In this document: piece by piece, positions 1-64,000 of the stretch
How the letters are laid out: the number at the start of each line of letters is the position of its first letter
Numbering within the stretch: the first letter of the stretch is position 1
Assembly: GCA_035546615.1 (NCBI GenBank)
Contig: DASZWM010000003.1
Location: forward strand, 32,001 to 96,000
Source: Minisyncoccota bacterium
GTDB lineage: Bacteria > Patescibacteriota > Minisyncoccia > Phycocordibacterales > SBAW01
Direction of reading: 5' to 3'
Length of the DNA stretch: 64,000 nt
The notes under the pieces: model-generated
What the model was told of the DNA's origin: nothing
Databases searched by the model: none
The model's input: the letters and a program-made list of their open reading frames with translations, nothing else
Made by a program: the position numbers and the translations under genes

Positions 1-438
1 AGCACATAGCGCACCGCAAGCGGCGGGTAAAATACCTGCGGGTACGTATCGGGAGATACGTTCTCGTTTATAGAAACCACGTTTCCCGTCTCGGAAATAA
101 AAAGTATGTCTATGGGGAACCGCATGTCCTTCATCCATATTCCCCAATCGCCGTTGTGCTCGAATGCCAAAAGCATTCCCCTGCCCTCAGGTAAAGAAGT
201 GCGGCCCGACAGCCCCTGCTCCTCCTGAGCTTGGTCGCTGGCTACTTCCACGACAATTGTGGTCGTGCCGACGGATATTTCTTTCGTTGGGAGCATAGTC
301 GGAACGGCAGGCATAGGATTGAAAGAATAATACAGCAAGAAAACTGCTACAGCAGCTGCGCCTATGCCGATGGCAACAAATGCCGATTTCATATCGATAC
401 TATAACCCTTCAAGTGTTGAGTTTTGCGTTAAGAGCTT

Positions 439-866
439 TTACCGCCACGCGGCGATAATCGCTCCCATCGCCGCCATCGAAGCAGCCGAGCACGCGCATT
501 CAAACAGCCACAGCTTTGCCGACCGTCCCATCCAAATGACTTCTATGGAAGAAGAGGTCACTAGGAATCCGAGCCAGACCAAGAGAGCGCAAGCGACGCC
601 GCCCCATATTCCGGCAATGCCGAAGATCGGAGATGAAGACACAAGCAGGTAGACCACCGCAAGAACGTATGCGGTAGCCAAATTCGCCGCAAGATTCCAC
701 GACATCTGCGGAACCATGTCGGAAAGCTTTTCCTTTCCGGTCGGATGGATATTGGCCAATTTCATCCACACCTTGCCGAAGAGGGGGCCGTGGAATAAAA
801 AGCCCAGAACGAAAGAAGCGACTGCCGCCGCGAGCACTGCCAGATAATTTATCGGGAGGTCCATAT
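439..866 (-). CDS. DUF1761-like small integral membrane protein
   Basis: The track ORF 439..951 starts at a GTG that overlaps tRNA-Ser. I trimmed it to the internal ATG (MDLPINYLAVLAAAV...). The product is hydrophobic throughout. Confidence 0.5.
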
Positions 867-911
867 ATAAAAGCCTAGTGATTAAGACTATACACTTAAG
901 TATACACTCGG

Positions 912-996
912 CGGAGGGTAGGAGATTCGAACTCCTGGTGGGTTGCCCCACACACGCTTTCCAAGCGTGCGCACTAGACCGCTATGCGAACCCTCC
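912..996 (-). tRNA. tRNA-Ser (anticodon GGA), type II with long variable arm
   Basis: Hand-folded cloverleaf. Acceptor GGAGGGT/ACCCTCC, anticodon stem ACGCT/AGCGT, loop TTGGAAA, a long extra arm, and T-loop TTCGAAT. Confidence 0.8.
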
Positions 997-1028
997 TATG
1001 CGAAGAAAATATAGCACAAAAAACGGTT

Positions 1029-1919
1029 TTATTCCCTCCCCACCAAGGCCGCGATGCGCTCCTCAATTGGTGGATGCGTCAGGAATAGTTTTGATACCGC
1101 GCTTGCAGCGGCGCGCGGGCCGAACGGATTCGATATGTACAAATGCGCAATCGCATTATTGGCGCGCTTCATGGGCGCCTGGTAGCTCCCAATCTTGCGC
1201 AGCGCGGACGCCAAGCCTTCTGGATAGCGTGTCAGCAAAGCGCCGGATGCGTCAGCGAGGAACTCGCGCTTGCGCGAGATCGCAAGCTGCAAAAGCGTTG
1301 CCATAATGGGCGCCAGCACGATAAGAGCGATGGCGACAACGGCAAGCAGCGGATTCTTGTTATCACGGTCGCCTCCCCCGCCGAGGATGCTGGAGCGCAG
1401 GAAGAAATCGGAAATAAGCGTGATGAATCCGACAAGCACCACCGCAACGGTTGAGACGAGCATGTCGCGATTGCCTACATGGGAAAGCTCGTGCGCTATA
1501 ACGCCCTCAAGCTCGGTTCGGCTCATCATGCCGAGCAACCCGGTCGTAACGGCGATGACCGCGTGCTTGGCATCGCGGCCGGTCGCGAAGGCGTTTGGCG
1601 CCGGGTCGTTGATGATGAAAATCCGCGGCTTCGGAAGCCCCGCGGTGATGGCGAGGTTCTCCACGACATTGTGGAGGTCCGGAAACTCCGCCTCGGCCGC
1701 CTCGCGCGCTCCTGCCATCGATACCACTATCTTGTCGGAGAACCAGTAGCTCGTGATATTCATGGCTACGGCAAAAATGACCGCGAATATGAGCAGTCCG
1801 GGGTTATTGAAATACCATGACACCGCCCAGCCTATCGCGATAACGACGCCGAAGAACAAAGTCATAAGGACCCAGGTTTTCGCGATGTTCTCGTCCTTAT
1901 GGGTGTAGAGAGTGGCCAT
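1029..1919 (-). CDS. htpX: Zinc metalloprotease HtpX (M48 family)
   Basis: HELSHV HExxH motif, four TM segments, typical HtpX length. Confidence 0.9.
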   Translation of the reverse strand: MATLYTHKDENIAKTWVLMTLFFGVVIAIGWAVSWYFNNPGLLIFAVIFAVAMNITSYWFSDKIVVSMAGAREAAEAEFPDLHNVVENLAITAGLPKPRIFIINDPAPNAFATGRDAKHAVIAVTTGLLGMMSRTELEGVIAHELSHVGNRDMLVSTVAVVLVGFITLISDFFLRSSILGGGGDRDNKNPLLAVVAIALIVLAPIMATLLQLAISRKREFLADASGALLTRYPEGLASALRKIGSYQAPMKRANNAIAHLYISNPFGPRAAASAVSKLFLTHPPIEERIAALVGRE

Positions 1920-1974
1920 ATGGGTACACTATACCAAACCGGCGGCCATATAAAGAGAAAGGGCAGCCCGCGGG

Positions 1975-2472
1975 CTACCCAGTTGAAATAAGCAGTATTT
2001 TCTTTTCGAATCCGCCGACCCGTAAGCGCTTTTCTTGCCGGGCGCTTTCTATCTGCGCGAAGGAAAGTCCTTCCGCTCTCGCCAGGCTGATAAGCGCCCA
2101 GTAGAAGCCCGTGAGAAGCTCCGCGTAGCGGGCTCGCTCGCTGCCCGCAATGCCGGTAGCGCGGACGAAGATACGCCGCCTGAGATGCGAGCTATCGGCA
2201 TCGTACAGCTCCGGCGTGTGGACGCTCGCGTCGGGATATATGACGCATCGGCGCTCAAGCTCACGCCAGACCTCAAGGACGTCCGCGCACTCCGAAAGAA
2301 CATCCTTAGGCTCCTGGGCTTTTTCCAGCTCCTCGCTTTCTTCGGCAAGCTTCTCAACAAGCCGGGGCAGGAATTCGTCGGCGGAAAGGGGCCTCCAATC
2401 CGCCGTTTCGCCGCCACGAAGGATCTTGTCGATTATTCCGTCGCGCACGAGTTTATTGTGGTACGTCGTCAT
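1975..2472 (-). CDS. MazG-like nucleoside triphosphate pyrophosphohydrolase (YpjD-like)
   Basis: N-terminal MTTYHNKLVRDGIIDKI and an acidic EE..E motif resemble the MazG/HisE-like all-alpha NTP-PPase fold. Assigned from memory. Confidence 0.5.
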   Translation of the reverse strand: MTTYHNKLVRDGIIDKILRGGETADWRPLSADEFLPRLVEKLAEESEELEKAQEPKDVLSECADVLEVWRELERRCVIYPDASVHTPELYDADSSHLRRRIFVRATGIAGSERARYAELLTGFYWALISLARAEGLSFAQIESARQEKRLRVGGFEKKILLISTG

Positions 2473-2516
2473 GACGATCCCCTTTCCTTTTCCGAAGGCA
2501 CTCTACCAGAAACGGC

Positions 2517-3077
2517 TTAGAACTGCACCTTCACCGGCTCGCGGGCGGCGGCCTCGTCGGCGCTCAGCTCGAAATATTCTTTTTGCTCGAAATGGAAGAC
2601 GCCGGCTATCACGTTGCCGGGGAACGACTGAAGGCCGGTGTTGAGGTCGCGCACGTTGCCGTTGTAGAAGCGGCGGGCCGCCTGGATCTTGTTCTCGGTG
2701 TCGGAAAGCTCTGTCTGGAGGCCGAGGAAATTCTGGTTCGCCTTGAGGTCCGGATACGCTTCCGCGACCGCAAAGAGCGACTTCAAAGCGCCGGACAGCA
2801 TATTCTCCGCCTGGCCCTTTTCCTCGGGCCCTTGCGCGCCCATCGCGGCAGCGCGCGCCTTCGTTACGTTCTCGAACGCCTCGCGCTCGTGCGTCGCGTA
2901 TCCTTTGACGGTCTCGACAAGATTCGGGATAAGGTCGTAGCGGCGCTTGAGCTGCACATCGATATCCGCCCATGCTTCCTTAACGCGCTGCACGAGCGTG
3001 ACGAAATGGTTGTACGAGACGATAACCCAGAACACGAGCACCGCAGCAGCTGCCAGCACTATATAGAGAGGTGTCAT
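2517..3077 (-). CDS. lemA: LemA family protein
   Basis: N-terminal TM helix followed by SYNHFVTLVQRVKEAWADIDVQLKRRYDLIPNLVETVKGYATHE, which is LemA-typical. The track start at 3095 is TTG; an ATG lies at 3077. Confidence 0.85.
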   Translation of the reverse strand: MTPLYIVLAAAAVLVFWVIVSYNHFVTLVQRVKEAWADIDVQLKRRYDLIPNLVETVKGYATHEREAFENVTKARAAAMGAQGPEEKGQAENMLSGALKSLFAVAEAYPDLKANQNFLGLQTELSDTENKIQAARRFYNGNVRDLNTGLQSFPGNVIAGVFHFEQKEYFELSADEAAAREPVKVQF

Positions 3078-3146
3078 ATGTATATGGTATCTCAAAAAGT
3101 ATGGATGTAAAGCATCAAAAAACCCCGCTGATGCGGGGTTTTTTGA

Positions 3147-4850
3147 TTAGTAGTCCATGTCGTCTCCGCCCATTCCTCCCATGCCTCCCTGCATGCCGGG
3201 GCTTCCCTTTTCTTCCTTCGGCTCCTCCGCTATCACCGCTTCGGTCGTCAACAGCATTGCCGCCGCGGATGCCGCGCGCTCCAGGCCCGTGCGCGCCACC
3301 TTGACCGGGTCAATGATGCCGGCCGCTATCATATCGGGCACCACTTCGTTCTTGACCGCGTCGTAGCCGGCGTTCCCGCTTGCCTCGCGCACCTTCTCCA
3401 CGACCACGCCCGGGTCCACGCCCGCGTTCATGGCTATCTGGCGGAGCGGCTGCTCAAGCGCCTTGATGATTATTTCGTAGCCCACGCGCTCTTCGTGGCT
3501 CATACTCGTGAGCGAAGACTCCACGACCGGCGCGATGGAGCCGCGGCGCGGCTTTATCTTGGCGAACCCTTCCACTACCTTTTGTGCCGCCTTCACGAGC
3601 GACGTGCCGCCGCCCGGAACGATACCCTCCTCAATGGCTGCCTTGGTCGCATTGACCGCGTCCTCGATCTTCAGCTTCAAATACTTCATTTCGGTCTCGG
3701 TCGCCGCGCCCACGCGGATGACAGCAACGCCGCCGGACAACTTTGCCAGGCGCTCGTTGAACTTCTCCTTGTCGAACTTGGAGTCGGTCGATTCTACCTG
3801 CGCGCGTATTTGCGCAATGCGCGCATCGATGTCTTTCTTGGCGCCCTTGCCGCCGACTATCACCGTCGAGTCCTTTGTTGCAATAACCTTGCCGGCCTTG
3901 CCAAGCATGCCAAGCGTCGCATTCTCGAACTTGACGCCGGTCTTCTCTGAAATCAGCTCGCCGCCGGTCATGATGGCGATGTCTTCGAGCATTTCCTGCT
4001 TGCGGTCGCCGTAGCCCGGCGCCTTTATCGCCAGCACGTTGAACGAGCCGCGCAGCTTGTTGAGGATAAATGTGGAGAGCGCTTCGCCGTCCACGTCGTC
4101 GGCCACGATGACCAAGTCCTTCTTGCCGGACTCCGCTACCTTCTGGAGTATCGGGAGCACTTCCTGCACGCTCGATATCTTTTTGTCGGTAATCAGTATC
4201 GGCGCGTCCTTATATACGGCTTCCATGCGGCTGGCGTCGGTCACCATGTAGGCGGACACGTAGCCGCGGTCGAACTCGAGGCCCTCTACGACCTCCTTTT
4301 CGATGCCGAGGCTCTGCGACTCTTCCACCGTCACTACGCCGTCCTTCCCCACTTCTTTAATAGTGTCGGCAATTATTGCGCCGATTTCCGCGGACTCCGC
4401 GGAAATGGTCGCGACCTGGCGTATCTCGTCGTCGTTTTGGATCTTCTTGGCAAGGCCGCGCAACGCGGCAACGGCATCGGCGGCAGCCTTCTCGATGCCG
4501 GCGCGCACGCCCATGGCATTCAGGCCCGCTTCCGTGTGCTTCATGCCTTCCTCGACTATCGCCTGAAGGAGCACGACGGAGGTCGTAGTGCCGTCGCCCG
4601 CGATGTCGTTGGTGCGGCTTGCCACTTCCTTCACTATCTCGGCGCCCATATTCTCGAACTTGTTGCTGAAAGATATCTCCTTGGCGATGGAAACGCCGTC
4701 GTTGGTGATGGTGGGGCTTCCGTAGCCCTTGTCCAGGGCGACGTTGCGGCCGCGGGGGCCGAGCGTTATCTTCACCGCGTTCGCGGCCTTGTCGATGCCT
4801 GCCTTCAGCGTCCGGCGCGCGCGCTCGTTAAAAAGGATTTGCTTTGCCAT
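3147..4850 (-). CDS. groL: Chaperonin GroEL (60 kDa)
   Basis: Full-length match to GroEL ([12 protein letters not shown], ...), C-terminal GGM repeats, and groES immediately upstream. Confidence 0.98.
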
Positions 4851-4881
4851 AGGTAAGGTAAAGAATTACGGGATAATCTGG

Positions 4882-5265
4882 TTATTTAAGTATTGCGAGG
4901 ATCTCGGATTCGGACACGAAGTAATATTCCACGCCGTTTATCTTCTCCGGCTCGCTCCACGGCTTCGTGAAGTACACGCGGTCGCCGACTTTTACGTCGA
5001 ACTGTAGCCGTTCGCCGTTCTCCCCCCGCTTGCCGGTACCGACCGCCACCACAATGCCGCGGTTGGGCTTGGTCTTGTCGACGGTCTCGGGAATAATGAT
5101 GCCGAAGGAGGTCGTGGTGCCCATTTCCTCCTCGGAGAGCGGCCGCACGAGCACTTTGTCGCCCAGCGGCATGATGCCGCTCTTGTTGACGGGCTCTGAA
5201 GCGCGCGCGGGCTTGGCTCCGGTTTTCTTAGCAGTCTTAGCCGCCTTTTTTGCCTTCTTTTTCAT
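4882..5265 (-). CDS. groS: Co-chaperonin GroES with N-terminal Lys/Ala-rich extension
   Basis: The core IMPLGDKVLVRP...GIIIPE...VVAVG is GroES. The ATG at 5265 adds a 30-aa KKAKKAAK tail. An alternative start is the internal ATG at about 5172. Confidence 0.9.
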   Translation of the reverse strand: MKKKAKKAAKTAKKTGAKPARASEPVNKSGIMPLGDKVLVRPLSEEEMGTTTSFGIIIPETVDKTKPNRGIVVAVGTGKRGENGERLQFDVKVGDRVYFTKPWSEPEKINGVEYYFVSESEILAILK

Positions 5266-5303
5266 ATGAAATAAGGTGGTTAAAAACGTATAAAGTCGGC
5301 AGA

Positions 5304-5333
5304 AGTATAGATAAAATCCGCCCTATTTGTCAA
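5304..5333 (-). promoter_or_regulatory. Sigma70-like promoter upstream of groES (TTGACA-N18-TATACT); no CIRCE seen
   Basis: The minus-strand sequence reads TTGACAAATAGGGCGGATTTTATCTATACT about 40 nt upstream of the groES ATG. Confidence 0.4.
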
Positions 5334-5364
5334 ACAGAAAACGTGTTGCGCTCTAGGGGAGCCC

Positions 5365-5616
5365 GTGATAACCTTGTGGGCAATGGCAGCAATAAGCGGG
5401 ATACTCCCGTACATACAGGTAGTGGTTTCCGTGCTTCTTATCGCATGCATCCTCTTGCAGCAGACGGGGGCAAGCATGGGCGGCGCGTTCGGCGGCGACA
5501 ATTTCAGCGCCGGATACCACACGCGCCGCGGTTCCGAAAAGACGTTCTTCTACGCGACGATGGTCCTCGCCGCGGTTCTTGCGGCGTTGTCATTGGCAAC
5601 CCTCTTGCTACAATAG
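5365..5616 (+). CDS. secG: Preprotein translocase subunit SecG
   Basis: Two TM helices separated by QQTGASMGGAFGGDNFSAGYHTRRGSEKT, which is the SecG signature Gly-rich loop. Confidence 0.75.
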   Translation: MITLWAMAAISGILPYIQVVVSVLLIACILLQQTGASMGGAFGGDNFSAGYHTRRGSEKTFFYATMVLAAVLAALSLATLLLQ

Positions 5617-5774
5617 AGGTTCATCGGGGCAGGCCCCGAAACTGAGTAGGACGAGCTTCGCTCGCACTCCATAATATTGAACCCATATTCACGTCGCTCG
5701 CTCGGAAATAAAAATGAGGACATTCTTATTTCTCTCACTCGCTAGCGAATAGTCAGCAAATCTAATTTATATCT

Positions 5775-7547
5775 ATGCGTTCACTTTGGCGTACTCTCTC
5801 GAGACCCGTATATATCCCGCTTGCCGACAGGGCGGAGGACACCTATCGCGCCCTTTCCCGCACCGGGCGGGCCCTTTTCATACTCCTGGCCGGCGTCATG
5901 ATAGCCAGCTGCGCGGGGCTCCTGTATCTCCTTAACGACTCGCTCATTAGGCCCGTGCCGGCGTACGGCGGCAGCGTATCGGAAGGCATCGTCGGCAGCC
6001 CGCGCTTCGTAAACCCCGTGCTCGCCGTGTCCGACGCCGACCGCGACCTTTCCATACTCATCTATTCCGGCCTCCTGCGCGCAACGCCCGAAGGCCGGTA
6101 CGTGCCCGACCTTGCCGAAAGCTATACGCTGTCCGACGACGGCCTCACGTACACGTTCGCGCTGCGCGGCAATGCCACCTTCCACGACCGCACGCCGGTC
6201 ACCGCCGACGATGTCGTATTTACCGTCGGGAAGGCGCAGAACGCGGCGATAAAAAGCCCGCTTCGCGCCAATTGGAACGGCGTCACGGTGGAGGCCGTGG
6301 ACCCGCGCACCGTGCGCTTCACCCTGCGCCAGCGCTACGCGCCGTTCATCCACAACCTCACGCTCGGCATCCTCCCGAAGCACTTGTGGCAGAACGTGAG
6401 CGACGAGGAATTCCCCTTCAGCGACCTCAATACCAGCCCCGTAGGCTCGGGGCCTTTCATGGTCGGGAACATCTCGCGCACGCCTTCCGGCATTCCCTCA
6501 AGCTACGAGCTTGACTCGTTCAGGGGCTACGCGCTCGGCGCCCCGTTCCTTTCCTCCATCGTGCTCTCTTTCTATCAAAGCGAAAGCGCGCTCGCCGACG
6601 CGCTCAAGCAGGGCGACGTGGAGGCCGGCAGCGGCCTCTCCCCCGCCATGCTCTCCGACATCCCGGGAGCCAACATAGAGCGCTCCGCGCTTAACCGCGT
6701 GTTCGGCGTCTTCTTCAACCAGAACCAGTCGGAGGTGCTGCGCGATATCGACGTCCGCCGCGCGCTTGCCGACTCCGTCGACCAGGACCGCCTGGTGAAA
6801 GAGGTGCTGGACGGCTACGGCACACCGCTCAAGGGCCCCATACCGCCCGACATTCTCCCCGGCTCGGCCCCCGCAGCTACGGAAAGCCCGGCGACCACGA
6901 GCGCCGACGCGCCGGTTATTGCGGCGCAAGACAGGCTCACGGCCAAAGGCTGGGTCAAGAACGACGCCGGAATACTCCAGAAAACCGTCGGCAAGGGAAA
7001 GGACGCCAAGACGACCGCGCTCGCCTTCTCGCTTTCGACCGGCAACGTGCCGGAACTGCGCGCCGCCGCCGAGTACCTGCGCCGCCAGTGGGGGGCTCTC
7101 GGCGCGGACGTAGACGTGAAAGTGTTCGACCAGGGCGACCTGTCGCAGAACGTCATCCGCCCCCGCAAGTACGACGCGCTCCTCTTCGGCGAGGTCGTCG
7201 GCCGCGAGCTCGACCTGTTCGCGTTCTGGCACTCGAGCCAGCGCAACGACCCGGGCCTCAACGTGGCGGCGTACGCCAACTCGACCGCGGACAAGATACT
7301 TGAGGACCTGCGCCAGACGAGCAATGACCAGGAGCGCGAAAGCCTGTACGAAAAGTTCCTGGCCGAGCTCAACCGCGACGTTCCGGCGGTATTTCTCTAT
7401 GCGCCCGATTTCGTGTATAGTATCCCTAAAGACGTGCAAGGCCTTGATCTCGGCTTTATCGAGACTCCAAGCGACCGTTTCCTCTCCGCGCCCTACTGGC
7501 ACCGGGAAGTAGACTACGTGTGGCCGCTATTCAGCCGGGGCAAATAG
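5775..7547 (+). CDS. ABC transporter substrate-binding protein, family 5 (peptide/nickel type), membrane-anchored
   Basis: N-terminal TM anchor followed by a roughly 520-aa domain with SBP_bac_5-like motifs (YTFALRGNATFHD, LLFGEVVGRELDLFAFWHSSQ). Confidence 0.75.
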   Translation: MRSLWRTLSRPVYIPLADRAEDTYRALSRTGRALFILLAGVMIASCAGLLYLLNDSLIRPVPAYGGSVSEGIVGSPRFVNPVLAVSDADRDLSILIYSGLLRATPEGRYVPDLAESYTLSDDGLTYTFALRGNATFHDRTPVTADDVVFTVGKAQNAAIKSPLRANWNGVTVEAVDPRTVRFTLRQRYAPFIHNLTLGILPKHLWQNVSDEEFPFSDLNTSPVGSGPFMVGNISRTPSGIPSSYELDSFRGYALGAPFLSSIVLSFYQSESALADALKQGDVEAGSGLSPAMLSDIPGANIERSALNRVFGVFFNQNQSEVLRDIDVRRALADSVDQDRLVKEVLDGYGTPLKGPIPPDILPGSAPAATESPATTSADAPVIAAQDRLTAKGWVKNDAGILQKTVGKGKDAKTTALAFSLSTGNVPELRAAAEYLRRQWGALGADVDVKVFDQGDLSQNVIRPRKYDALLFGEVVGRELDLFAFWHSSQRNDPGLNVAAYANSTADKILEDLRQTSNDQERESLYEKFLAELNRDVPAVFLYAPDFVYSIPKDVQGLDLGFIETPSDRFLSAPYWHREVDYVWPLFSRGK

Positions 7548-7575
7548 TTTTAATAACAGAGTTAACAGACAGTAT

Positions 7576-9459
7576 ATGGAAGAAAGAAAGAAATCGTTTC
7601 CCCCGCGAAGCGGCGCGGGTGCAGCAGGCGGCGGCAGGCGCTCCGGCGGAGGCCGCCGCGGCTTCGGCGGCAAAGGCGGGCGTCCCCGCCAGGGCGGCCC
7701 CCGCCCGCACCAGGTGCATCCCCCGCGCGAGATAAAAGAAAGCTTCGCGTCCGGCAATCCGGCCGACCCGGTCATTCCGCCGCTTGAAGCCGGAAATATC
7801 CGCATCATTCCCCTGGGCGGCGTGGAGGAAATCGGCAAGAACATGACGGCGGTCGAATTCGGCGACGATATCCTTATCATCGACGCCGGCTTCCAGTTCC
7901 GCGAGGCCGACACCCCGGGCATCGACTATATCCTTCCCAACACCAAGTACCTGGAGGAGCGCAAGGACAAGATCCGCGGGCTTTTCATCACGCACGGCCA
8001 CCTCGACCACATCGGCGCCATCCCCTACATCATCGACCGCATCGGCTATCCGGAGATCTACACCCGCCGGCTCACCGCCATCATGATAAAGAAGCGCCAG
8101 GAGGAATTCCCCAACCTGAAGCCGGTCACCATACACGAGGTTGAAAAGGACGACACCGTAAAGGTCGGCGGCCTGCGCGTGCGCTTCTTCTCCGTCTATC
8201 ACACCATCCCCGACTCGATGGGCATCATCGTCGAGACGCCGTACGGCGACCTGGTCTTCACCGGCGACCTGCGCCTGGACCACGTCGACGGCGTGCCGAC
8301 CGAGACCGAAGAGAAGGAGTTCTCCTGGTTCGCCGACCGCAAGGTCCTCTTCCTCGCCGCAGACTCGACCAACTGCGAGCGCCCCGGCTTCTCGCTCCCC
8401 GAGCGCATCGTCAAGAAGAACCTCGACGAGATAATAGCCACCACCCCCGGCCGCCTCATCATCGGCACGTTCTCCAGCCAGCTCGAGCGCCTCATGCGCA
8501 TGATAGAGCAGGCCGAGAAGGTGGGCCGCAAGATACTGGTCGAGGGCCGCTCCATGAAGGTCAACATCGAGATTGTGAAGCACCTCGGCCTTCTTAAGGT
8601 GAACGAAAAGACGTTCATCGACGCCGCCCAGCTCGAAAGCCTCCCCGACAGCAAGGTGGCCATTCTCGCCACGGGCGCCCAGGGCGACGAGTTCGCCGCG
8701 CTCATGCGCATCGCTATGAAGACGCACAAGTACGTCAAGATAAAGAAGGGCGACACTGTCGTGCTCTCCTCCTCCATCGTGCCGGGCAACGAGCGAAGCG
8801 TGCAGAAGCTCAAGGACAATCTTTCCCGCCAGGGCGCGCGCATCATCCATCGCGACACCATGGACGTTCACGCCTCGGGCCACGCCAACCGCGACGAGAC
8901 CTTCTGGATACATCAGAAGATAAACCCGCGCTTCTTCATGCCCATGCACGGCTACCACTACATGCTGCGCGTCCATGCCGACATCGCCAAGGCCTGCGGC
9001 CGCAGCGAGGACGAGGTGGTCATCCCCGACAACGGCTCCGTCATCGAGATCCGCGATGAAGGCCAGAGGATAGTCCGCCTCAAGGAGAGCGCGCCCAATT
9101 CCCTGCGCCTCGTGGACGGCTTCGCGATCGGCGACATCCAGGAAGTCGTTATCCGCGACCGCAACGTCTTGGCGGCCGAAGGCATGTTCGTCATCATCGC
9201 CACGGTCAACCCCAAGAACGGCCGCCTGCGCAAATCGCCCGACATCATCTCCCGCGGCTTCGTGTACCTGCGCGAATCGCAGGAACTGCTCCAGCAGGCG
9301 CGCATCATCGTTAAAAAGACGATCGAGGACACGGCAGCCGGCCAGCAGCCCGTCAACTTCGACATGGTCAAGAACAACGTTACCGACGCGGTAGCGAAGT
9401 TCCTCTTCGAAAAAACAAACAAGCGCCCCATCGTCATCCCCGTAGTGCTGGGAGTATAA
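7576..9459 (+). CDS. rnj: Ribonuclease J (metallo-beta-lactamase/beta-CASP) with RG-rich N-terminal extension
   Basis: HGHLDHIGA motif and beta-CASP region. Full-length similarity to RNase J, plus a 60-aa Arg/Gly-rich N-terminal extension. Confidence 0.95.
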   Translation: MEERKKSFPPRSGAGAAGGGRRSGGGRRGFGGKGGRPRQGGPRPHQVHPPREIKESFASGNPADPVIPPLEAGNIRIIPLGGVEEIGKNMTAVEFGDDILIIDAGFQFREADTPGIDYILPNTKYLEERKDKIRGLFITHGHLDHIGAIPYIIDRIGYPEIYTRRLTAIMIKKRQEEFPNLKPVTIHEVEKDDTVKVGGLRVRFFSVYHTIPDSMGIIVETPYGDLVFTGDLRLDHVDGVPTETEEKEFSWFADRKVLFLAADSTNCERPGFSLPERIVKKNLDEIIATTPGRLIIGTFSSQLERLMRMIEQAEKVGRKILVEGRSMKVNIEIVKHLGLLKVNEKTFIDAAQLESLPDSKVAILATGAQGDEFAALMRIAMKTHKYVKIKKGDTVVLSSSIVPGNERSVQKLKDNLSRQGARIIHRDTMDVHASGHANRDETFWIHQKINPRFFMPMHGYHYMLRVHADIAKACGRSEDEVVIPDNGSVIEIRDEGQRIVRLKESAPNSLRLVDGFAIGDIQEVVIRDRNVLAAEGMFVIIATVNPKNGRLRKSPDIISRGFVYLRESQELLQQARIIVKKTIEDTAAGQQPVNFDMVKNNVTDAVAKFLFEKTNKRPIVIPVVLGV

Positions 9460-9467
9460 AATCCTAC

Positions 9468-9496
9468 TTGACTTTTTAGTCGAATAGGTATATAAT
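9468..9496 (+). promoter_or_regulatory. Near-consensus sigma70 promoter (TTGACT-N17-TATAAT)
   Basis: Seen directly in sequence. No downstream plus-strand CDS. A structured ~100-nt region and a terminator follow. Confidence 0.5.
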
Positions 9497-9502
9497 AGAT
9501 TA

Positions 9503-9605
9503 AGTACGTGCGGGTGCCTGACAGCCCTGCACGAGGACTGGGGCCTTCCAGTGGCTCCTCCAGTCCGAAAAGGCGTACGCGGGTAACTCTGCGTACGTCT
9601 TTTTC
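9503..9605 (+). ncRNA. Candidate small RNA (promoter-to-terminator unit, two internal hairpins)
   Basis: Hairpins GUGCGGG..CCUGCAC and GGACUGG..CCAGUCC precede terminator stem GCGUACGC/GCGUACG plus a U-run. No match to known families could be tested. Confidence 0.3.
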
Positions 9606-9610
9606 TTTTC
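9572..9610. terminator. Bidirectional intrinsic terminator (also serves the minus-strand glycosylase gene)
   Basis: The palindromic GC stem is flanked by T-runs on both strands. Confidence 0.5.
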
Positions 9611-10398
9611 TAATCCAAAATCCTGAAGCGGCGGTTTTTCGCGGCTATCAGCCCTTCCTTCGCCAAGACCGCGACTATCGGAGCCAGGTCCTTGGAGCTG
9701 CGGCCGGTTGCGTCTATCAGCTCGTCGAATGTTTTGGGCATTTTGAGTAGCTCGCGCAGTATCAGGCCGCGTACCTGGCGGTAGGAGCCCTCGAATTTGC
9801 TCTGCTTCGTATAGTGCTTGCTTCTGCTGTTGAGCTTAATTCCCTTCTGCTTCAGGTACGAGCCGTAGTCCATGAGCGCGGCGTAGAAGTCGCGGGGCTC
9901 CATGCCCGACTTCGTGAGCGCCTCTTTCACTTTCGGGAGTATTTCGATATCGGGAATAAGAGAGTCGCTTCGGCGCCTGAAAAGATAGTGGATGAACACG
10001 GTGCGGATGTTCGTCTCTATAAATACGCTTGGCTTGTTATGGGCGAACGCCTCCACCGCGGCGGCGGTGTACGAACCGACGCCCGGAAGCTTGCCGCCGG
10101 TCCAGCCTTCCCGGGCGATTATCTTCGCGGCCTCGTGGAGATACTTCGCGCGGCGGTTGTAGCCCAGCCCCTGCCAAAGCGCCAGCACTTCGGAGAGCTT
10201 TGCTTTTGCGAGCCTCTGCGCGGTCGGGAACTTCCGTATGAACGTCTCGTACTTCGGCACTACCCTATCCACCTGCGTCTGCTGGAGCATCACTTCCGAC
10301 ACCAGTACTCCATACGGGTCATGCGTGTGGCGCCACGGCAGGTGTCCCCTTCCTCGGGTTTTATAAAAGCTTTTGAGGTCGCGCAGCAGCTTCGGCAT
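9610..10398 (-). CDS. HhH-GPD DNA glycosylase, MutY-like (A/G-specific adenine glycosylase-like) lacking Fe-S cysteines, C-terminal winged-helix
   Basis: VMLQQTQV...KLPGVGSYTAAAV HhH-GPD motifs, no Cys cluster, and a C-terminal ...LILRELLK...ELIDATG wHTH-like segment. Confidence 0.75.
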   Translation of the reverse strand: MPKLLRDLKSFYKTRGRGHLPWRHTHDPYGVLVSEVMLQQTQVDRVVPKYETFIRKFPTAQRLAKAKLSEVLALWQGLGYNRRAKYLHEAAKIIAREGWTGGKLPGVGSYTAAAVEAFAHNKPSVFIETNIRTVFIHYLFRRRSDSLIPDIEILPKVKEALTKSGMEPRDFYAALMDYGSYLKQKGIKLNSRSKHYTKQSKFEGSYRQVRGLILRELLKMPKTFDELIDATGRSSKDLAPIVAVLAKEGLIAAKNRRFRILD

Positions 10399-10458
10399 GC
10401 CTGCTATGGTAACAAAAAATCCCCCGAAGGGGATCTTTTGAGTGAGCCGTCGGAAGGC

Positions 10459-10710
10459 TTAGGCCTTCGGGCGGGCATCGGAGACCGTGAGCGTGCGGCC
10501 GTCGAAGTCCTTGCCATTCCACATGGAAATGGCGGCATCGGCGCCTGCATCATCGGCCATCTCCACGAAGCCGAAGCCACGAGAGCGACCGGTCTCACGA
10601 TCGGTGACGATGGACGCGGTGGCTACCTCTCCCGCCTTGGCGAACGCGTCTTTCAACTCGTCGCCCGTAGTGCGGTACGGAAGGCCTCCCACGAACAGTT
10701 TGCGTACCAT
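10459..10710 (-). CDS. RNA-binding protein with RRM domain
   Basis: RNP-2 KLFVGGLPY and RNP-1 RGFGFVEM motifs. The track start at 10725 is TTG; an ATG lies at 10710. Confidence 0.85.
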   Translation of the reverse strand: MVRKLFVGGLPYRTTGDELKDAFAKAGEVATASIVTDRETGRSRGFGFVEMADDAGADAAISMWNGKDFDGRTLTVSDARPKA

Positions 10711-10851
10711 ATTCGCGAAATACAATGAAGTTTACTAAGTTCCTTGTAAGACGACCCTCCGATACCGCAAAACGGCACACTGGAGAACTTACTGTAGAAC
10801 GCCCTCAAAGTAGCATAGGGCGGAGAGCGGCGCAATGCCGCCTGAAAGCCG

Positions 10852-11571
10852 CTAGATAAGCCTTGCCACGACCACCAAACGCTTGTCAAAAGAGTGCGCC
10901 ACGGAGTCCCAATCGCCGTCGCAGGTGATAAGGATTATCTGGGACGGGCCTTCGGTCGAAAATACCGCATCCGCAGGCGCGGCCTCGGCCGGATATTCCT
11001 CGATGCTTGTTACCTCATATGACAGGCTCCGGCCGTCTTTATCGAGAACCTGAATAGTCGCCCCCTCTTTGATCTGCGACAGGTGCGAAAAGACCCCCGC
11101 AGTCGTGAGCGCGTTATTGACATGCCCCGCGAAGACCGCGTTGCCCGGGCCGCCGGGCTTGGAGCCGGGCGCGTACCACGCCACGCTGCCGAAGGTACTC
11201 GGCGTGCCCATGGCGCCGTCGGCCTTCTTCCCCACATTCTCAACGGGCGCGTCTACGCCGAGCGAAGCTATCTTGAGCCGCGCGGGAGAAATCGGCTGCG
11301 TCGTGGTTGCGGCAGGTGCAGCGGGCGTTGCAAGCCTGTTGGCAACAGCAGGGTCCCCAAGCGCCGCGGCGGGCGCGAATGCAAGGAACGATGCCTTGGA
11401 GTCGAGCCCCGGAAGCTGCAGGCGCCTGAGCACGTCGACGCCGCCCACCAGTATAGCAAAGGCGCCGAGCGCGAGCGCGAGCTTGCGCAGCCAATGCGAA
11501 GGATGTCGGCGCTCTGTTGTCACGAGTACTCCCGACCTAGCGGACGATAGCAGCAAGGGTCTTTCTGACAT
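10852..11571 (-). CDS. Sortase family transpeptidase (class E/F-like)
   Basis: N-terminal TM anchor, a catalytic-like region with VFAGH and LITC (TLxTC) Cys motif. It overlaps the upstream FPNTG-protein gene by 35 nt. Confidence 0.65.
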   Translation of the reverse strand: MSERPLLLSSARSGVLVTTERRHPSHWLRKLALALGAFAILVGGVDVLRRLQLPGLDSKASFLAFAPAAALGDPAVANRLATPAAPAATTTQPISPARLKIASLGVDAPVENVGKKADGAMGTPSTFGSVAWYAPGSKPGGPGNAVFAGHVNNALTTAGVFSHLSQIKEGATIQVLDKDGRSLSYEVTSIEEYPAEAAPADAVFSTEGPSQIILITCDGDWDSVAHSFDKRLVVVARLI

Positions 11572-12190
11572 ACGGGATGGTAAGCGAAGCCAGAATCGCG
11601 AGCGCCGCGAGGACGAGCGACAGCAGAGCGACGTTCATGGGCTCGAAGCCGGTGTTCGGGAATGCGGGAACGTACTTGGAGACGACGGCCGGCTGTACCT
11701 GGCAGCCGCAGTTTTGGGCGCTGTAGGCATACGTCACCGGCTGCGCGTATTGGGAGCATCCGCAAGGCGTCTGGTAGGTGTAATTCTGGTACGGGTAGTA
11801 ATCGTTGTAGCCGCCGTAATAATCGTCGGTCTCGCGCATGGTAATGCGGCACGTTTCGGTGTCATTGCGGTCAAGATCGCCCCGGCAGCCGCTTGAGTAT
11901 GAAGGCGTGTAGCCGCTCCGGTTGCGGACGGAAACCGAGTACCAGCCGTCGACATACACCGTCGTGCCGTTGTCCGAACCCTTAAAGGATTCTTTTGAAA
12001 CATCGTCGCCGTCCACGCGCACGGTAAAGTCGGACGGGTCGTCGTTGCTGTAGCGGTCGTCCACGTCGACATAGACCTTGAGGCGGCCGTCGCTGCTGCT
12101 GGCGGCTGAGGAAACGGCGGGCGCGAGGGCGCCGGCCAAGAGAGCGACCGAGACAAGGGACAGCACGAGGGAGCGTTTAAAGTGGGTCAT
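11537..12190 (-). CDS. Secreted protein with C-terminal FPNTG sorting signal (putative sortase substrate)
   Basis: Signal peptide, and a Cys/Tyr/Asn-rich middle region. The C-terminus reads FPNTG, then a hydrophobic helix, then an RK tail. Confidence 0.6.
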   Translation of the reverse strand: MTHFKRSLVLSLVSVALLAGALAPAVSSAASSSDGRLKVYVDVDDRYSNDDPSDFTVRVDGDDVSKESFKGSDNGTTVYVDGWYSVSVRNRSGYTPSYSSGCRGDLDRNDTETCRITMRETDDYYGGYNDYYPYQNYTYQTPCGCSQYAQPVTYAYSAQNCGCQVQPAVVSKYVPAFPNTGFEPMNVALLSLVLAALAILASLTIPYVRKTLAAIVR

Positions 12191-12279
12191 ACGTTAGGAA
12201 ATTTAGTAGTAAAGCCGAGCGGGACCAGACCTGCTCCCATACTACGACATCGGCAATACCGCGCAAGGCGACCTGTTTT

Positions 12280-12486
12280 CTAGAACCCGGCCGGAAGGGC
12301 GAGGCTGCTTAGGAACGCCGGGATGACCAAAGGGAGCAAGACAAGCGGAACGGCGATAGCGCCCACCGTTATCCAAAAGCCCCAGAGCATGTACTTGCGC
12401 TGCTTTTCCGAGGAGGCGTACAGGGCGTCCACCTTCCCCTCAAGCTCGCGCAGCTTCATCTCCATCCGGTCGAGCTGTTCGTTCAT
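12280..12486 (-). CDS. Small membrane protein with N-terminal coiled-coil
   Basis: 68 aa. ELEGKVDALY helix followed by one TM segment. No family assignment. Confidence 0.35.
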   Translation of the reverse strand: MNEQLDRMEMKLRELEGKVDALYASSEKQRKYMLWGFWITVGAIAVPLVLLPLVIPAFLSSLALPAGF

Positions 12487-12493
12487 CAGCCTA

Positions 12494-13219
12494 TTATACC
12501 CCCGCCAAGCGGATGGCGATAAAGAGCACCGCCGCGCCCAGAACGGTCATCCCTGTGGTCCATAAGGTCGGGTGCTTGTGGTGGCTCTCCGGCACGAGGT
12601 CGCTTGCCCCGATGTAGAGGAAGAACCCGGCGAAGAGCGCCAGCAGAAGGCCCAAATGCTCGTCTGACACGCCGAAAAGAAGCGTCGCCAGGATGCCGAC
12701 GACCGGCGCCAGCGCGTCCACGGCAAGCCACTTCAGCGCCCGGCCGCGCGCTCCCCCGTTCTTAATGATCATGTTGACGGTATTGATGCCGTCGGAGAAA
12801 TCGTGCGTCAGGACGGCCGCGGCAACGACGATGCCGACCGCGGGCGATACCTGGAACGCCAGCCCGATGCCGATGCCGTCCAGAAAGCTGTGGAAGGAAA
12901 GCGACGAGGCCCCCACGATGCCGCGCTGCGCGTGATGATGCTCTTCGTCATGGTCGCCGTGGCCGTGAAGGATTATCAGGCGGTCGAGCCCGAGGTAGAC
13001 CAGAAACCCGAGCGCCGTCACGGCAAGCAGCGTGGATGCCTCGTAGGACGCGCTTCCCAATTCAAGCGCCTCCGGAAGCAGGTCGAAGAACGCGACGCCG
13101 ATGATGGCTCCGGCGCTGAAGCCGAGTATCAGGTGCAGGCGGTCGCGCAAGCGGAGCGCGAACAGGCCTCCGAGCATGGTAGAGACAAATGCGGCTATTG
13201 CGATAAGTGCGAGCGTCAT
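12494..13219 (-). CDS. zupT: ZIP family zinc transporter
   Basis: HGHGDHDEEHHH loop plus HSFLDGIGIG and HDFSDGI ZIP signatures. Confidence 0.9.
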   Translation of the reverse strand: MTLALIAIAAFVSTMLGGLFALRLRDRLHLILGFSAGAIIGVAFFDLLPEALELGSASYEASTLLAVTALGFLVYLGLDRLIILHGHGDHDEEHHHAQRGIVGASSLSFHSFLDGIGIGLAFQVSPAVGIVVAAAVLTHDFSDGINTVNMIIKNGGARGRALKWLAVDALAPVVGILATLLFGVSDEHLGLLLALFAGFFLYIGASDLVPESHHKHPTLWTTGMTVLGAAVLFIAIRLAGV

Positions 13220-13230
13220 GGTATGCGAAA

Positions 13231-13647
13231 TTAGCTAGTACACGTCTTGCACGTCCCGAAGAACTCCAGGTCGTGGCTCATAATGCTTGCGAACGTGCGG
13301 GAGCCGCGCAGGGCGACCTTCTCCATGGGCTCCACCGCGCAGGCGGCGACATCCTCCACCGCGCCGCAATTGGTGCAGACAAGATGGTGATGATGCGTCT
13401 TCTGAAGCTCATAGTGCGCGTGGCTGTGATGCAAGTCCACCCGGCGGACAATGCCCGCCTGCGCGAACGCTTCAAGCGCCCGGTAGAGCGTTGTCTCGTT
13501 AAGTTTGCCTTTCGTACCCTTCGCCACTTCCCCAACGGTCATGGGCTTCTCGCGTGCCCCAAGCGCTTCAATTATCCTGATGCGCCCGGGCGTGGCCTTG
13601 AATCCCGCTTCCCGGAGGCGCCGGGCGATGTCTGCATTTTTCTCCAT
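13231..13647 (-). CDS. zur: Fur family transcriptional regulator (likely Zur)
   Basis: Fur-like fold (RIRIIEAL...HHHHLVCTNCG...C..C), located directly upstream of zupT in the same orientation. Confidence 0.8.
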   Translation of the reverse strand: MEKNADIARRLREAGFKATPGRIRIIEALGAREKPMTVGEVAKGTKGKLNETTLYRALEAFAQAGIVRRVDLHHSHAHYELQKTHHHHLVCTNCGAVEDVAACAVEPMEKVALRGSRTFASIMSHDLEFFGTCKTCTS

Positions 13648-13682
13648 TGCCCCACCATATCATAAATGCAAAAAACTTGCAA

Positions 13683-14828
13683 TTACTTATGCACATGCCC
13701 GTGCGGGCGCTCTGAGGGCGGCAGTTCCCTGCCATGGAGCATCCAGACCGCCACGGCGGTGGTTATCGGAACCGTAAGGATGATGCCGATGGAGCCCAGC
13801 ATCGTGCGCAGTATCTCGGTGGCGAACAGTTCCTGGTTGAGCGTCACCTCAAGGCTCTGCGTGTAGGAGGCCTGGAAGAGCAGGAGAAGCGGCAATGCGG
13901 CGCCGACGTACGCTATCGCGAGCATATTCACGAGCGCGCCGATATGCTCGCGGCCGATGCGCAGCGCGCGGCGGTATATCTCGCGCGCGCTCAGGTGCCC
14001 GCCGGCGCTGATGAGCTCCTCGACCGCGATAGACTGCCCTATCGCCGCGTCATAGAGCACGCCGAGGATGCCTATCAGTATGCTGCCCAGAAGCAGGCCC
14101 ACGAGGTCTATGGAGCCGCGCGTGTCGAAATTAAGGTACACCGCCTCCTCGTTCGTGAAGCCGGTCAGATGCGACAGGTGTATGGCGGCGTACGCCAGCG
14201 CGCCGGTTATGGCGATGGTCGCGAGCATCCCGAGCACCGCGGTCGTCGTCGTGCGGTTGAACCCGTGCGTGACATAGGAGCCCAGCACGATGATAAGCGC
14301 CGACACCCCGAGCGCCACCAGGACCGGCGGATAGCCCGCCAGTATCCCGGGCAAAAGCAGGTACCCGATGAAGAAAAAGCTCATACAGAGCGCAACGAGC
14401 CCCCGCACGCCCTGGATGCCGCCGAAGAAGAAGAGGCACGCGAGGAAGAGCCCCACGAAGAACGCGATGACCGGCAGGCGGTACGGGGCCGAGACGCTGT
14501 ATGCGTCCACGCCGTCCAGCCGGTTTACGCGGTGCATGAGATACAGCACGTCCCCCGGCTTGGCCAGGAGAAAATCATTGTCTATGGTCAGGACGCTCCC
14601 CTCGCTCGGGCCGTCGAGCATCTTGACTTTTATCGTCTGAAAATTCGATTTGGTATCGGTGCCCGGCACCAGCTTTTCCTCGGAGCTCACCACCTCCGCT
14701 ACCCGCCCCTTTTCATACGTTACCGTATCGGGCACCACTTCCTGCGCGCGCGCAGGCGCGGCCGGCGCGAACGCCGCCGCTATAAGGAGCGCCGGAAGAA
14801 AGAGCCGCGCAAAAGCCGTACGTTTCAT
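13683..14828 (-). CDS. YibE/F-like multi-pass membrane protein with periplasmic N-terminal domain
   Basis: Signal peptide, a ~110-aa soluble region, then 7-8 TM helices with Gly-rich segments. The family call is from memory. Confidence 0.55.
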   Translation of the reverse strand: MKRTAFARLFLPALLIAAAFAPAAPARAQEVVPDTVTYEKGRVAEVVSSEEKLVPGTDTKSNFQTIKVKMLDGPSEGSVLTIDNDFLLAKPGDVLYLMHRVNRLDGVDAYSVSAPYRLPVIAFFVGLFLACLFFFGGIQGVRGLVALCMSFFFIGYLLLPGILAGYPPVLVALGVSALIIVLGSYVTHGFNRTTTTAVLGMLATIAITGALAYAAIHLSHLTGFTNEEAVYLNFDTRGSIDLVGLLLGSILIGILGVLYDAAIGQSIAVEELISAGGHLSAREIYRRALRIGREHIGALVNMLAIAYVGAALPLLLLFQASYTQSLEVTLNQELFATEILRTMLGSIGIILTVPITTAVAVWMLHGRELPPSERPHGHVHK

Positions 14829-15241
14829 TACTCGCGGTCGTGCTCGAAGATGTGCGTCAGGCGCAGGCGGCCGGCGCCGATGAGCGCGAGCCCGAAGGAA
14901 GTGGCGGCGAGCAGTATCTCGAACTCCCCGCCCGAGAATCCGCGCTTGGGGAGCACCGCAAGCGCAAGCGCCACCAGCATGGCAATGCCGGTCGCCACGG
15001 CCGCGGCGCGCACGGCTATGCCGAGCGCGAGCATCGCTCCGCCGACTATCTCAACGAAGGTGATGGCATACGCCATGAATCCCGGAAGCCCGATGGCCAT
15101 CATGAATCCGGCGGTGCCGCCCAGGTTCTCGAACTTCATCAGTCCGTGGTGGATGAATATGGCGCCCAGCGTGACGCGGATAAGCAGAAGTCCGAGCGAG
15201 GGGCGGTACCAGAAGCGGCTGACGCGATTAAGCAGTTCCAT
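14828..15241 (-). CDS. DoxX family membrane protein
   Basis: Four TM helices, with LIRVTLGAIFIHHGLMKF as the typical DoxX N-terminus. Confidence 0.8.
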   Translation of the reverse strand: MELLNRVSRFWYRPSLGLLLIRVTLGAIFIHHGLMKFENLGGTAGFMMAIGLPGFMAYAITFVEIVGGAMLALGIAVRAAAVATGIAMLVALALAVLPKRGFSGGEFEILLAATSFGLALIGAGRLRLTHIFEHDRE

Positions 15242-15269
15242 GATCCTTGGATTGGTTTAAGAATTGATA

Positions 15270-16037
15270 TTATTGCGCCTGTCCCGACGCCGACGCGGCC
15301 GCCGCGGGAGCCAGCGCGTGCAGGCTCTTGAGTATCGTGTCCACCGACTTCCGAGCCGCTGCAAGATCGGCATGCGCCGCGCCGACTTCCTTGCGCGCGC
15401 TTACGAGCGCGTCGGTGTTCGCCTTCATCTTGTCCTTGTCTCCCCCGTCCGGCACCAGCACCGCCGAAGAAGCCACGGCAGCCTGCGCGTGGGCCTGCGC
15501 GCTCCCGAGCGACTCTCCCATCCGGGTCAGCTCCGCGGTAACGTCCGTGACATTGCCGCCCGCGGCGCCTGCCGCCTGCACGCGCGCCTGGAGCTTGGCC
15601 CCGATGCCCGCGAGCATGTTGATTATCGTCGCCTCGCGGTCGGCGGCCGCGGCAATGCGCGCCTGCGGCACCACGAGCGCGAATATGCGGTAGGCCTGCG
15701 TGATGGAAGATATATCCGCGCGCAAGGTCGGGCCGTCCTGGTCGGCGGCAATCTTGGTCTTCAGCGCGGCAAGGCCGCTTATCTGCGTCTGCACGTTGGT
15801 GTTGAGATTGGCCTTGAAGTCGGCGGTTACCTTGGTCATCGCTCCCACGCGCACCGCCAGGTCCTGCAATACCTTAACGCGGCGGTCTATTTCCGTATTC
15901 GCCTTTTCCTTGGCGCGGGTCATGACCGCGGCGGAAACGGTAGTGGAAGCGGTCTGCGCGAGCGCGAAGGCCGGCGCCACAAGCGCCAGTCCGAGCGCTG
16001 CGGTGATAACTGCCTGCTTATAGATGGAGTGTGTCAT
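15270..16037 (-). CDS. Secreted Ala-rich coiled-coil protein
   Basis: Signal peptide MTHSIYKQAVITAALGLALVAPAFA at the ATG at 16037 (the track has GTG at 16097). Low-complexity, Ala-rich. Confidence 0.5.
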   Translation of the reverse strand: MTHSIYKQAVITAALGLALVAPAFALAQTASTTVSAAVMTRAKEKANTEIDRRVKVLQDLAVRVGAMTKVTADFKANLNTNVQTQISGLAALKTKIAADQDGPTLRADISSITQAYRIFALVVPQARIAAAADREATIINMLAGIGAKLQARVQAAGAAGGNVTDVTAELTRMGESLGSAQAHAQAAVASSAVLVPDGGDKDKMKANTDALVSARKEVGAAHADLAAARKSVDTILKSLHALAPAAAASASGQAQ

Positions 16038-16038
16038 A

Positions 16039-16359
16039 TTAGAATTCCTGCGCGGTTGGCTTGTCATTAATGCCCTGGTCGGCGCTCGTTTCGTCACTGC
16101 CGAGCCCCTGCAGCTGCAGGTCTACCGCCGCGCTGTCCTGCGCTATCGCCGCGTCCGAAACGTCGTCGCTTGCGGTCGGCAAGTCGGTAACGGGCGGCTG
16201 CGCCGCCGGCTGCTGCGGAGTCTCCGGCGTCGTGGTCGCCTGCTGAGCGGCCGTACCGCCCATAGTCGGCGGCAGGTAATCCTTAAGGAGCCCGCTCCAC
16301 CAGAGGCCTCCGGCGGCGACGGCGAGCAGCACGATACCGATAAGCGCTTTCATTATCAT
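16039..16359 (-). CDS. Membrane-anchored protein (GG-WW anchor, Thr/Pro/Gln-rich linker, acidic C-terminus)
   Basis: MIMKALIGIVLLAVAAGGLWWSG... The ATG is at 16359 (the track has TTG at 16365). Confidence 0.45.
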   Translation of the reverse strand: MIMKALIGIVLLAVAAGGLWWSGLLKDYLPPTMGGTAAQQATTTPETPQQPAAQPPVTDLPTASDDVSDAAIAQDSAAVDLQLQGLGSDETSADQGINDKPTAQEF

Positions 16360-16465
16360 AAGCAAGGGAAATTAACGTATAGTAGGACCTCGGTCCAGTA
16401 TACTCTCCCCGGCTTGGGTGTACACGATTTTATTCACCGCCCGGGCCGTCGCGCGGCTTGGGATG

Positions 16466-16966
16466 CTAGCGCTGGTTCTCCTCCAGCAGGCGCTTGTCCT
16501 CTTCGGTCGGCTCCAAATCCAGGCATACCGAGTTCAGGCAATAGCGCTTGCCGGTCGCGGTAGGGCCGTCGTCAAACACGTGGCCCAGATGGCTGCCGCA
16601 GTTGGCGCACAATACCTCCGTGCGGTGCATGCCGTAGGCGTTATCGGCCTTAAACTCCACCGCGCCCGGAAGCGCCTGGTCGAACGACGGCCAGCCGGTG
16701 CCGGAGTCGAATTTCGCGCTGGAGGCGAAAAGCGGATTGTTGCACGCCGCGCAGCGGTACACGCCGTCGCGATCTTCGTGCAGGAGCTTGCCGGAGAACG
16801 GCGCCTCCGTCCCGCGCTCGCGCAATATCGCGTACTGCTCGGGCGTGAGCTTCTGCTTCCAGCCCTCCTCGTCGCGCGGCATGTCGTCGTGGTCGTGATG
16901 TGTATTGGAATTAGTCATAGGTTTTCTGTCGAATCGATAGGTATAAGTATACAAACTCCTACTCAT
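16466..16966 (-). CDS. msrB: Peptide-methionine (R)-S-oxide reductase MsrB
   Basis: SelR domain with CxxC...CxxC zinc site and catalytic RYCLNSVCL. An alternative ATG lies at 16918. Confidence 0.9.
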
Positions 16967-17657
16967 AGACTACTTCTGTTATCTCCGCGTGCGGGTTCGG
17001 TATGACGCACAGGACCTTTCCGGCTATCTTAAAGTCCTCGCGGAGCACTATCGGGCGGTACTTGGGGTTCTTGGATTCCGGATACAGTATCGTGACGCCG
17101 TTCTTCTTTTCGTAGCGCTTCACCGTCACCATATCGCCCACTATCGCCGCCACCCGGTCGCCGTTCTGCGCCTCGTCGGTAAAGCGGATAAGCACGTAGT
17201 CGCCCGGATTGATGCCCGCGTCCTGCATGGAGTCGCCTACCGCGCGCACCGCCACGATGCCGCCCTCTTCCCCCGCGCCGCGCGGAGCAACCTCCTCGCC
17301 GCGGTACGGCCCGTCGGCTATGGTCTTGTCCACTTCAAGGAATTCGTCGTACTGCTCCTGCGCAAAAAGGCTCAGGTCGTCGCAGCCGACGTTCGCCACC
17401 ACCGGCACGCTGACCGTCCGGTTGGGCATGCCGTCGGAATCGGCATTGCGCAGCTCTATGTTGCGGCGCGCGTGCTTGCGGCGGTAGATGTAGCCTTTTT
17501 CCTCCAGCGCCTCCAGATACTGCGTCACGGTGCGCAGCGACTTGAGTTTGAGGCTCGCCTTGAGCTCCTCCAGGGTCGGCGGCTCCTTGTGCTTGAGCAT
17601 GTAGGCCTCAAGCGTATCGAGCACGTGCTGCTGTTTAATTGTGAGTGCGTGCTGCAT
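16959..17657 (-). CDS. lexA: LexA repressor (S24 peptidase)
   Basis: N-terminal wHTH, Ala-Gly cleavage region VANVGCDD, and a GDSM...K catalytic dyad region. Confidence 0.95.
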
Positions 17658-17760
17658 ACCTACATACTAAACCAGGTCTTTTTTGTGTGCAATACACAAC
17701 ATACACAAGTTGGGGATAACCGGCGCGACAAGCGTGCACACAAGTCTTTAGGCTACAGAG

Positions 17761-18381
17761 ATGGCTATCGCCCGCACCGCAGACCAGGGGAAACTATTTG
17801 ACTTGCCGCTGTCGCTCCCCAACGGATTGGTCTACCGGCCGGATTTCCTGACGCCCGAGGAAGAAGAACTGTTGCTGGCGTACGTAGAGAATCTGCCGAT
17901 GGTGCACCCCACATTCGAAGAGCACGAGGCAAAACGGCGGCTTGCCGCGTTCGGCTGGAGCTACGACTTTGAGCGCGAAAAGCTTATCGAGGGCCCGCCG
18001 CTTCCGAAATTCCTGCATCCGGCGCAAAGGAAGATCGCCAAATGGCTCGGTATCTCCCCCGCCCGGGTGGTTGAGGCGCTGGTGCAGGAGTACACGCCGG
18101 GCTCGGCCATAGGCTGGCACCGCGACAACGAAAAGTTCGAATCTATCATCGGCATTTCGCTCGCGGGCTGGTGCAGGATGCGTTTCAGGCCCTTGGGCCT
18201 GAAACAATCAAGAAGTAGGCCGCTCGCAGCGAAAGATGTTGTGGCTCTGGAGCTCGAACCCCGCTCCTGCTACATCATGCAGAAGGACGTGCGGTGGAAG
18301 TGGCAGCATTCGGTGGCGCCCGTCAAAACCCTGCGCTATTCGATAACGTTCCGGACCCTGCCGGAGGGGTTTCGGCCCTAA
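17761..18381 (+). CDS. alkB: AlkB-like 2OG-Fe(II) oxygenase (alkylated DNA repair dioxygenase)
   Basis: IGWHRDNE (HxD) ... H ... RYSITFR motifs. It is divergent from lexA. Confidence 0.85.
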   Translation: MAIARTADQGKLFDLPLSLPNGLVYRPDFLTPEEEELLLAYVENLPMVHPTFEEHEAKRRLAAFGWSYDFEREKLIEGPPLPKFLHPAQRKIAKWLGISPARVVEALVQEYTPGSAIGWHRDNEKFESIIGISLAGWCRMRFRPLGLKQSRSRPLAAKDVVALELEPRSCYIMQKDVRWKWQHSVAPVKTLRYSITFRTLPEGFRP

Positions 18382-18482
18382 GCCCGGTTCATGCAGATAT
18401 CAGGCGGCTCTGTATATAGTTGCATGTGTGCCCAGGGTTCGGCGGCGTGCGGCGGCTATTACAAAAGTATTTACACTTTTAT

Positions 18483-18686
18483 ATGAAAGTCATACTTTCC
18501 TGCAGCGAGTGCGACTTCCAGGCGTGGGGTTCGGCCGAAGGGCGGCTCATGAACAAGATAGTCATGTGGAACCATGCCAAGCGCGCGCACGCCGACCAAG
18601 CCGACCTCGTGATGCAGACCTACGAAGAGCAGGCGCAGCCCAGCGACATCTACGAAACGCGCCGGATAATCCCTATTACCGCGTAA
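18483..18686 (+). CDS. DUF1059-like small metal-binding protein
   Basis: MKVILSCSECDFQAW...AHA pattern, recalled as DUF1059. The ATG lies inside the track ORF 18420..18686. Confidence 0.45.
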   Translation: MKVILSCSECDFQAWGSAEGRLMNKIVMWNHAKRAHADQADLVMQTYEEQAQPSDIYETRRIIPITA

Positions 18687-18695
18687 TTTTTCCTG

Positions 18696-19403
18696 CTACT
18701 CGAGCGTTATCGAGTTTATGACCATCGGCTCGACCGGACGGTCGCCCGGGCCCGTCGGCGCGCTTTCTATGGCCTTAACCACGTCCATGCCCGCGGTCAC
18801 CTTGCCGAAGGTGGTGTGCTTGTCGTCCAGGAAGTTGTTGGCCGCGGTATTGATGAAGAATTGCGAGCCGTTTGTATTAGGGCCGGCGTTGGCCATGGAG
18901 ATGGTGCCGATGTCGTTATGGTTGTTCGCGCGTATCTCATCGGCAAACTGGTAACCCGGGCCGCCGGTGCCCCAGCGCGCCGCCTGGCTGTCGTCCTTGG
19001 AAAGCGGGTCGCCGCCCTGGATCATAAAGCCCGGAATGACGCGGTGGAACTTGGTGCCGTTGTAAAAGCCCTCCCCCGCGAGCTTCGTGAAGTTGGCGAC
19101 GGTGTTGGGCGCGTCGGCGCTGAAGAACTCTATCGTAATGTCCCCCTTATTGGTGTGGAGTAGCGCGTGCATGACTGTGTGTGGATTAGCGCTGCTGGTA
19201 ACGTCTTGTGTCTGCTGTATCGCCTCGGGCGAGAGCTCCTGCGGCACTCCGCCCTGTCCGGTAGGCGGGGCGCTCGGGGCGCCTGTTGTCGAGTACGCGT
19301 CGGCCGCGGATGCGGGGGGCGCGGGCGGCCGGTTCATAAAGTACCAGCCCCCGAGGGCCATGACTAGCAGGAGCGGAAAAATGGTCAGTACCGTCTTATC
19401 CAT
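18696..19403 (-). CDS. ppiB: Peptidyl-prolyl cis-trans isomerase, cyclophilin type, membrane-anchored
   Basis: Cyclophilin motifs (FHRVIPGFMIQGGD, SMANAGPNTNGSQFFI) follow an N-terminal GGWYF anchor. Confidence 0.9.
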   Translation of the reverse strand: MDKTVLTIFPLLLVMALGGWYFMNRPPAPPASAADAYSTTGAPSAPPTGQGGVPQELSPEAIQQTQDVTSSANPHTVMHALLHTNKGDITIEFFSADAPNTVANFTKLAGEGFYNGTKFHRVIPGFMIQGGDPLSKDDSQAARWGTGGPGYQFADEIRANNHNDIGTISMANAGPNTNGSQFFINTAANNFLDDKHTTFGKVTAGMDVVKAIESAPTGPGDRPVEPMVINSITLE

Positions 19404-19656
19404 GCTTCTTCTTTCCCTTCTTTACTAACGCGAGCTTCTCCGTGCGGGAAAGCTGCTTGAGCCGGTACTCCTCGCGGGAGGCCACTGAGCGGTCGGCGAA
19501 CGGCTCGCTGTAGGACAGCCTGACCGGCCGGCGCGTGCGCGTGTATTTTGCGCCGAGGTCCGAGGAGTTGTGCTCGCTCATGCGGCGCTCAAGATCGGTC
19601 GCGATGCCGGTGTAGAGCGTGCCGTCAGCGCAGGTGACTATATACACGTGGTACAT
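19396..19656 (-). CDS. GIY-YIG nuclease superfamily protein (YhbQ/UPF0213-like)
   Basis: YHVYIVTCADGTLYTGIATDLERRMSEHN is a GIY-YIG signature. Confidence 0.85.
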   Translation of the reverse strand: MYHVYIVTCADGTLYTGIATDLERRMSEHNSSDLGAKYTRTRRPVRLSYSEPFADRSVASREEYRLKQLSRTEKLALVKKGKKKHG

Positions 19657-19661
19657 GGCGC

Positions 19662-19988
19662 CTAGGCGTGGTGGTGGTCGTGGCCGTGATTATGGTCATG
19701 CCCGTGCCCTCCGGAATTCTTGGAGAACAGGTCGCGCCAGTGGAGTTTCGCCACGAAGAAGAGGTAGATAAGCTCGAGGATGCCGAGCGTGTTGATGACG
19801 AGAAGGATGATAAACCACCAGTACTCGCCGCGCCGCGCCGAATGCCACAAGGCGAGCCCCTTGCCGATAATAGACCAGACGACGAACAAAAGCGCGAACG
19901 GCGCGAGCACCAGGAGCACGGCCGGAACCCAAAACGGCATATTGATAAACCAAGCGTTGTCCATACCCGCCCAATGATTCATATACAT
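19662..19988 (-). CDS. Membrane protein with C-terminal His-rich tail
   Basis: Two or three TM helices, ending GGHGHDHNHGHDHHHA. Confidence 0.5.
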   Translation of the reverse strand: MYMNHWAGMDNAWFINMPFWVPAVLLVLAPFALLFVVWSIIGKGLALWHSARRGEYWWFIILLVINTLGILELIYLFFVAKLHWRDLFSKNSGGHGHDHNHGHDHHHA

Positions 19989-20054
19989 GCCCTAAGTATA
20001 CTCCAAACGGCTGTATACTTAATAGTGGGCGATATATCAGTAACCTAAGGCAAT

Positions 20055-20213
20055 ATGAACAATTCAAGCAACGTAAATACGATCCTCATAGTGGTGGTGC
20101 TGGTGCTCTTGGTGGGCGGCGGCGTGTGGTGGTACAAGACCTACGGCCCGGGTGCCGCGCCCAAGGACGGCGGAGGCCTTAACATCCAGATAGGCGGCGA
20201 CAGCAGCCAGTAA
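20055..20213 (+). CDS. Small membrane-anchored protein (52 aa, GGGVWWY anchor)
   Basis: Not in the ORF track (below its size cutoff). An ATG with a TM helix plus the GG-WWY motif, followed by a terminator. Confidence 0.4.
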   Translation: MNNSSNVNTILIVVVLVLLVGGGVWWYKTYGPGAAPKDGGGLNIQIGGDSSQ

Positions 20214-20227
20214 TTTTTTGGTACAGC

Positions 20228-20262
20228 GCAAAACCGCGCGGCCTTTGAGGCCGCGCGGTTTT
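20228..20262. terminator. Bidirectional rho-independent terminator
   Basis: AAAACCGCGCGGCC-TTTGA-GGCCGCGCGGTTTTTGC, a perfect 12-bp stem with flanking A- and T-runs. Confidence 0.65.
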
Positions 20263-20288
20263 TGCTTTGCTTTCCTGTGCCGCTTGGA

Positions 20289-20828
20289 TTACGGCTTGAT
20301 GACGAACCACACGCCTCCGTTGCCCTGGCCCGAAGCCTTTCCGGCTACGGTGTCCTTGGAGTAGAAGTACAAGGGCTTGCCATTGTACGTCACCTGGAGC
20401 GAGTTATCCGCGCGGCGGATAGTGCCTACGGTGCCGCTTACGTTGTCCGGAGCCTTGATGCTCGCGGAAGAGGAAACGGTGAACGGCGGCCACGTGTCTG
20501 CGCACGAGCCGGTGCAGTTGGAGACGCCGGTCGCGTCGCCGTCGTAGGTGTAGACGGCCATGCCGTTGTTGGCGGTCAGGAACTGGCCGAGCGTCGCGTC
20601 CGCGGTAATGGCCAGGACGTTCGTCTGGGTCGGGTTAGTGTTGCCCGCCGGAACGGTGCCGCCGGTATTCGGCTGGCCCGCTACGCCCTGATCATTGGTG
20701 CCGTTGTCGCCGGCCGTATCGGCAGCCGGAGTGCCCGGAAGCGCCATTTGTCCTGACGACCAGTACCAGTACGCTCCGCCGACCACGAGAAGCGCGGCGA
20801 CGACTGCGATAACAGTAGATGTTTTCAT
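20289..20828 (-). CDS. Exported protein, COG4315-like (YxWxxD-type secreted repeat)
   Basis: GG-YWYW anchor, then YTYDGD...CTGSCADTWPPF...TYNGKPLYFYSKD..GQG.GGVW motifs. Confidence 0.55.
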   Translation of the reverse strand: MKTSTVIAVVAALLVVGGAYWYWSSGQMALPGTPAADTAGDNGTNDQGVAGQPNTGGTVPAGNTNPTQTNVLAITADATLGQFLTANNGMAVYTYDGDATGVSNCTGSCADTWPPFTVSSSASIKAPDNVSGTVGTIRRADNSLQVTYNGKPLYFYSKDTVAGKASGQGNGGVWFVIKP

Positions 20829-20902
20829 AGAGTTAGTTATGAGTATGAAGCATTAATATTAATACTTCATTAGTATAGCAAATTAAGGCCTTTTTAGGGC
20901 GC

Positions 20903-21193
20903 CTACATCAGCTTCTTCACCTGGGACGCTATCTCGGACTCGATGCGGCCCTCGAATATCCGCCACATGAGCGGGAGCTTGGCGTCGAGCACGTAATCGG
21001 CATCGGTCACTTCCAGCTTGCCTGATATAGGTTTTCCCTGGAGCTCGACCCCGAAATGGAGCGTGTTCCCCTCCCACCGTTCTTCGGTTATTTTTGCCTG
21101 GCCGGCGATCTTCGAGCGGCCCTGCTCGATTCCGTCCTTCACCTTTTCTACAGCTTTGGACTGCGTCGTCTTGTGCGGAATGACTATATGCAT
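20903..21193 (-). CDS. Polyhydroxyalkanoate-system-like small protein (TIGR02610-like)
   Basis: 96 aa. The pattern resembles the PHA granule region family from memory. Low certainty. Confidence 0.35.
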   Translation of the reverse strand: MHIVIPHKTTQSKAVEKVKDGIEQGRSKIAGQAKITEERWEGNTLHFGVELQGKPISGKLEVTDADYVLDAKLPLMWRIFEGRIESEIASQVKKLM

Positions 21194-21242
21194 AGGCTCC
21201 TATTATACATATCCGGTACTTTCGAAACTAGAAGCCTGGCTC

Positions 21243-21524
21243 TTATTTTAGCTTTTTGCAAAAAGCTAAAATACTTTCGGCGCGGGGCGTGAGGGTATGG
21301 CGTACGTTCATCCCGTCGCTGCGCTTGTAGAGGAGCCCGGCGATAGCCATCTTGCGCAGATGGTCGGAAGCGTTCATATATCCCATCCCCAGCTTTTCCG
21401 CTATCCCCTCGATCGAGAGGCCCGGGGTCTGCTTGAGCAGATCCAATACCTGAAGGCGCCTATAGCTGGCAAAGCCTTTCACTATCCGCTCAAGCCGGCG
21501 ATATTCGCCCTGGTCTTTCGGCAT
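21243..21524 (-). CDS. ArsR/SmtB family transcriptional regulator
   Basis: HTH RLQVLDLLKQTPGLSIEGIAEKLGMGYMNASDHLRKM. The track start at 21560 is TTG; an ATG lies at 21524. Confidence 0.8.
   Translation of the reverse strand: MPKDQGEYRRLERIVKGFASYRRLQVLDLLKQTPGLSIEGIAEKLGMGYMNASDHLRKMAIAGLLYKRSDGMNVRHTLTPRAESILAFCKKLK
21246..21271. repeat. 26-bp perfect palindrome TTTTAGCTTTTTGCAAAAAGCTAAAA (copy 1 of 3) overlapping arsR stop
   Basis: Seen directly. Related copies lie at about 21551-21565 and 21609-21634. Confidence 0.8.
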
Positions 21525-21550
21525 GGCGAAGACTATATACGGTGTTTTAC

Positions 21551-21565
21551 GTTTTTGCAAAAAGC
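21551..21565. promoter_or_regulatory. Palindrome copy 2 (GTTTTTGCAAAAAGC) about 30 nt upstream of arsR ATG; candidate operator
   Basis: Seen directly. Confidence 0.5.
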
Positions 21566-21608
21566 TTTGATAAAAGGGCGGGGCGGGCGGGAACGAAAGG
21601 CTTTATCA

Positions 21609-21634
21609 CGGCTTTTTGCAAAAAGCTAAAATAA
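21609..21634. repeat. Palindrome copy 3 (GGCTTTTTGCAAAAAGCTAAAATA)
   Basis: Seen directly. Confidence 0.7.
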
Positions 21635-21647
21635 AAGAAATACATAA

Positions 21648-21671
21648 GGGAGGGAGGGAGGGAGGGAGGGA
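21648..21671 (+). repeat. (GGGA)x6 microsatellite / G-quadruplex-forming motif
   Basis: Seen directly. G3-N1 repeated six times. Confidence 0.9.
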
Positions 21672-21694
21672 GCCTTTACCTTTTTGCTTTTATT

Positions 21695-22105
21695 TTATCT
21701 GATGCGGATCCGGCGGAGGGCTTTGCGGGCTTTTTTGTAGTCCGGAATGGTCTCTTCGACCAGGGCCCAGAAGGCGGGGCTGTGGTTCATTTCCTTCAGG
21801 TGGCACAGCTCGTGGGTTACGACATATTCGGCCAGGCGCGGCGGCAAGAAAAGGAGGCGGTAGTTGAAGTTGAGGTTGCCGTGCTCCGAGCAGCTCCCCC
21901 ACCGCGAACGGCTGTTCTTTATGAATACCCGGCGCACGGCGTAGTCGTAGTGCGCGTTGAGGCGCGCGATGAGCGCATGGACAAGCGCGCGAGCCTCTTC
22001 CTTATACAGCTGGAACTTCCGCGAACTAGCCGCCGAAGCCGGGCGTCGTCTCCGTACCCGCCGCCGATATACGATTTTGTATCCAAACACCGAGGTATTG
22101 TACAA
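21695..22105 (-). CDS. YgjP-like metal-dependent hydrolase (DUF45/M48-like, HExxH)
   Basis: WGSCSEHGNLNFNYRLLFLPPRLAEYVVTHELCHLKEMNHSPAFW. TTG start, Arg-rich N-terminus. This is the last GC-rich gene before the island. Confidence 0.6.
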   Translation of the reverse strand: MYNTSVFGYKIVYRRRVRRRRPASAASSRKFQLYKEEARALVHALIARLNAHYDYAVRRVFIKNSRSRWGSCSEHGNLNFNYRLLFLPPRLAEYVVTHELCHLKEMNHSPAFWALVEETIPDYKKARKALRRIRIR

Positions 22106-22141
22106 CCTTACTTAATGGCAGGCTCAGATATAGATTTATAA

Positions 22142-22540
22142 CTACAAAATTGAGATAACTTTCTTAACGACGGAGTCTGAAGCACTCTTGAGTCGATGTT
22201 CCCATATTCTTAATACCTTCCAATTCATACTTTTTAATTGTTTATTAACCAATCTATCTCTTTTCTTATTTCTTTCTATTTTGTTAGTCCAATATGCGCG
22301 ATTTGTCTTTGGAACTCTACAGTGAGTCTTACATCCGTGCCAAAAACAAGAGTCAATGAAAATTGCTGTCTTAGAAACAGAAAAAACAATATCAGGTCTG
22401 CCTGGCAATTTTGCCACATGAGTTGTAAACTTTAGTTTACTTTTTTTCAGTTGCTTCTGAAAAGATTTTTCTATACCTGAATTTCTACTCTTAATGAGAC
22501 GCATTATTTCGCTGCGTCTTCCAGAAGATACATTGTCCAT
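22142..22540 (-). CDS. vsr: Very short patch repair endonuclease Vsr
   Basis: FIDSCFWHGC...P.TN..YW..KI..N..RD motifs. Confidence 0.9.
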   Translation of the reverse strand: MDNVSSGRRSEIMRLIKSRNSGIEKSFQKQLKKSKLKFTTHVAKLPGRPDIVFSVSKTAIFIDSCFWHGCKTHCRVPKTNRAYWTNKIERNKKRDRLVNKQLKSMNWKVLRIWEHRLKSASDSVVKKVISIL

Positions 22541-22544
22541 GCCT

Positions 22545-23612
22545 TTATTCTTCTATATCCCAACCTGTTGGAAGTGTGATTTTGGTATAGGCTCTTTCTT
22601 TGATAAAAGGGACAATCTCTGCGCTCGAAGGAAACTCTGCGTCAAATTCTCTCGTTAAATCACTTAACAAAGTGCCAGCAAGTCGTTCTCTATATTCTTT
22701 ACTGAGGCAAAGAGTATACCAGTCATGCAAATCTTTAAGAGTAATTATTCCTTGCACACGCTCAATAATCCCGAGCTGTTGTAGCAGGGCCTCAATAGGT
22801 TTCTTTTCTGCGTCTCGACAAACAATTACAATCCTGTCCGCTTCGATTCCCTCGACAATTCCTTCGGTTACTTCAGGAGTAAGTGTAAGGTGTTTTACCT
22901 GGATAGCTGTTCCAAAATTTGCCCACATATCTAATCCCCTATCCGCCGCATTCGTTACGCCAACTCTAAAAAGGGCTGCGGGCATAGCTACTTGAGTCTT
23001 TCTGGCATCTATGCCTAAAACCATTTTTATAAAACCTTCAAAATCAGTAAGTATTTCTTTGTCTTCATTTTTAATCGAAAGGGTGATTTCCGCTTTTAAT
23101 GCTCGTACAATAGCGGAAAAAAGAGCATGCACTGCTATTTCATATATTTTATCTGTGCTTCGTCTCAAGCCAGGACTTGATGTAAAAAGTTCCACTAATT
23201 CCATTATGGAAAAAGTGTCCACTGTTGACTGTTCGATATAGTCTCTTACCCGATGAACAGATAGTAACTTATTTTGTAAAGCTTTATAAATATAAGCCTC
23301 TACTCCGCCCTTACTTGTTGTATTTATTTTTCCTAACACTGCCAATAGTTGGGGCGGCATAGCATTAGGCTCAAAGATATTATCTTGGTACTTTGCGCTA
23401 GAAGTACTGCTCCTCCCAACAAGTAAGGTGGAGACTTCATCTCTCCAACGTTTAGAGACAGAGCGATAACTTTCTAGATCAGTTAGTTCTAGCTTTTTCT
23501 TAGTTCTATGATAGAAAAGTATCTCCGCTATCTGTATAGGTTTATAGAAGTGCACTCTGGCCTTCTTTATAACTGAATCCAGAGCCGCTTTTGCTTCTTC
23601 AGCCATTGACAT
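22545..23612 (-). CDS. Putative type II restriction endonuclease (family unassigned)
   Basis: The 355-aa ORF lies between the C5-MTase and vsr and overlaps the MTase stop by 14 nt. No family was identified by eye. Confidence 0.5.
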   Translation of the reverse strand: MSMAEEAKAALDSVIKKARVHFYKPIQIAEILFYHRTKKKLELTDLESYRSVSKRWRDEVSTLLVGRSSTSSAKYQDNIFEPNAMPPQLLAVLGKINTTSKGGVEAYIYKALQNKLLSVHRVRDYIEQSTVDTFSIMELVELFTSSPGLRRSTDKIYEIAVHALFSAIVRALKAEITLSIKNEDKEILTDFEGFIKMVLGIDARKTQVAMPAALFRVGVTNAADRGLDMWANFGTAIQVKHLTLTPEVTEGIVEGIEADRIVIVCRDAEKKPIEALLQQLGIIERVQGIITLKDLHDWYTLCLSKEYRERLAGTLLSDLTREFDAEFPSSAEIVPFIKERAYTKITLPTGWDIEE

Positions 23613-24621
23613 ACGCCCGTTCTACCATATTTATGTCTTTTCCGCTAAACAATTCAGTTTGTTCAATAAAAGGAACCGGGTCTTTCGACATTGCTTCAAC
23701 CATTGCGTGGGCCACTGCTTCCATCTGAGGAACCACTACAGCATTACCAGCTTGCTTCCGGATTTGCTGGTCAGCAACAACAAATTTATATGAATCGGGA
23801 AAACCCTGTAATCTAAACATCTCTCTAGGAGTCAGTCTTCTTTCTCCATTTACAATAAGATAGTTATATGAACCATTAGCCCTAAGAGCGCATGAATAAG
23901 CATTCACGCCTAGGTTTCCAGACTTATTTTCGTGCAAGATTAACGGACGAGAATGAAGTTCTTTGTGTTGTTCTTTTAATTGTCTCTGGACTTTCTGCAA
24001 CATATAATCGCTAAGAAAGTGTTTTTTATCGACCTCATTATCAGGCTCAAGGATGTCTTCAAGAGTTTTCTTTTTTCCCCTCCCTTTGGTAGGAAATTCA
24101 AAAGGGTAGTTTTCTCTAAAACCTACAATCATTATTCGCTCTCTCTTTTGCGGAACGCCAAAATCTAGACCATTTAAAACTTTAAAGTGCACAAAATAAC
24201 CTAGTTTTCTTAAACTATTTAGAATTACTGAAAACGTCCTTCCTTGATCATGATTGGTAAGTTGTTTTACATTTTCCAAAAATAGAGCTTTTGGTTTCTT
24301 TGCCTTTAGAATTCTCTCAACATCAAAAAACAACGTGCCTCTTGTTTCAGAGAAACCTTTCATATTCCCCATGATGCTAAAAGCTTGGCATGGAAAACCG
24401 CCTGTCAAAATATCATGGTCAGGCACATCTTTTGCAACTATTTTCGTTATATCTCCATCTGGCTGGTCGCCGAAATGATTCTTATACATCTTCTGCGCAG
24501 CTTCATCCCATTCTGATGTAAAAACACATTTACCTCCTGCCGCTTCAAAACCAAGTCTAATGCCTCCAATTCCTGCAAAGAGATCGATAAAAGTAAATTT
24601 ATTCTTATTCGTTGGAGCCAT
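23599..24621 (-). CDS. dcm: DNA (cytosine-5)-methyltransferase
   Basis: Motif I FIDLFAGIGG, motif IV GGFPCQAFS, motif VI ENV, motif VIII QRRERI-like. Confidence 0.95.
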   Translation of the reverse strand: MAPTNKNKFTFIDLFAGIGGIRLGFEAAGGKCVFTSEWDEAAQKMYKNHFGDQPDGDITKIVAKDVPDHDILTGGFPCQAFSIMGNMKGFSETRGTLFFDVERILKAKKPKALFLENVKQLTNHDQGRTFSVILNSLRKLGYFVHFKVLNGLDFGVPQKRERIMIVGFRENYPFEFPTKGRGKKKTLEDILEPDNEVDKKHFLSDYMLQKVQRQLKEQHKELHSRPLILHENKSGNLGVNAYSCALRANGSYNYLIVNGERRLTPREMFRLQGFPDSYKFVVADQQIRKQAGNAVVVPQMEAVAHAMVEAMSKDPVPFIEQTELFSGKDINMVERAYVNG

Positions 24622-24851
24622 AGAGCAATATATTTTAACACCTATTTTAAGCTTGCTATATTTTTAATAATAGCACTGAAATCTATATTTATACACAATA
24701 TACACAAGTCTTGGGGATAACTTTAGTGAGGGCCGTTTTTGGTCCAGGATAGCCGTATCCGCCAGCCGATAAAAATAGAGTAAGGGGGTAAAGATCAGCA
24801 ATCGTGGGATGAGCGTGTCTAATAGTCACCTAAGGATTTATAGCCATAAGG

Positions 24852-25193
24852 CTATTGTGGCAAACCCTTAATTTTGTTTCTGAAGAAATTAAATCGCATC
24901 TTAGCATAGTCCCAAAGAAAAGAGCAGAACGACTTATTTGGATGTCTTTTTATTTCACGCAAGTTCTCGAAAGCATAATTAAGTATATCTATAAATAATA
25001 ACCCTGGTACAACACCCAATGCGAATATATACCAATCAGAAAAACGTGTTTTTAACAAACTGTAAGTCGCATTTACTGCAATTCCAAGAACTACCGCAAG
25101 CGTCGCACCGAGTATCACAAATGCCCACTGTATTTGTAGACTTCTTTCCTCTTGTAAATCACCCTTGTTCATGGCGAATATATCTAATAACAA
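24852..25193 (-). CDS. Small two-TM membrane protein (candidate effector of the Ubl/E1 module)
   Basis: Two hydrophobic helices (WAFVILGATLAVVLGIAV; WYIFALGVVPGLLFIDIL). TTG at 25193 or ATG at 25172. It lies 8 nt after the upstream stop. Confidence 0.5.
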   Translation of the reverse strand: MLLDIFAMNKGDLQEERSLQIQWAFVILGATLAVVLGIAVNATYSLLKTRFSDWYIFALGVVPGLLFIDILNYAFENLREIKRHPNKSFCSFLWDYAKMRFNFFRNKIKGLPQ

Positions 25194-25201
25194 GTAAAAA
25201 A

Positions 25202-25612
25202 TTATTCGAAGAAGCTACGCAATTGGACTAATATCCAGTTTCCAAATCGTCGCCACCATGACAGGGAGGAATGAATAAAGTATGCATCCTTGATGGTATC
25301 GTCATATTCTCGCCCGTGGCGTATCTGTTCTCGAGTCATCTTCGACGCCCAAATCACTTGATTTTCAATAATCCAATAATGTGACTGACAAGGATGATTC
25401 CAGTTTCCTATTGAAGGACGTAGCGAGACCACCCCCTGCCAATCAACTAGCGTATATTCGGTCTTACGGAGAGGGGTAACGATTTTAGTGCCACAACTGC
25501 AACAGCACAAATGGCTCGCGGTTCCGAAACGTCGTGAGATATATAGAACACCACTCTCAAGCTCTCTTGGTATGAACTCAACATATTCAGGACGCACCAA
25601 CTCTGTCTTCAT
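25202..25612 (-). CDS. Cys-rich Zn-ribbon-like protein (DUF6527-like, recalled)
   Basis: HLCCCSCGTK...NHPCQSH cluster. The ATG at 25612 overlaps the E1-like gene stop (ATGA-type coupling). Confidence 0.5.
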   Translation of the reverse strand: MKTELVRPEYVEFIPRELESGVLYISRRFGTASHLCCCSCGTKIVTPLRKTEYTLVDWQGVVSLRPSIGNWNHPCQSHYWIIENQVIWASKMTREQIRHGREYDDTIKDAYFIHSSLSWWRRFGNWILVQLRSFFE

Positions 25613-26808
25613 ATACAATCCTCTTTTGTAAGGGCGTGGGTCGCAATCGTGTACAGCGAATGACGTTCTCGCACATCATCAGCATAAAAACCACACAATT
25701 GCTTCCATTTTCCCACAGCCATGGCAGCATTTAGCATATTTAGGTCCGCAACCTGCATATTACGGTACACCGCCTCGGCCGGCACTTTTGCAAATGAAAC
25801 AACTTCCGCAATATGTCCATGATGGTCGGGTGTTCCAACTGTAAAGCGACACTGTCCGCGCAGAGACGCCTGATTATCGAGTGCCAAGTCTATTCCAACG
25901 TCTATGAACGGCACACCAAGAGCAATAAGGCCATTAAGTATGTTCTTCCGGCTCTCTCCGTCGTCGATAGCAACAAACACGAAGTCGAACCCGGACAGCT
26001 CGTGGAGATGCGCGTCCTGGACATAGTAGGGATGACGCTTCAAGCCCTTGTGTATACGTTCGTATATACCACTGAACCAATCCACTTTTAGTGGATTGTT
26101 AAGCTCCTGCTTCATCGGAGCACCCGGTGCTCTAAACGCGTTGTGGAGTTCGAACGTATCCCCATCGAAAATGTGGATTTCTTTCACCGGCGTCTTAGCA
26201 ACAAGGTCGAGAATATACGAACCAGTACCACCTAGTCCTATAATCGCCACCCGACTTGCAAGGAGTTTCGCCGTGGCCGCTCCAATACCAGCACGGGTTG
26301 TTGCCATATCAGGATAATGGAATGCGAGTTCCTGAGCTTCGACTACCGCCGGTACTGGTTTTTCACTTCGTGGATCGCAAGTCCGATCAATTGCTTGAGC
26401 TTCGTGCCAAATCAGACGAACATATGTCCAGATTTTTTCGTAGTAGTCGGCATACTTGCGCTTATCAGCGTGCACACGCGAGAAGGCGACAGTCGTCTTA
26501 ATCCCATCGCCCTTATCCTCCTCAGCGTTGTTCGAAATCATCTCCGTCATTAGTTGACCATCCGCGTTGTGCGGGGGTTCTCCAATCCACCAACACTGAT
26601 GGTTGGAACATGGATTCACTGTCTTTCCGGCCGCATCAATTTCAAGTGGGCAATAGAGAATTCCAGGCACTATTTTGCCTTCAGAGGTAACAGCAGGAAT
26701 TCCCTCAATTAAAAGATGAGAGGCAGTCCCTTGAATGACCCGGAGACGAAAACCTTCCGCCTCCAACTTTGCCAAATCGGCATTATGACTTATCCGTATT
26801 TCTGACAT
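25609..26808 (-). CDS. E1-like ThiF/MoeB-fold enzyme with ~165-aa N-terminal domain of unknown fold
   Basis: VAIIGLGGTGSYILDLVAKTPVKEIHIFDGDTFELHNAFR is a ThiF nucleotide-binding motif. The N-terminal domain has conserved-looking C/H residues (YCPLE, NPCSNHQCWW, PPHN). Confidence 0.8.
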   Translation of the reverse strand: MSEIRISHNADLAKLEAEGFRLRVIQGTASHLLIEGIPAVTSEGKIVPGILYCPLEIDAAGKTVNPCSNHQCWWIGEPPHNADGQLMTEMISNNAEEDKGDGIKTTVAFSRVHADKRKYADYYEKIWTYVRLIWHEAQAIDRTCDPRSEKPVPAVVEAQELAFHYPDMATTRAGIGAATAKLLASRVAIIGLGGTGSYILDLVAKTPVKEIHIFDGDTFELHNAFRAPGAPMKQELNNPLKVDWFSGIYERIHKGLKRHPYYVQDAHLHELSGFDFVFVAIDDGESRKNILNGLIALGVPFIDVGIDLALDNQASLRGQCRFTVGTPDHHGHIAEVVSFAKVPAEAVYRNMQVADLNMLNAAMAVGKWKQLCGFYADDVRERHSLYTIATHALTKEDCI

Positions 26809-27040
26809 CGAAGTTCATATGATCGACCACATCTACACTTTGGCCCCGGCGAAGCGATCCTTCGTGTCCACCTGGCTTAGTCCATGAAACGCTGTAGCGA
26901 ACATCGCCTCCGAACGGACCAGTTGGGAATGCGAGCTTGATGACTTGCTCGTAGCTAATATCGTGTTCACCCCACTTCTCTTGAATACCGTTCACAACAA
27001 TGCTTATGGTGTGTCCATGCCCTTTATTATCGTCTGCCAT
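26783..27040 (-). CDS. Multiubiquitin-like beta-grasp protein (85 aa, no C-terminal GG)
   Basis: ISIVVNG...ISYEQVIKLAFP...RYSVSW...GQSVDVVDHMNFDVR matches, from memory, the multiubiquitin domain pattern of prokaryotic E1/E2 operons. It overlaps the E1-like gene start by 26 nt. Confidence 0.5.
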   Translation of the reverse strand: MADDNKGHGHTISIVVNGIQEKWGEHDISYEQVIKLAFPTGPFGGDVRYSVSWTKPGGHEGSLRRGQSVDVVDHMNFDVRNTDKS

Positions 27041-27224
27041 ATAATTTTAATTGTCGGCTTTTTAATTTAAGTGCGGCACCGGTCGACCGCACTTGTATCG
27101 TACACCCATTTCTGATACCCTTGCAAGGTAACTAGATGTATCAAATGTTACCTAAAGTACCATATTTGTTATATCTGATACCTGTTGTTACAACCTATAA
27201 CAAGTTACGCACAGATTTCAAATC

Positions 27225-27584
27225 ATGAGAAAATCATCCGCTACAATAAACAATGAAAGCAGATCCACAGAGCTTGAAATCCGGAAAGAGATTGGCAGAC
27301 GTATCGCTGAAATGCGTAGCAAACTGGGGCTTACAGCTCGCCTTGTTGCCAAAGAACTTCATGTCTCACGCGAAGCCATTACTCACATTGAAACAGGGCG
27401 AAACAATATATCTGCCGTATCGCTGTGGGAATTGGCGACTCTCTTCCATTGTGATATTGCTGATTTTTTCCCTGATATTCCTAATGGATATTCTTTAACT
27501 AGGGTCGATATTAATAAAGTAGCACAAATGAGTGGAAAGACAGGGGCGGCATGGGCTGAAAAGATTTTTGGGAAAAAGAAATAA
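27225..27584 (+). CDS. XRE-family HTH transcriptional regulator (CapH/ImmR-like)
   Basis: HTH_3 signature IGRRIAEMRSKLGLTARLVAKELHVSREAITHIETGRNNIS. Confidence 0.85.
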   Translation: MRKSSATINNESRSTELEIRKEIGRRIAEMRSKLGLTARLVAKELHVSREAITHIETGRNNISAVSLWELATLFHCDIADFFPDIPNGYSLTRVDINKVAQMSGKTGAAWAEKIFGKKK

Positions 27585-27588
27585 ATAT

Positions 27589-28083
27589 ATGATGTCAGAA
27601 AGAATTGAGAAAAAAGCGGAGGAAGTCTTAAGCGCACTGAATGTTAAGTCAATACCTATCTCTGTTGAAGAAATCGCGAATCAATTAAAGATCAAGATAG
27701 GAAGAGCACCTAGTAGTGAATTTTCTGGAATGTTGATTCGAAAAGATGGTCGAGCACTTATGGGTATAAATAACAGTGAAGGCACTGCGAGACAACGATT
27801 CACTATTGCGCATGAACTTGGGCATTATTTCTTACATCCACAAAATGATACTTTTGTAGACTATAGGCAGAACGAAAAAGAACCAAGAAATCATAGAGAA
27901 CGAGAGGCTGATATGTTTGCAGCAGCACTCTTAATGCCTAGGAAAGAAGTAACAAAAGACTTTCAGAAAATTGTTAGGAAAGGATTTTCAGAAATTGAAC
28001 TTCACAAACTGGCAGGAAAATATGAAGTGAGCGACAAAGCAATGAGATTTAGGTTAGTAAACTTAAATATGCTATTAGGTTAA
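27589..28083 (+). CDS. ImmA/IrrE family Zn-metallopeptidase (CapP/ImmA-like)
   Basis: HELGHYFLH HExxH motif in the COG2856 fold context. It lies immediately downstream of the XRE gene. Confidence 0.85.
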   Translation: MMSERIEKKAEEVLSALNVKSIPISVEEIANQLKIKIGRAPSSEFSGMLIRKDGRALMGINNSEGTARQRFTIAHELGHYFLHPQNDTFVDYRQNEKEPRNHREREADMFAAALLMPRKEVTKDFQKIVRKGFSEIELHKLAGKYEVSDKAMRFRLVNLNMLLG

Positions 28084-28087
28084 GATT

Positions 28088-28348
28088 TTATTGTCTACTC
28101 CCTTGTGATCCTAATCTATCCGTAAAAGGTCCCTCACGATGGGCCGCCGGATCTACATCCTTTTTTGTAATAACCTGGGGAAAGCGGGTATTTTCTTCAA
28201 TCTGCTCTAGTAACGTGACTATTCTGTTCAATTTCCAGTACCAGGTAAGGATTTCCCTGATCAGGAGGAATATCAGAGCGCCCACGCATAGGACAAAAAC
28301 GATATTTGGTAGCTGGGACCAGTAATATTGAAATAAGGGTTGAAGCAT
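28088..28348 (-). CDS. Small membrane protein (one TM helix), downstream partner of AbrB-like gene
   Basis: IVFVLCVGALIFLLI helix. Coordinates are from the track. Confidence 0.4.
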   Translation of the reverse strand: MLQPLFQYYWSQLPNIVFVLCVGALIFLLIREILTWYWKLNRIVTLLEQIEENTRFPQVITKKDVDPAAHREGPFTDRLGSQGSRQ

Positions 28349-28351
28349 ATA

Positions 28352-28540
28352 TTACTTCTTCCAGTCGCGGATTATCAGCTTCTTTCTCTTCAGATCCACC
28401 TCTACGGTGAGCTTTTGGCGCTCTTTCCACTTGAACTTGCGGATAGCCTCCACCGGAAGCGCGACCGTATAGGTACTTCCCCGCCCCGTCTTGGTGAGCT
28501 TGCGGACCTGCTTTTTCTGCCCCGCCTTCGGCCGTGCCAT
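28352..28540 (-). CDS. AbrB/MazE/SpoVT-like small DNA-binding protein (candidate antitoxin)
   Basis: VRKLTKTGRGSTYTVALPVEAIRKFKWKERQKLTVEV resembles the looped-hinge helix fold. Confidence 0.45.
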   Translation of the reverse strand: MARPKAGQKKQVRKLTKTGRGSTYTVALPVEAIRKFKWKERQKLTVEVDLKRKKLIIRDWKK

Positions 28541-28600
28541 GCGGATATGATACCACCGAACTCCTGAGCTAACTCAAGAGTTAGCTCAGGAGTTAATTAA

Positions 28601-28627
28601 AAACCGGCGCCTGGGGCGCCGGTTTGG
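28601..28627. terminator. Bidirectional intrinsic terminator at the island's right edge
   Basis: AAAAACCGGCGCC-TGGG-GCGCCGGTTT. Confidence 0.6.
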
Positions 28628-28642
28628 CCAAGGTTGGCCGGA

Positions 28643-28918
28643 TTACTGAAGCGTGGGGCTGGAGCGGGTCTCGCTTATAGCCCAGTTGCCGTACAGGGTA
28701 TCGAGCTCGAGCTTGAGCTGCACGACCCGCTCGACCATCCCGACGTCTACGACGCGGAGATTAATCATAAAGGCCTCGGCATTGCGTATCGCCGCTTTGA
28801 TCTCCTTCTTCTTCGCGATGATCTCGGGCGGGAGCCGCCGCTTCCCGCTGTGGAAATCTCCGGCAAGCCGGATCATTGTCCGCGCCTCGTCGGGAGTAAG
28901 TACCCGATACTGATCCAA
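28643..28918 (-). CDS. Hypothetical protein
   Basis: A 91-aa ORF with protein-like composition in a GC-rich context. Confidence 0.4.
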   Translation of the reverse strand: MDQYRVLTPDEARTMIRLAGDFHSGKRRLPPEIIAKKKEIKAAIRNAEAFMINLRVVDVGMVERVVQLKLELDTLYGNWAISETRSSPTLQ

Positions 28919-28983
28919 AGCCTCTCTCCTGTCTTATAAGCGGCCACCCGCTTTCGGGTACGATACTAGCATCGAAAAAAGAA

Positions 28984-29016
28984 ATAAAACAGGCCCGCGG
29001 CTTGCGCCGCGGGCCT
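28984..29016 (-). terminator. Intrinsic terminator downstream of 29040..29465
   Basis: GGCCCGCGGC-GCAA-GCCGCGGGCC followed by TTTTATTTCTTTTTT on the minus strand. Confidence 0.6.
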
Positions 29017-29039
29017 CTTGTCTGCCTAACTCCGTGGAG

Positions 29040-29465
29040 TTAGGACCTCTTCCCTGCCGGCTCCATGTAGAAGATCCAGAACTCCAGCGACGAATTGCCG
29101 ACATCCACCATCCAGCCGTGGGCGTACTCGTCGCCGTTATTCACCACGCCGTAGTCGATGTTTACTTTCCCGACCTGGACCGGACCGACCTGGTTGAGGC
29201 CGCAGCGGGGATAGCCGCGAGCGTCGACCTCCTGGTGATACACGGTGTATAGCGCCGTGCTTTCGGCCGGATCCCGATAGCGGGCGTCCAGGAGGGTCTT
29301 CAGATCTTCCTGAGATTTGCACCACAGGACCGGCTGGCGGAACCAACCGTAAAATTCCTCGCCCGGCGGCTGCGCCGAGACGGGAGCTACGAGGCACGCC
29401 ATGCACGCGAGAGCAATCAAAGAACGGTTGAACATCTTGGACCTCGTTGGTTGGTCCTTGGACAT
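29040..29465 (-). CDS. Secreted hypothetical protein
   Basis: Signal peptide MFNRSLIALACMACLVAPVSA from the internal ATG at 29435. Confidence 0.5.
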   Translation of the reverse strand: MSKDQPTRSKMFNRSLIALACMACLVAPVSAQPPGEEFYGWFRQPVLWCKSQEDLKTLLDARYRDPAESTALYTVYHQEVDARGYPRCGLNQVGPVQVGKVNIDYGVVNNGDEYAHGWMVDVGNSSLEFWIFYMEPAGKRS

Positions 29466-29530
29466 CCTCTCTGCCTACACCTTTTTTCGTCCTTGGGAGG
29501 ACATACCGATTGTATGACGTCTTGTGCCGA

Positions 29531-29559
29531 TGGCAAATAGTCCGCGCTTTTGCTAGAGT
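29531..29559 (+). promoter_or_regulatory. Promoter copy 1: TGGCAA-N17-TAGAGT
   Basis: Seen directly. Shares GCGCTTTTGCTA with copy 2. An AGGAGA SD and an ATG at 29590 follow. Confidence 0.5.
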
Positions 29560-29589
29560 ACTGGCTGGCACGAACAACAGGAGACGCGG

Positions 29590-29961
29590 ATGATCAATTG
29601 CCTTATGGTCCGGGGCACCGGCATCACGAACAGCATGTCGAGCCTTCTCTACCGGACCGCCATGCAGATGGTGCAGGAAAAGAAAAGCTCGAAGAAGTTC
29701 AAGGGCGGCGACTGCCAGGGCGTCCTTTCGACAGAATGGAAGTACGCCGGCATGGGCACGATATCGGGCCTGCAGTTCAGCGCGAAGGTGGAGAGCGCGG
29801 CGGGTACGACCGAGGTTACGTTCATCATCCGCTCGCTGGACCTGGACGAACCGGATGACGACTCGTGGGAAGCGGTACCCGACCAGGAGACGTTCGACCG
29901 CTACGCGGTTGCGGACGCGCTCGAAGAGCGGGACGCGATTCCCAGATCCAGGCTCAACTGA
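29590..29961 (+). CDS. Hypothetical protein
   Basis: ATG with a good SD (AGGAGA). 123 aa. Confidence 0.45.
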   Translation: MINCLMVRGTGITNSMSSLLYRTAMQMVQEKKSSKKFKGGDCQGVLSTEWKYAGMGTISGLQFSAKVESAAGTTEVTFIIRSLDLDEPDDDSWEAVPDQETFDRYAVADALEERDAIPRSRLN

Positions 29962-30020
29962 TGCGGATTGCTCCCGCCGAAAAAGCCCCGCGCGCCCCAC
30001 GGCGCGCGGGGCTTTCTGCA

Positions 30021-30049
30021 TGGCAAACGGCCCGCGCTTTTGCTACAGT
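30021..30049 (+). promoter_or_regulatory. Promoter copy 2: TGGCAA-N17-TACAGT
   Basis: A near-identical 35-nt element (ATGGCAAA..CCGCGCTTTTGCTA.AGTAC.GG) to copy 1. Confidence 0.5.
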
Positions 30050-30081
30050 ACGGGCGGATAGAAACTTGAGGAGTGCAGCTG

Positions 30082-30666
30082 ATGACACTAAAGAAGATGC
30101 AGATACTGCTTCCCAGGGGCTTTGTCGATCCGACGGGCCCCGGGATGAAAGACGTGCCGCTCTTCTTTTTGGGCGGGCCGGTGCGCGGCGGCGGAGACTG
30201 GCAGTCGAGAATGGCAATCATGCTGGCCGAGATGGTAGATGGCGACTGCCTGATAGCTATCCCTGCGCGGTGGAACGGAGACCATTGCCTGGCGCATCGC
30301 GTTACACCGACGGACAGGAAGTCAGACTTTCCGCGCCAGCTCAACTGGGAGCGATACTACCTGAACCATGCGGGATTCCATCCGCGCCCGGGATGCGTCG
30401 TTTTCTGGCTCGCAGTCCAGCGGGAATCCCGGCCGGCCGAAGACGGGCCGTACGCCCAGGACACCTACGGGGAGGTTGGCGAGTGGCGAGGGCGCATGAT
30501 GTACAACCCGTCGATACGCTTCGTCGCGGGAGCGGAAGCGACGTTCCCCGGCCTGGATGTCATCCAGCGCAACTTCAATATGGCGCTTAACCGCGAGTTC
30601 CCGATCTATAAGACGATGGAGGAAACCGCGGCGGCGGCCGTGAAAGCGGCGCTGGCGCAAGCGTAA
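30082..30666 (+). CDS. Nucleoside 2-deoxyribosyltransferase-like protein (tentative)
   Basis: The N-terminal VPLFFLGGPVRGGGDWQ resembles the Nuc_deoxyri_tr2-like Rossmann start. An ATG with a GAGGAG SD (the track uses GTG at 30073). Confidence 0.4.
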   Translation: MTLKKMQILLPRGFVDPTGPGMKDVPLFFLGGPVRGGGDWQSRMAIMLAEMVDGDCLIAIPARWNGDHCLAHRVTPTDRKSDFPRQLNWERYYLNHAGFHPRPGCVVFWLAVQRESRPAEDGPYAQDTYGEVGEWRGRMMYNPSIRFVAGAEATFPGLDVIQRNFNMALNREFPIYKTMEETAAAAVKAALAQA

Positions 30667-30676
30667 GGAGGAAACG

Positions 30677-30865
30677 ATGGAACAATGGATGGCGTACCTG
30701 CAAGAGCAAGAGGCGCAGGCCAAAGCGATGGTCGAGAACGCCGTTCCTGCGAACTGGGAAGATTTCCTGCTCCAGAATAAGCTTCTTATCGCGGCGGCGA
30801 TGTTTGCCGTAGCCTGGTTCCTACTGATGCCTGACTGGCTGAAGGACTGGTTCCGCGGGAAATAG
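30677..30865 (+). CDS. Small membrane protein
   Basis: AGGAGG SD, 62 aa, one TM helix. Confidence 0.45.
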   Translation: MEQWMAYLQEQEAQAKAMVENAVPANWEDFLLQNKLLIAAAMFAVAWFLLMPDWLKDWFRGK

Positions 30866-30882
30866 CGCTGTAGAAAAGGAAA

Positions 30883-30925
30883 TCGCCGCGGGCTTCCCAG
30901 CCCGCGGCGTTCTTTGTTTATTTAG
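30883..30925 (+). terminator. Intrinsic terminator
   Basis: GCCGCGGGC-TTCCCA-GCCCGCGGC followed by TTCTTTGTTTATTT. Confidence 0.55.
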
Positions 30926-31222
30926 TGCACCGTGCCGACGAGCGACTGCGCGAAATGGAGCACGAGCTCAAGCATCGAAATGAGGAAATTTATGAACAGC
31001 GTGAGCAGGCTGAGCAGGAAGCCCAGGATGAGATCAAGGATATGCGTTATGAAATCCATGGAACCAGTATACACCGCTCTTTTCCCTATATCAGGAATGA
31101 GTTTTGCAAAAATCGATGAGATGCAAGGCGCGGGCGAGGCTCGGACCGAGCAATAGGCCGCCTATTGTGAGGGAGACCCGCAGCCCGCAACGCGGCAGGT
31201 CGCGATTTTTGCGAAACGCAAG

Positions 31223-31882
31223 CTACTCCCAGGTGGTGGTACCGGTCCCGCCTATCGGAAACTGCGGCCCCAGATACTTGGGTACGCGATAGAACATGAT
31301 GTCGAGCTGGGCTTTGATGGTTGCAGGGGCTTCGCGCGCGTAGTTGTACAGCGACACGCCGTCGGCTCCCGCCTCAACGCCTATGGCCTGAAGACCCAGG
31401 CGCCGCGCAATGTAGACCGCGCGCGGCAGATGGAACGCCTGCGTCACTACGGTTACCGACGTGATCCCGAACACGTCGCGGGCGCGGTACATGCTCGAGT
31501 AGGTATCGAAGCCCGCATGGTCGAGGAATATGTCCTCCCCCGGCACGCCCGCGGCCAGGAGGTAGCGGCGCACGGGCTCGACCTCGTTGTGACTGAGCGT
31601 GCTGTTGTCGCCGGTCATGAGGATCTTGGCAATCTTCCCCGCCTGATAGAGCTCCACCGCCTTGTCCACGCGCTCGCGCAGGACCGGCGACAGCGTGCCG
31701 TCCCGCATGACCGATGCGCCCAGCACGAGGGCAGCCTGCGTCTGCGGCGCAGAGGAGACGCTCTTGTATATGTACTCGCGCGCGCTCAGCTGAACCGGAA
31801 GGTACAGGGACAGCGCAACGCAAAGCCCGGCAAGGACCGCTCCGGCTATGTAGTGCCACCATCGCATATATCCAGTATACAA
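31223..31882 (-). CDS. SanA/YdcF (DUF218) family protein
   Basis: Membrane anchor plus DUF218 core (ALVLGASV...ILMTGDNS...DHAGFDTY...TQAFHLPRA). Confidence 0.75.
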   Translation of the reverse strand: MYTGYMRWWHYIAGAVLAGLCVALSLYLPVQLSAREYIYKSVSSAPQTQAALVLGASVMRDGTLSPVLRERVDKAVELYQAGKIAKILMTGDNSTLSHNEVEPVRRYLLAAGVPGEDIFLDHAGFDTYSSMYRARDVFGITSVTVVTQAFHLPRAVYIARRLGLQAIGVEAGADGVSLYNYAREAPATIKAQLDIMFYRVPKYLGPQFPIGGTGTTTWE

Positions 31883-31986
31883 GGTCGGGGTATTTTTACT
31901 TTAAAGCGCGCGCGTGGTATAGAAGAAAGAGACTTGCGTTCGCCCTATATACCCCTACTCACACCGAAAGACGAGGAGGACTTATA

Positions 31987-32520
31987 TTGTTCACCCAAGG
32001 CATATACGTACCGCACCGGGAGTCCGGACCGGACAGGATATGGGCCGGCAAGCCCGTGCTCCTGTGCGGAGCGCTGGAGCTCTCCCGCACCGTGGAGGAA
32101 AATCTGGCCCAGATCCGCACCCAGGCTATCGACATGGAAGCCGTTCGCCCGTTCGCGGGCGGGAAGAAGCGCTACGCCGTCGAGTTCCTGATGCTCGGGC
32201 AGAAGGCGGCCTTCTACGGCGAAGACAGCCTGCGCAGGCAGATACACAAGAGCCGGCTGGCCCAGTGCAAGGGCAAGACGATAGCGCTGTCCCTCGGCTC
32301 CCCGGGCCGCGTGCGGGTCATCGCGCGAGGCGTGCTTGAATCAGTGGAGGGCGAGTACGTTACCGTCTCGAGAGGCATCCTCTCGCGGGTGAACGGGCAT
32401 CGCATCAGCAGGACCCCGAAGCCGGAGGAGCCGAAGCGCGGCCGCGGCGACCTGTTCTTCAAGCTCCGCAAGGTCGTGGACATTTACCTGCCGGAACCCC
32501 CCGCCGAAGCGCCGGCTTAG
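31987..32520 (+). CDS. Hypothetical protein (TTG start)
   Basis: A GAGGAGGA SD lies 8 nt before the TTG at 31987. The track ORF is extended upstream into the SanA gene. Confidence 0.4.
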   Translation: MFTQGIYVPHRESGPDRIWAGKPVLLCGALELSRTVEENLAQIRTQAIDMEAVRPFAGGKKRYAVEFLMLGQKAAFYGEDSLRRQIHKSRLAQCKGKTIALSLGSPGRVRVIARGVLESVEGEYVTVSRGILSRVNGHRISRTPKPEEPKRGRGDLFFKLRKVVDIYLPEPPAEAPA

Positions 32521-32585
32521 GCGCAGCGAGCACGAACGAAAGGCCGCCCTCCAGGAGGGCGGCCTTTTCCTTTACCTTCTTTAAT

Positions 32586-33455
32586 TTACCTGCCGAGCAC
32601 GAGGCTGCGGCGGATGAAGTCGAACTCGGTGACGAGCTTCGCCTTGTCAAACGCGGTTACCGTGCCCTCCGGATAGTTCCCTAGTTGCGTTGAGTGTATG
32701 TAGTAGCGCACCGCGGTGCACGGATTGGTCCCGGGTATGGAGAACACCGCTTCGTCGTAGAGGTTGCCCGCGCCCGCGCCGCTTGAAGTAGCGGCCGAGT
32801 AATCGACGCCCGAATCGCTGAAGGTTATCGCCTTGCCGCCGTCCAGGAAGGACGTTGCGAGACACGCGCTATTTCCCGGAAGCCACTCAACGCTGATGTA
32901 GGAATCTTTAGACAGGTTGGTGCCTTGCGCGCTCGAGGCGGGAATGGTGAACTTCACGCCCGAAATATTCTTGCCCGGGCCGAGCGCCTGGTACGTATAG
33001 GGCGCGGCCGTGTAGCCCGCCGGGAAGCGGAGGCTGAAGCCCGCGGTCGAGGTCGCGTATACCTGGTTGAGAAGCCCTGTGGCGTCCGGAGCGACCATGA
33101 CGCAGCCGCTGTAGGTCTCCTGCTGGGAGGCGCCCTCCTCTACGAAGGCGGTATTGCCTTTGCCCCAGAAGACGAAGCTCTCGTCCTGATTGGCATAGCG
33201 GATGCCCGAACCCGAAACGGCCTGCGGGAGCGCCATGGTGCGGCCGTCGCTGAGGCTGAGCGCCACGCTCCCCTCAAAAAATGCCGCGCTGATGGAGCGG
33301 CCCGCGTCGCACGCGAATGCGGCGGTCGCGACCGGCTGGGGGCCCGCGGCCGTGTCGGCGGGCGCAGCGGACTTCGTGCCCGCGAAATACCACCACCCTG
33401 CGCCGAGGACGGCGATGAGCGCGACGACGACTATTACTGCTGTTGATGTTTTCAT
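32586..33455 (-). CDS. Exported hypothetical protein (GAGWWYF anchor)
   Basis: N-terminus MKTSTAVIVVVALIAVLGAGWWYF, paralogous to the 20289 gene. Probably beta-rich. Confidence 0.55.
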   Translation of the reverse strand: MKTSTAVIVVVALIAVLGAGWWYFAGTKSAAPADTAAGPQPVATAAFACDAGRSISAAFFEGSVALSLSDGRTMALPQAVSGSGIRYANQDESFVFWGKGNTAFVEEGASQQETYSGCVMVAPDATGLLNQVYATSTAGFSLRFPAGYTAAPYTYQALGPGKNISGVKFTIPASSAQGTNLSKDSYISVEWLPGNSACLATSFLDGGKAITFSDSGVDYSAATSSGAGAGNLYDEAVFSIPGTNPCTAVRYYIHSTQLGNYPEGTVTAFDKAKLVTEFDFIRRSLVLGR

Positions 33456-33493
33456 GATGAGAAAATGATAAGTAAATAACTGCCGCCGAGGCG

Positions 33494-33865
33494 CTACCCT
33501 TCAGCCTGCGCCCCTGCGCGTGAAGCGCGCGTGAGCATCAGGGCGAGAGCGATGCCTGCTATAGATACGTCGCGGAAGAGCGTGTCGAAGCCGTGCAGGT
33601 GCGTGCCGACGATAGCGAGCAAGGTCAGCAGGGCCAGCGCGCACGGCCAGATTATCTTCCAGCCTGAGAGTATCCAGAGCGCGATGACGGCCTCGAACAA
33701 CCCGAACCCGTGGAGCAGTACCGCGTCGGGCACGATGCCGTGCATGAAGCCGGGAAAATAGCCGAGCCAGGTGTCCGGATCCCGCAGGGCATCCAGCGGC
33801 GGATACAGGAACGCGAAGGCCAGCGATGCGCGCAAGACCAGATCGCTCAAGCGGCCGAGGTTCAT
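33494..33865 (-). CDS. Integral membrane protein
   Basis: Four predicted TM helices. Confidence 0.45.
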   Translation of the reverse strand: MNLGRLSDLVLRASLAFAFLYPPLDALRDPDTWLGYFPGFMHGIVPDAVLLHGFGLFEAVIALWILSGWKIIWPCALALLTLLAIVGTHLHGFDTLFRDVSIAGIALALMLTRASRAGAQAEG

Positions 33866-33866
33866 A

Positions 33867-34358
33867 TTATTCTACGACCCTGATAGTCCCGTAATTCTCC
33901 TCGTCGCGGTGGTTGTGATAGTTGAACGAGCCCACCTTGTCGAAGGTGAAGGAGAACGTGTCGCCGGTCGAACACTGATCAAACGGCTTGGAGCCCGCAT
34001 AGTCCGCCGCGCAGTGCTCGGAACGGGTCGTGCCGTCGTAGCCGTCGTGGTCGGGGTGCGGGGCGCTGCCGATCCACATATCGGTACCGCTCCGGTTGAC
34101 CCAGGTAACGGTGCCGCCTTTCTTGATAGTTACGGTCTGGGGCTGGAAAGCGGCAGCGGCGGTATACGTGACGGTTGCTTCCATAGGAGCCTGCGAGACA
34201 TCGCCCAAGCCCTGATCTTCATTCGCGGAACCCGCCGCCGCCTGGGTATCTTCTGCCCCCGGAGCCGGAGTGCCGGTTTGCGACGTGACGTACCAGTATC
34301 CCCCGCCCACGACGATAATGAGGATGGCAAGCATTCCTACAGCTGTTTTTATATCCAT
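33867..34358 (-). CDS. Exported cupredoxin-like protein
   Basis: GGGYWY anchor, and TVTIKKGGTVTWVNRSG...H.DHDG...C...H.H resembles a plastocyanin-like fold. Confidence 0.45.
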   Translation of the reverse strand: MDIKTAVGMLAILIIVVGGGYWYVTSQTGTPAPGAEDTQAAAGSANEDQGLGDVSQAPMEATVTYTAAAAFQPQTVTIKKGGTVTWVNRSGTDMWIGSAPHPDHDGYDGTTRSEHCAADYAGSKPFDQCSTGDTFSFTFDKVGSFNYHNHRDEENYGTIRVVE

Positions 34359-34424
34359 ATAGTCAAGAGATTACGGGAAGTAATGGACAATGAACGCTAC
34401 ATACTCAAGTATAACACGCGAGCC

Positions 34425-35573
34425 TTATTGGATGAGATTCCAGGTATTCTGGTCTTCCCCGCCGTCGAATTTGAAGAATGCGACGCCCCTGATGCCGAGC
34501 TTTTTGGCGAGCGCTATCTTTTGTGCGATGGCGGTCGAGTCGCTCCACGAAAGGATATTGATGGTCTGAGCGCCTGCGGCGGCGGGACCCGCCGCCGCCG
34601 AGGACGTGCGCACGCCGGCAACGGTCGGCGTAGACGTGGCGAGGTAGGTCAGCTGTAGCTCGCCGGCGCTGTTGCGGATGGGCTTGAGGCCGAGGCTCAT
34701 CGCGAGGTCGGTGCCGTACTTGGGATTGAACGCCCAGAGCCTGCTATAGCTGTAGCCGGAGGTCGGAAGCGGCGTCACGGTGTATTCGTAGCCGTAGGTC
34801 GGGATGCCGAGCACAAGCTTTTTCTTGGAAATGGTCTGCGCGGCCAGAGTCATCACCTTCTCCACCCACGCAACGTCGGCCACGGGAATGTACGGACCTG
34901 CGGCGGTACCATTGAGCTTAACGTCGATGGCGCCCTGGTCGTACGCCATTATCTGCACGCGGTCGCAGTACTTGTTTATCTGCACGAAATCGTTGGCGTA
35001 AACGCCGGCGTCCTTGGGCGGCGTGCCGTCGTAGCGCGAGTCCAGCGGGGTGCGCGACTCGATAGTGCAGTAGACCCACTTCTGCCCCATCCGCTGGTAG
35101 AGGCCCTTGAGGAAGAGCGAGAAATAATCGCGCGTCTCGGCGTATTTGCTTTCGAAATCGATATCGATGCCGTCGAAGCCCTCGCGCACTACGAGCGCCG
35201 CCACGTCGTCCTCGAGCTTCTGGCGCGTCGTTGCGTTTGAAAGGATGCGGTGCATTGAGGCGCCGTCGCTCCACATGATGGTCGGAATATAGCGCACGCC
35301 GTTCTTCTTCGCGGCGGCGCGGAGGCTCTTCCACGGTTCGTCGGCAAAGCCGGTCGGGTCGGACAGGACGCCGGTGTTGGTAACGATGTAGCCGAACGGA
35401 TGCACGGCCGTGAGGCTTGCGATGCGCGGCAATACGTCGGCGGTGCCGGTTGCGGCGCGCCAGTACGGGATCCAGCCGGACACCTCAAGCGCGGACTTGA
35501 GAGGCGCGGCGTGCGCCGCGCCGGGGAGTGCCATGAGAAGGCCGAGTATGGAGAATAGGAAAAAACGCTTCAT
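34425..35573 (-). CDS. Glycoside hydrolase family 18-like (chitinase-like) secreted protein
   Basis: Signal peptide. GFDGIDIDFE matches the GH18 DxxDxDxE catalytic motif. Confidence 0.7.
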   Translation of the reverse strand: MKRFFLFSILGLLMALPGAAHAAPLKSALEVSGWIPYWRAATGTADVLPRIASLTAVHPFGYIVTNTGVLSDPTGFADEPWKSLRAAAKKNGVRYIPTIMWSDGASMHRILSNATTRQKLEDDVAALVVREGFDGIDIDFESKYAETRDYFSLFLKGLYQRMGQKWVYCTIESRTPLDSRYDGTPPKDAGVYANDFVQINKYCDRVQIMAYDQGAIDVKLNGTAAGPYIPVADVAWVEKVMTLAAQTISKKKLVLGIPTYGYEYTVTPLPTSGYSYSRLWAFNPKYGTDLAMSLGLKPIRNSAGELQLTYLATSTPTVAGVRTSSAAAGPAAAGAQTINILSWSDSTAIAQKIALAKKLGIRGVAFFKFDGGEDQNTWNLIQ

Positions 35574-35640
35574 ATATCCAGTATACGATATGACGCAGGA
35601 ATAAGGGTTTTATTACCCCTCCGGACCAGGAAGCCCGAAA

Positions 35641-36861
35641 CTATCCGACACGGGGACGGCGCCTGCCCAAGAAAAGAACCGCCCACGAAGCGCCTATCAG
35701 GAGAGCGCCGAATATGAATGAGGAGTTGAGACCCACCAGCGCGATAACGCCGCCGCCGAAAACCGGTATGACGCCCTGCGACAGCGCCATGAGCGAGCCG
35801 TTGATGCCGAGCGCCGCGCCCTGCTTTTCGGGCGAGACGCTCTTGCTCACGAGCGCGCCCAGGTTGGCGAAAGAAAGCCCCTGCGGCACCGCCAGTATCG
35901 GCAGGAGCACGTAGAGCCAGAAGGCGCTCGGCATGAAGGGGTACAGCGCGATGGCGCCGCCCACGAGCAGGATGGTGTAGCGGAGTATTGCGCGCTCGCT
36001 GTACTTCCCCGCCACCAGGCGCAGGAGGAAGAGCTGGGTCACGACCATCCAGGCGCCCACGACGCCGAAGAACGTGCCGATGGAGGCTTCGCTGAAGTGG
36101 AACTTGGCCACGAGAAGCACGCCTATAAAGGATACGAAGAACGAAAAGCCCGACATATAGAGGAAGTTCGTGAGGTACACCGGCCGCGCGTCGCGGTCGC
36201 GGAAGGCGTCGCGGATGTTATGAATGCCCTTGAGCCAGTGGAAATGATGCGCGCCGCTCATGGTCTTGTGCGTCTCCGGCAGCATGAGGGAGATGAACAG
36301 GACGTTGATTATGCCGAGGATGCCGGCGAACCAGAACGGGGCCGCCGCGTTATGCGTCGTCTCGGCGATGAAGCCGCCGAGCAAGGGCCCGAGGATGAAG
36401 CCGATGCCGAACGCGGCGCCGATGAGGCCGAAGTTCTTGGCGCGCTCGTTCGGAGCGCTAACATCGGCGATGGCCGCCTGCGCAATGGAGAAGTTGGCGC
36501 CCGCAAGCCCCGCGACCATGCGCGAGACCAGGAGCAGCCAAAGCGACGCTATCTCGATGCCGAAGCCGAAGATGAGCTGGGAGACCGCAAGCACTGCGAC
36601 ACCCAAAGTGAGGAGCTTCTTGCGGCCGTACGCGTCGGATAGCTCGCCCAAAATGGGAGAAGCGATGAACTGCATAAGCCCGAAGAGCGCGGTCAGAAGG
36701 CCCGCCATGAAATACTGAGCCTCTACCGAATAGCCGTGGAGTATAAATGAGGGCGAGGTCGGGTCGGTGAAGAGCACGGGCAATATCGGCACGAGCATGC
36801 CGACGCCTATCATGTCCAGCAGCAGCGTGCTGAACAGCACTATGAGCACTTTTTTCTGCAT
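35641..36861 (-). CDS. MFS transporter (drug:H+ antiporter-like)
   Basis: 12 TM helices, G.LSD..GRK motif. Confidence 0.9.
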   Translation of the reverse strand: MQKKVLIVLFSTLLLDMIGVGMLVPILPVLFTDPTSPSFILHGYSVEAQYFMAGLLTALFGLMQFIASPILGELSDAYGRKKLLTLGVAVLAVSQLIFGFGIEIASLWLLLVSRMVAGLAGANFSIAQAAIADVSAPNERAKNFGLIGAAFGIGFILGPLLGGFIAETTHNAAAPFWFAGILGIINVLFISLMLPETHKTMSGAHHFHWLKGIHNIRDAFRDRDARPVYLTNFLYMSGFSFFVSFIGVLLVAKFHFSEASIGTFFGVVGAWMVVTQLFLLRLVAGKYSERAILRYTILLVGGAIALYPFMPSAFWLYVLLPILAVPQGLSFANLGALVSKSVSPEKQGAALGINGSLMALSQGVIPVFGGGVIALVGLNSSFIFGALLIGASWAVLFLGRRRPRVG

Positions 36862-36876
36862 GATTGGATAGCTACA

Positions 36877-37326
36877 CTATACCCCTTGTTTCGTGATGGC
36901 TGCGAAGTCCGCGCCGCGGCCATCCGCGGCGGTAATGGCTCCGCGCTTGAGCACGAGCTTGTCGCTGTCTTTGAAGACGCCTATTTCCGTTCCCGAAGCG
37001 CCGTTGCGGCAGATGACGCCGGAGAGCTCGCCGGGAAGATACGCGACCGATCTGCCGTTTATCTCGTCGCACTCCCCCGGGTACGCGCCCGCGGGAAGGT
37101 CGACGCCCGCGACATGGAGCACGACGACGGTGGTAGTCGCCTGCGCGCCTGCGGCGGGCACTATCTCAAAATTCCACACGAACTGGCCGCGCAGGGTTTC
37201 GTCGACGAGCGGCTGGGTATGAAAGCTGTAATACGCGAACCATCCGGCAAGTATGACGACCGCCGCCACGGCGGCGATGACGGGCCACTTATACTGCTGG
37301 CCCTGCTCGTTTTGTTCTTCAGACAT
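36877..37326 (-). CDS. Membrane-anchored hypothetical protein (AGWFAYYSF anchor)
   Basis: N-terminal TM helix plus a soluble domain. Confidence 0.45.
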   Translation of the reverse strand: MSEEQNEQGQQYKWPVIAAVAAVVILAGWFAYYSFHTQPLVDETLRGQFVWNFEIVPAAGAQATTTVVVLHVAGVDLPAGAYPGECDEINGRSVAYLPGELSGVICRNGASGTEIGVFKDSDKLVLKRGAITAADGRGADFAAITKQGV

Positions 37327-37377
37327 ATAGTGTGAAAGTGTACGTTACCTAGCCTGTACGATTAATGAACGGTTCAA

Positions 37378-39147
37378 TTACGCGCGGCGCTTTTCCTGCG
37401 GCTTCTTGCGCAGGCGGGTGCTGACCGGCGTTATTTCAAGATACTCGTCTTCGGCCATAACCTCAAGCCCGCGCTCGATGGTAAGGGTGTACGGCGGCAC
37501 CAGATTGATAGCCTCGTCGGAGCCGGAAGCGCGCATGTTGGTAAGCTGCTTGCCCTTGGTCGGGTTCACTTCCATCTCCTCGCCCTTGGAGGTATTGCCG
37601 ATGACCTGGCCCTCATACACTTCGGTCGCGGGGGAAATATAGAGCACGCCGCGGTCCTGGAGGTTCCAGAGGCTGAAGCCAAGCGCCTTGCCTGAGGCCA
37701 TGGACACCATGGAGCCCACGACGCGCTTTTGGATCTCGCCGGCGTACGGGCGGAATTCGATGAAGCGGCTCGAAAGGATGCCTTCGCCCTTGGTGTCGAG
37801 CACGAATTGCGAGCGGTAGCCCAGCAGGCCGCGGGTGGGGCCCTCAAATATCATGCGCACCGTCTCGCTGTGCTGGCGCATATCCTTGAGGATGCACTTG
37901 CGCTGGCCCAGGCGCTCGATGATGGGGCCCTGGAAGTCCACCGGCGTGTCGATGACGATTTCCTCAAACGGCTCGTAGCGGACGCCGTCGCGCTCTTCAA
38001 AAATAACGTGCGGCTGGGAGACCTGGATCTCGTAGCCCTCGCGGCGCATATTCTCCAGGAGAATCGCGATATGGAGCTCGCCGCGGCCGGAGACATGGAA
38101 GGTTTCGGAAGTGCCGAAGTCCACCTGGAGGCCGACGTTGACCTCAAGCTCGTGCTCGAGGCGCTCGCGGATCTGGCGCGAGGTAACGAACTTGCCTTCG
38201 CGGCCCGCGAACGGCGAATTGTTGACGAGGAAGTCCAGCGTAATGGTCGGCTCGTCGATGGCGATGGCCGGAAGCGGCGTGGCCCCGGCGTCGCTGGTAA
38301 CGGTCTCGCCGATGTAGATGTCCGGAAGGCCCGCTACAAGCACGATGTCGCCGGCCTCGGCGCTCGGTATCTCTATCTTCTGGAGGCCCTTGAACGAAAA
38401 GAGTTTCGTTACCTTGCCCTGGCGCATGGCGCCGTCGGGTTTCTTGATGAAAACGCTGTCGCCTACCGACACGGAGCCCTGGTAGATGCGGGCGAACGCG
38501 AGGCGGCCGAGGAAGTTGTCGTAGCCGAGGTTGAACGGCTGCATCATGAGCGCGCCGCCCTGCACCACATCGGCGTTGGCGGGCTTCACGTGCTCCAATA
38601 TTACGTCCAGAAGCGGCATGAGGTCCTTCGAGTCGTCGGCGAGCTTGCGCTTGGCGATACCCTGGCGGCCGATGGCGTACACTACGGGGAAATTGCTCTG
38701 GTCATCGTTTGCGCCGAGCTCGAGGAAGAGCTCCAATACCGCTTCCTCGCACTTGGCGGGATCGGCGGCCGGCTTGTCTATCTTGTTGATGACGACGATA
38801 GGCTTGAGGCCGAGCTCGAGCGACTTCTTGAGCACGAAGCGCGTCTGCGGCATCGGGCCCTCCTGGGCGTCCACGACAAGGAGCACCGAGTCGATGGAGC
38901 GCAGCACGCGCTCGACCTCGGAGCCGAAGTCGGCGTGGCCGGGGGTGTCCACGATGTTTATCTTGGTGCCCTTGTACGGCACCGAGGCGTTCTTTGCGTA
39001 AATAGTGATACCGCGCTCGCGCTCGAGGGTGTTGGAGTCCATAGACACGCCTTCCTCCCCCACGCCGGTCTGCTTAAGCAAAGCGTCGGTTAAGGTGGTC
39101 TTGCCGTGGTCCACGTGCGCGATGATAGCTATATTGCGGATTTCCAT
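37378..39147 (-). CDS. typA: Translational GTPase TypA/BipA
   Basis: AHVDHGKTT, DTPGHADF, NKIDK G-motifs. The track ORF is extended; the ATG is at 39147 (MEIRNIAIIAHVDHGKTT). Confidence 0.95.
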   Translation of the reverse strand: MEIRNIAIIAHVDHGKTTLTDALLKQTGVGEEGVSMDSNTLERERGITIYAKNASVPYKGTKINIVDTPGHADFGSEVERVLRSIDSVLLVVDAQEGPMPQTRFVLKKSLELGLKPIVVINKIDKPAADPAKCEEAVLELFLELGANDDQSNFPVVYAIGRQGIAKRKLADDSKDLMPLLDVILEHVKPANADVVQGGALMMQPFNLGYDNFLGRLAFARIYQGSVSVGDSVFIKKPDGAMRQGKVTKLFSFKGLQKIEIPSAEAGDIVLVAGLPDIYIGETVTSDAGATPLPAIAIDEPTITLDFLVNNSPFAGREGKFVTSRQIRERLEHELEVNVGLQVDFGTSETFHVSGRGELHIAILLENMRREGYEIQVSQPHVIFEERDGVRYEPFEEIVIDTPVDFQGPIIERLGQRKCILKDMRQHSETVRMIFEGPTRGLLGYRSQFVLDTKGEGILSSRFIEFRPYAGEIQKRVVGSMVSMASGKALGFSLWNLQDRGVLYISPATEVYEGQVIGNTSKGEEMEVNPTKGKQLTNMRASGSDEAINLVPPYTLTIERGLEVMAEDEYLEITPVSTRLRKKPQEKRRA

Positions 39148-39469
39148 AGGATTCAATAAAAATCGCCCGCGAGGGGCATATATATAGTATACATCACTTT
39201 CCGCATACAGCAAAGAGCGCCCGGGAGGGCGCTCTTTGCTGTGTTCCCCACGTATGTATCTTAGGAGTTGCGGGACGAGGACGTGTCCGAGCCCGAAGAG
39301 CCGTTGTCGCGGCTGTTATTGGTGCTGCCGGCAGAAGAGCCCTGATCGCTGCCCGTGTTGCGCTTGTCGTCGTTCATATTGTTTGCCATATGATTGTATT
39401 TATTATTGCTTGAATAATTAATACTGTTCGACCTGCACTCAGTCTACAGAACCGACCCTGAAGAGCACA

Positions 39470-39928
39470 TTAAGGCCTCCCGCCCTGCATCTGCGTGGCC
39501 CCTGCGGGCCGTATCTGCACCGACTGCGCGGTAATGCTGCCGTCGCTGTTGCCTGAGCCCGTAACGACGACGCTTGTTCCCGGCGCCAGGTCGTCGAGCG
39601 TACCCGCGGCGCTCTTGGTAACCGCTGTCGAGGCGCTGAGGAGCACTATTTTCGTGCTGCCGTCCGCCATTTTCAGCGTTATGCCAGACGCGTCCCTGGA
39701 AAGGACTTCGCCGGCGGTAAAGCCGCCCCCCACGCGCGCATTCATGCCGCCCTGGAAGCCCGCTCCCCCGCCCGTACCCATGCCGCGGGTGAATGCGGCG
39801 CCCGCGAACTGTCCGCGGCCCTGGCTGCCGCTCTTTGCATACAGCGTGCCGGCCCAGAACGAGGCGCCGACAAGCACGACCGCTATGACGCCCGCGATGA
39901 TCTTCGTATTGTTGCTTATGGTGTTCAT
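39470..39928 (-). CDS. Membrane-anchored Gly-rich hypothetical protein
   Basis: TM anchor plus a Gly-rich soluble part. Confidence 0.45.
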   Translation of the reverse strand: MNTISNNTKIIAGVIAVVLVGASFWAGTLYAKSGSQGRGQFAGAAFTRGMGTGGGAGFQGGMNARVGGGFTAGEVLSRDASGITLKMADGSTKIVLLSASTAVTKSAAGTLDDLAPGTSVVVTGSGNSDGSITAQSVQIRPAGATQMQGGRP

Positions 39929-39979
39929 ATTTTTTAATTAGTCCTATTAATTGTCGAATAACATTTCTCTGCGAAAACG

Positions 39980-41215
39980 TTATTCGTACCGCAGCGCCTC
40001 GATTGGGTTAAGCGCTGCCGCGCGGCGCGCCGGGTAGTACCCGAACACGATGCCGATCAAGGCAGATACGCCGAACGCAAGAATGATGGATGTCGGCGAT
40101 ACCGCGGTCTTCACGATGCCGGTCAGATTGACGGCGAAGGATATGCCCCACCCCAGGGCGATGCCGATGACGCCGCCGATAAGCGTCAGCGCGATGGCCT
40201 CGATGAGAAACTGCTTGGTGATGTCGCTCTTTCTCGCGCCTATCGCCTTGCGCAGGCCTATCTCGCGCGTGCGCTCGGTTACCGTCGTGAGCATCATGTT
40301 CATGATGCCGATGCCGCCGACCAGCAAACTGATGCCGCCTATCGCGGCAAGAAGGTACGTCAGGGTGGCCGTGACGCTCGACGCCGACGCGAGGATGTCC
40401 GCCTGGTTAAGCACGCTGAAATCCGCAGCGGTCGCGTCGGAGATATGGTGCCGGTCCAGAAGCAGCGCGGTAATGTCGGCCGAGGCCTGCGTCATGACAT
40501 CGGCGCTTGCGGCCTGCACGTCGATGGATGTCAGGTACTGGTCGCCGGAGAAGTAGCGCTGCGCGCTTTTGACCGGGATGTAGACGATATCGTCGGCGTT
40601 GGTGAATCCGCTGCCGCCCTTGGCCGCGGTAACGCCGATAACCTTGAACTCCATGCCCTTGATGCGGATTATCTTTCCTATCGCGTCCGCCGCCGCCGTG
40701 TCCTCCCCGAACAAGTCGCTTACTACCGTCGGCCCCAGCACCGCCACTTTGGCGGCGGAATCGTTTTGCGTGTCGCTGATGAACGAGCCTTCAGCCACGG
40801 CAATGTTGCGGATAGCCGGATAGCTCGCCGTGGTGCCGTTGACGGTCGTATTGGTATTGGTGCCCTTGGCGGTTATCTGATAGCGGCCGGTTACTTCCTG
40901 CGCGACCGCCTCCACGCCCGAGACCTGCGCGAGTATTGCGTCGGCGTCGGCCGCGGTCAGCGACTTTGCTCCCCCGCGGCCGGCGGAAGCGGTAAAGCCA
41001 CCGGCCATGCGCTGTACCCCCGGCGTTATCTGCAAAAGATTGGAACCCAAGGCGCTGATGCTTGAAGAAATAGACGCCGAAGCGCCGCTGCCTATCGAGA
41101 CCATCGCGATGACGGACGAAATGCCGATAACGATGCCGAGTATAGTGAGCCCGGAGCGGACCTTGTTGGCCGAAAGGGCCGTATAGGTTTCGTGTAAGGT
41201 ATCTTTTAAAGTCAT
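39980..41215 (-). CDS. ABC transporter permease, MacB/FtsX family
   Basis: MacB periplasmic core plus a C-terminal FtsX four-helix domain. The ATG is at 41215 (MTLKDTLHETYTAL). Confidence 0.85.
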   Translation of the reverse strand: MTLKDTLHETYTALSANKVRSGLTILGIVIGISSVIAMVSIGSGASASISSSISALGSNLLQITPGVQRMAGGFTASAGRGGAKSLTAADADAILAQVSGVEAVAQEVTGRYQITAKGTNTNTTVNGTTASYPAIRNIAVAEGSFISDTQNDSAAKVAVLGPTVVSDLFGEDTAAADAIGKIIRIKGMEFKVIGVTAAKGGSGFTNADDIVYIPVKSAQRYFSGDQYLTSIDVQAASADVMTQASADITALLLDRHHISDATAADFSVLNQADILASASSVTATLTYLLAAIGGISLLVGGIGIMNMMLTTVTERTREIGLRKAIGARKSDITKQFLIEAIALTLIGGVIGIALGWGISFAVNLTGIVKTAVSPTSIILAFGVSALIGIVFGYYPARRAAALNPIEALRYE

Positions 41216-41373
41216 GTGTGTATCACTGCGAAAGATGGAAGTGAAATAGGATAGTCGCACCTATACGGTCCCAAGCCCCCGTGGAGGAAGGTTTGGGAAA
41301 CCGAGAGGTTTCCCAGACGGGGGTCGGGGGCTTGGGCGGTATATGTTTCATGGAGGGTGTCTTTTAAAGTCAT
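41177..41373. repeat. 39-nt imperfect direct repeat of the permease gene start (41177-41215 and about 41335-41373) flanking a nested GC-rich hairpin (about 41270-41336)
   Basis: Seen directly. 33 of 39 nt identical. The hairpin has a 12-bp outer stem (CCCAAGCCCCCG/CGGGGGCTTGGG) and an 8-bp inner stem. Confidence 0.6.
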
Positions 41374-41385
41374 ACGAAGAAATTT

Positions 41386-42099
41386 TTAAGCGTCATGATG
41401 TTTGGCGCGGCGGCGCGCGTGGGCTTTGGAGTCGGACACAATAAGCCCGTCGCGCAGGACGATGATGCGCTGCGCATGCTCGGCAACGTCGGGCTCGTGG
41501 GTGATGAGGATTATCGTGCGCCCCTGCTCCTCGTTGAGCTTCTGGAACGTGCCGAGCACGACTTCGCCGGTCTTGGTGTCGAGGTTGCCGGTCGGCTCGT
41601 CGGCCAAAATGAGCGACGGCTCGTTGACAAGCGCGCGGGCGATGGCGACGCGCTGTATCTGCCCGCCGGACAATTCATTGGAGCGGTGAAGAAAATGCGT
41701 TTCGGAAAGCCCCGCGTCCACCAATGACTTCTTCGCGCGCTTTTCGCGCGCCTCCTCGTCTACGCCGGCGTACACGAGCGGCAGCATCACGTTGCGCAGC
41801 ATGGTCGTGCGCGGAAGCAGGTTGAACGACTGGAACACGAAGCCCACTTTGCCTTTGCGGATATCGGCCAATTGCTCGTCGTCGAGCTTGGATACGTCTT
41901 TTTTGTCCAGCCGGTACGAGCCCGAAGTCGGCGTGTCGAGGCAGCCGAGAATATGCATGAGCGTCGACTTGCCCGATCCGGAGGGGCCCATGATTGCGAC
42001 GAACTCGCCGTCCTCTATCGTGAAGGACACTCCCTTGAGCGCCTGGAATGCGGTATCGCCCGAGCCGTACGTCTTCGTTATGTCTTTTATTTCGATCAT
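41386..42099 (-). CDS. ABC transporter ATP-binding protein (MacB/LolD type)
   Basis: Walker A GPSGSGKST, signature LSGGQ, Walker [12 protein letters not shown]. Confidence 0.95.
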   Translation of the reverse strand: MIEIKDITKTYGSGDTAFQALKGVSFTIEDGEFVAIMGPSGSGKSTLMHILGCLDTPTSGSYRLDKKDVSKLDDEQLADIRKGKVGFVFQSFNLLPRTTMLRNVMLPLVYAGVDEEAREKRAKKSLVDAGLSETHFLHRSNELSGGQIQRVAIARALVNEPSLILADEPTGNLDTKTGEVVLGTFQKLNEEQGRTIILITHEPDVAEHAQRIIVLRDGLIVSDSKAHARRRAKHHDA

Positions 42100-42104
42100 G
42101 AGGG

Positions 42105-43736
42105 CTAGAAAGCTCTGAGCGTCGCGCCGCCGAAGCCGCCCCTGTTGGCGCCTGTGGCAGCCGTAGCGGCAGTTGCCGCGGTGGCCGAAATAGTGCGCGT
42201 TACCACCTGCTCCCCTTCCGACAGGCCGGACACTATCTCGACGTTCGTATCGTCGGAAAGGCCCGTCTCTACCGCTACCTGCCGCGGCGCCGTCTTTGAC
42301 GCGACGCCGGCAGCGCCTCCGGTCTCCGCAAGCGGCGGATCGAATACCTGCACGTAGGAGGCGCCGCCCACGGTCTTCACGGCGCTCGACGGCACGATGA
42401 GCACGTCGGATTTGACGCTTGTCTGGATACTGGCGTTCACCGTCATGCCGGCCTTGATGCGCGGATCCTGCGCGTCGAAAGCGATCTCAAGCGCGTAGCT
42501 GACAACGCCCTGGCTCACGGTGCCCGCCGCGTCTATCGACGCCACGGTGCCCGTGAGCGTGAGGCCGTCTATCGCGTCGAACGTAAGCGTCGCCTTGTTG
42601 CCCACTTGCACTTTCGCCGCGTCGACCTCGTTGAGGCTGAGCGTCGCGACCTGCGTCTTGCTGATGACGGTCGCGATGGCGGTGCCGCTGCCGACCGTGT
42701 CGCCGACGGAGACGTTCACTTTGGAGACGATGCCGTCAAACGGCGCGCGGACGTAGGTGTCCGCAAGGGCATCCTTTTTCTGCTGGAGCGACAGCATCTC
42801 CGAGCGCAGGTCGAGCGCGTCGGGGCCGCTCTCAAGGTCGGCGAGCGCCTGCCGGCTTTTTATCGCGGAGCTTCTGGAGGAAGACGTGTTGGAGACGGCA
42901 TTGTTGGCCGTGCTTGCCAGGGACGTGACCGACGAATACGCGGCGTCCGCGTCGGCCGCAGTCGCGATGCTGTTATGGGTGCGCAGATACACGACCGCAT
43001 CCTGGGCGGACTTGGCGCTCTGCGCCGCCGAAAGGGCCGCATCATACGCCTGCGACAGCGCGTTCTCTATATCGGACTGGCTCGACGCCGTCGAGACGGA
43101 GCGCAGCGTCGCATCGTACGCCTTGAGAAGGTCGTCCGACGCGTAATAGCTCTTTTCGGCGGTAGATACGTATCCGCGGCCGGTCGCGCTGACGCCCGAG
43201 TTATTGGAAAGGCTGAGATAGCCGCTGAAAAGATCGTGCAGCCCGTCGAGTACGGTGTGCATGTCGCTTGAAGCCTTGGAAAGGGATGCGCGGGCGTCCG
43301 CGTACGCGCTTACGACCGAATCTTTGGCGTCTTGCAGGTCTTCCGGGTCGACGGTAACGAGCCTGTCGTACGAAAGCTGCGCGGTCCCAAGGTCGTACAA
43401 GGCGTCGGTCGGATCGACCTGCGCCAAGAGCGCGCCCGCCTTAACTTCCTGCCCGGCTTTCACGTTGACCGCGATGAGCTTGCCGGAGGAGGCGCCGGAA
43501 ACATCGACTTCGCTTGATGCCGCGACCTGCCCGCTGCCGGAAACCGAGGCAACGATGGTGCCCATCTGCGCGCTACCCAGCACGTACCGCGTCTCGGCGC
43601 TCGCGGATGTGGCGCGGCTATACGCCCACCAGCCGCCGCCCACAAGAACGACGATGGCTGCGGCGCTTATAACCTTGTGCGCGAGCGCGTATTTGGAGGC
43701 GCGCGCGTAGAGATTCTTAAATGCGGCTGTATTCAT
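42105..43736 (-). CDS. Periplasmic adaptor / membrane fusion protein (HlyD/MacA-like)
   Basis: N-terminal TM anchor, a long coiled-coil, and beta-barrel and lipoyl-like segments. Confidence 0.75.
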   Translation of the reverse strand: MNTAAFKNLYARASKYALAHKVISAAAIVVLVGGGWWAYSRATSASAETRYVLGSAQMGTIVASVSGSGQVAASSEVDVSGASSGKLIAVNVKAGQEVKAGALLAQVDPTDALYDLGTAQLSYDRLVTVDPEDLQDAKDSVVSAYADARASLSKASSDMHTVLDGLHDLFSGYLSLSNNSGVSATGRGYVSTAEKSYYASDDLLKAYDATLRSVSTASSQSDIENALSQAYDAALSAAQSAKSAQDAVVYLRTHNSIATAADADAAYSSVTSLASTANNAVSNTSSSRSSAIKSRQALADLESGPDALDLRSEMLSLQQKKDALADTYVRAPFDGIVSKVNVSVGDTVGSGTAIATVISKTQVATLSLNEVDAAKVQVGNKATLTFDAIDGLTLTGTVASIDAAGTVSQGVVSYALEIAFDAQDPRIKAGMTVNASIQTSVKSDVLIVPSSAVKTVGGASYVQVFDPPLAETGGAAGVASKTAPRQVAVETGLSDDTNVEIVSGLSEGEQVVTRTISATAATAATAATGANRGGFGGATLRAF

Positions 43737-43795
43737 GCAAAGAAGTGAATGGGTAAAAATGCCTTATACCCATTAGTACAAGCGGACAGGCGGCT

Positions 43796-44527
43796 TTATT
43801 TCATCGCGCCCTGCGGCAGTTTCCGCACGCCGAAAGCCCGTATGACCCCGCCTTCATCCGCGTCGCCCGCGATAAATACCACATCGCCGACCGCAAGGCC
43901 GGTCGTCGTAGCGCGGGGGGAGCCCGCGGGAATAAGGATTGAAAGCTGCCTCGTGGTAGTGCCCCGCGCATCCTCTACCGTCAGCATGCTGCCCGCTATG
44001 GCGGTAATGGTGCATTTGCACACGCCGCTTCCCGGCATCGGCCGGCGCGCGCCCTCGAAGAAATCGCCGAAGAAATACAGCTCGTGCCGGTCCGCGCGGT
44101 GAAGCAGGCGGTCGTTGAAGTCGGTGCCGCGGTCTATGAGGACCGCGGCCGCGGCCGTTGCCGCCAGGATGCCCAGCAAAAGGTACAGCACGGGCGTCTT
44201 GTATCCGAAGCGGAACCACCGGAGCATCCATTGCAGAAGGAGGACAAGGCCGACGTCTATGAGGAGCAGGTTCCACGGGAAAAAATACAGGAAAGCGCCG
44301 ATGCCCCGCGGCCCGAAGCCAAGCAGCGAGTCATGGCTGTTGATGCGGATGCCGAACAGGATGAAATTGAAAATAAAGACGGAGATCAGGAGGGCGGCGA
44401 GCGCCACCAGCATGATGGCGGCCATCTTGAGCGCGAAGTAGGCGCGCGGGCGCATGGAAAGCTCGTCCGCGCGGATGCGGCGAAGAACGGCTTCCTGCAT
44501 AGTGTCGTGCTTTTCGTTATTCTCCAT
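43796..44527 (-). CDS. Putative anti-sigma factor (membrane protein)
   Basis: It overlaps the ECF sigma gene by 11 nt and has multiple TM helices. Confidence 0.45.
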   Translation of the reverse strand: MENNEKHDTMQEAVLRRIRADELSMRPRAYFALKMAAIMLVALAALLISVFIFNFILFGIRINSHDSLLGFGPRGIGAFLYFFPWNLLLIDVGLVLLLQWMLRWFRFGYKTPVLYLLLGILAATAAAAVLIDRGTDFNDRLLHRADRHELYFFGDFFEGARRPMPGSGVCKCTITAIAGSMLTVEDARGTTTRQLSILIPAGSPRATTTGLAVGDVVFIAGDADEGGVIRAFGVRKLPQGAMK

Positions 44528-45122
44528 AGCGCATGTTCATCTTCTCATAGGCGGCCCTGAGCGCCTCCTTCCCCCGCTTGATGCGGATGCCGACCGTTCC
44601 GGCCGGGATCTGGAGGATGTCGGCTATTTCCTTGTACTGCATGTCCTCAAGATAGTGGAGGATGAGCACTTCGCGGTATTTCGGCTGCAGTTCCCCGAGC
44701 CCGCGATCGATCATCCGCCGGAGCTCTTTTTGCTCGCGCTCCCCCGGCGCCGGGTCCTCGTACGCGGTGTGCGACACCAGGGTATCGAAATCGACCAGCG
44801 TGAGCGGATTGTACGAGTTGCGCTTGAGGGCGTTGACGAAGGCGTTGTGGGCGATGCGGTACACCCAGGGCGAGAACCGCTGCGATACGTCGAAGTCCCG
44901 AATGTTCTGGTACGCGCTTACGAATACGTCCTGTACGATATCCTCTATGTCCTCGCTTCGGGCGAGGAACTTCCTGCCGTAGCGCAGGAGCTTTTCCTCG
45001 TACCGTTCCATCAGCGCGCCGAACACCTCCTTGTCGCCTTTTTGCACGCGCGCGGCCAGCTCCTCGTCGGTGAGTTGTTCGCGCGCGGAATCCACCTGCC
45101 TATAGTACACCGCGGCACCCAT
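44517..45122 (-). CDS. RNA polymerase ECF sigma factor
   Basis: Region 2 (FGALMERYEEKLLRYGRKF...DIVQDVFVSAY) and region 4 (KYREVLILHYLEDMQYKEIADIL). ATG at 45122 (the track has TTG at 45143). Confidence 0.85.
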   Translation of the reverse strand: MGAAVYYRQVDSAREQLTDEELAARVQKGDKEVFGALMERYEEKLLRYGRKFLARSEDIEDIVQDVFVSAYQNIRDFDVSQRFSPWVYRIAHNAFVNALKRNSYNPLTLVDFDTLVSHTAYEDPAPGEREQKELRRMIDRGLGELQPKYREVLILHYLEDMQYKEIADILQIPAGTVGIRIKRGKEALRAAYEKMNMRYGE

Positions 45123-45235
45123 ATTTATTTCATAACTCAACAAGCCCCCAAAGGGGGCTTGGAGAAGCGGCCGTTTCCGGCCTCCGCGTAGTAGTACACC
45201 CGGGCCGTGGAGATTATTTCACCCGGAGGAAGGAC

Positions 45236-46687
45236 CTATTTCTCCAGGTCGAGCGTCTCGTCGATGCGTATCTGCAATACGAAATCCGGCACGTGGCTCA
45301 CGAGTATCATGGCGCCTTCAAACTGGCTCAATGCGTGGGCGATGACCGGCAAGTGGCGGAAGTTTATATGGTTGGTGGGCTCGTCGAGTATGAGGAGTCC
45401 GGGCTTAAGCAACGTGAGGCGCGCGAATGCCACGAGGCCTTTCTGGCCTTCGGACAGCGTGCCTATTTTGGCGTGCACGAGATCGCCGGTTATCAAGAAT
45501 GCGGCGGCGACCGAACGCAGCGTCTCCTCCACCTGCTTTTCCATCACCGCGGCGAGCTCCTGGTACACGGTCTTGTCGAAATCGAGGTTCGAGAAATCCT
45601 GGCGGTAGTAGCCCACGCGCACGCCGGGCGCAATAACCGAGCCTTCCGCGTTCCCCGACGCGATCGATTCCAAAAGCGTGCTCTTGCCGATGCCGTTAGG
45701 GCCCTTGAGGAGCAGGTGCTGGTTGCGGCGCAGCGTTATCTTTGCCGTGCGCTTCACGGCCTTGTGGTTCTTGATGGTCAGATACGACGTGATGTTGATG
45801 ATGTCGCCGACTATCCCCTGCTGCGCGGGTATCGTGAACGCGCGGATAGTCTTGTCTTCGCGGCGGACATCCACCTTCTCCTCCTCCAGTTCTTCGGCCT
45901 TTTCGCGCATGCGCTTTGCCACCATGCGCATCTGGCCGCCCTTGTTTGCGAAAAAGTTCGCCTTGTCCTTGTTCTCCTGTATTTCCTTCGCCAAAAGCGC
46001 GTTCTTCCGGTTCTCCTTCTCGATGCGCGCGGTTATCTGCTCGGTTACGTCGAAATAGTCGCCCACATACTGCTCGACATGCTTCGTATGCACGTCCAGG
46101 TACAAGACGCCGTCGGTGAACGAATTGAGGAACTCCGCATCGTGCGAAATGACGATGCAGGTCTTGTTGTAGGCGACGAGGAACTTCGTCAGATGCTCAA
46201 TGCCCGCCTTGTCGAGGTTGTTGGTCGGCTCGTCCAAAAGCAGCAGGTCCGGGTCCTGAATGAGCGCAGATGCAAGGAGGAGCCGCGCCTGCTGCCCGCC
46301 GGAGAACTTCTCTATTACTTTGTCGTGCGGGGCGGCGAGATTCACCACTTCAAGCACGGCGTCTATCTTGGGGTCGATATCGTAGACCTTCTCCGGGAAT
46401 ACTCTTTCAAAAAATTCGCGCACCGTGAGCTTCATCTGCTCGCGCGGAATGACCTGGCGCGCGATGGCGATAGTGAGCCCGTGCGCAATGGTGATGCGGC
46501 CCTTCTCCGGCTTGTGCGCGCCCGTGATGAGCCCGAATATGGTGCTTTTGCCCGCGCCGTTCTGCCCCATAATGGTCAGCTTGCCGCCGCGGCGCACCGA
46601 AAAATCCACTTCTTCCAAAATGGGCTTCTTGACGCCAAAATCAAATGACACCTTCTCGAATTTGAGAATAGCTTCGCCTCGGGACAT
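45236..46687 (-). CDS. ABC-F family ATPase (tandem ABC domains)
   Basis: Two Walker A motifs (GQNGAGKST, GPNGIGKST) and two LSGGQ/LSEGQ signatures. No TM domain. Confidence 0.9.
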   Translation of the reverse strand: MSRGEAILKFEKVSFDFGVKKPILEEVDFSVRRGGKLTIMGQNGAGKSTIFGLITGAHKPEKGRITIAHGLTIAIARQVIPREQMKLTVREFFERVFPEKVYDIDPKIDAVLEVVNLAAPHDKVIEKFSGGQQARLLLASALIQDPDLLLLDEPTNNLDKAGIEHLTKFLVAYNKTCIVISHDAEFLNSFTDGVLYLDVHTKHVEQYVGDYFDVTEQITARIEKENRKNALLAKEIQENKDKANFFANKGGQMRMVAKRMREKAEELEEEKVDVRREDKTIRAFTIPAQQGIVGDIINITSYLTIKNHKAVKRTAKITLRRNQHLLLKGPNGIGKSTLLESIASGNAEGSVIAPGVRVGYYRQDFSNLDFDKTVYQELAAVMEKQVEETLRSVAAAFLITGDLVHAKIGTLSEGQKGLVAFARLTLLKPGLLILDEPTNHINFRHLPVIAHALSQFEGAMILVSHVPDFVLQIRIDETLDLEK

Positions 46688-47443
46688 TTATTTCTGAGTT
46701 AGCGCTTGCGGGTGCTTGCGGCTCCAGGCGTATAAAGCGACGGCGCCCGAGGTTGCGACGTTGAGCGACTCCGCCCGCGGGCTTATCGGCACCGACAGCA
46801 TCTGGTCGCACAAGGCTTTGGCGGACGCGGGGATGCCTTCGGACTCGTTGCCGAGCACGAAGAGCGCGGGCTCGTTGAAGTCTTCGCTGTCAATGCCCTT
46901 CTTTGCGTCCCCGGCAAGGCCGTGCACGCGGACGCCCTTTTTCTTGAGCTGTGCTATCGCCTGCTGGATGTTCTCCACGGTGACGAGCGGAATGCGGAAC
47001 GCCATGCCGGCGGACGCCTTGATAACTGCCCCGGTTATAGGCGACTGATTGTGCGTGGGCATAAGCACGGCCGCAGCGCCGAATGCAGCGGCAGAGCGGA
47101 TAGCTGAGCCGACATTGTGCGGGTCCTGCACTTCATTCAGAAAGAGAAGTGCGGTGTCCGGAGTCGGGTTGAACGTATCCATGAACTTCTCGAACGGCAG
47201 CGCGAAACTGCCGAGCGAAATGAGCGCGATAATGCCCTGATGCGGAGCGCCGCCTTCGGCCTGCGAGGTCGCCTTGCGCTCATCGAGCGGCTCGACGGGA
47301 ATGCCGGAATGCCTGATAAGCTCCTGGAGCTTGCGGTCTTCCATCCGCGGCGAAAGGTGTATCTTGCGCAAAACCTGCGGCGCGTGCCGCAGGGCTTCCT
47401 CGACGGCATGCTTGCCGTATATGTAGATCTTGCTTTGCTTCAC
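46688..47443 (-). CDS. TrmH/SpoU family RNA 2'-O-methyltransferase
   Basis: SpoU_sub_bind N-terminus plus a SpoU methylase domain (LVLGNESEGI...). Confidence 0.85.
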   Translation of the reverse strand: MKQSKIYIYGKHAVEEALRHAPQVLRKIHLSPRMEDRKLQELIRHSGIPVEPLDERKATSQAEGGAPHQGIIALISLGSFALPFEKFMDTFNPTPDTALLFLNEVQDPHNVGSAIRSAAAFGAAAVLMPTHNQSPITGAVIKASAGMAFRIPLVTVENIQQAIAQLKKKGVRVHGLAGDAKKGIDSEDFNEPALFVLGNESEGIPASAKALCDQMLSVPISPRAESLNVATSGAVALYAWSRKHPQALTQK

Positions 47444-47532
47444 GTTCTTATAATTATACTCCTTTTGGAGCTTTTTGTCAATTAGCCCTTCGGAAAAGGC
47501 TTACATAGGGGCTTATTTGAAATTAGGGAACA

Positions 47533-47883
47533 CTATGCAAAGCCGAACAGCGTGTCTCGGAAATTCTTAATTCTATTCTTGCTATCCACTTCTATCCCCT
47601 CTTTTTTGTAGAGCTTCATGCGCTTCTGGTGATACTGGGGGCTGGTCCAGATGCGGCCATCGGAATAGACGATGCGATGAAACGGAATATTCTTCTCGCC
47701 CTGGTCGTACGCCTTGTCCAAAATGGCGGAGACGCTGCGCGCCGCCTGTCCGCCGCCTCCGGCCGCGCGAGCAAGCGCGCCGTACGTCGTAACCCGGCCC
47801 GGAGGGACCGAAAGCGCGAGCTTCACAACACGCTTGCTGAACTCGCCGGGAGCGTTAAAAGCATTTTGCTGTATGCGCTTCAT
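47533..47883 (-). CDS. MGMT-family alkyltransferase-like protein (Atl-like, catalytic Cys replaced: PFHRIV)
   Basis: A DNA_binding_1 domain with PFHRIV in place of PCHRVV. Confidence 0.6.
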   Translation of the reverse strand: MKRIQQNAFNAPGEFSKRVVKLALSVPPGRVTTYGALARAAGGGGQAARSVSAILDKAYDQGEKNIPFHRIVYSDGRIWTSPQYHQKRMKLYKKEGIEVDSKNRIKNFRDTLFGFA

Positions 47884-48422
47884 ACCTTTAAAAATTCAGA
47901 TACCTTTTCTAAGGCTATCTTGCGCATCGACGTCTGATGTTTTTCTTCGTCGCTCATTTCCGCCCAGGTTTTATCATACCCCTTCGGTATAAATATGGGG
48001 TCCCAGCCGAATCCCATCTCTCCTTTTGGCGATTCTGCAATAGTTCCCTCTATTGAGCCGCCGAATGTGTGAACGCCAGTTTCGTCGCAAATAGCGAATT
48101 CCACTTCAGCAAGAGCACTCCTGTCATTCAAGCTATCGGCCAACCGGCACAAGCCTTCATTCCCGAGGGTTTCCAGAAACCATTTGATGAGCGGACCGGG
48201 CAACTGTTTCAAGCCAGCAAACACGAGCGAAACGTCTTCCACCAAAACCGGCGCTTTCACTATGTCATATGCGCGCCTTGCCTTGTCTTCAACCACTTCT
48301 CTCAGGCTAAGCGATTGGATCTCTTTCAAGTCGAGCTTGATATGATCGACAGGCATATGAAAATGCTCGCTCAGATACTTTGCTTTTCCTGCGTTCCCGG
48401 TGATGAAAGTAAGTTTTTCCAT
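47880..48422 (-). CDS. rdgB: Non-canonical purine NTP pyrophosphatase RdgB/HAM1
   Basis: FITGNAGK and GFGWDPIF motifs. Confidence 0.9.
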   Translation of the reverse strand: MEKLTFITGNAGKAKYLSEHFHMPVDHIKLDLKEIQSLSLREVVEDKARRAYDIVKAPVLVEDVSLVFAGLKQLPGPLIKWFLETLGNEGLCRLADSLNDRSALAEVEFAICDETGVHTFGGSIEGTIAESPKGEMGFGWDPIFIPKGYDKTWAEMSDEEKHQTSMRKIALEKVSEFLKV

Positions 48423-48423
48423 A

Positions 48424-48897
48424 TTATTCTTTCATCCTCGCTTCGAACGCATCGATGATGCCTTGCTGGTATTCGCTCATTTTTATCCTCGCCTCCTTGA
48501 TAGTAAAGAAATCGCCGCGGTCTATTTCTGGTATCTCCATCTTTTTCCCCGAGCGCGGCGGCCAGTCTATGACGACCGTGTTGCTCTTTATTTTTGCGGG
48601 ATCGCAATCGCCCTCGAACATCCACGCCGTCAGGACCTTGCCGTCGCGAGCGCGCGTGACGGAGATAAGGTATTGAAACTCCCCTTCCGGCTTGAATCCG
48701 GTCTCTTCCTCGAACTCGCGCAGGGCGACAGAAAGGAGTTCATCGCCCTCCTCGCCATCGTCAGCCTGGCCCTTCGGGATGCCCCACGCACCTTCGTCTT
48801 TATTCTGCCAGAACGGCCCGCCCGGATGCACCAAAAGTATCTGAGGGATTCCTTCCTTCAGGCGATACATGAGGAGCCCAGCGGACACCTGCTTCAT
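48424..48897 (-). CDS. NUDIX hydrolase
   Basis: Nudix box GIPKGQADDGEEGDELLSVALREFEEETG. Confidence 0.85.
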   Translation of the reverse strand: MKQVSAGLLMYRLKEGIPQILLVHPGGPFWQNKDEGAWGIPKGQADDGEEGDELLSVALREFEEETGFKPEGEFQYLISVTRARDGKVLTAWMFEGDCDPAKIKSNTVVIDWPPRSGKKMEIPEIDRGDFFTIKEARIKMSEYQQGIIDAFEARMKE

Positions 48898-48909
48898 CTA
48901 TATATAGTA

Positions 48910-49230
48910 CTACAGCGGCTGCTGGGTGACGCTTGCGACAGCCTCGGGAATGGCATTGACGGTCTTGCGCAATGAGGCGACTTCGTCCTCAAGCGCTTTC
49001 TTCTCGCGCTTTATCTGGCCCAGGTACATCAGATCGCGCATGAGGCTCGGAACAAGAATGAGGAGCGCGGTGATAAGGCCGACAAGCAGCGTCGTAAGAA
49101 GCACGAGCGCCAGCGAAGCGGCGAACTGGAAGCCCAAGAAGGTGACGGTGACGACCGCAACGTTCTGCAGGATGAATATGACGGCTACGGCGCCGAGGAT
49201 GATGCCCGCCAAAAGAGAAATAATGGTCAT
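48910..49230 (-). CDS. LapA-like / DUF1049 membrane protein
   Basis: Two TM helices plus a C-terminal coiled-coil. Confidence 0.5.
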   Translation of the reverse strand: MTIISLLAGIILGAVAVIFILQNVAVVTVTFLGFQFAASLALVLLTTLLVGLITALLILVPSLMRDLMYLGQIKREKKALEDEVASLRKTVNAIPEAVASVTQQPL

Positions 49231-49315
49231 GGAATATAAAAAGTTATTGGTAAGCGCACGCTCAGACTATACGATTTCTCCCCTGCCGGGTCAATGAACA
49301 GCGCATAGGGCATTA

Positions 49316-49567
49316 ATGCGATTTTCAGATACTGCCGCGCACACTATATGCATGAAAAAATACGGCGCAGCAGCAGGACGAAAGGTAGAAAAAGTGATGC
49401 ATGAGTATAAAAAAGGCACGCTGAAGTCCGGGCGCGGCGGCAAAGGAGGCCGCGTGAAAAGCCGCAAGCAGGCCATCGCCATCGGGCTTTCGGAAGCGCG
49501 CAAGCGCGGCGCGAAGGTACCGAAAAAGCGTGCGGCAAAAAAGAGGCGCCCCTCGCGCAAAAGCTAG
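49316..49567 (+). CDS. Small basic protein, DUF6496-like (tentative)
   Basis: HEYKKGTLKSGRGGKGGRVKSRKQAIAIGLSEARKRG. Family recall is uncertain. Confidence 0.4.
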   Translation: MRFSDTAAHTICMKKYGAAAGRKVEKVMHEYKKGTLKSGRGGKGGRVKSRKQAIAIGLSEARKRGAKVPKKRAAKKRRPSRKS

Positions 49568-50076
49568 ATCTTCCTGCTGTCGTAGGCCCAGTGGAGCACC
49601 GCCTGCCGCTGCTTGGCATGGCAGGAAAAGTCTCCCTTTTTGCAATGCTTTTTTATTTGCGCTATGTGCCGGCGGATGGCGACCCAGCGCTGTATCTGCC
49701 TGTCATCATCCGGTCCCCGACGGCCCATATAATAGCGGCAGTACCATTGGAACCAGCCGCGCGGGTCATCCTTGTAGATCCATCCTTTCTTGCGCCACAC
49801 GGAGAGCGGCTGGCTTGCGTTAACGCCGAACAAGTTGATGCGCGGGTCATGCGCGTATAAGCCCTTCTTCTGAAACTTCGCTTTGGCAAACCAGTCTTTC
49901 GGGAATTCCTTTATGCAGTCGCGCATGTATACGCCGCCGAAGACCCCCAGCGCGAGCATCTGCTTGGGCGTCAGCTCGGGCTTGAAGCGCGGGTCGAAGC
50001 GTTTGCCCATGGGCTCCGCGAGTTCGTAGCGGTAGCCCTTTTGCATCTTGTCGCTCACCCGTATTGTTCGGCTCAT
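49564..50076 (-). CDS. Conserved hypothetical protein (Trp-rich)
   Basis: 170 aa, WFQWYCRYYMGRRGPDDDRQIQRW. No family was assigned. Confidence 0.45.
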   Translation of the reverse strand: MSRTIRVSDKMQKGYRYELAEPMGKRFDPRFKPELTPKQMLALGVFGGVYMRDCIKEFPKDWFAKAKFQKKGLYAHDPRINLFGVNASQPLSVWRKKGWIYKDDPRGWFQWYCRYYMGRRGPDDDRQIQRWVAIRRHIAQIKKHCKKGDFSCHAKQRQAVLHWAYDSRKI

Positions 50077-50555
50077 GAGTTAAGCGTCCAGAGCATGAAG
50101 TTGAGATACGAGGCGAAGCTGACCCATACAAGATAGGGCGCCAGAAGCAGTGCAGCCGTGCCCGAAACTTTCGAGAACGACCATACGGTTGCGGCTATAG
50201 AAACCCAGAGGAGCGCGATCTCAGCGAGCGCGGCCCCCGGATTGTGCAGGCCGAAGAACACGAGCGACCATCCGACGTTGAGAAGAAGCTGGACAAAGAA
50301 CAGCTTGAGCGCCAGCGTCCGGCCCCGGCTTGCCGGCCTCTTCCATACCAAATACGCGGCAATGCCCATGAGCAGAAACAACGCTGTCCACACCGGCGCG
50401 AATATCCAGTTGGGCGGAGCGAGGTCGGGCCTGGCGAGCGTGGCATACCACCCGCCTACTGCCGGAGCGGTAAAAAGCGATCCCAGGAGGCCGGCCCCCT
50501 CCGCCAGCAGTATCCATGCCGCGAGCGGCGCGAGGTTTTTTCTGAAAGAGATCAT
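50073..50555 (-). CDS. tspO: TspO/MBR family tryptophan-rich sensory protein
   Basis: Five TM helices with the conserved PP.W.F..VW and LYL.W..FA motifs. The ATG at 50555 overlaps the upstream stop; the track ORF is over-extended. Confidence 0.85.
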   Translation of the reverse strand: MISFRKNLAPLAAWILLAEGAGLLGSLFTAPAVGGWYATLARPDLAPPNWIFAPVWTALFLLMGIAAYLVWKRPASRGRTLALKLFFVQLLLNVGWSLVFFGLHNPGAALAEIALLWVSIAATVWSFSKVSGTAALLLAPYLVWVSFASYLNFMLWTLNS

Positions 50556-50974
50556 TTGAAGATGATAAGCAGCGTGCCCGCAATGGTAAGTACCAGCCCC
50601 AGACCGCTGCGCATAGTGAACGCCTCGCCGAGGAACGCGGCGGCAAGCAGAAGCACCAGCACGACGCTCAGCTTGTCGATGACCGCCACGGCGCCGGCCG
50701 GGCCCTGTTGCAGCGCGATGAAGTAGAGGAGCCATGATGCCGCGCCCGCGAGACCCGATAGCGCTATAAATATCCACGCCCTGCCGCCCAGCGACGCCAC
50801 GCTGAATCCGGCGAACTTGCCGAACGCGATTCCCCCCAGCGCGAGAATGGCGGCCATAATGATGCCGCGGATGACGGTCGCCTGCGTCGGATCAACCTGC
50901 TGCAGGCCTATCTTGCCGAATATGGAAACGAGCGCGGCCGCTGCCGCCGAACCAAGCGCGTATGCCACCCACAT
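50552..50974 (-). CDS. EamA-like small DMT transporter (4 TM)
   Basis: Four hydrophobic helices, a Gly-rich protein of SMR/EamA size. Confidence 0.65.
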   Translation of the reverse strand: MWVAYALGSAAAAALVSIFGKIGLQQVDPTQATVIRGIIMAAILALGGIAFGKFAGFSVASLGGRAWIFIALSGLAGAASWLLYFIALQQGPAGAVAVIDKLSVVLVLLLAAAFLGEAFTMRSGLGLVLTIAGTLLIIFK

Positions 50975-51244
50975 GCAAAAAGTATAGCACCGAGTTTTGC
51001 ATTCGGGTTCCCTGCGAATAGTCCGGCTTCGTCACCCTGTTCCTCAGCTGCCAGACTTGAGATAGAACCGGTCGCGGGTACGGTGTCCAGATTTGCTGCG
51101 GGTGTAGGAATGTCACTTGTGTATTTTTTGTGGCTTAAAATATAGGGCTCGGTTTCTATTTTAGTTCGAATCTCAGGGGGGTCAAAGAAAAAGCCGCCCG
51201 ACGAACTGAGCCGTCGGGGGCTTTGTTCGCGGGCGGTCGCTGCT

Positions 51245-51724
51245 TCAGGGAACGAAGTCGACCTTCGCTTCCCTGAGGTCGGTGAAATATCGCTTTGCCT
51301 CGGCCTGAATCGCCGCAGCGAGCCAGTACGAAAACATCTCGTCGTAGAAGCCCTCGACGCCGGAACAGGCCACGACGATGCCATCAATGACCGCACTCCC
51401 GGAATTGACGGTATCGTCGTCGAGCAGATATTGCGGGGCCACCTTGGTCGTCGGGAGGCCCGTGCGAACCGAGATCTCTGCTTTCGACAGCGCGATCTTC
51501 TTGTATGGCCATTCGTACTTGGCCGGATCGCCGAACTCGTGCACGAGGTAACAGTTGTCCTCGAAGGATTTGCCCTCGGTCATCGGATTGATGATTTCGA
51601 CGGCATTTGCAACGACGACGAGATCTCTCCGCCTGGTGACGCCAGACCTCAGAGTCAACTCGATGCACGGACGCACGAACTCGAACGCGCGGGCTACCGT
51701 GTTGGCAGTCAGGATGCCTTGCAT
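51245..51724 (-). CDS. DUF336 (GlcG/HbpS-like) protein (tentative)
   Basis: The C-terminal SAVIDGIVVACSGVEGFYDEMFSYWLAAA resembles the GxxGVSG...DE motif. The region has lower GC. Confidence 0.35.
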   Translation of the reverse strand: MQGILTANTVARAFEFVRPCIELTLRSGVTRRRDLVVVANAVEIINPMTEGKSFEDNCYLVHEFGDPAKYEWPYKKIALSKAEISVRTGLPTTKVAPQYLLDDDTVNSGSAVIDGIVVACSGVEGFYDEMFSYWLAAAIQAEAKRYFTDLREAKVDFVP

Positions 51725-51756
51725 GTCAGTTACTCCTTCTGTCTATATTGTTGAAC

Positions 51757-52149
51757 TCAGCGGCAGAAAGCTTTGACGATTTCACCCGTCAGCTTCTGCC
51801 GGCAACCCATGACAAAGAGACGGTCACCTCTTTGGAAATCAGACGCAACCAGAGTGCCGGCCTTCGCGCCGCCTCCCATGTACAGGAGGGGCCCGTCCTG
51901 GTGCCCGCCCGCATACTGCGCAAAGAGGCACTCGTGATACTCCAAGGCCGACTCAGGCCTGCGAGCGGGGCCGCGAAAGACAACGATGGGAACCTGTGGA
52001 GACTCCCGATCAACACCGAATGCATCCAGGCTGATTGCAGTGAAGACCAGCGAGCCTCCCTTGTCGATCTGCTCGAGCCATCTGAACTGCAGTCTTTTTC
52101 GATCTCTTTCGACGGTCAGTACTTCCACGTTCAGACCTGCTAAACGCAT
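51757..52149 (-). CDS. Hypothetical protein
   Basis: 130-aa ORF co-directional with 51245..51724. Strand choice over the overlapping plus-strand ORF is uncertain. Confidence 0.3.
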   Translation of the reverse strand: MRLAGLNVEVLTVERDRKRLQFRWLEQIDKGGSLVFTAISLDAFGVDRESPQVPIVVFRGPARRPESALEYHECLFAQYAGGHQDGPLLYMGGGAKAGTLVASDFQRGDRLFVMGCRQKLTGEIVKAFCR

Positions 52150-52357
52150 GGCGTATCCTTTCGTGCTTAATCCGTCGCGTACTATGCCACAAATATCTAA
52201 TAAAAGGAAGTCACGATGTTTCTAGGATTCGAACCAATTTTGTGGCTCAAAATATAGAAACTAGTTTTTGACCCGTCTAGGTCATTTTTGAAACTTTTGG
52301 AAACGAGCCTTATGACACAACGATGTGCCTAGGTCTTTCGATACCGCGTCCATGACT

Positions 52358-52410
52358 GCTGCCAGACTTGGAACTTCGATACCCAAGATAAACGGATCCA
52401 GAGTCCCCTA
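52358..52410 (-). pseudogene. Degenerate partial copy of the tRNA-Gln 3' half
   Basis: gctgccagacttgga-acttcgata-cccaagataaacggatccagagtcc aligns with the 3' ~50 nt of the adjacent tRNA-Gln, with several substitutions. Confidence 0.5.
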
Positions 52411-52429
52411 TTGTCGCTTTATGCGCAAA

Positions 52430-52502
52430 GCTGCCAGACTTGGATTCGAACCAAGATAAACGGATTCAGAGTCCGTTGTCCTACCATTAGACGATCTGGC
52501 AG
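52430..52502 (-). tRNA. tRNA-Gln (anticodon CTG)
   Basis: Hand-folded. Acceptor TGCCAGA/TCTGGCA, anticodon stem ACGGA/TCCGT, loop CTCTGAA, T-arm CTTGG-TTCGAAT-CCAAG. Confidence 0.75.
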
Positions 52503-52857
52503 CTTTACTCACAAAGAACGACAATTTCCTAAAGGAACCGGATGCAAAGGCAAAGCAGTCTGCCTTTCATTCCCGCCACTAGAGGATCTGGCAATAGGTA
52601 TATGCCTGAGGCAAATACACACAAAAGATACCTGAAAACGCGCCAAATCTCAACCTATCTTCCGCTTCATCCTATCCTAAGGATGCCTTCAGTAAGCTTT
52701 AGGCATGATAGCCATACTGCTTATATTAGGCTTCAGCATATTCCTGCTCTTTCTCACGGGCATCATCAACATCGCTACCGACCCGATGAGCATCGACCAG
52801 GAGGAAGAAAGGAAGGAAAGGCATAAAGCCCGCTATGCCGCCTCGACGTACCAGTAG

Positions 52858-54489
52858 CTAGCGGACGCGTTCCCCTGCCGCGCGCACGAATGCCGTAAAA
52901 AGCGGGTGCGGCGTGAGCGGCCGTGAAAGGAATTCCGGGTGGAACTGCGTGCCGAGCATGAACGGATGCGCTTCCTTCGGGAGTTCCGCTATTTCCATGA
53001 GCACGCCGTCGGGCGAGCGGCCGGAAAATACGAGCCCGGCTTTTTCTATCTGCTCTATATATTGCGGGTTCACCTCGTAGCGGTGGCGGTGCCTTTCGCG
53101 CACTTCAGGCGCGCCGTAAGCCGCCGCGGCAATGCTGCCGTCGCGAAGCAGGGCCGGATAGCCGCCCAAGCGCATGGTGCCGCCGAGCTTATTGGTGGCG
53201 ACATTCTCTTTCTGGCTTTCCATAACGGCAATGACCGGGAATTTCGTATTCGGGTCAACTTCGGTCGTATGTGCGCCGGCGAGGCCCGCGACATTGCGCG
53301 CGTATTCGATGACCATGAGCTGCATGCCGTAGCACAGGCCGAAGTACGGTATCTTGTGCGTGCGCACGTACTCGATGACCTTTATTTTTCCTTCGATGCC
53401 GGTGGCCCCGAAGCCGCCCGGAATGAGCACGCCGTCGTATGTATCAAGCACACTCAGAGGCGTCTCGCCAGTTTCGAATTTCTGCGAGCCAAGGTAGGAA
53501 AGCTTCAATTTGAAGCCCTGATGATAGGAAGCGGTCTTCAGCGCTTCGAGCACTGAAATATACACATCGGAGAGCACGAAGTCGCCGGAGTCGAAGTACT
53601 TTCCTACGACGGCAATGTTCACTTCCTTACTGCTGCTCTTTGCCTTTTCAACGAACGCTTTCCACTCGGCCATATTGGTAGGCCGCTTCGGGAGGCCGAG
53701 AACCTCGCACAAAATATCTCCCAGGCCGTCAGCCTCGTAATTGAGGGGCACGTCGTAAATGCTGTCGACATCGGGGGCCGAGATGACGCGCTCCGGCTTC
53801 ACGTTGCAGAAGGTCGCTATCTTTTCTTTACGCTTGGCATCGAGCGCCACTTCCGCGCGGGCGAGAATGACATCGGCCTGGAGGCCCGCGGAGTTAAGCT
53901 CGCGCGAGGCGTACTGGGTCGGCTTAGTCTTCATTTCGCCGATGTTGTGCGGTATCGGCAGGTACGAGAGCATCACGATGGCCACATCGCCGGGGTGCTC
54001 ATGCTTCATCATGCGCGCCGCCTCGAGGAATATGATGTTCTGATATTCGCCGATGGTTCCGCCCACCTCGATAAGCGTTACATCCGCCTGCGCGAGCTTC
54101 TGCGCCTCGGTGATGCGGCGGATAACCTCCATAGGCACGTGCGGCACTACCTCAACGTTCTTGCCTTTGTACTCGAGATTGCGCTCGCGGCGGATTATCT
54201 CCATGTATACGCGCCCCGTGGTCATGTAATTGACCTCGCTCAGGGTCTCGCCCAAAAAACGCTCGTAGTTGCCCATGTCCTGGTCGGTCTCATAGCCGTC
54301 GTCCAGCACGAACACCTCGCCGTGCTCGGTCGGGTTCATCGTGCCCGCGTCAACGTTGATGTACGGGTCTATCTTGAGGGCGGTCACCTTGAGGCCCTTG
54401 TCCTTGAGGATGCGCGCAATGGCGGAGGAGGCGATGCCCTTGCCTATTCCCGACATCACCCCGCCAACGACAAAGATATATTTCGGCAT
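52858..54489 (-). CDS. pyrG: CTP synthase
   Basis: Full-length. N-terminal synthetase domain (KYIFVVGGVMSGIGKG) plus a C-terminal GATase (GLCYGMQ). Confidence 0.97.
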   Translation of the reverse strand: MPKYIFVVGGVMSGIGKGIASSAIARILKDKGLKVTALKIDPYINVDAGTMNPTEHGEVFVLDDGYETDQDMGNYERFLGETLSEVNYMTTGRVYMEIIRRERNLEYKGKNVEVVPHVPMEVIRRITEAQKLAQADVTLIEVGGTIGEYQNIIFLEAARMMKHEHPGDVAIVMLSYLPIPHNIGEMKTKPTQYASRELNSAGLQADVILARAEVALDAKRKEKIATFCNVKPERVISAPDVDSIYDVPLNYEADGLGDILCEVLGLPKRPTNMAEWKAFVEKAKSSSKEVNIAVVGKYFDSGDFVLSDVYISVLEALKTASYHQGFKLKLSYLGSQKFETGETPLSVLDTYDGVLIPGGFGATGIEGKIKVIEYVRTHKIPYFGLCYGMQLMVIEYARNVAGLAGAHTTEVDPNTKFPVIAVMESQKENVATNKLGGTMRLGGYPALLRDGSIAAAAYGAPEVRERHRHRYEVNPQYIEQIEKAGLVFSGRSPDGVLMEIAELPKEAHPFMLGTQFHPEFLSRPLTPHPLFTAFVRAAGERVR

Positions 54490-54496
54490 GCGTTAG

Positions 54497-55429
54497 TTAT
54501 ATCTGGAGGTACCGGCGCACCGCAAGGAAGCTTGCCGCGGCGCCAAGCACGATGCCCGAACCCGCGATGACGCCGAAGAACAGCGGGAAATGCGTGATGA
54601 AGTAGTTGAAGACGTTCACGCCGCCGAAGAAATTAACGGTGGCGCTCCCGAGCCACCACGTGAGCGGATACATAAGGAGGAGCGTGATGACCGCGGCTAC
54701 CAGGCCGTACAGCACGCCTTCCACCATGAACGGCGCGCGGATGTAGCTCTTGGTGGCGCCAACGAGCCGCATCACCTGTATCTCATCGCGGCTGGAGTAG
54801 ATGGCGAGCCTGAGCGTGTTAAAGGAAATGGCGATGGTCATGAGTATGAATATGACTATAACGACGAGCCCTATCCATTTGGCGGAGTCGGTTATCTGCG
54901 CGAGCCGGTCCACCGCCGCGCGGTGCTCCGCGTCGTAGTAGTTTATCTTCTCGATAATCGGCGTGGCGCCGCTCCCCAGCGCGTCCTGGTCGTTGAGGAA
55001 GCTCGCAAGACCCTCGTACTGCGTTATCTCATGCGCCTTGATGTTGAGGACCGCTCCCAGCGGATTGTCGCCGAGCTCTTCGAGGGCCTGAAGGGTCAGC
55101 TGGTCGTTCTGATGGCGCTCGCGGAAGGCGGCAAGCGCCGCTTCGCGGGTCGTGTAGGTCACCGTTTCCACTTCGGGAAGCGCCTCAAGCGAGCTCTTTA
55201 TCTCGAGTATGCGGTCCTCCGGCGCGTCGGTCGTGAAGTACACGTTCATATCGGCCTTGTCGCGGAATTCCTCGAGCGTGGAGCTCAGTATCACGCCGGT
55301 GAACATGGCCAGCCCTATGACGCACAGCGTAAAGACCATCATAAGGACGGACGCGAAGGACACGAAGCCGTTCCTCCAGAAATCGAGGAACCCCGCCCTA
55401 AACACGCGTTTTATGCTGAGCCAATTCAT
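54497..55429 (-). CDS. ftsX: Cell division permease-like protein FtsX
   Basis: FtsX topology: one TM, a periplasmic domain, then three TM. Confidence 0.9.
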   Translation of the reverse strand: MNWLSIKRVFRAGFLDFWRNGFVSFASVLMMVFTLCVIGLAMFTGVILSSTLEEFRDKADMNVYFTTDAPEDRILEIKSSLEALPEVETVTYTTREAALAAFRERHQNDQLTLQALEELGDNPLGAVLNIKAHEITQYEGLASFLNDQDALGSGATPIIEKINYYDAEHRAAVDRLAQITDSAKWIGLVVIVIFILMTIAISFNTLRLAIYSSRDEIQVMRLVGATKSYIRAPFMVEGVLYGLVAAVITLLLMYPLTWWLGSATVNFFGGVNVFNYFITHFPLFFGVIAGSGIVLGAAASFLAVRRYLQI

Positions 55430-55431
55430 AG

Positions 55432-56112
55432 TTACAGTATGTACTTCCCTTCCCGGTCGTCGCGCACGACCTTCCCGCGGTCAAGCGTTACGACGCGCTT
55501 CTTGAGGCTGTCGATGACGCCCTTGTTGTGGGTCGTGAGGATGATGGTGGTGCCGAGGTCGTTTATCTTCTTGAGTATCTGAACGACCTCGAACGTGTTG
55601 ACCGGGTCGAGGTTGCCGGTCGGCTCGTCGGCGATGATGACATCGGGCTGGTTCACTATGGCCCGCGCGATAGCGACGCGCTGCTGCTCGCCGCCGGAAA
55701 GCTCGTCGGGGAAATTGTTCATCTTCTCGCCCAGGTCTACGAGCTCGAGCACGTGCGGCACGTCGGACTGTATCTCGTCCTCGCTGCGGCCGGCCGCCTC
55801 CATGGCGAAGGCCACGTTCTCGTACGCGGTTTTCTGCGGCAGGAGGCGGAAATCCTGGAATACCGTCCCTATCTTGCGGCGCAGGTCGTTCATCCTGCGG
55901 CTGTGCACCTCGTGGACGTTGACCGACTCGAAGAATACCGAGCCGGAGGAGGGGCGCTCTTCGGCCAAGAGCATTTTGACCAGCGTGGTCTTGCCGGCGC
56001 CCGAGTGTCCGACGAGGGAGATGAATTCTCCCGGTTCGACCGAGAAACTGACGTCGTTGAGAGCAACGGAGTTATCTGCGTAGATTTTTGATACGCGGTC
56101 GTAGTAGATCAT
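55432..56112 (-). CDS. ftsE: Cell division ATP-binding protein FtsE
   Basis: Walker [18 protein letters not shown], and Walker B. Adjacent to ftsX. Confidence 0.95.
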
Positions 56113-56157
56113 GACAACCTATGTATTTTACCCCTTTAGGGGCCGATGTGCAAAAAA

Positions 56158-57015
56158 CTAGGCCAGGAAGGGGTCAAGCGCCCCTTCAAGCACGCCTTCG
56201 GCATCGCGGACCTCCACATTGGTGCGGTGGTCCTTCACTAATTTGTACGGATGAAGCACGTAGGAGCGTATCTGATTGCCCCATTCGATCTTGCCGACTG
56301 CGGTTGAAAGTTCGTCTATGCGCTCTTTGCGCTCCTCTGCCATAAAATGGAGCAGTTTCGCCTCTACTATCGCAAGCGCCTTCTCCTTGTTCGCTCCCTG
56401 CGTGCGCTCGCCGTCAACGTGCGCGGAAATGCCGGTAGGCTTATGCACGATGCGCACCGCCGTTTCGCGCTTGTTGACGTTCTGGCCGCCCGGGCCGCCG
56501 GAGCGCGCCACCGTTATTTCAAGGTCGTCTTCGGGAATATCGATATCGGACACTTTTTCCAAGACCGGCAGGACCTCCACGAGCACGAAGGACGTGTGCC
56601 GTTTGGCGGAGGCATTGAACGGCGAGATGCGCACGAGCCGATGCACGCCGTACTCGTTTTTGAGCGTGCCGTACGCGCGCTTCCCCGCTATTTCTATCGA
56701 AAGGTTGCGGTAGCCGCCGCGGTCGTTCCGGTTCTCGTGCAGCAGCTTGTAGCCCCAGCCGCGGTTTTCTATGAACTTGCGGTACATCTCAAAGAGCATG
56801 TGCGCGAAATCCTCGGCATCGTCCCCGCCCGCGCCCGCGACGATGGTGAGTATGGCGTTGCCGTTCTCGTATTTGCTGCCCCCCTCAAGCTCTGCCTTGA
56901 GGTCCTGGAGCTCTTTTATGAGATTCCGGGCCTCGGCAGGGTTGCTCCAAAAGTCCGGAGCCTGCATCGCTCCTTCTATCTCCCTGATGCGCTTTTCTAC
57001 CTCTTCTTTGGTCAT
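56158..57015 (-). CDS. prfB: Peptide chain release factor 2 (short form, 285 aa, single ORF)
   Basis: SPF and GGQ motifs. It starts at a position equivalent to just after the usual RF2 frameshift site. The ATG directly abuts the tRNA-Thr CCA end. Confidence 0.9.
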
Positions 57016-57091
57016 TGGAGCCGGAGGCCAGGATTGAACTGGCGACCCCGTCTTTACGAAAGACGTGCTCTACCAACTGAGCTACTCCGGC
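57016..57091 (-). tRNA. tRNA-Thr (anticodon CGT), CCA encoded
   Basis: GCCGGAGTAGCTCAGTTGGTAGAGCACGTCTTTCGTAAAGACGGGGTCGCCAGTTCAATCCTGGCCTCCGGCTCCA. Confidence 0.85.
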
Positions 57092-57113
57092 AAAGGAAGT
57101 CAAAGAAAATCTA

Positions 57114-57554
57114 TCATATAAGCAAACGGGCGGCAATCGCTCTTTTACTTATTGCGCGCCCTTTTCTGCCGTTTCCTTTATTGAGATTAGCATAAGTAGG
57201 ACTTAATGCGTCACAGTTCGGACAAACTAGTCTAAGATTTTCTTCTGTATTATTCTGCCAATTACCATCGATATGGTCCGCAACTAACGGCACAAGTCCG
57301 GTAACCGGATTAACTTCCGACCAACCGCACATACAACACTTATCGCCAAACTTTTCTCGCAGATAACGCTTGACCGGCCTTGAGACTATCCCCGTTACCT
57401 TTAGTCCTGTTATCTTTCCCTCTTTCCACTTTTTGATATAAGATTCGTGCTGCAATTGTGCCTGGCACTTGTTACTGCAATAGGTGTATCCAGCGCGAGC
57501 AGTCTCTGTACCACACAGAACACACGCGCTACGTGGTTTTTTAGGCATCGACAT
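57114..57554 (-). CDS. HNH endonuclease
   Basis: N-terminal Zn-ribbon (CVLCG...C..C) and an HNH core DHIDGNWQNNTEENLRLVCPNCD. ATG at 57554 or 57548 (the track has TTG at 57575). Confidence 0.8.
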   Translation of the reverse strand: MSMPKKPRSACVLCGTETARAGYTYCSNKCQAQLQHESYIKKWKEGKITGLKVTGIVSRPVKRYLREKFGDKCCMCGWSEVNPVTGLVPLVADHIDGNWQNNTEENLRLVCPNCDALSPTYANLNKGNGRKGRAISKRAIAARLLI

Positions 57555-57627
57555 ACCTACAAGAAGTATATGCAAACTGCTTATCGGTGTAAATAATTAC
57601 ATCGGAAGCAATTTACAGCATATTTTG

Positions 57628-57880
57628 AGCCGAAGGCCGGAATCGAACCGGCGACCTACTCCTTCGCTTACACCTCTTTTTTCTTTATAAGAGGGCTAGA
57701 CTGTATCTTTCTCCTGCGAACAGGAGACCCTTGTCAGTCGTTCGAGCGTCTAGGACGCTACGGTCTGGACCAGTCATGTGGCCTTTAACCGTTATTCGGG
57801 ATTCATTCCGACGTTACCGTCGGGATGGGCGGGGTCTGCGACCCACCATGGAGTTGCTCTACCATCTGAGCTACTTCGGC
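57628..57880 (-). tRNA. tRNA-Thr (anticodon GGT) interrupted by a ~180-nt intervening sequence in the anticodon loop
   Basis: The 5' half GCCGAAGTAGCTCAGATGGTAGAGCAACTCCATGGT lies at 57880..57845. The 3' half AAGGAGTAGGTCGCCGGTTCGATTCCGGCCTTCGGCT lies at 57664..57628. The acceptor, anticodon and T stems all pair across the insertion. Confidence 0.55.
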
Positions 57881-58017
57881 TTATTGTACTGAGTCCCGAC
57901 GCTTTGGTCGGGAGGCCGACTGACACGTCGGCCCTACTTCGGCTTATACAAGAACATCTATCAACTTACAATAAAAACGGCAAAATTGCCAAAAAATATA
58001 GGCGGTATACTGGTGGC

Positions 58018-58380
58018 ATGAACGAATTTTTCAGGAAGGTGGCGCACGGGGCAAGCAGGACCATGGGCTCGCCGTGGGCGTTCCTTATCGCGCTCAGCAT
58101 CGTGGCGCTGTGGGCCGGCACCGGATGGCTGTTCGACTTTTCCAACACCTGGCAGCTGGTCATCAATACCGGCACGACCATCGTGACGTTCCTTATGGTA
58201 TTCCTTATCCAGAACACGCAGAACCGCGACGCGCACGCAACACACCTGAAGCTGGACGAGCTTATTAAGGCGCTCGGCCCCGCAGACAATGAGCTTATCG
58301 ATGTGGAGGACGAGACGGACGAGCGGATAAGCGCGCTGGAGGCGGAACTGAAAAAATTCAAGGACGAGCACAAGCACTAA
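58018..58380 (+). CDS. Low-affinity iron permease (Fet4-like) family protein
   Basis: [33 protein letters not shown]...IQNTQNRD pattern. The track ORF is extended upstream across the tRNA. Confidence 0.55.
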
Positions 58381-58424
58381 GGGCGGCCGAAGCCGCCCTT
58401 AAGCGCATACGCCTCTTTTCTAAA

Positions 58425-58520
58425 CTACATCTCGCCGCTCGGGCATGCCTTGCCGCACGCGGCGCACGTCGCATCCCCTACTTTGCACGTACTGGCCGCA
58501 CCGCAGTCACATTTGTCCAT
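58425..58520 (-). CDS. Candidate 31-aa Cys-rich peptide (metallothionein-like or RiPP-like)
   Basis: MDKCDCGAASTCKVGDATCAACGKACPSGEM has 9 Cys in 31 aa. It is below the ORF-track cutoff. Confidence 0.25.
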   Translation of the reverse strand: MDKCDCGAASTCKVGDATCAACGKACPSGEM

Positions 58521-58576
58521 ATAAACATGGTTATTGCTAATGGCGCCCTGTCTTATCAGTATAGACCCTCTTTTTG

Positions 58577-58651
58577 CGCGAGAGACGGGACTTGAACCCG
58601 CAACCTCTTCCGTGACAGGGAAGCGCTCTAACCAAATTGAGCTACTCCCGC
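58577..58651 (-). tRNA. tRNA-Asp (anticodon GTC)
   Basis: GCGGGAGTAGCTCAATTTGGTTAGAGCGCTTCCCTGTCACGGAAGAGGTTGCGGGTTCAAGTCCCGTCTCTCGCG. Confidence 0.85.
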
Positions 58652-58795
58652 ATATACTATGCGGACACAGGCTATTCTAGCCGAAAAATGCTGATTTTCC
58701 AAGATAGCGAGGAAATCGGCTTCTAGGCGTGAGGCTTGCAAGTTCTTACGGTCCATCCTCAAGGAGGGACCTCGGCCGCACATGCTGCGCATTTG

Positions 58796-58869
58796 TGTCG
58801 GCGGAAGGACTTGCACCTTCGACCTTGGGTTTATGAGTCCCATGCTCTAACTACCTGAGCTACGCCGAC
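58796..58869 (-). tRNA. tRNA-Met (anticodon CAT; elongator or Ile2-type, G1-C72)
   Basis: GTCGGCGTAGCTCAGGTAGTTAGAGCATGGGACTCATAAACCCAAGGTCGAAGGTGCAAGTCCTTCCGCCGACA. Confidence 0.8.
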
Positions 58870-58930
58870 ATGCCCTGCCCTATCGGACAAAGTAGGCTCA
58901 AAATAGCATTTTTACGGCCTTACTTCAACG

Positions 58931-59551
58931 CTACGCGTGCGCGTGATGATGCGCGTGGAGTTTCCGGTATACGTGGGCGTAGGCGATCGTGCTGACCGGA
59001 ACGGTTACGAGAAGCCCCACCATCAGAAGTATCGCGCCCAGCATATTGACCAGGCCGCACAAGAGAAGGAATCCCAGCAGCTTCCATTTTACTCCCCGCG
59101 TCATCGCGCCGCTTTTCTTGAGGCTCTCTTTGACGCCCGCGCCTTCAAGCACCGCGAAGCGCACCATCGAGAAGCGCAGCGACAGGTAGATACCCGGGAT
59201 GATAAGAAGGACAAACCCAAGGAGGATGAGCAGGCCCGCAGCCAGCGAGGCGAGCAGGTACGTCCACACCAGCCGCACGGGCGGAAGTATGTCGGCGTAC
59301 TGCGCGCGCTCCCCTTTTGCTATCTTGAGCATGATAAGGACGAAGCCGACGCCGGCCACGCATTCGGCCGCGAGCACGGCTACAAGGGCGAGCACGCCGA
59401 TAAGCTGGTCCATAAGCGTCGCGGTAACCAGGGCCTGGGCAACCTGGAGCGCGAAGATCGTAAGCATCGCCCCGAAGAGGAGGCCGCTATGCTCCCTGGT
59501 CTTCTGCCAGCCGAACGCGAAGGACTCTTTGATCGAAAAAGCGGATTCCAT
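58931..59551 (-). CDS. Integral membrane protein with His-rich C-terminus
   Basis: Four or five TM helices, ending KLHAHHHAHA. Confidence 0.5.
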   Translation of the reverse strand: MESAFSIKESFAFGWQKTREHSGLLFGAMLTIFALQVAQALVTATLMDQLIGVLALVAVLAAECVAGVGFVLIMLKIAKGERAQYADILPPVRLVWTYLLASLAAGLLILLGFVLLIIPGIYLSLRFSMVRFAVLEGAGVKESLKKSGAMTRGVKWKLLGFLLLCGLVNMLGAILLMVGLLVTVPVSTIAYAHVYRKLHAHHHAHA

Positions 59552-59615
59552 AATGCAAATTTACTTATTAAATTACTTGTACTATAGCACTAATCTTGAT
59601 ATAATTGCATTTCAT

Positions 59616-59687
59616 CGCGGGGTGGAGCAGTAGTAGCTCGCAAGGCTCATAACCTTGAGGTCGCAGGTGCAAGTCCTGCCCCCGCAA
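59616..59687 (+). tRNA. Initiator tRNA-fMet (anticodon CAT, C1-A72 mismatch)
   Basis: CGCGGGGTGGAGCAGTAGTAGCTCGCAAGGCTCATAACCTTGAGGTCGCAGGTGCAAGTCCTGCCCCCGCAA. The unpaired 1-72 position is the initiator hallmark. Confidence 0.75.
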
Positions 59688-59688
59688 C

Positions 59689-59731
59689 AAGCCAAAAGTA
59701 AGACACCCCTTCGGGGGTGTCTTACTTTTGC
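59689..59731. terminator. Bidirectional intrinsic terminator
   Basis: AAAAGTAAGACACCCC-TTCG-GGGGTGTCTTACTTTTG, a 14-bp stem with a UUCG loop. Confidence 0.7.
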
Positions 59732-59934
59732 TGCTTTTGCGAGGGAAAGAAGCGAACTGCTTCGCTTCTGGCAGGACTTGCAGGCCGGAGCGCGACCTCA
59801 TTTTCTTAGAGGTATTCCTCTTAGAAAATGGAAGTACTCCTGTGGTGTTGTTTTGCACTTGCAAAACCGCGAGGCCGGGCTGCAGCCGAGCCGAGTGACG
59901 ACGAGGCGAGAGCGAAGGCCAAGCCTATTCTCCC

Positions 59935-60564
59935 CTACACAAAATCGAATTCCTCAAAAACCCGCCGATACAAATCGATAGTCGCGTTCGCTTCGCGCTG
60001 CGACAAATGGTAAGTCTCTCCCTGATGCGCGATGTCGTTGCGCACCTTGTGCGCCTTCCATGCCAAGTCGAGTGTCGAGAACTGGAGGGGGTTCGCATCG
60101 CGCAGCTTCTCCCCTATATCCTTGCCCCGATAGCCCTGGGTATTGAGCAGGTCGCCAAGCATGATATCGGCTTCGAGTATGGCACGACGCCAATCGCTCT
60201 CGCTGCCCGAGCTTGACCACTCCCGGATCTTCTCCCAATGCGGGTTCTTGTGCGGATCTTCCGGATGCTCGACCTTGTGTTCGTGCGCTTCCTTCCCGTG
60301 GAACCCTTCGTGCTCGACCGTTACAAGCCGGATGCGGACCCACACCGCCAGCGCAAAGAGGAATACGGTCGCAACCATGCCGATGACGGCGATAAGCCCG
60401 AGGGAGAAAGAGAATCCTGACGCCACATGCGACGCAGTGGCGGCCTGGTCTGCCGGCGTCGCGGAGCCGTCCAAAGGAAAGCCGAAGAACGCAAAGACGG
60501 CATTTACGATATCGAACCCGCGCAAAAGGATGTACTCAATGTTAAGGAAATGGACGTTCTCCAT
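59935..60564 (-). CDS. Membrane protein, hypothetical
   Basis: Two TM helices plus a charged, His-rich soluble domain. ATG at 60564 (the track has TTG at 60585). Confidence 0.45.
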   Translation of the reverse strand: MENVHFLNIEYILLRGFDIVNAVFAFFGFPLDGSATPADQAATASHVASGFSFSLGLIAVIGMVATVFLFALAVWVRIRLVTVEHEGFHGKEAHEHKVEHPEDPHKNPHWEKIREWSSSGSESDWRRAILEADIMLGDLLNTQGYRGKDIGEKLRDANPLQFSTLDLAWKAHKVRNDIAHQGETYHLSQREANATIDLYRRVFEEFDFV

Positions 60565-60568
60565 CCGG

Positions 60569-61990
60569 TTATTGTACCTCGCCAAGCAGCAGCTTGCCGA
60601 CGGCGAACAGCCCGGCTTCGTCGCCGTGCGCGCCGGTGAACTGGATGCCTACCGGAAGCTCCTTTCCTTCACGTGCTACCGTCCCCATGGGCAGAGAGAT
60701 GGCGGGATTGCCTGTGAGGTTGGCGGTTACCGTAAAGATATCGAGCAGATACATGGTCAGAGGGTCGGCGGTGTTCTCGCCGAGTTTCGGCGCGGGGGAA
60801 GGAGCCGACGGCGTAACAATGAAGTCAACGCGCTCAAGCGCGGAAGCTACTTCCTTTGAAAGCTGCGCGCGGGCCGCAGTCGCCTTGCCGTAGTACGCAT
60901 CATAATAGCCGGAGGAGAGCACGTACGTGCCGAGCATGATGCGGCGGCGGGCTTCCGGACCGAACCCTTCGCCGCGGGTTTTCGCATAATCCTCCCACAG
61001 GCTGTCGCCCTTGAGCGACAGCCCGTAGCGCACGCCGTCGAAGCGCGCGAGGTTGGTCGATACCTCGGCCGGCATGATCACATAGTAGATCGCGAGCGCC
61101 AGTCCGGCTGAAGGCAGATCGATATCGACGATTTCGTAGCCTTGCGCCCTCAGCTTGTCGAGCGACTCTTCAAAATGCCCGAGCACATCGGCATCCACGC
61201 CTCTTGCCAGAAGCGCGCGGGGCACGCCGATTTTTTTCTTGGATGCGCGCTTTGGGTAGAAATTTTCATCAATTGACGTGCTATCAAGCGGGTCCTTGCC
61301 GCGCATAGCGTTAAAAATGAGCTCGGCGTCGGCCACGCTGCGCGCGAGCGGGCCGGCCTGGTCGAGGCTGCTGCCCATCGCGATGAGTCCCGATCGGGAC
61401 ACGGCTCCGTACGTCGGCTTAAACCCAACCAGGCCGCAGAAGCTCGCGGGCTCGCGAATAGAGCCGCCTGTGTCGGTACCCAATGCGCCCAGCGCCATGT
61501 TCGCGGCGACGGCCGCCGCGGAGCCGCCGGAGGAGCCGCCGGGGACGCGCGAGGTATCGTGGGGATTTTTGGTCGGGCCGTAGGCCGAGTTCTCGGTAGA
61601 GCTGCCGTGAGCGAATTCATCCATGTTGGTGCGGCCCAGGAATACCGCGCCGGCTTCCTTAAGCTTGCGTATGAGCGTCGCGTCGTAGCTTGCGACGTAG
61701 TTCTCGAGAATTTTGGAGGCCGCCGATACGCGCCGCCCTTCTATCAAAATATTGTCCTTTAGCGCGAGCGGTATGCCGAGCAGGGGACCGCTCTCCCCCG
61801 CCCTTCGCCGCTCATCGGCTTTTGCGGCCTGCGCTTCAACATCGTCGAACACTTCCAGGTAGGCGTTAAGCTCGCCGTTGCGCGCCTTGACGTTATCGAG
61901 GCAGGCGCGGGCGAGATCGACCGCCGTTATGTCCCCGGCCGCCAGCTTTTTGCCCGCCTCAAGTATGGAAAGCTCCGCTAGATTATTCAT
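60569..61990 (-). CDS. gatA: Glutamyl-tRNA(Gln)/Aspartyl-tRNA(Asn) amidotransferase subunit A
   Basis: Amidase signature GGSSGGSAAAVAA. Full-length GatA. Confidence 0.97.
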   Translation of the reverse strand: MNNLAELSILEAGKKLAAGDITAVDLARACLDNVKARNGELNAYLEVFDDVEAQAAKADERRRAGESGPLLGIPLALKDNILIEGRRVSAASKILENYVASYDATLIRKLKEAGAVFLGRTNMDEFAHGSSTENSAYGPTKNPHDTSRVPGGSSGGSAAAVAANMALGALGTDTGGSIREPASFCGLVGFKPTYGAVSRSGLIAMGSSLDQAGPLARSVADAELIFNAMRGKDPLDSTSIDENFYPKRASKKKIGVPRALLARGVDADVLGHFEESLDKLRAQGYEIVDIDLPSAGLALAIYYVIMPAEVSTNLARFDGVRYGLSLKGDSLWEDYAKTRGEGFGPEARRRIMLGTYVLSSGYYDAYYGKATAARAQLSKEVASALERVDFIVTPSAPSPAPKLGENTADPLTMYLLDIFTVTANLTGNPAISLPMGTVAREGKELPVGIQFTGAHGDEAGLFAVGKLLLGEVQ

Positions 61991-62282
61991 CTTTCTGTAT
62001 TATCTTGCGGACGACGTTGTACTCGCCTTCGCGCCTGGGAAGGGCCGTCAGGAGCGCCTCGCGCTTTTCCGCCATAGGGTCGCCCCCTTCGCGCGGCATA
62101 TCCGCGCGCATACTATTGCGGTTCTGCGTTGACGCCTCTGCACCCTCGGCCGACACGGAGGCCACTTGCCCCACATAATCGAGGATAGAAGAGATATCCT
62201 TCTGCAAAACGGCGGCTTCACCCTCGCTGAGGGTTAGGCGCGCCAGCTGGGCCAAATTTTGCACCTCGTCCCTCGAAATCAT
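61983..62282 (-). CDS. gatC: Glu/Asp-tRNA amidotransferase subunit C
   Basis: A 99-aa protein directly upstream of gatA with a GatC-like N-terminus (ISRDEVQNLAQLARLTLSEGEA). Confidence 0.9.
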   Translation of the reverse strand: MISRDEVQNLAQLARLTLSEGEAAVLQKDISSILDYVGQVASVSAEGAEASTQNRNSMRADMPREGGDPMAEKREALLTALPRREGEYNVVRKIIQKDE

Positions 62283-62368
62283 GAGCTTATTGTCTAGCGG
62301 AGCGAGTGAAAAGTAAAGCTTGCTTTCTTTTACGAGCGGAGCGACGACAATATCCGGGCCTTGCCCGG

Positions 62369-64000
<1,632 letters not shown>

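Follow-up and report, generated by a model that had tools for sequence, protein, structure and literature searches.

In bacteria, leaderless mRNAs are thought to be made when transcription initiates or, a matter of controversy, when a toxin cleaves the RNA, and leaderless mRNAs produced by tRNA excision are a hallmark of mitochondria. The gene of release factor 2 (RF2), prfB, reportedly lacks its programmed +1 frameshift naturally in a minority of bacteria (Baranov et al. 2002), and the frameshift-less genes known elsewhere encode, as far as is known, a full-length RF2 with a start codon led by a Shine-Dalgarno (SD) sequence. PrfH and ArfB are release-factor homologues that lack domain 1. Co-transcription of tRNA genes with a translation-factor gene occurs in the E. 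coli thrU-tyrU-glyT-thrT-tufB operon, where a spacer of about 100 nt carrying an SD precedes tufB. The prfB-ftsE-ftsX neighbourhood is present also in Firmicutes, and other candidate phyla radiation lineages show UGA reassignment and RF2 loss. The tRNA punctuation of mitochondria goes back to Ojala, Montoya and Attardi (1981, as cited in PMC4633059), and promoter-defined leaderless mRNAs have been reported in Actinobacteria, for instance Mycobacterium (PMC4633059) and Streptomyces (PMC4681348), and in Deinococcus. Our literature search, of incomplete coverage and in which absence is no proof, returned no description of a tRNA-defined leaderless start in bacteria or in prfB of Patescibacteria/candidate phyla radiation.

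The window analysed here, a stretch of 64,000 nucleotides, contains a short prfB gene of 285 aa without the +1 frameshift segment (56158..57015, minus strand), which begins directly at the end of a tRNA gene. The 76-nt tRNA-Thr(CGU) (57016..57091, minus strand), identified by ARAGORN, by Rfam RF00005 (65.9 bits) and from the sequence, ends in ...GGCTCCA with its encoded CCA at 57018..57016, and the RF2 start codon ATG (57013..57015, minus strand) follows A76 on the same strand with a spacer of 0 nt. An earlier start can be set aside, as no ATG, GTG or TTG lies in frame before a TAG inside the tRNA. The 20 nt preceding the ATG belong to the T-arm and acceptor strand, which are rich in G+C and read CCTCC rather than GGAGG, and hold no SD-like motif; neither motif nor promoter scans placed a -10 box upstream of this ATG, and the tRNA and prfB leave no space between them for a promoter or a terminator. 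Its recurrence in 77 distinct sequences makes the junction more than a chance arrangement. The initial annotation had described an RF2 ORF with SPF and GGQ motifs whose ATG at 57015 abuts the tRNA-Thr CCA with no SD, and this description proved accurate, both motifs being located as given below.

The gene encodes the housekeeping RF2 of a bacterium of the Paceibacteria (candidate phyla radiation), and a large clade has this derived form in common. Its product contains the Pfam domains PCRF (PF03462, 8.6e-42) and then RF-1 (PF00472, 3.9e-33), matches RF2 entries of the PDB at about 1e-68, and has prfB as its best family by far (TIGR00020, 342 bits vs 220 bits for RF1). The SPF stop-codon recognition motif occupies residues 131-133 (56617..56625, minus strand) and the GGQ motif of peptidyl-tRNA hydrolysis residues 176-178 (56482..56490, minus strand). 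Among the 120 closest homologues listed, the SPF...TSF pattern is found in 113 and GGQ in all; these proteins, all of 269-317 aa and mostly from Paceibacteria, Adlerbacteria and Kaiserbacteria, are 75-85% identical and have some 120 positions that never vary, among them SPF, GGQ and the core around these motifs. In the NCBI record the identical protein is named only 'PCRF domain-containing protein'. Within the 64-kb window, tblastn found no second RF-like gene. A PrfH identity was considered and rejected, because the score is below the cut-off (TIGR03072, 88 bits vs 166.65) and the neighbours are ftsE and ftsX, not rtcB; the ArfB score is 44 bits vs a cut-off of 100.

Domain 1 is where this RF2 departs from the canonical protein. 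The PCRF match covers only positions 87-194 of the 194-position profile, that is its C-terminal half, and residues 48-284 correspond to positions 112-348 of TIGR00020, whose curated cut-off of 370 bits is not reached because of the missing domain-1 segment. Two overlapping local alignments with the 366-aa RF2 of B. subtilis pair residues 4-48 with 27-71 and residues 27-284 with 100-357, so that by arithmetic some 23 N-terminal, 50 internal and 9 C-terminal residues are missing. According to AlphaFold2 and to the B. subtilis RF2 alignments (which reach RF2 residues 27-71 and 100-121 in this part), the domain 1 remnant (residues 1-44; 56884..57015, minus strand) is predicted to form two helices (3-17 and 26-44; pLDDT 72-84) that would stand in place of the canonical helical bundle. 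The earlier remark that part of domain 1 is lacking is therefore borne out by both profile alignments, by the comparison with B. subtilis and by the structural model.

The frameshift has been retained in neighbouring Parcubacteria (L045-L048, L050-L052, L055 and L063). In these relatives a frame-0 ORF of 21-23 codons ends in ...DRL-CTT TGA C (...DCL in L050) and is followed by the +1 frame; the tRNA-prfB synteny is the same as in the short clade, and the prfB arrangement is also of the leaderless type, with a short spacer holding a -10 box after tRNA-Thr(CGU). Met1 of the window RF2 aligns with the shift site itself, and the short clade starts exactly where the +1 frame of the relatives begins. 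A search of all frames upstream of the window gene revealed neither a frame-0 segment nor a usable CUU-UGA site. The initial annotation had overlooked a CTTTGAC at 57105..57099, 8 nt upstream of the tRNA, which we rejected as a shift site: it ends a 5-codon ORF, lies out of the RF2 frame, and its +1 frame meets a TAA inside the tRNA. Among related loci, 5/77 have a CTTTGA in the 200 nt upstream, at scattered positions and at about the chance rate, and the only nearby copy in the window is likewise a chance, unconserved occurrence rather than a missed upstream slippery exon. With the in-frame TAG in the tRNA and the lack of an upstream start, these data agree with the annotation's statements that the frameshift segment and slippery site are absent and that the ORF aligns just past that site, and they support the loss of frameshift autoregulation.

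The abutting arrangement is not peculiar to the window genome; the tRNA-abutting short prfB is a clade-wide lineage trait. Across the 77 distinct junctions (73 called as tRNA-Thr(CGU), 3 as tRNA-Thr(GGU)), the start codon lies 1-33 nt after the tRNA-Thr discriminator (N73), and at 44/77 the distance is only 1-5 nt (1 nt, n=10; 2 nt, n=6; 3 nt, n=8; 4 nt, n=17; 5 nt, n=3). A second group is found at 6-11 nt, and in longer spacers a TGnTATACT box often stands some 7 nt ahead of the ATG. When species-representative genomes are considered, eight relatives and the window start prfB 0-2 nt past the tRNA end called by ARAGORN, with ATG or GTG and with differing junction bases. L002 contains an insertion of 250 nt bordered by a duplicated tRNA 3' end, which a GTG still follows directly; this duplicated end marks the junction as old. 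An RF2 tree, informative for ingroup topology only and not rooted, has the tRNA-adjacent states scattered among promoter-type states. The trait concerns essentially one gene, in that ORFs abutting the 326 other tRNAs of these loci are no commoner than at control offsets, which speaks against a punctuation system acting genome-wide. Isolated cases were observed, for instance L028 with rarA and L046 with an ORF that follows tRNA-Gln.

The orthologues without an adjacent tRNA indicate how this start would be recognized. By motif match, TANNNT lies 5-9 nt before the start in 22/33 of them, mostly as TATACT and often with an extended TG, and an SD-like tetramer is present in only 3/33 (30/33 without). 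Taking the window together with 43 orthologous loci, 39/44 sequences are free of an SD-like motif within 18 nt upstream, the exceptions being L017, L022 and L026; by eye, L002 and L003 are not free of one either. The combination of a -10 box at this distance with no SD in most tRNA-less orthologues gives strong, indirect support to the view that prfB would be leaderless in this clade. Moreover, a -10-type box precedes the start codon in 20/61 window genes vs 1/61 at control positions, and about a third of the window genes thus look leaderless. The initial annotation had proposed a leaderless or near-leaderless transcript; its leaderless type is upheld by the orthologue promoters and the lack of SD, and given the spacers of 1-5 nt in relatives 'near-leaderless' is the safer wording. 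Indeed, those spacers and the 6-11 nt group imply that a strictly 5'-terminal AUG may not be required in all lineages, and they also fit SD-independent internal initiation.

We propose that prfB is co-transcribed with tRNA-Thr and that endonucleolytic maturation of the tRNA 3' end creates its leaderless or near-leaderless mRNA, a reading to which we give a probability of roughly 60%. The origin of prfB's 5' end in tRNA 3' processing had already been suggested in the initial annotation, and it is favored, on comparative grounds, by the -10 boxes of the tRNA-less orthologues, by the 1-5 nt spacing and by an open, A-rich start region. The ancestral order, surviving in neighbouring Parcubacteria, would have begun with tRNA-Thr(CGU) and a short spacer containing a -10 box, after which a leaderless frame-0 ORF of some 22 codons ran up to CUU UGA C and gave way to the +1 frame; the derived clade would then have lost the frame-0 segment and the shift site and deleted most of domain 1, and in many of its members a new start codon would have been placed 1-5 nt past the tRNA-Thr discriminator. 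In the proposed pathway, prfB, probably with ftsE and ftsX, would be transcribed as a 3' trailer of the tRNA, from a promoter lying here upstream of an inserted HNH gene or of the tRNA. A tRNA 3' endonuclease would cut at or beside the tRNA end and free an mRNA with the AUG as its 5' end or 1-4 nt inside, which may be translated by a leaderless pathway depending on the 5' end, as would about a third of the organism's genes. RF2 synthesis might in this way be tied to tRNA transcription and processing instead of UGA-dependent frameshifting.

An RNase Z-type enzyme is the probable endonuclease, given that an encoded CCA is missing from most of the clade's tRNA genes (236/315 in the clade, 5/6 of those called in the window), so that endonucleolytic trimming to N73/C74 followed by CCA addition is expected. 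Encoded CCA inhibits RNase Z of the B. subtilis type, and Thermotoga RNase Z cuts after CCA. As the window tRNA-Thr does encode CCA, RNase Z cleavage might be less direct at this locus. No link between encoded CCA and prfB adjacency was seen, about half of the tRNA-Thr(CGU) genes encoding CCA with or without an abutting prfB. RNase J is retained in candidate phyla radiation genomes, in which it and PNPase make up the conserved RNases (PMC12641178); a processed 5'-monophosphate end would be a substrate of RNase J, which counts against the tRNA-processing reading.

The ABC ATPase gene ftsE (55432..56112, minus strand; Pfam ABC_tran) lies 45 nt downstream of prfB and is probably in the same transcription unit; no terminator-like site was found on the minus strand between the two genes, and a weak promoter-like site is present there at 56154..56125. 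The permease gene ftsX (54497..55429, minus strand; Pfam FtsX_ECD and FtsX) follows 2 nt after ftsE. On the upstream side, an HNH-like ORF (57114..57575, minus strand; weak Pfam HNH_3, E 8e-4, below cut-off) separates two tRNA-Thr genes that are often only 0-40 nt apart in relatives, and it is probably a mobile endonuclease given its low GC3 (0.40, where host genes have about 0.8). Transcription of this ORF would continue into tRNA-Thr(CGU) and prfB. The best upstream promoter-like site, TTTACA-17-TATACT (57565..57593, minus strand), matches the consensus at 10/12 positions and is, as a consensus match only, a candidate start of an HNH-tRNA-prfB transcript. Farther upstream, tRNA-Thr(GGU) (57628..57880, minus strand; found with aragorn -i) is the syntenic partner of tRNA-Thr(CGU); it is split by a group-I-like intron of 180 nt (57844..57665), which intron homologues and covariation support, and its orthologue in L002 is unsplit. 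No Rfam model of a group I intron was reported in the split tRNA region at E up to 1.

Among the alternatives, prfB might be translated from an unprocessed or slowly processed tRNA-mRNA fusion, by SD-less internal initiation on an A-rich open start, with the tRNA stabilising the 5' end or serving as a standby platform, to be freed only by 3' to 5' decay of the mRNA. A centroid fold of tRNA and mRNA, in which the cloverleaf is kept, indeed leaves the A-rich prfB start region largely unpaired, A/T-rich spacers of 6-14 nt without SD at 22/77 junctions indicate that an exact 5' AUG is not universal, many internal operon genes of the window also lack an SD, and PNPase and RNase J, as mentioned, are conserved in candidate phyla radiation genomes. 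However, orthologues have their -10 box 5-9 nt ahead of this start codon, which implies recognition of a 5'-terminal start, the spacing peak at 1-5 nt is left unexplained by internal initiation, and the tRNA must be freed to function, for which removal of a trailer of about 2.5 kb by exonucleases only would be costly. We therefore consider translation of the fusion unlikely.

It could also be supposed that transcription begins at the ATG, or close to it, from a promoter inside the tRNA gene, yielding a primary leaderless transcript without tRNA processing, given that leaderless promoters are the rule for prfB in relatives and that the T-loop holds a TTCAAT. Yet in none of the tRNA-adjacent loci is there a TANNNT 3-12 nt before the start, a stretch formed by the G+C-rich acceptor strand, the TTCAAT lacks the -11 A, is 17 nt away from the ATG and is replaced by TTCGAT in several relatives, and the promoter scan finds none there. 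With no -10-like hexamer at a usable distance, we rejected this explanation as quite improbable. Since no -10 box can be placed in the tRNA-adjacent loci, only processing could give them an equivalent 5' end, which brings the argument back to tRNA 3' maturation.

A further alternative is that the gene is decaying and functionally dispensable, the rarity of UGA stops allowing it to persist, and that its odd start is incidental. TGA does end only 3/61 window genes and 50/426 genes in the clade, domain 1 is truncated and the score falls below the TIGR00020 cut-off, but the identity and invariant positions of the homologues described above, the intact ORF in all loci examined and the use of UGA as stop rather than sense, with long ORFs intact under table 11, make decay very improbable. 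Finally, a true start at an internal Met17 following GAAGGAG, with codons 1-16 as untranslated leader, is hardly credible and was ruled out on conservation and coding pattern: a GGAG does stand just upstream of the codon-17 ATG in the window and Met17 is conserved, but relatives do not conserve this SD-like motif (gaagcagcgATG, gaggcggctATG), which stands just 2 nt before its ATG, canonical RF2 can be aligned over residues 4-16 and has Met17 as a conserved residue in its own right, and the divergence over codons 2-20 (0.39, 0.29 and 0.57 at positions 1, 2 and 3) is that of translated coding sequence (3 > 1 > 2).

If tRNA 3' maturation does define this mRNA, the locus would be an example, conserved and concerning an essential gene, of how tRNA processing can set a translatable 5' end in bacteria. 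Sister species would reach the same leaderless start by a promoter or by a tRNA end, which offers a natural comparison of 5'-triphosphate and 5'-monophosphate mRNAs. The locus and its relatives also document a stepwise loss of the prfB frameshift, and a naturally minimised RF2 without most of domain 1 might be useful for asking what this domain does. Low UGA use is linked to the question of how stop-codon reassignment begins. As a side observation, many clade members carry His-to-Gln changes beside the codon reader. It is tempting to bring these features together: across a large Paceibacteria clade, tRNA-Thr maturation might form the 5' end of the RF2 mRNA as a bacterial counterpart of mitochondrial tRNA punctuation, replacing the UGA-sensing +1 frameshift, as part of a wider remodelling of termination (minimal domain 1, UGA nearly abandoned for UAA/UAG, His-to-Gln) that is possibly intermediate towards UGA reassignment and RF2 loss. 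We put this wider picture forward tentatively and think it rather doubtful as a whole. On the annotation side, standard pipelines give only the PCRF-domain name for such proteins and overlook the adjoining intron-split tRNAs.

Compared with canonical frameshift prfB (E. coli, B. subtilis; L051, L052), the window gene encodes the same protein core, with domains 2-4, SPF and GGQ, but is without the frame-0 segment and CUU UGA C, and so would be without RF2-sensing autoregulation; it is also about 80 residues shorter. It resembles frameshift-less bacterial prfB in being a single uninterrupted ORF, whereas its N-terminus has been deleted, not fused in frame, and its start appears leaderless. PrfH and ArfB have likewise lost or reduced domain 1 and kept GGQ; in contrast to them, the window protein keeps SPF and domain 2. 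As in the E. coli thrU-tufB operon, a translation factor gene lies downstream of tRNA-Thr, with a spacer that is zero in the window. The leaderless mRNAs of Actinobacteria and Deinococcus, with no SD, a 5' ATG or GTG and a -10 box about 7 nt upstream, have the same features as the tRNA-less orthologues and about one third of the window genes, but the 5' end of the window prfB would come from RNA processing and bear a 5'-monophosphate rather than a triphosphate. Loss of the frameshift is already known elsewhere, and it is the proposed tRNA-defined leaderless start for which our literature search returned no bacterial description. For it, mitochondrial tRNA punctuation gives the nearest likeness: there too a start codon stands at or near the end of a tRNA gene, and excision of the tRNA would yield a leaderless mRNA, whereas in the window only the 5' side is bounded by a tRNA, essentially one gene is concerned, the genome is of free-living bacterial type and the enzymes are those we infer.

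The tRNA-Thr(CGU) gene (57091..57016, minus strand; called by ARAGORN, 65.9 bits in Rfam) ends in ...CCTCCGGCTCCA, its CCA therefore being encoded in the window sequence, and the base that follows, 57015, is the A of the ATG that opens the 285-codon prfB (RF2) ORF, which its translation carries to 56158 on the same strand. The direct abutment of start codon and CCA proposed in the initial annotation is thus confirmed. Upstream in the RF2 frame, 18 codons are open before a TAG within the tRNA is reached, and none of them is ATG, GTG or TTG. Downstream, also on the minus strand, lie ftsE (56112..55432) and ftsX (55429..54497), both identified with Pfam.

The encoded protein carries PCRF and RF-1 domains (Pfam), with the SPF motif spanning residues 131-133 and the GGQ motif 176-178; its NCBIfam match is best, by a wide margin, to prfB (342 bits, against 220 bits for RF1), and its best solved relatives are RF2 chains (~1e-68). 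Judged by these matches, it is an RF2, and a shortened one. The prfB model matches residues 48-284 with its positions 112-348 and scores below the curated cut-off of 370 bits. Part of domain 1 is absent, as previously claimed: the Pfam PCRF match is confined to profile positions 87-194 of 194, and two overlapping local alignments with B. subtilis RF2 (366 aa) pair window residues 4-48 with 27-71 and 27-284 with 100-357, which by arithmetic leaves ~23 N-terminal, ~50 internal domain-1 and ~9 C-terminal residues missing. Likewise, the AlphaFold2 model (mean pLDDT 69; 72-84 at the N-terminus) has merely two helices (residues 3-17 and 26-44) ahead of the first domain 2 strand. Lengths of 269-317 aa and identities of 76-100% to the window protein are seen among the 120 best database homologues, most of which belong to Paceibacteria, Adlerbacteria and Kaiserbacteria assemblies. 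Of the 80 loci recovered in a scan of species-representative genomes, L001-L044 (53-85% identity; fragment L042 left out) all have the short form; ~120 positions are invariant in a 32-sequence alignment. Viewed across these relatives, the shortening of RF2 is no one-off of the window genome. Among 113 close homologues, 53 have Gln in place of the His of the RHTSF segment that follows SPF, a residue that the window protein keeps (His140). As far as is known, nearly all class I release factors have this His, which touches the stop codon. Two metagenome contigs, L114 and L197, hold RF1-like ORFs of 255-267 aa with no SPF, which begin ~20 residues before (V/L)RAG(A/V)GG and hence are without essentially all of domain 1.

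The canonical frameshift device is kept in more distant Parcubacteria, including Ryanbacteria and Sungbacteria (L045-L048, L050-L052, L055, L063). There, a frame-0 ORF of 21-23 codons ends in ...DRL-CTT TGA C (...DCL in L050), and the +1 frame reads D(V/L/I)..K...(I/L)..(I/L/V)E..(M/T)...(D/G/N)FW; in several of these loci tRNA-Thr(CGU) lies 40-90 nt upstream of prfB. When aligned on the FW motif, the window Met1 coincides with the CUU codon and Thr2 with the codon that opens the +1 frame, so the initial annotation was exact in placing the ORF start immediately past the frameshift site. The alignment indicates that the prfB frameshift is lost, with the new start located at the old shift site. 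The frame-0 segment and CUU-UGA are indeed absent, as the 18 open upstream codons hold no start and a nearby CTTTGAC is unconnected. That heptamer (57105..57099), 8 nt upstream of the tRNA, terminates a 5-codon ORF; it was rejected as a shift site, being out of the RF2 frame and meeting a TAA in the anticodon loop in the +1 frame. Of 77 related loci, only 5 have a CTTTGA in the 200 nt upstream, at scattered positions and at about the chance rate. Baranov et al. 2002 are said to have found the prfB frameshift lacking in a minority of bacteria, so its absence as such is not new. In the frameshift-type loci L045-L048, L050-L052 and L055, the usual Shine-Dalgarno (SD) stimulator upstream of CUU UGA is absent. 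The same loci have a hairpin that ends ~4-6 nt before CTT, its pairing maintained by compensatory changes (examples: TCCGCGggttCGCGGA, GTCCGCgatgtgGCGGAC, TCCGTCgcgaGACGGA, GTCCACgcgcttGTGGAC, CGGCTAAAacaTTTAGCCG); this structure may stimulate +1 frameshifting.

UGA stops are rare in the window. The 61 window ORFs judged coding end in TAA (35), TAG (23) or TGA (3), and TGA is the commonest of the three stop trinucleotides overall in the window (57% G+C). On crude gene calls, TGA ends 50 and TAG 122 of 426 ORFs in the short-RF2 clade (L001-L044, L081-L200), as against TGA in 12 of 38 at frameshift-type Parcubacteria loci (Fisher p = 0.002). These counts suggest RF1-dominated termination.

The juxtaposition of tRNA and start has been conserved. 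In eight further species-representative genomes (L004, L005, L007, L009, L013, L019, L025, L029), RF2 starts with ATG or GTG 0-2 nt past the ARAGORN-called end of tRNA-Thr(CGU), and the junction bases differ. One metagenome scan, which sought DFW codons within 56-86 nt after a tRNA T-loop/acceptor pattern, gave together with the genome loci 77 distinct junctions, 73 assigned by ARAGORN to Thr(CGU) and 3 to Thr(GGU); their diverse N-terminal sequences mean that many species are involved. The start codon follows the discriminator base N73 after 1 nt (10 junctions), 2 nt (6), 3 nt (8; CCA in the window), 4 nt, mostly CCAN (17), 5 nt (3), 6-11 nt, A/T-rich and without SD (19), 14-16 nt (3) or 23-33 nt (11), several of this last group having TGnTATACT ~7 nt before the ATG. 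Since the scan reaches spacers of up to ~33 nt only, the fraction of genomes with adjacency is better gauged from the representative genomes (9/44, window included). In the RF2 tree, tRNA-adjacent states are scattered among others inside the L001-L030 clade. In L002, 250 nt have been inserted between tRNA-Thr(CGU) and prfB (region 2708..2995); the final 19 nt of the tRNA (ATCCCGGCCTCCGGCTCAA) stand as direct repeats on both sides of the insertion, and the downstream copy still adjoins GTG. This arrangement points to an old junction that was disrupted later, and the insertion resembles what an element leaves behind after integrating into the tRNA 3' end.

Orthologues at a distance from tRNAs offer a view of how prfB is usually started. 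Among 33 short-RF2 loci without an adjacent tRNA, a TANNNT hexamer ends 5-9 nt before the start in 22, mostly as TATACT and often with an extended TG (for instance tgcTATACTcacctctATG in L015 and TATAATccaataATG in L041), and an SD-like tetramer is found in 3; L017 looks genuinely SD-led. Frameshift-type relatives share this leaderless build (e.g. tggTATACTgtgttttATG in L051). To judge from these orthologues, the 5' end of the prfB mRNA is normally the start codon. In the window itself, a -10-type box (TATAnT) stands 5-9 nt before the start in 20 of 61 confidently coding ORFs (e.g. 1919, 17657, 19988, 35573, 47443 and 50974 (- strand)), compared with 1 of 61 at control positions inside genes, and an SD-like motif in merely ~10 of the 61. 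On these grounds, leaderless initiation appears to be widely used by the organism and a major mode. In the tRNA-adjacent loci the start is preceded by 12 nt of G+C-rich acceptor strand, which leaves no place for a -10 hexamer, and the promoter scan gave no match in the stretch before the window RF2 start. For these loci, cleavage at the tRNA 3' end would be the sole route to an equivalent 5' end. A gene of 150-220 aa, NUDIX-hydrolase-like by a motif judged by eye, sits on the opposite strand between tRNA-Thr(CGU) and prfB in L006, L008, L012, L015, L017, L018, L027 and L030; there prfB has its own leaderless-type promoter, except in L017 (SD-led) and L030 (no box found).

An HNH-like ORF of 153 codons (57114..57575, minus strand; weak Pfam HNH_3 match) separates the two tRNA-Thr genes of the window, which in relatives are often merely 0-40 nt apart. 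The ORF has a foreign composition (GC3 0.40 vs ~0.8 in host genes) and probably encodes a free-standing mobile endonuclease. A promoter-like TTTACA-17-TATACT site found by the promoter scan lies just upstream (57593..57565, minus strand), and the first in-frame ATG of the ORF (57554) is 10 nt past its -10 box. The second tRNA gene, tRNA-Thr(GGU), expected from synteny, is split (57880..57628, minus strand) by a 180-nt intron (57665..57844) inserted after U36; default ARAGORN and Rfam missed the gene, and Rfam did not report the intron. The intron has homologues in 12 other loci, 15 covarying pairs, R/S-like core elements typical of group I introns (CGAACGACTGACAAGG, AAGATACAGTCTAG), a U at the end of its 5' exon and a terminal G. 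It appears to represent a family of group I introns, unusually compact, that occurs in tRNA-Thr genes of Paceibacteria. Farther away, a low-G+C island with several ORFs of 113-399 aa (22142..28556; GC3 ~0.3-0.45 vs ~0.8 elsewhere) was probably acquired horizontally.

Of the six tRNAs initially called in the window, five (910..996, 52430..52501, 58576..58651, 58795..58869 and 59616..59688) do not encode CCA, and all six have C at position 74; across the clade loci, CCA is encoded in 79 of 315 tRNA genes and C74 in 310. Judging from these figures, C74 may be used, or left in place, by the 3'-processing or CCA-adding system. RNase Z cuts precursors that lack CCA at the discriminator or beside it, after which the CCA-adding enzyme completes the end. 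Because CCA-less tRNAs prevail and given this RNase Z background, we infer that tRNA and prfB would share one transcript, started in the window at the TTTACA-17-TATACT site ahead of the HNH ORF or at a -10-only site nearer the tRNA; that a 3'-processing endonuclease would cut it inside the N73-A76 interval; and that the trailer, 5'-(0-4 nt)AUG, would be translated as a leaderless mRNA. In the centroid fold the cloverleaf persists and the start region is largely unpaired. The interpretation in the initial annotation, that tRNA 3' processing makes the mRNA 5' end, is supported by the leaderless-type promoters of orthologues and by the lack of a placeable -10 box beside the tRNA; we put the probability of this central step at roughly 0.6. 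It speaks against this reading that encoded CCA inhibits B. subtilis-type RNase Z, although Thermotoga RNase Z cuts after CCA. The variable spacer would also suit a less likely alternative, SD-independent internal initiation on the unprocessed precursor; the leaderless-type promoters of orthologues place the 5' end at the start codon. A start at Met17 is ruled out, since codons 2-20 diverge in a coding pattern (0.39, 0.29 and 0.57 pairwise at positions 1, 2 and 3) and are homologous to canonical RF2. For the cleavage reading, a 5'-monophosphate prfB end exposed to RNase J, which is retained in candidate phyla radiation genomes (PMC12641178), would be a weak point. Abutting ORFs are not enriched at the other tRNAs of these loci. 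Single cases include a rarA-like 378-aa ORF whose ATG overlaps the CCA of tRNA-Thr(CGU) (L028, position 1861) and ORFs 1-2 nt past a tRNA-Gln or tRNA-Asp discriminator (abutting cases include L193, L170 and L046, the last with an ORF 2 nt after tRNA-Gln at position 5994). Counting such cases, a tRNA-abutting start is not strictly limited to prfB, though there is no statistical enrichment.

The tRNA-Thr CCA|ATG junction, the short RF2 and the missing frameshift are all borne out. The literature searched yielded no account of leaderless mRNAs in Patescibacteria, of the short RF2, or of a tRNA 3' end that sets the 5' end of a bacterial mRNA. One of the two nearest prokaryotic precedents is the E. 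coli tRNA-tufB operon, whose spacer is of the usual SD-led kind. The other is archaeal, namely tRNA-snoRNA co-transcripts that are cut by RNase Z (PMC4247193). Actinobacteria are well known to have leaderless mRNAs (PMC4633059, PMC4681348), and in mitochondria it is tRNA excision that defines leaderless mRNAs.

What the first reader, a model, noticed from the sequence alone, without database searches (positions are those of the whole stretch)
57114..57554. Free-standing HNH endonuclease wedged between tRNA-Thr(CGT) and the intron-containing tRNA-Thr(GGT)
The HNH nuclease, with an N-terminal Cys4 ribbon, lies 22 nt downstream of one tRNA and 53 nt from the split tRNA. HNH homing endonucleases commonly associate with group I introns, either encoded inside them or free-standing next to them, and promote their mobility.

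The juxtaposition supports the intervening sequence being a mobile intron. Alternatively the nuclease is an independent selfish insertion in a tRNA cluster.
Basis: partly seen in the sequence, partly recalled or inferred. Interest (0 to 1): 0.5.

Follow-up and report, generated by a model that had tools for sequence, protein, structure and literature searches.

The report
Selfish HNH nuclease gene beside tRNA-Thr
The small HNH nuclease gene is real, but it belongs to a widespread, apparently undescribed family of selfish nuclease genes that sit next to threonine tRNA genes in ultra-small bacteria, other bacteria and phages; the neighbouring tRNA intron is a frequent but optional companion.

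Summary
ORF 57114-57554(-) encodes a 146-aa Cys4 zinc-ribbon + HNH protein. It lies between tRNA-Thr(CGT) and a tRNA-Thr(GGT) split by a 180-nt covariation-supported group I intron.

In 65 of 67 close homologue loci from candidate-phyla-radiation (CPR, Patescibacteria) bacteria, the constant partner is a co-oriented tRNA-Thr(CGT) just downstream. In 43 of 66, the ORF's stop codon is the TAG at tRNA positions 8-10. Only 8 of 56 have an intron-bearing tRNA-Thr(GGT) upstream; 5 have an intronless one.

The gene looks selfish and recently gained:
- The nine closest relatives (by PrfB) have tRNA-Thr(GGT)-tRNA-Thr(CGT) or tRNA-Thr(CGT) alone, with no HNH and no intron.
- GC3 is 0.41 against 0.73-0.85 in neighbouring genes.
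- HNH similarity does not track host similarity.
- About seven copies are decayed.

Distant relatives in other bacteria and phages also sit in tRNA clusters, preferentially beside tRNA-Thr.

Introns in the adjacent tRNA-Thr recur in three HNH clades, so the link is non-random. It is not obligatory, and intron and HNH histories are decoupled.

Best reading: a free-standing homing-type endonuclease gene specialised on tRNA-Thr loci. No cleavage or homing was tested.

The parts
57114..57554 (-). Free-standing zinc-ribbon + HNH endonuclease gene (146 aa; TGA stop at 57114-57116)
   Evidence: ORF. Identical to P0001, and 1534 homologues. Invariant Cys4 and HNH residues. PHROG HNH E 6e-15. GC3 0.41 against 0.73-0.85 in neighbouring genes. 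AlphaFold2 model with mean pLDDT 83.
57565..57593 (-). Sigma-70-like promoter of the HNH gene (TTTACA-17 nt-TATACT), ending 10 nt before the ATG. This implies a nearly leaderless mRNA that probably also reads into tRNA-Thr(CGT).
   Evidence: The promoter scan matches 10 of 12 positions. Homologue loci have an equivalent TTGACA..TATACT/TATAAT box at the same place, usually with an inverted repeat ACCAC..GTGGT around the -35. Function is inferred.
57092..57113 (-). 22-nt spacer between the HNH stop codon and tRNA-Thr(CGT)
   Evidence: Read directly from the sequence. In 43 of 66 homologue loci there is no spacer, because the ORF ends at the TAG of tRNA positions 8-10.
57016..57091 (-). tRNA-Thr(CGT), the conserved downstream partner of the HNH family
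   Evidence: ARAGORN and Rfam. 65 of 67 CPR-clade loci have it co-oriented within 150 nt. This allele is 100% identical to the one next to a decayed HNH in L068, but only 78-90% identical to those of the HNH-less close relatives.
57845..57880 (-). 5' exon of tRNA-Thr(GGT) (positions 1-36, ending in U36)
   Evidence: ARAGORN with introns allowed. Identical to the 5' part of the uninterrupted tRNA-Thr(GGT) of L097 and L098.
57665..57844 (-). 180-nt divergent group I intron inserted at 36/37. It starts after U36 and ends in G.
   Evidence: No RF00028 hit even at E<=10. Nine homologous introns fold into P1 (with a U36-G wobble) through P9, including the P3/P7 pseudoknot. 98.5% of cells pair and 21 of 46 pairs show compensatory changes, against 28-46% paired in slid controls. 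A model built from them scores 192.6 bits here. The family is reported in the literature (PMC13011429).
57628..57664 (-). 3' exon of tRNA-Thr(GGT) (A37 to the discriminator base)
   Evidence: Identical to the 3' part of the L097 and L098 tRNA-Thr(GGT).

Best explanation
The ORF is a free-standing, selfish HNH (His-Me finger) endonuclease gene of the homing type. It belongs to a large family whose habitat is the flank of threonine tRNA genes.

**In this genome (shown).** A cassette of about 530 bp (own promoter plus ORF) occupies what in the closest relatives is a 6-61-nt spacer between tandem tRNA-Thr(GGT) and tRNA-Thr(CGT). Its codon usage is foreign.

**Mechanism (inferred).**
- The enzyme cuts DNA of cassette-free tRNA-Thr loci, in or near a tRNA-Thr gene.
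- The break is repaired from a cassette-bearing copy, with the conserved tRNA sequences on both sides serving as homology arms.
- The cassette, and often part of tRNA-Thr(CGT), is copied in during repair.
- Expression comes from its own near-leaderless promoter on a transcript that runs into tRNA-Thr(CGT).
- In most family members the stop codon is the TAG at tRNA positions 8-10. RNase P processing of the tRNA would therefore cut off the stop codon and keep nuclease levels low. Here the ORF has its own TGA 22 nt upstream.

**The intron.** The 180-nt group I intron in the upstream tRNA-Thr(GGT) is a separate element with a more vertical history. It co-occurs with the family more often than chance. 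The likely reasons are that both exploit the same locus, and possibly that an intron at 36/37 is occasionally co-converted or protects that tRNA gene. It is not the nuclease's obligatory partner.
For: **Family identity.**
- PHROG HNH E 6e-15 and PADLOC 'homing endonuclease' E 2e-10.
- Catalytic and zinc residues are invariant.

**Locus specificity.**
- 65/67 CPR-clade loci have a co-oriented tRNA-Thr(CGT) just downstream, a median of 11 nt from the end of the protein match.
- 14/20 distant bacterial homologues are next to tRNA-Thr.
- In phage contigs the nearest tRNA is Thr in 18/47 loci against an 11% background (p 1.6e-6).
- The best INPHARED hit is an unannotated ORF overlapping tRNA-Thr(UGU) in Enterococcus phage iF6.

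**Presence/absence at a fixed site.**
- All 9 distinct closest relatives with DNA (PrfB 76-87% identical) lack the gene (tblastn E<=1) and lack the intron.
- 7 of them have tandem tRNA-Thr(GGT)-tRNA-Thr(CGT) 6-61 nt apart.

**Foreignness and horizontal transfer.**
- GC3 is 0.41 against 0.73-0.85 in neighbours.
- HNH and PrfB pairwise identities are uncorrelated (Spearman 0.04).
- HNH is more conserved than PrfB in 93% of pairs. For example, HNH is 76% identical with a host whose PrfB is 59-61% identical.

**Co-conversion hint.** The tRNA-Thr(CGT) allele is 100% identical to that of L068 (PrfB about 61% identical over the 80 aa available) but 78-90% identical to those of the HNH-less close relatives.

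**Decay phase.** Copies carry an early stop (L065), H94Y (L007), N-terminal truncations (L068, L077) or tail stops.

**Stop codon inside the tRNA** in 43/66 loci. The same arrangement and its regulatory reading were proposed for T4 segB and the T5 F-Tfl genes (PMC2330249). T5 hegC and hegD overlap downstream tRNAs.
Against: - No cleavage activity, target site or homing event has been shown for any member.
- The intact tRNA-Thr(CGT) downstream, and the intronless tRNA-Thr(GGT) upstream in several HNH-bearing loci, show no obvious immunity substitutions. How the carrier genome escapes self-cleavage is therefore unexplained.
- The family is unusually well conserved for a selfish gene (mean 67% identity, higher than PrfB). 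That could also mean a host-beneficial function.
- All copies are AT-rich whatever the host GC. Low GC3 may therefore partly reflect constraint rather than recent transfer.
- The HNH-less comparison set is one narrow clade.
Confidence: 0.68

Rival explanations
1. Collaborative (trans) homing. The HNH is the homing endonuclease of the HEG-less group I intron. It would cut intronless tRNA-Thr genes at the 36/37 insertion site, so that intron and nuclease gene spread together while the intron protects the carrier allele.
For: - Intron and HNH are both present here and both absent from the closest relatives: the 9 distinct relatives with DNA all lack the HNH, and none of their 7 tRNA-Thr(GGT) genes has the intron.
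- Among loci with an adjacent tRNA-Thr(GGT), 10/18 with the HNH carry the intron against 0/7 without it (Fisher p 0.02, not phylogenetically corrected).
- The intron family was found at 11 HNH loci and at none of the 11 HNH-less or the phage loci.
- Two other intron lineages sit in tRNA-Thr(UGU) next to distant HNH homologues: L016 at 36/37 (RF00028 45.9 bits) and L151.
- In L091 and L076 the same exons occur with and without the intron.
- In 9/67 loci a decayed tRNA 5' half that breaks in or after the anticodon loop precedes the cassette.
- The literature background for this intron is about 3 of 95 complete Patescibacteria genomes (PMC13011429).
Against: - 48/56 CPR loci have the HNH but no intron.
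- An intact HNH coexists with an intronless tRNA-Thr(GGT) that has the same anticodon arm as the window's exons (L027, L108, L002).
- Intron and HNH similarities are uncorrelated (r -0.10), while the intron tracks the host (r 0.49, p 0.014).
- The window's intron has host-like GC (0.53) but the HNH does not. This suggests different residence times.
Confidence: 0.2
2. A domesticated host gene. The zinc-ribbon HNH protein would serve the tRNA-Thr(CGT) locus, for example as a leader ORF or regulator that supplies the promoter. It would be inherited vertically and repeatedly lost.
For: - Very tight, co-oriented linkage to one tRNA gene, often overlapping it.
- Conserved promoter with an inverted repeat around the -35 that could be an operator.
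- High sequence conservation.
Against: - Absent from all nine closest relatives, which express the same tRNAs without it.
- Foreign GC3.
- No co-phylogeny with the host.
- Decayed copies with intact tRNAs.
- Homologues in phage tRNA clusters.
Confidence: 0.08
3. A defence or restriction-type HNH (McrA-like, or an effector of an anti-phage system) that merely landed in a tRNA cluster.
For: Weak HNH-core similarity to ZorE, IscB and McrA models and structures.
Against: - These matches cover only the HNH motif and fall far below the family cut-offs.
- There are no partner genes: the cassette is a single ORF between two tRNAs in otherwise conserved synteny.
- The best PADLOC model is 'homing endonuclease'.
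Confidence: 0.03

Closest known systems
Phage T5 free-standing HNH endonucleases in the tRNA gene region (F-TflI/II/IV; hegA, hegC, hegD)
   Same: Small free-standing HNH genes embedded in tRNA clusters. Their ORFs abut or overlap the next tRNA. They are described as site-specific endonucleases, and tRNA processing is proposed to limit their expression (PMC2330249).
   Different: Only the HNH core of hegA matches the window protein (residues 88-127, E 2e-10). T5 is a phage, whereas here the gene is in a bacterial chromosome. The present family shows a strong preference for tRNA-Thr.
Phage T4 SegB, a homing endonuclease in the tRNA gene cluster
   Same: A free-standing homing endonuclease gene between tRNA genes. 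It drives preferential inheritance of the tRNA region. Transcript cleavage between the last sense codon and the stop codon occurs during maturation of the downstream tRNA (PMC2330249).
   Different: SegB is a GIY-YIG enzyme, not an HNH. It is a phage gene.
Collaborative or trans homing: cyanophage F-CphI with the psbA intron, and T4 mobE with the I-TevIII intron
   Same: A free-standing nuclease gene next to a gene that carries a group I intron without a functional endonuclease gene (PMC2790892, PMC3984707).
   Different: In those systems the nuclease cuts at or near the intron insertion site, and nuclease and intron travel together. Here most family members have no intron nearby, and the two histories are decoupled.
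Divergent group I introns of Patescibacteria tRNA-Thr(GGU), position 36/37 (Castelle et al. 2018; Nakagawa et al. 2026, PMC13011429)
   Same: Same host tRNA, same insertion site, same failure of RF00028, and the same ARAGORN miscall as Arg(GCG). The window's intron is a member of this family.
   Different: That work reports these introns as lacking endonuclease genes and infers limited mobility. It does not mention a neighbouring free-standing HNH gene.

Membership tests
HNH / His-Me finger endonuclease superfamily | Beta-beta-alpha-metal core with a catalytic His (here D93-H94), a conserved Asn, and a CxxC...CxxC zinc site | tested here: met
   C73, C76, D93, H94, N106, C111, N113 and C114 are invariant in 39 homologues. 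PHROG HNH E 6e-15. The model shows strands 91-94 and 107-110 followed by helix 112-115. Pfam HNH and HNH_3 match only below their cut-offs.
Free-standing homing endonuclease gene | Sporadic presence/absence at one fixed genomic site among close relatives | tested here: met
   0 of 9 closest relatives carry it. 7 of them have the empty tandem-tRNA site.
Free-standing homing endonuclease gene | Signs of horizontal spread independent of the host | tested here: met
   GC3 0.41 against 0.73-0.85. No HNH-PrfB correlation, and 76% HNH identity with a host whose PrfB is 59-61% identical.
Free-standing homing endonuclease gene | Site-specific cleavage of the allele that lacks the gene, followed by gene conversion | not testable with these tools
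   Needs enzyme assays or crosses. The only indirect hint is a tRNA-Thr(CGT) allele shared with L068.
Intron-associated (collaborative homing) endonuclease | Consistent co-occurrence of the nuclease gene with the intron | tested here: not met
   8 of 56 CPR loci have the intron. An intact HNH occurs with an intronless tRNA-Thr(GGT). The co-occurrence is enriched but not consistent.
Intron-associated (collaborative homing) endonuclease | Cleavage at the intron insertion site of intronless alleles | not testable with these tools
   No biochemical data.
Group I intron (for the 57665-57844 insert) | U before the 5' splice site paired to G in P1, a terminal G, and a conserved P3-P9 core with P4/P7 elements | tested here: met
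   The U36-G wobble and terminal G are present in all 9 homologues. P1-P9 shows 98.5% pairing and 21 covarying pairs. J8/7 reads AAGAUACAGUC. Rfam RF00028 does not match. Self-splicing was not tested.
McrA-type restriction or defence HNH | Full-length similarity or defence-system partner genes | tested here: not met
   Only HNH-core matches with E>0.1 in Foldseek, far below the NCBIfam and PADLOC family scores. The gene is a single ORF between tRNAs.

The most novel reading that the evidence does not exclude
The family is a tRNA-Thr-specific homing system with three linked properties.
- It carries its own replacement tRNA-Thr(CGT) segment as part of the mobile unit.
- Its expression is gated by tRNA processing, because the stop codon is the universally conserved U8-A9-G10 of the tRNA.
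- It is the missing mobility (or retention) factor for the 'endonuclease-less' divergent group I introns of Patescibacteria tRNA-Thr genes. It would break tRNA-Thr DNA in the anticodon-loop region, where introns at 36/37 insert and where decayed tRNA 5' halves end.
Probability: 0.3. Interest if true: 0.72.

Novelty: new variant of a known kind. Interest (0 to 1): 0.55.

Why it matters
Free-standing homing endonuclease genes in tRNA clusters are documented in phages T4 and T5. I found no report of a chromosomal family of this size: more than 1500 sequence clusters in CPR bacteria, with relatives in other phyla and phages, tied to one tRNA identity.

If the family is what it appears to be, it would do four things:
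- Give a concrete, testable candidate for how tRNA-Thr loci and their introns are exchanged among ultra-small bacteria. A recent survey concluded that tRNA-intron mobility there is limited because the introns lack endonuclease genes.
- Show that tRNA genes can act as portable homology arms.
- Provide a natural example of nuclease expression coupled to tRNA maturation.
- Add a set of compact (about 146 aa) sequence-specific nucleases.

Tried and rejected
- **Rfam on the split tRNA.** No group I hit at E<=10. This is explained by divergence; covariation and a custom model settle it.
- **PDB sequence search.** No hit. Foldseek against the PDB gave only weak HNH-core matches (DotN, Cas9 HNH, McrA; E>0.1), which are uninformative for function.
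- **HNH as a larger island or defence system.** Rejected. Synteny with relatives is intact on both sides and only about 530 bp plus the intron are extra.
- **Strict co-transfer of intron and HNH.** Intron and HNH similarity are not correlated.
- **Immunity substitutions in tRNA-Thr(CGT) or tRNA-Thr(GGT) of HNH carriers.** No diagnostic position found. L104 (HNH-less) and L002 (HNH-bearing) share the same anticodon arm.
- **Arg(GCG) reading of the split tRNA (ARAGORN).** Rejected, because the exons equal the tRNA-Thr(GGT) of relatives and the U(-1)/terminal-G rule holds.
- **Fuzzy search for tRNA 5' fragments.** It was too permissive at 8-9 errors and was redone more strictly.

Full report
**1. 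What is in the window**

On the minus strand the order of features is as follows:
- tRNA-Met and tRNA-Asp
- a plus-strand iron-permease-like ORF
- a split tRNA (57880..57628)
- a promoter-like site (57593..57565)
- the ORF (57554..57114)
- a 22-nt spacer
- tRNA-Thr(CGT) (57091..57016)
- prfB, ftsE and ftsX

The ORF product is identical to a database protein that NCBI names 'HNH endonuclease [Candidatus Paceibacterota bacterium]', from a 157-kb contig. Alignment with 38 relatives fixes the start at the ATG at 57554. It also shows two invariant zinc sites (C11/C14/C26/C30 and C73/C76/C111/C114) and the D93-H94...N106...N113 catalytic motif.

Family assignments:
- Pfam matches fall below their cut-offs.
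- PHROG HNH families match at E 6e-15.
- A PADLOC 'homing endonuclease' model matches at E 2e-10.
- No solved structure is related by sequence.
- An AlphaFold2 model (pLDDT 83) finds only weak HNH-core neighbours.

**2. The split tRNA and its insert**

Default ARAGORN and Rfam miss this gene. With introns allowed, ARAGORN finds a tRNA with a 180-nt insert but calls it Arg(GCG).

Joining the exons at T36|A37 gives exactly the uninterrupted tRNA-Thr(GGT) of two close relatives. The intron is therefore 57844..57665. It follows a U and ends in G.

Eight homologous introns from other loci align with it. RNAalifold plus a hand-added P3 gives P1 (with the U36-G wobble) through P9. In this structure 98.5% of cells pair and 21 of 46 pairs show compensatory changes. 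Slid controls pair at 28-46%.

This is the 'divergent group I intron' of Patescibacteria tRNA-Thr(GGU) at 36/37. It is known to escape RF00028 and to be miscalled Arg(GCG) by ARAGORN (PMC13011429). Self-splicing was not tested here.

**3. What the HNH gene is linked to**

I collected 96 homologue loci from genomes and metagenomes.

In the close clade, which is from candidate-phyla-radiation (CPR, Patescibacteria) bacteria and about 58-77% identical:
- 65 of 67 loci with enough flank have a co-oriented tRNA-Thr(CGT) just downstream. The median gap is 11 nt from the end of the protein match.
- In 43 of 66, the ORF runs into the tRNA and stops at the TAG formed by tRNA positions 8-10.

The upstream neighbour varies (n = 56):

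| Upstream neighbour | Loci |
|---|---|
| tRNA-Gly(CCC) | 17 |
| No co-oriented tRNA called within 1.5 kb | 24 |
| Intronless tRNA-Thr(GGT) | 5 |
| Intron-containing tRNA-Thr(GGT) | 8 |
| Other | 2 |

More distant homologues (48-57% identical) come from metagenome contigs and include a Gammaproteobacteria MAG and a Clostridia MAG. They mostly sit beside tRNA-Thr(UGU), often between thrU and tyrU (14 of 20 next to tRNA-Thr).

Phage relatives (35-57% identical) live in tRNA clusters:
- The best INPHARED hit is an unannotated ORF overlapping tRNA-Thr(UGU) in Enterococcus phage iF6.
- In IMG/VR the nearest tRNA is Thr in 18 of 47 loci, against an 11% background (p 1.6e-6).

The family is therefore tied to tRNA-Thr loci, not to the intron.

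**4. Selfish and mobile, or a host gene?**

I sampled the window organism's closest relatives through PrfB (76-87% identical). All nine distinct loci with DNA lack the HNH (tblastn E<=1) and lack the intron. Seven carry tRNA-Thr(GGT) and tRNA-Thr(CGT) only 6-61 nt apart, in the same synteny.

Further observations point the same way:
- The HNH gene has GC3 0.41 against 0.73-0.85 for prfB, ftsE, ftsX and other neighbouring ORFs.
- Across 29 loci, HNH and PrfB identities are uncorrelated (Spearman 0.04), and HNH is the more conserved of the two in 93% of pairs.
- The most similar HNH (76%) sits in a host whose PrfB is only 59-61% identical.
- The window's tRNA-Thr(CGT) allele is 100% identical to the one next to a truncated HNH in L068 (PrfB about 61% over the 80 aa available). 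It is only 78-90% identical to those of the HNH-less close relatives. This hints that part of the tRNA travels with the cassette.
- About seven copies are decayed: an early stop, H94Y, N-terminal truncations and tail stops.

Together these fit the invasion-and-decay cycle of a homing endonuclease gene. They do not fit a vertically inherited housekeeping gene.

**5. Relation to the intron**

The link is real but loose.

For a link:
- A covariance model built from the nine introns finds the family at 11 HNH loci (the nine used to build it, plus L066 and L091). It finds none at the 11 HNH-less loci and none at the phage loci at a comparable score; the only other hit is a weak 17.7-bit match in L118.
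- A canonical group I intron (RF00028 45.9 bits) sits at 36/37 of tRNA-Thr(UGU), 71 nt upstream of a 48%-identical HNH in a Clostridia MAG.
- Another intron interrupts tRNA-Thr(UGU) 34 nt downstream of a phage homologue (L151).
- The published background for the CPR intron is about 3 of 95 complete genomes (PMC13011429).

Against an obligatory partnership:
- Most HNH loci have no intron.
- L027, the nearest HNH-bearing relative, and L108 combine an intact HNH with an intronless tRNA-Thr(GGT) that has the same anticodon arm as the window's exons.
- Intron similarity follows host similarity (r 0.49, p 0.014) but not HNH similarity (r -0.10).
- The window's intron has host-like GC (0.53) while the HNH does not.

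**6. How it probably works**

Shown:
- A single-ORF cassette with its own promoter-like site (TTTACA-17-TATACT) ending 10 nt before the ATG.
- An equivalent box, usually inside an inverted repeat, in the homologue loci.
- Insertion in the tRNA-Thr(GGT)/tRNA-Thr(CGT) spacer, sporadic distribution, and a foreign composition.

Inferred:
- The enzyme breaks DNA at cassette-free tRNA-Thr loci.
- Repair uses the conserved tRNA sequences as homology arms.
- The mRNA is co-transcribed with tRNA-Thr(CGT).
- In most members, tRNA 5' processing removes the stop codon. The same idea was proposed for T4 segB and the T5 F-Tfl genes (PMC2330249). T5 hegC and hegD also overlap downstream tRNAs.

The cleavage site is unknown, as is the way carriers avoid self-cleavage.

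**7. Novelty and verdict**

- The intron family is already described.
- Free-standing endonuclease genes in phage tRNA clusters are known.
- I found no report of this chromosomal, tRNA-Thr-linked HNH family or of its association with the CPR tRNA-Thr intron. The latest survey states that these introns lack endonuclease genes (PMC13011429).

I rate this a new variant of a known kind.

Noticed in passing
window 57871-57947 (- strand: just upstream of and overlapping the 5' end of the split tRNA): A perfect 14-nt direct repeat, ATAAGCCGAAGTAG (57871-57884 and 57934-57947). It includes the first 10 nt of the tRNA and brackets a roughly 50-nt insert with two hairpins. The CCGAC-N6-GTCGG motif occurs three times in the 64-kb window (0.07 expected): these two hairpins and the intron's P2 hairpin. 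Relatives L097 and L098 have the upstream sequence without this insert. It may be a scar of a recombination or insertion event at the tRNA 5' end.
   Followed up: partly
Homologue loci, e.g. L001 4436-4456, L108 1357-1366: In 43 of 66 CPR-clade loci the HNH ORF ends at the TAG formed by the conserved U8-A9-G10 of tRNA-Thr(CGT). The last three codons are then encoded by the acceptor stem. RNase P cleavage would produce a non-stop mRNA. The window's copy is in the minority with its own stop codon upstream of the tRNA.
   Followed up: partly
L001, L017, L022, L023, L026, L029, L038, L043 (about 76-90 nt upstream of the HNH ATG); L013: 9 of 67 loci carry an uncalled, decayed tRNA 5' half (GCCGgaGTAGCTCAgtGGtAGAGCA plus the stem strand) that stops in or just after the anticodon loop, right before the HNH promoter. 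L013 keeps TTCGTAA. The control rate is 1 of 222 segments. This suggests breakage or insertion in the anticodon-loop region of a tRNA-Thr gene.
   Followed up: partly
Homologue loci, about 25-65 nt upstream of the HNH ATG (e.g. L006, L007, L010): A conserved inverted repeat, ACGACCACTT..TTGACA..AGTGGTCGT, encloses the -35 box of the HNH promoter. The -10 box lies only 6-10 nt from the ATG, implying a leaderless mRNA. It could be an operator for autoregulation. The window has a weaker version (CGATGTAA..TTACACCG).
   Followed up: no
L016 3622-3929; L151 2910-3185; L066 1630-1929; L091 877-1155: Other intron-bearing tRNA-Thr genes lie next to HNH homologues:
- Canonical group I introns in tRNA-Thr(UGU) of a Clostridia MAG and of a phage contig.
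- The CPR-type intron in tRNA-Thr(GGU) 563 nt downstream of the HNH (L066) and on the opposite strand (L091).
- L076 has the same exons as L091 without the intron.
   Followed up: partly
L012, L057, L058, L065: In-frame stop codons occur in HNH homologues, with conserved sequence continuing after the stop. I read these as decay. Stop-codon recoding in some CPR lineages was not excluded.
   Followed up: no
L110 (Enterococcus phage iF6, MT909815.1 41103-41519): A full-length HNH homologue (44.6% identity) is not annotated in the phage record. It overlaps tRNA-Thr(UGU) by 9 nt. The record's tRNA strands, as shown in the feature table, disagree with ARAGORN's calls.
   Followed up: partly
window 59661-59795 (+): A sub-threshold Rfam match to a group II intron D1-D4 model (21.2 bits against a gathering score of 49, E 0.07), directly after tRNA-Met. 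Probably chance.
   Followed up: no

Follow-up and report, generated by a model that had tools for sequence, protein, structure and literature searches.

Divergent group I introns inserted between positions 36 and 37 of tRNA-Thr(GGU) are known from the Patescibacteria (CPR); they are named in PMC13011429, with credit to Castelle et al. 2018, and the published work on them covers three complete genomes, without a helix-by-helix description (PMC13011429). The same phylum carries introns at 35/36 of the tRNAs for Asn (GUU) and Asp (GUC), which belong to subgroup IA and self-splice in vitro; the Thr introns were assigned to that IA clade as well, where they form long branches (PMC13011429). The Rfam group I model (RF00028) is blind to the Thr introns, ARAGORN miscalls them as Arg(GCG) introns at 34/35 (PMC13011429, Table 1), and tFind detects them (PMC13011429; 10.1101/2020.01.27.920355). 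A 205-nt intron of subgroup IC3 is found in tRNA-Ile(CAU) of Azoarcus sp. BH72 (PMC13168695).

The window analyzed here (a single stretch of DNA of 64,000 nt) contains an interrupted tRNA gene on its minus strand, from 57880 to 57628. We put at roughly 0.87 the probability that this gene is functional and encodes tRNA-Thr(GGU) in a member of the Patescibacteria (Paceibacterota/Adlerbacteria-like), carrying at 36/37 a 180-nt group I intron of the known divergent family. The host assignment is supported by the closest CTP synthases with a source name (89-73% identity), which come from Paceibacterota, Adlerbacteria or other Patescibacteria; a look-up of the exact CTP synthase sequence of the window found no recorded protein. 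The gene has three parts:

57845..57880, minus strand: 5' exon, 36 nt, tRNA positions 1-36, ending ...ACUCC-AU-GGU and including the anticodon GGU
57665..57844, minus strand: intron, 180 nt, GGGUCGCAGACCC...GGUGUAAGCG, between tRNA positions 36 and 37; 197.9 bits against the family model R1
57628..57664, minus strand: 3' exon, 37 nt, positions 37-73, AA-GGAGU-AGGUC-GCCGG-UUCGAUU-CCGGC-CUUCGGC-U (A37 and A38, 3' strand of the anticodon stem, variable loop, T arm, 3' strand of the acceptor stem, discriminator U)

An earlier sequence-only reading had described a tRNA-Thr(GGT) gene split in its anticodon loop, with every stem pairing across the gap, and both points hold. Excision of the intron leaves a canonical 73-nt tRNA, the joined exons being recognized by ARAGORN as tRNA-Thr(ggt) with a perfect cloverleaf; in an unconstrained fold of the 253-nt precursor (-101.7 kcal/mol, z = -5.06; 0 of 200 shuffled sequences as stable), all four tRNA arms (acceptor, D, anticodon and T) come together across the intron. 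In 100 homologues the anticodon stem that spans the intron is 100% paired, and each of its five pairs shows compensatory changes.

The position of the intron is given by comparison with close relatives. In the two closest syntenic relatives (L121 and L122) tRNA-Thr(GGU) lies at the same position, is intronless and reads ...CAUGGUAAGG..., so that the junction is fixed uniquely at UGGU|AA. The gene is unreported by ARAGORN in its default mode and by the tRNA model of Rfam when the gathering score is applied; in intron mode (-i), ARAGORN returns 'tRNA-Arg(gcg) i(35,180)', which would mean a tRNA-Arg(GCG) interrupted after position 34. The probability of such a gene is negligible: the boundary would place a G before the 5' splice site and make A the last intron base, whereas the 36/37 boundary obeys the U/G rule; the body of the tRNA is of the Thr type, with 82-92% identity to the halves of the neighboring tRNA-Thr(CGU); the gene has intronless tRNA-Thr(GGU) orthologues in both relatives; and the identical miscall is documented for the family (PMC13011429, Table 1).

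The sequence-only reading had set against a functional gene the possibility of a disrupted pseudogene, in which the insertion is no longer removed and the function is supplied from another locus. Our view is confined to one 64-kb window, outside which a second, intact tRNA-Thr(GGU) could lie, and a dead tRNA-Thr 5' fragment directly upstream is a sign of rearrangement at the locus. The evidence nevertheless makes a pseudogene very improbable: the exons fold as a perfect cloverleaf, the intron agrees with the family consensus at 88 of the 88 columns conserved at 90% or more and has a compensated A-U pair in P6, the relatives have a tRNA-Thr(GGU) gene at exactly the same position, and ACC is the most frequent threonine codon in the seven neighboring genes counted (ACC 54, ACG 48, ACA 4, ACU 3).

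The family was collected with an exon-anchored scan, taking one genome per species, which gave at least 120 loci. Among the matches listed, about 100 loci are interrupted at this site by introns 176-266 nt long, starting GGGUCGCA... and ending ...GGUGUAAGCG; the nearest of those listed, in an Adlerbacteria genome (L104), is 75% identical to the intron in the window. The family also occurs outside the Patescibacteria, one instance being a 181-nt member in Niastella populi CCTCC AB 208238 (L037). Against the family model the window reaches 197.9 bits (E 1e-58), a value to be read with the window itself being in the training alignment. In an alignment of 100 sequences, 90.2% of the cells in the proposed helices are paired, versus 33-44% with slid partners, and the covariation score is 0.45, versus 0.08-0.11 for slid partners (0 of 500 shuffles reach 0.45). 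Double changes occur in P2, P3, P5, P6, P8, P9 and the anticodon stem, and covariation also supports P9.0; P1, P4 and P7 never vary, so covariation is uninformative for these three helices, although P4 and P7 can pair in every sequence. The intron elements, from the 5' splice site onward, are as follows:

57828..57847, minus strand: P1, exon G34-G35-U36 with intron G15-C16-C17 in reverse order; the pair next to the splice site is the wobble U36•G15
within 57828..57847, minus strand: P1 extension hairpin, GGGUC-GCA-GACCC, which covaries (GGG/CCC vs UAU/AUA)
57804..57827, minus strand: P2 hairpin, 10 pairs with one C·A mismatch; GNRA tetraloop GUAA at 57814-57817
57798..57800, minus strand: P3 5' strand, CCC, pairing with GGG at 57728-57730
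57745..57792, minus strand: P4-P5-P6 domain, with P4 ACGGU/ACCGU, J4/5 UAAA, P5 GGCCA/UGGUC and P6 AGCGUC-CUA-GACGCU
57735..57741, minus strand: J6/7 and P7 5' strand, A-C-GACUG, with the C bulged beside the G116-C156 pair
57728..57730, minus strand: P3 3' strand, GGG, forming the P3/P7 pseudoknot
57710..57727, minus strand: P8 hairpin, UCUCCUG-UUCG-CAGGAGA, an uninterrupted helix that includes CC:GG, the type seen alongside GYRA L2 loops
57698..57709, minus strand: J8/7 and P7 3' strand, AAGAUA and CAGUCU, nearly invariant, aligning to td GAGAUAUAGUCU
57673..57696, minus strand: J7/9 GC (57695-57696, which supplies the 5' half of P9.0), followed by the P9 hairpin, CCUCUU-AUAAAGAAAA-AAGAGG
57665..57667, minus strand: intron 3' end, G-C-G, with omega-2 and omega-1 as the 3' half of P9.0 and omegaG at 57665

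These helices account for every part of the 180-nt intron, inside which there is no endonuclease ORF. The three local hairpins picked out from the sequence beforehand are real and have each found a place in the fold: GGGUC/GACCC corresponds to the P1 extension, CCGACG-GUAA-CGUCGG to P2 and CUCCUG-UUCG-CAGGAG to P8. The UG, GC and GC pairs of P1 are invariant in 100 of 100 sequences, with U36•G flanked by two G-C pairs. P2 shows changes on both sides at all 10 of its pairs. P3 is 99.3% paired in the alignment and has compensatory variants at all three pairs (CUC/GAG, CCU/AGG and UCC/GGA). P4 is invariant; P5 and P6 covary, and in the window P6 has an A-U pair where the family mostly has G-C, the compensated change cited above. 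P9 covaries as well. In P9.0 both pairs are present in 92 of 100 sequences, in the combinations GC/GC, GU/AC, AC/GU and AU/AU, and the terminal G (G190 in the alignment) is invariant (100 of 100) and could be seen already in the first extraction, where G was no criterion.

The P7 5' strand is invariant across the family and aligns to the td P7 GACU; the combination A-C(bulge)-GACUG/CAGUCU with J8/7 AAGAUA is near-invariant and aligns to P7 and J8/7 of td. By analogy with known group I introns, the G116-C156 pair probably corresponds to the guanosine-binding pair. The type of the L2 loop covaries with the form of P8: all 44 GAAA loops (plus 4 AAAA/UAAA loops) co-occur with an internal loop in P8 that resembles the 11-nt receptor, and all 52 GYRA loops co-occur with a continuous P8 helix, as in the window.

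Homology to canonical group I introns was examined by running model R1, with filters off, against 7.3 kb of T4-like phage DNA. Of the top three matches, whose E-values are rough, two are to td (its 5' half at 21.1 bits, E 6e-6, and its 3' half at 9.4 bits, E 0.02) and one is to the 5' half of nrdB (20.1 bits, E 1e-5); all three are in register, helix for helix. BLAST against phage genomes matched the exons alone (to tRNA genes) and left the intron without a match.

The suggestion that the insertion could be a minimal group I-like element is thus borne out by the splice site at 36/37, the covarying core and the R1 matches to td and nrdB. The other option offered, a different self-splicing or processed element, is unneeded. 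Two model searches had been proposed as checks, and both came back empty: neither RF00028 nor any Rfam group II family matched in the whole window at gathering score, or at E <= 10 in the 701 nt from 57400 to 58100. The only local Rfam match in that interval was a sub-threshold tRNA alignment, spurious in that it used intron bases as the 5' half. Because a blind spot of RF00028 for this family has been published (PMC13011429), its silence concerns detectability, not identity. That silence is the one reason for which other intron types, namely group II or the bulge-helix-bulge type that proteins splice, were considered at all; we found no evidence in favor of either and regard both as wholly improbable. 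Position 36/37 is not the canonical bulge-helix-bulge site, 37/38; a length of 180 nt is far under that of group II introns (several hundred nt or more), no Rfam group II family matches, and a complete, covarying group I core with homology to td and nrdB explains the sequence.

The removal of the intron would follow the standard group I pathway, from which the steps given here are taken. In the folded precursor, exon G34-G35-U36 would pair with the intron guide GCC in P1, with a U36•G wobble; an external guanosine in the P7 pocket would attack the bond after U36; omegaG, placed by the 2-bp P9.0, would take the place of the guanosine in the pocket; and the 3'-OH of U36 would attack after omegaG, joining U36 to A37 and restoring the loop A-U-G-G-U-A-A. 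Folding may be aided by docking of the L2 GUAA tetraloop on the CC:GG helix of P8, which would brace the compact fold, and by the tRNA arms, which would form around the intron.

The intron is predicted from its sequence to be catalytic and self-splicing. An alternative holds that it belongs to group I by descent and does not splice autonomously, its removal needing a protein cofactor or chaperone, or being inefficient and possibly regulatory. With a P3 of only 3 bp and no visible P10 to the 3' exon, the intron might require a protein or high Mg2+ to splice efficiently; the length of 180 nt is below the 184-894 nt range of surveyed bacterial tRNA group I introns, and the published splicing assays concern the Asn and Asp 35/36 introns, not the Thr family (PMC13011429). 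We consider such dependence unlikely. The elements of the catalytic core are all invariant across about 100 genomes, the tetraloop-receptor brace is kept by two-state covariation in a pattern that fits a self-folding RNA, and related tRNA introns of Patescibacteria self-splice in vitro (PMC13011429).

A free-standing, low-GC gene for an HNH endonuclease (57114-57554) lies just downstream of the split tRNA gene, outside it; its product has no match among PDB sequences. Of about 100 split genes, 14 have a homologue (60-75% identical) downstream. In metagenomes scanned with the HNH protein as seed, the HNH gene is directly upstream of tRNA-Thr(CGU), or of tRNA-Thr(UGU) for more distant homologues, whatever precedes it, be it tRNA-Gly(CCC) or tRNA-Thr(GGU), the latter being intact at 7 or more loci and split at 3. 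A specific partnership of intron and HNH gene (collaborative homing) is rejected as the default, since the HNH gene adjoins tRNA-Thr(CGU) regardless of the intron and shows no association with the upstream duplicates described below.

The sequence-only reading had also pointed to a 14-nt direct repeat, CTACTTCGGCTTAT, with two 7-bp hairpins between its copies. Both are exact, the repeat at 57871-57884 and 57934-57947 (spacing 63) and the hairpins within 57894-57933. The upstream copy is a tRNA-Thr 5' fragment broken by a small double-hairpin repeat, and stands outside the intron system. A part for the 14-nt repeat in the intron mechanism was rejected, as was a simple target-site duplication, the upstream copy lying at the tRNA start of L121; the hairpins were likewise rejected as a part of the intron system, because the same small repeat occurs at unrelated intergenic sites (L134 and L121). 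Self-similar duplicates of the tRNA 5' end precede 18 of 99 split genes, compared with 7 of 322 other tRNAs, and at 7 loci this upstream copy consists of a 5' half that has no intron and breaks off exactly at ...UGGUAA, two bases beyond the intron site. Both closest relatives are without the intron and without the HNH gene, and one of them is also without the fragment. A metagenomic locus (L171) has the same fragment-plus-hairpins; the complete tRNA-Thr(GGU) that comes next is a different one, and the HNH gene is again the same.

It is conceivable, though doubtful, that the intron-bearing gene came as DNA instead of by inheritance in place, overwriting together with the HNH gene a resident intronless gene of which the fragment is the scar, and that the family may spread by endonuclease-triggered, sometimes one-sided recombination without an endonuclease of its own. 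Hints of such an arrival are the relatives that have neither intron nor HNH gene, the layout of L171, the excess of duplicates at split genes and the seven break-offs at UGGUAA; the presence of the HNH gene beside tRNA-Thr(CGU) with or without the intron, and its lack of association with the duplicates, speak against it. Separately, a direct repeat matching at 13 of 14 positions (57103-57116 and 57950-57963) flanks an 847-bp block; a rough chance expectation for such repeats in this region is about 0.1-0.3.

Introns of this kind bear on genome annotation. tRNA-Thr(GGU) decodes ACC, the commonest threonine codon in the seven neighbors, and with the gene invisible to default tRNA finders and Rfam and misnamed by the ARAGORN intron mode, a pipeline would score the genome as being without tRNA-Thr(GGU), a completeness problem already raised for the Patescibacteria. 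At 176-266 nt here, the family is among the most compact of natural group I introns, with a P3 of 3 bp and a tetraloop/receptor switch that has two clean states; an alignment of about 100 natural variants makes it a useful model of a minimal ribozyme, and the family member in the cultured Niastella populi makes splicing directly testable.

Set beside the known systems, the intron is a genuine group I intron, but of a kind already known. It shares phylum, tRNA, insertion site and size class with the tRNA-Thr(GGU) 36/37 family of Patescibacteria and behaves toward standard tools as published for that family (RF00028 silent, Arg(GCG) call by ARAGORN); there is no essential difference, and it is one more member. 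The Asn and Asp introns resemble it in phylum and in their location in the anticodon loop; they differ in site (35/36), are detectable by RF00028, in some cases encode homing endonucleases and have demonstrated splicing, whereas the intron in the window is silent to RF00028, contains no endonuclease ORF and is predicted to self-splice. The td and nrdB introns of T4 (IA2) align in register with R1 at P1 (including the splice-site U), P2 with its GNRA loop, J3/4, P4, P5, P7, P8, J8/7 AGAUAUAGUC and P9, with low overall sequence similarity (9-21 bits); unlike the intron in the window, they lie in protein-coding genes, are about 600-1000 nt long and have endonuclease ORFs. The Azoarcus BH72 intron, compared by description, is likewise a very small bacterial group I intron in an anticodon loop with L2/P8 tetraloop-receptor contacts; it belongs to another subgroup, tRNA and site, and the present intron is shorter (180 nt), with a 3-bp P3. 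What has been worked out here for the Thr family is its structure, P9.0, the covariation of L2 with P8, and the comparison of close relatives with and without the intron.

The tRNA-Thr(GGU) gene on the minus strand had been read, from sequence alone, as split in its anticodon loop by about 180 nt. Our analysis supports this interpretation, which is correct; the split gene is real. Joined, the halves form a 73-nt sequence identified by ARAGORN as tRNA-Thr(ggt), and the insert between them is exactly 180 nt. The features of the locus are as follows.

57885-57947, minus strand: broken 5' fragment of a tRNA-Thr gene (ATAA-GCCGAAGUAG, 40-nt double hairpin, CUCAGUACA)
57880..57845, minus strand: 5' half of tRNA-Thr(GGU), GCCGAAG-UA-GCUC-AGAUGGUA-GAGC-A-ACUCC-AU-GGU, canonical
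57844..57665, minus strand: insert between the tRNA-Thr(GGU) halves, 180 nt
57664..57628, minus strand: 3' half of tRNA-Thr(GGU), AA-GGAGU-AGGUC-GCCGG-UUCGAUU-CCGGC-CUUCGGC-U, matching the 5' half
57554..57114, minus strand: free-standing HNH endonuclease ORF, 146 codons, 45% GC (genome about 60%)

In an unconstrained fold of the 253-nt precursor (z-score -5.06; 0 of 200 shuffles as good), all four tRNA arms are present around the insert, and most intron helices of the comparative model are also recovered. The split gene is called neither by default ARAGORN nor by the Rfam tRNA model at its gathering score; the intron mode of ARAGORN reports it as 'tRNA-Arg(gcg) i(35,180)'.

The neighboring genes are bacterial housekeeping genes (prfB, ftsE, ftsX, pyrG, gatA, and a low-affinity iron permease). 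Matches to its CTP synthase at 89-73% identity come, where a source is named, from Candidatus Paceibacterota, Adlerbacteria, Kaiserbacteria, or 'Patescibacteria group'; the window therefore derives from a Patescibacteria (CPR) bacterium, with a genome GC content of about 60%. Its closest relatives by CTP synthase (L121, 89% identity, and L122, 82%) share the gene order iron permease, tRNA-Thr(GGU), tRNA-Thr(CGU), prfB, ftsE, ftsX, pyrG, and in both the tRNA-Thr(GGU) at the syntenic position is intronless. Threonine codons in seven neighboring genes (ACC 54, ACG 48, ACA 4, ACU 3) indicate that the GGU anticodon is needed; given this need and the intronless genes of the relatives, the intron must be removed to yield a working gene, and the split tRNA-Thr(GGU) is functionally required. 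The endonuclease-less intron is present in this lineage and absent from L121 and L122. Elsewhere in the window, a probable acquired defence island of low GC content (40-44%) spans about 22000-28100; it encodes a HaeII-type restriction endonuclease, a C5 cytosine methylase, a DUF6791-ThiF protein, and an IrrE/M78 peptidase.

A group I model was mapped onto an alignment of 100 family introns that includes the window (A1), and pairing was compared with that of slid partners and shuffles. The predicted helices are as follows.

P1: exon G34-G35-U36 with intron GCC, including a U36•G wobble; invariant (100/100)
P1 extension: GGGUC-GCA-GACCC; covaries
P2: 10 pairs with a GNRA loop; both sides change at all 10 pairs
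P3: CCC/GGG, 3 pairs; 99.3% paired, with compensatory variants at every pair
P4: ACGGU/ACCGU; invariant
P5, P6, P8, and P9: hairpins; all covary
P7: GACUG/CAGUC, plus A-U across a bulged C; invariant

Paired cells make up 90.2% of the model overall, versus 33-44% with slid partners, and the covariation score is 0.45 versus about 0.1, a value reached by 0 of 500 shuffles. The hairpin-rich character first noticed in the insert holds within this covarying model, where GGGUC-GCA-GACCC is the P1 extension and UCUCCUG/CAGGAGA is P8. The final intron base is G in every aligned sequence, and P9.0, in which the preceding two bases pair with J7/9, forms in 92 of 100, in four covarying combinations.

The loop of P2 and the form of P8 (57814-57817 and 57710-57727 in the window) vary together in two states, 48 versus 52 sequences, with no exceptions seen in A1. 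All 44 GAAA loops, plus four AAAA/UAAA loops, accompany a P8 with an internal loop resembling the 11-nt receptor (GC-UAA...UAUG-C); all 52 GUAA, GCAA, GCGA, GUGA, or GGAA loops accompany an uninterrupted P8 helix, the state of the window (GUAA loop with a UCUCCUG/CAGGAGA helix). A putative tertiary contact is visible in this covariation. A further pairing joins intron bases 6-7 in the P1 loop (57838-57839) to the dinucleotide before the terminal G (57666-57667); 70 of the 100 sequences can form it, with mutual information values of 0.59 and 0.52. The P1 loop dinucleotide is usually identical to the J7/9 dinucleotide, which would put the P1 loop pairing and P9.0 in competition for one 3' partner; the P1 loop pairing may compensate for a missing P10.

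The sequence-only reading had named Rfam Intron_gpI (RF00028) as a check on a possible minimal group I intron; Rfam returned no intron match for the 57400-58100 slice, even at E <= 10. A covariance model (R1) was therefore built from A1 and run, with filters off and on both strands, on 7.3 kb of T4-like phage DNA carrying the td and nrdB introns. In the whole 7.3 kb, the td intron gave the best and third-best matches, with its 5' half (21.1 bits, E 6e-6) and its 3' half (9.4 bits, E 0.02), and the second-best fell in the nrdB intron, again in the 5' half (20.1 bits, E 1e-5); the E-values are rough, with ranking and register clear. The alignment is in register at the splice-site U, P2 and its GNRA loop, J3/4, P4, and P5 in the 5' halves, and at P7, P8, J8/7, and P9 in the td 3' half. 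These matches, together with the U•G pair, omegaG, P9.0, and the P3/P7 pseudoknot, place the element in group I, in agreement with the minimal group I reading. As the best-supported mechanism, we infer that the intron would be removed by the standard two-step guanosine-initiated pathway. Because P3 is short and no obvious P10 is seen in the intron, room is left for protein assistance.

A scan of one genome per species for a tRNA-Thr D arm and anticodon in which the next base is not A37 recovered at least 120 loci; among the matches listed, at least about 100 carry a 176-266-nt insert in the position of the window insert. The family inserts start like that of the window, GGGUCGCA..., and finish ...GGUGUAAGCG, with AA and the anticodon-stem 3' strand coming directly after. 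In A1, variable hairpins separate the near-invariant blocks UGAAUCCCGAAUAACGGUUAA, AAGACCGUGGCG, CGCCCGAACGACUGACAAGGG, AAGAUACAGUCUAGCCCUC, and GAGGUGUAAGCG; the window matches the family consensus at 88 of 88 columns of at least 90% conservation, and its A-U pair in P6 instead of the family G-C is a compensated change. The hosts among the matches listed are mostly Patescibacteria, with a few other labels (the isolate Niastella populi, Gammaproteobacteria MAGs, and one Bdellovibrionales MAG). Niastella populi CCTCC AB 208238 (L037 5227-5424, contig NZ_LWBP01000002.1) carries a 181-nt family intron in tRNA-Thr(GGU); as a cultured Bacteroidota isolate outside Patescibacteria, it makes its intron experimentally tractable.

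The HNH gene, which matches phage HNH endonuclease families (E about 1e-14 to 1e-15), starts 73 nt past the split tRNA and ends 22 nt short of tRNA-Thr(CGU), and is absent from L121 and L122. Of the roughly 100 split genes among the matches listed, 14 have a homolog (60-75% identical) downstream; the 13 of these loci that extend far enough all have the HNH gene ending just before tRNA-Thr(CGU). A metagenome scan seeded on the HNH protein recovered 80 loci. In most of them a 60-75% identical HNH gene lies directly upstream of tRNA-Thr(CGU), and this position is the same with tRNA-Gly(CCC), intact tRNA-Thr(GGU), or split tRNA-Thr(GGU) in front of it. It is therefore tRNA-Thr(CGU), not the intron, that the HNH gene tracks; its placement resembles that of free-standing homing endonucleases in phage tRNA clusters. 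More distant homologs (about 50-57% identical) adjoin tRNA-Thr(UGU) or other tRNA genes. The spacer that separates the HNH gene from the split tRNA contains a promoter-like site (57565-57593, minus strand; TTTACA, 17 nt, TATACT; 10/12 matches), a hint that the HNH gene has its own promoter.

The 14-nt repeat of the tRNA start (ATAAGCCGAAGTAG) noted upstream is present at 57947..57934, and the two hairpins reported between the copies make up the 40 nt after it; the D arm would resume in the CUCAGU beyond them, ahead of the functional gene. Alignment with L121 and L122 positions the upstream copy at the ancestral tRNA start, as seen in L121; in L122 this place is taken by another insert. The double hairpin is a small repeat, with similar copies in L171 and, downstream of tRNA-Thr(CGU) and gatA, in L134 and L121, respectively. 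The layout of L171 matches that of the window, with GCCGATGTAG, the double hairpin, and CTCAG followed by an intronless tRNA-Thr(GGU), complete but different, the HNH gene, and tRNA-Thr(CGU). The upstream repeat is therefore the 5' part of a tRNA-Thr gene that was broken. A role for the 14-mer and hairpins in splicing was rejected in favor of a rearrangement scar, given the position of the upstream copy at the L121 tRNA start and the recurrence of the hairpins elsewhere.

Such 5'-end duplication scars are common in the intron family: exact duplicates (at least 10 nt, at most 220 nt upstream) accompany 18 of the 99 split genes listed, versus 7 of 322 other tRNAs in the same loci. In seven loci (L028, L047, L119, L080, L069, L015, and L024), copies of an intronless tRNA-Thr(GGU) 5' half lie 156-197 nt upstream of the split tRNA and run exactly through ...UGGUAA before diverging, a breakpoint two bases past the intron site. 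A structured spacer of about 100 nt lies between 13-nt duplicates upstream of split tRNAs in L020 (965-1060) and L041 (1831-1927 and 2874-2964); it is 94-96% identical between the two genomes and, being present twice in L041, behaves as a small repeated (MITE-like) element. Seven loci (L002, L020, L108, L075, L116, L095, and L077) have a conserved, hairpin-rich 110-250-nt insert after the 3' end of the split tRNA. This insert ends in a second copy of roughly the final 15 nt of the tRNA and holds an inverted T-arm piece; it looks like a small element targeting the 3' end of this tRNA gene and is not present in the window. A direct repeat matching at 13 of 14 positions (AAGAAAATCTATCA / AAGAACATCTATCA, 57103-57116 and 57950-57963) bounds an 847-bp block containing the HNH gene, the split tRNA, and the upstream fragment, and may be due to chance.

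The tFind study raised the known settings of bacterial tRNA group I introns from 4 to 21 (Williams, 10.1101/2020.01.27.920355). Introns at 36/37 of tRNA-Thr(GGU) have been described in three complete Patescibacteria genomes (Nakagawa et al., PMC13011429), where the name 'divergent group I introns' is credited to Castelle et al. 2018; the splicing assays of that study concerned Asn and Asp 35/36 introns, not Thr introns. No description of the helix-level model, P9.0, the L2-P8 switch, or the 3-bp P3 was found in PMC13011429 or the Williams preprint; these predicted elements are worked out in the present analysis. The published Thr introns could not be detected with RF00028, and ARAGORN assigned two of the three genes to Arg(GCG) 34/35 (PMC13011429); the window intron is likewise missed by Rfam and its gene called Arg(gcg). 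Since it reproduces these detection behaviors, the window intron is a further member of the described 'divergent' tRNA-Thr(GGU) family. The published introns form long branches inside the IA clade (PMC13011429), and the nearest tested relatives of the family, td and nrdB, are of IA type, in agreement with that tree.
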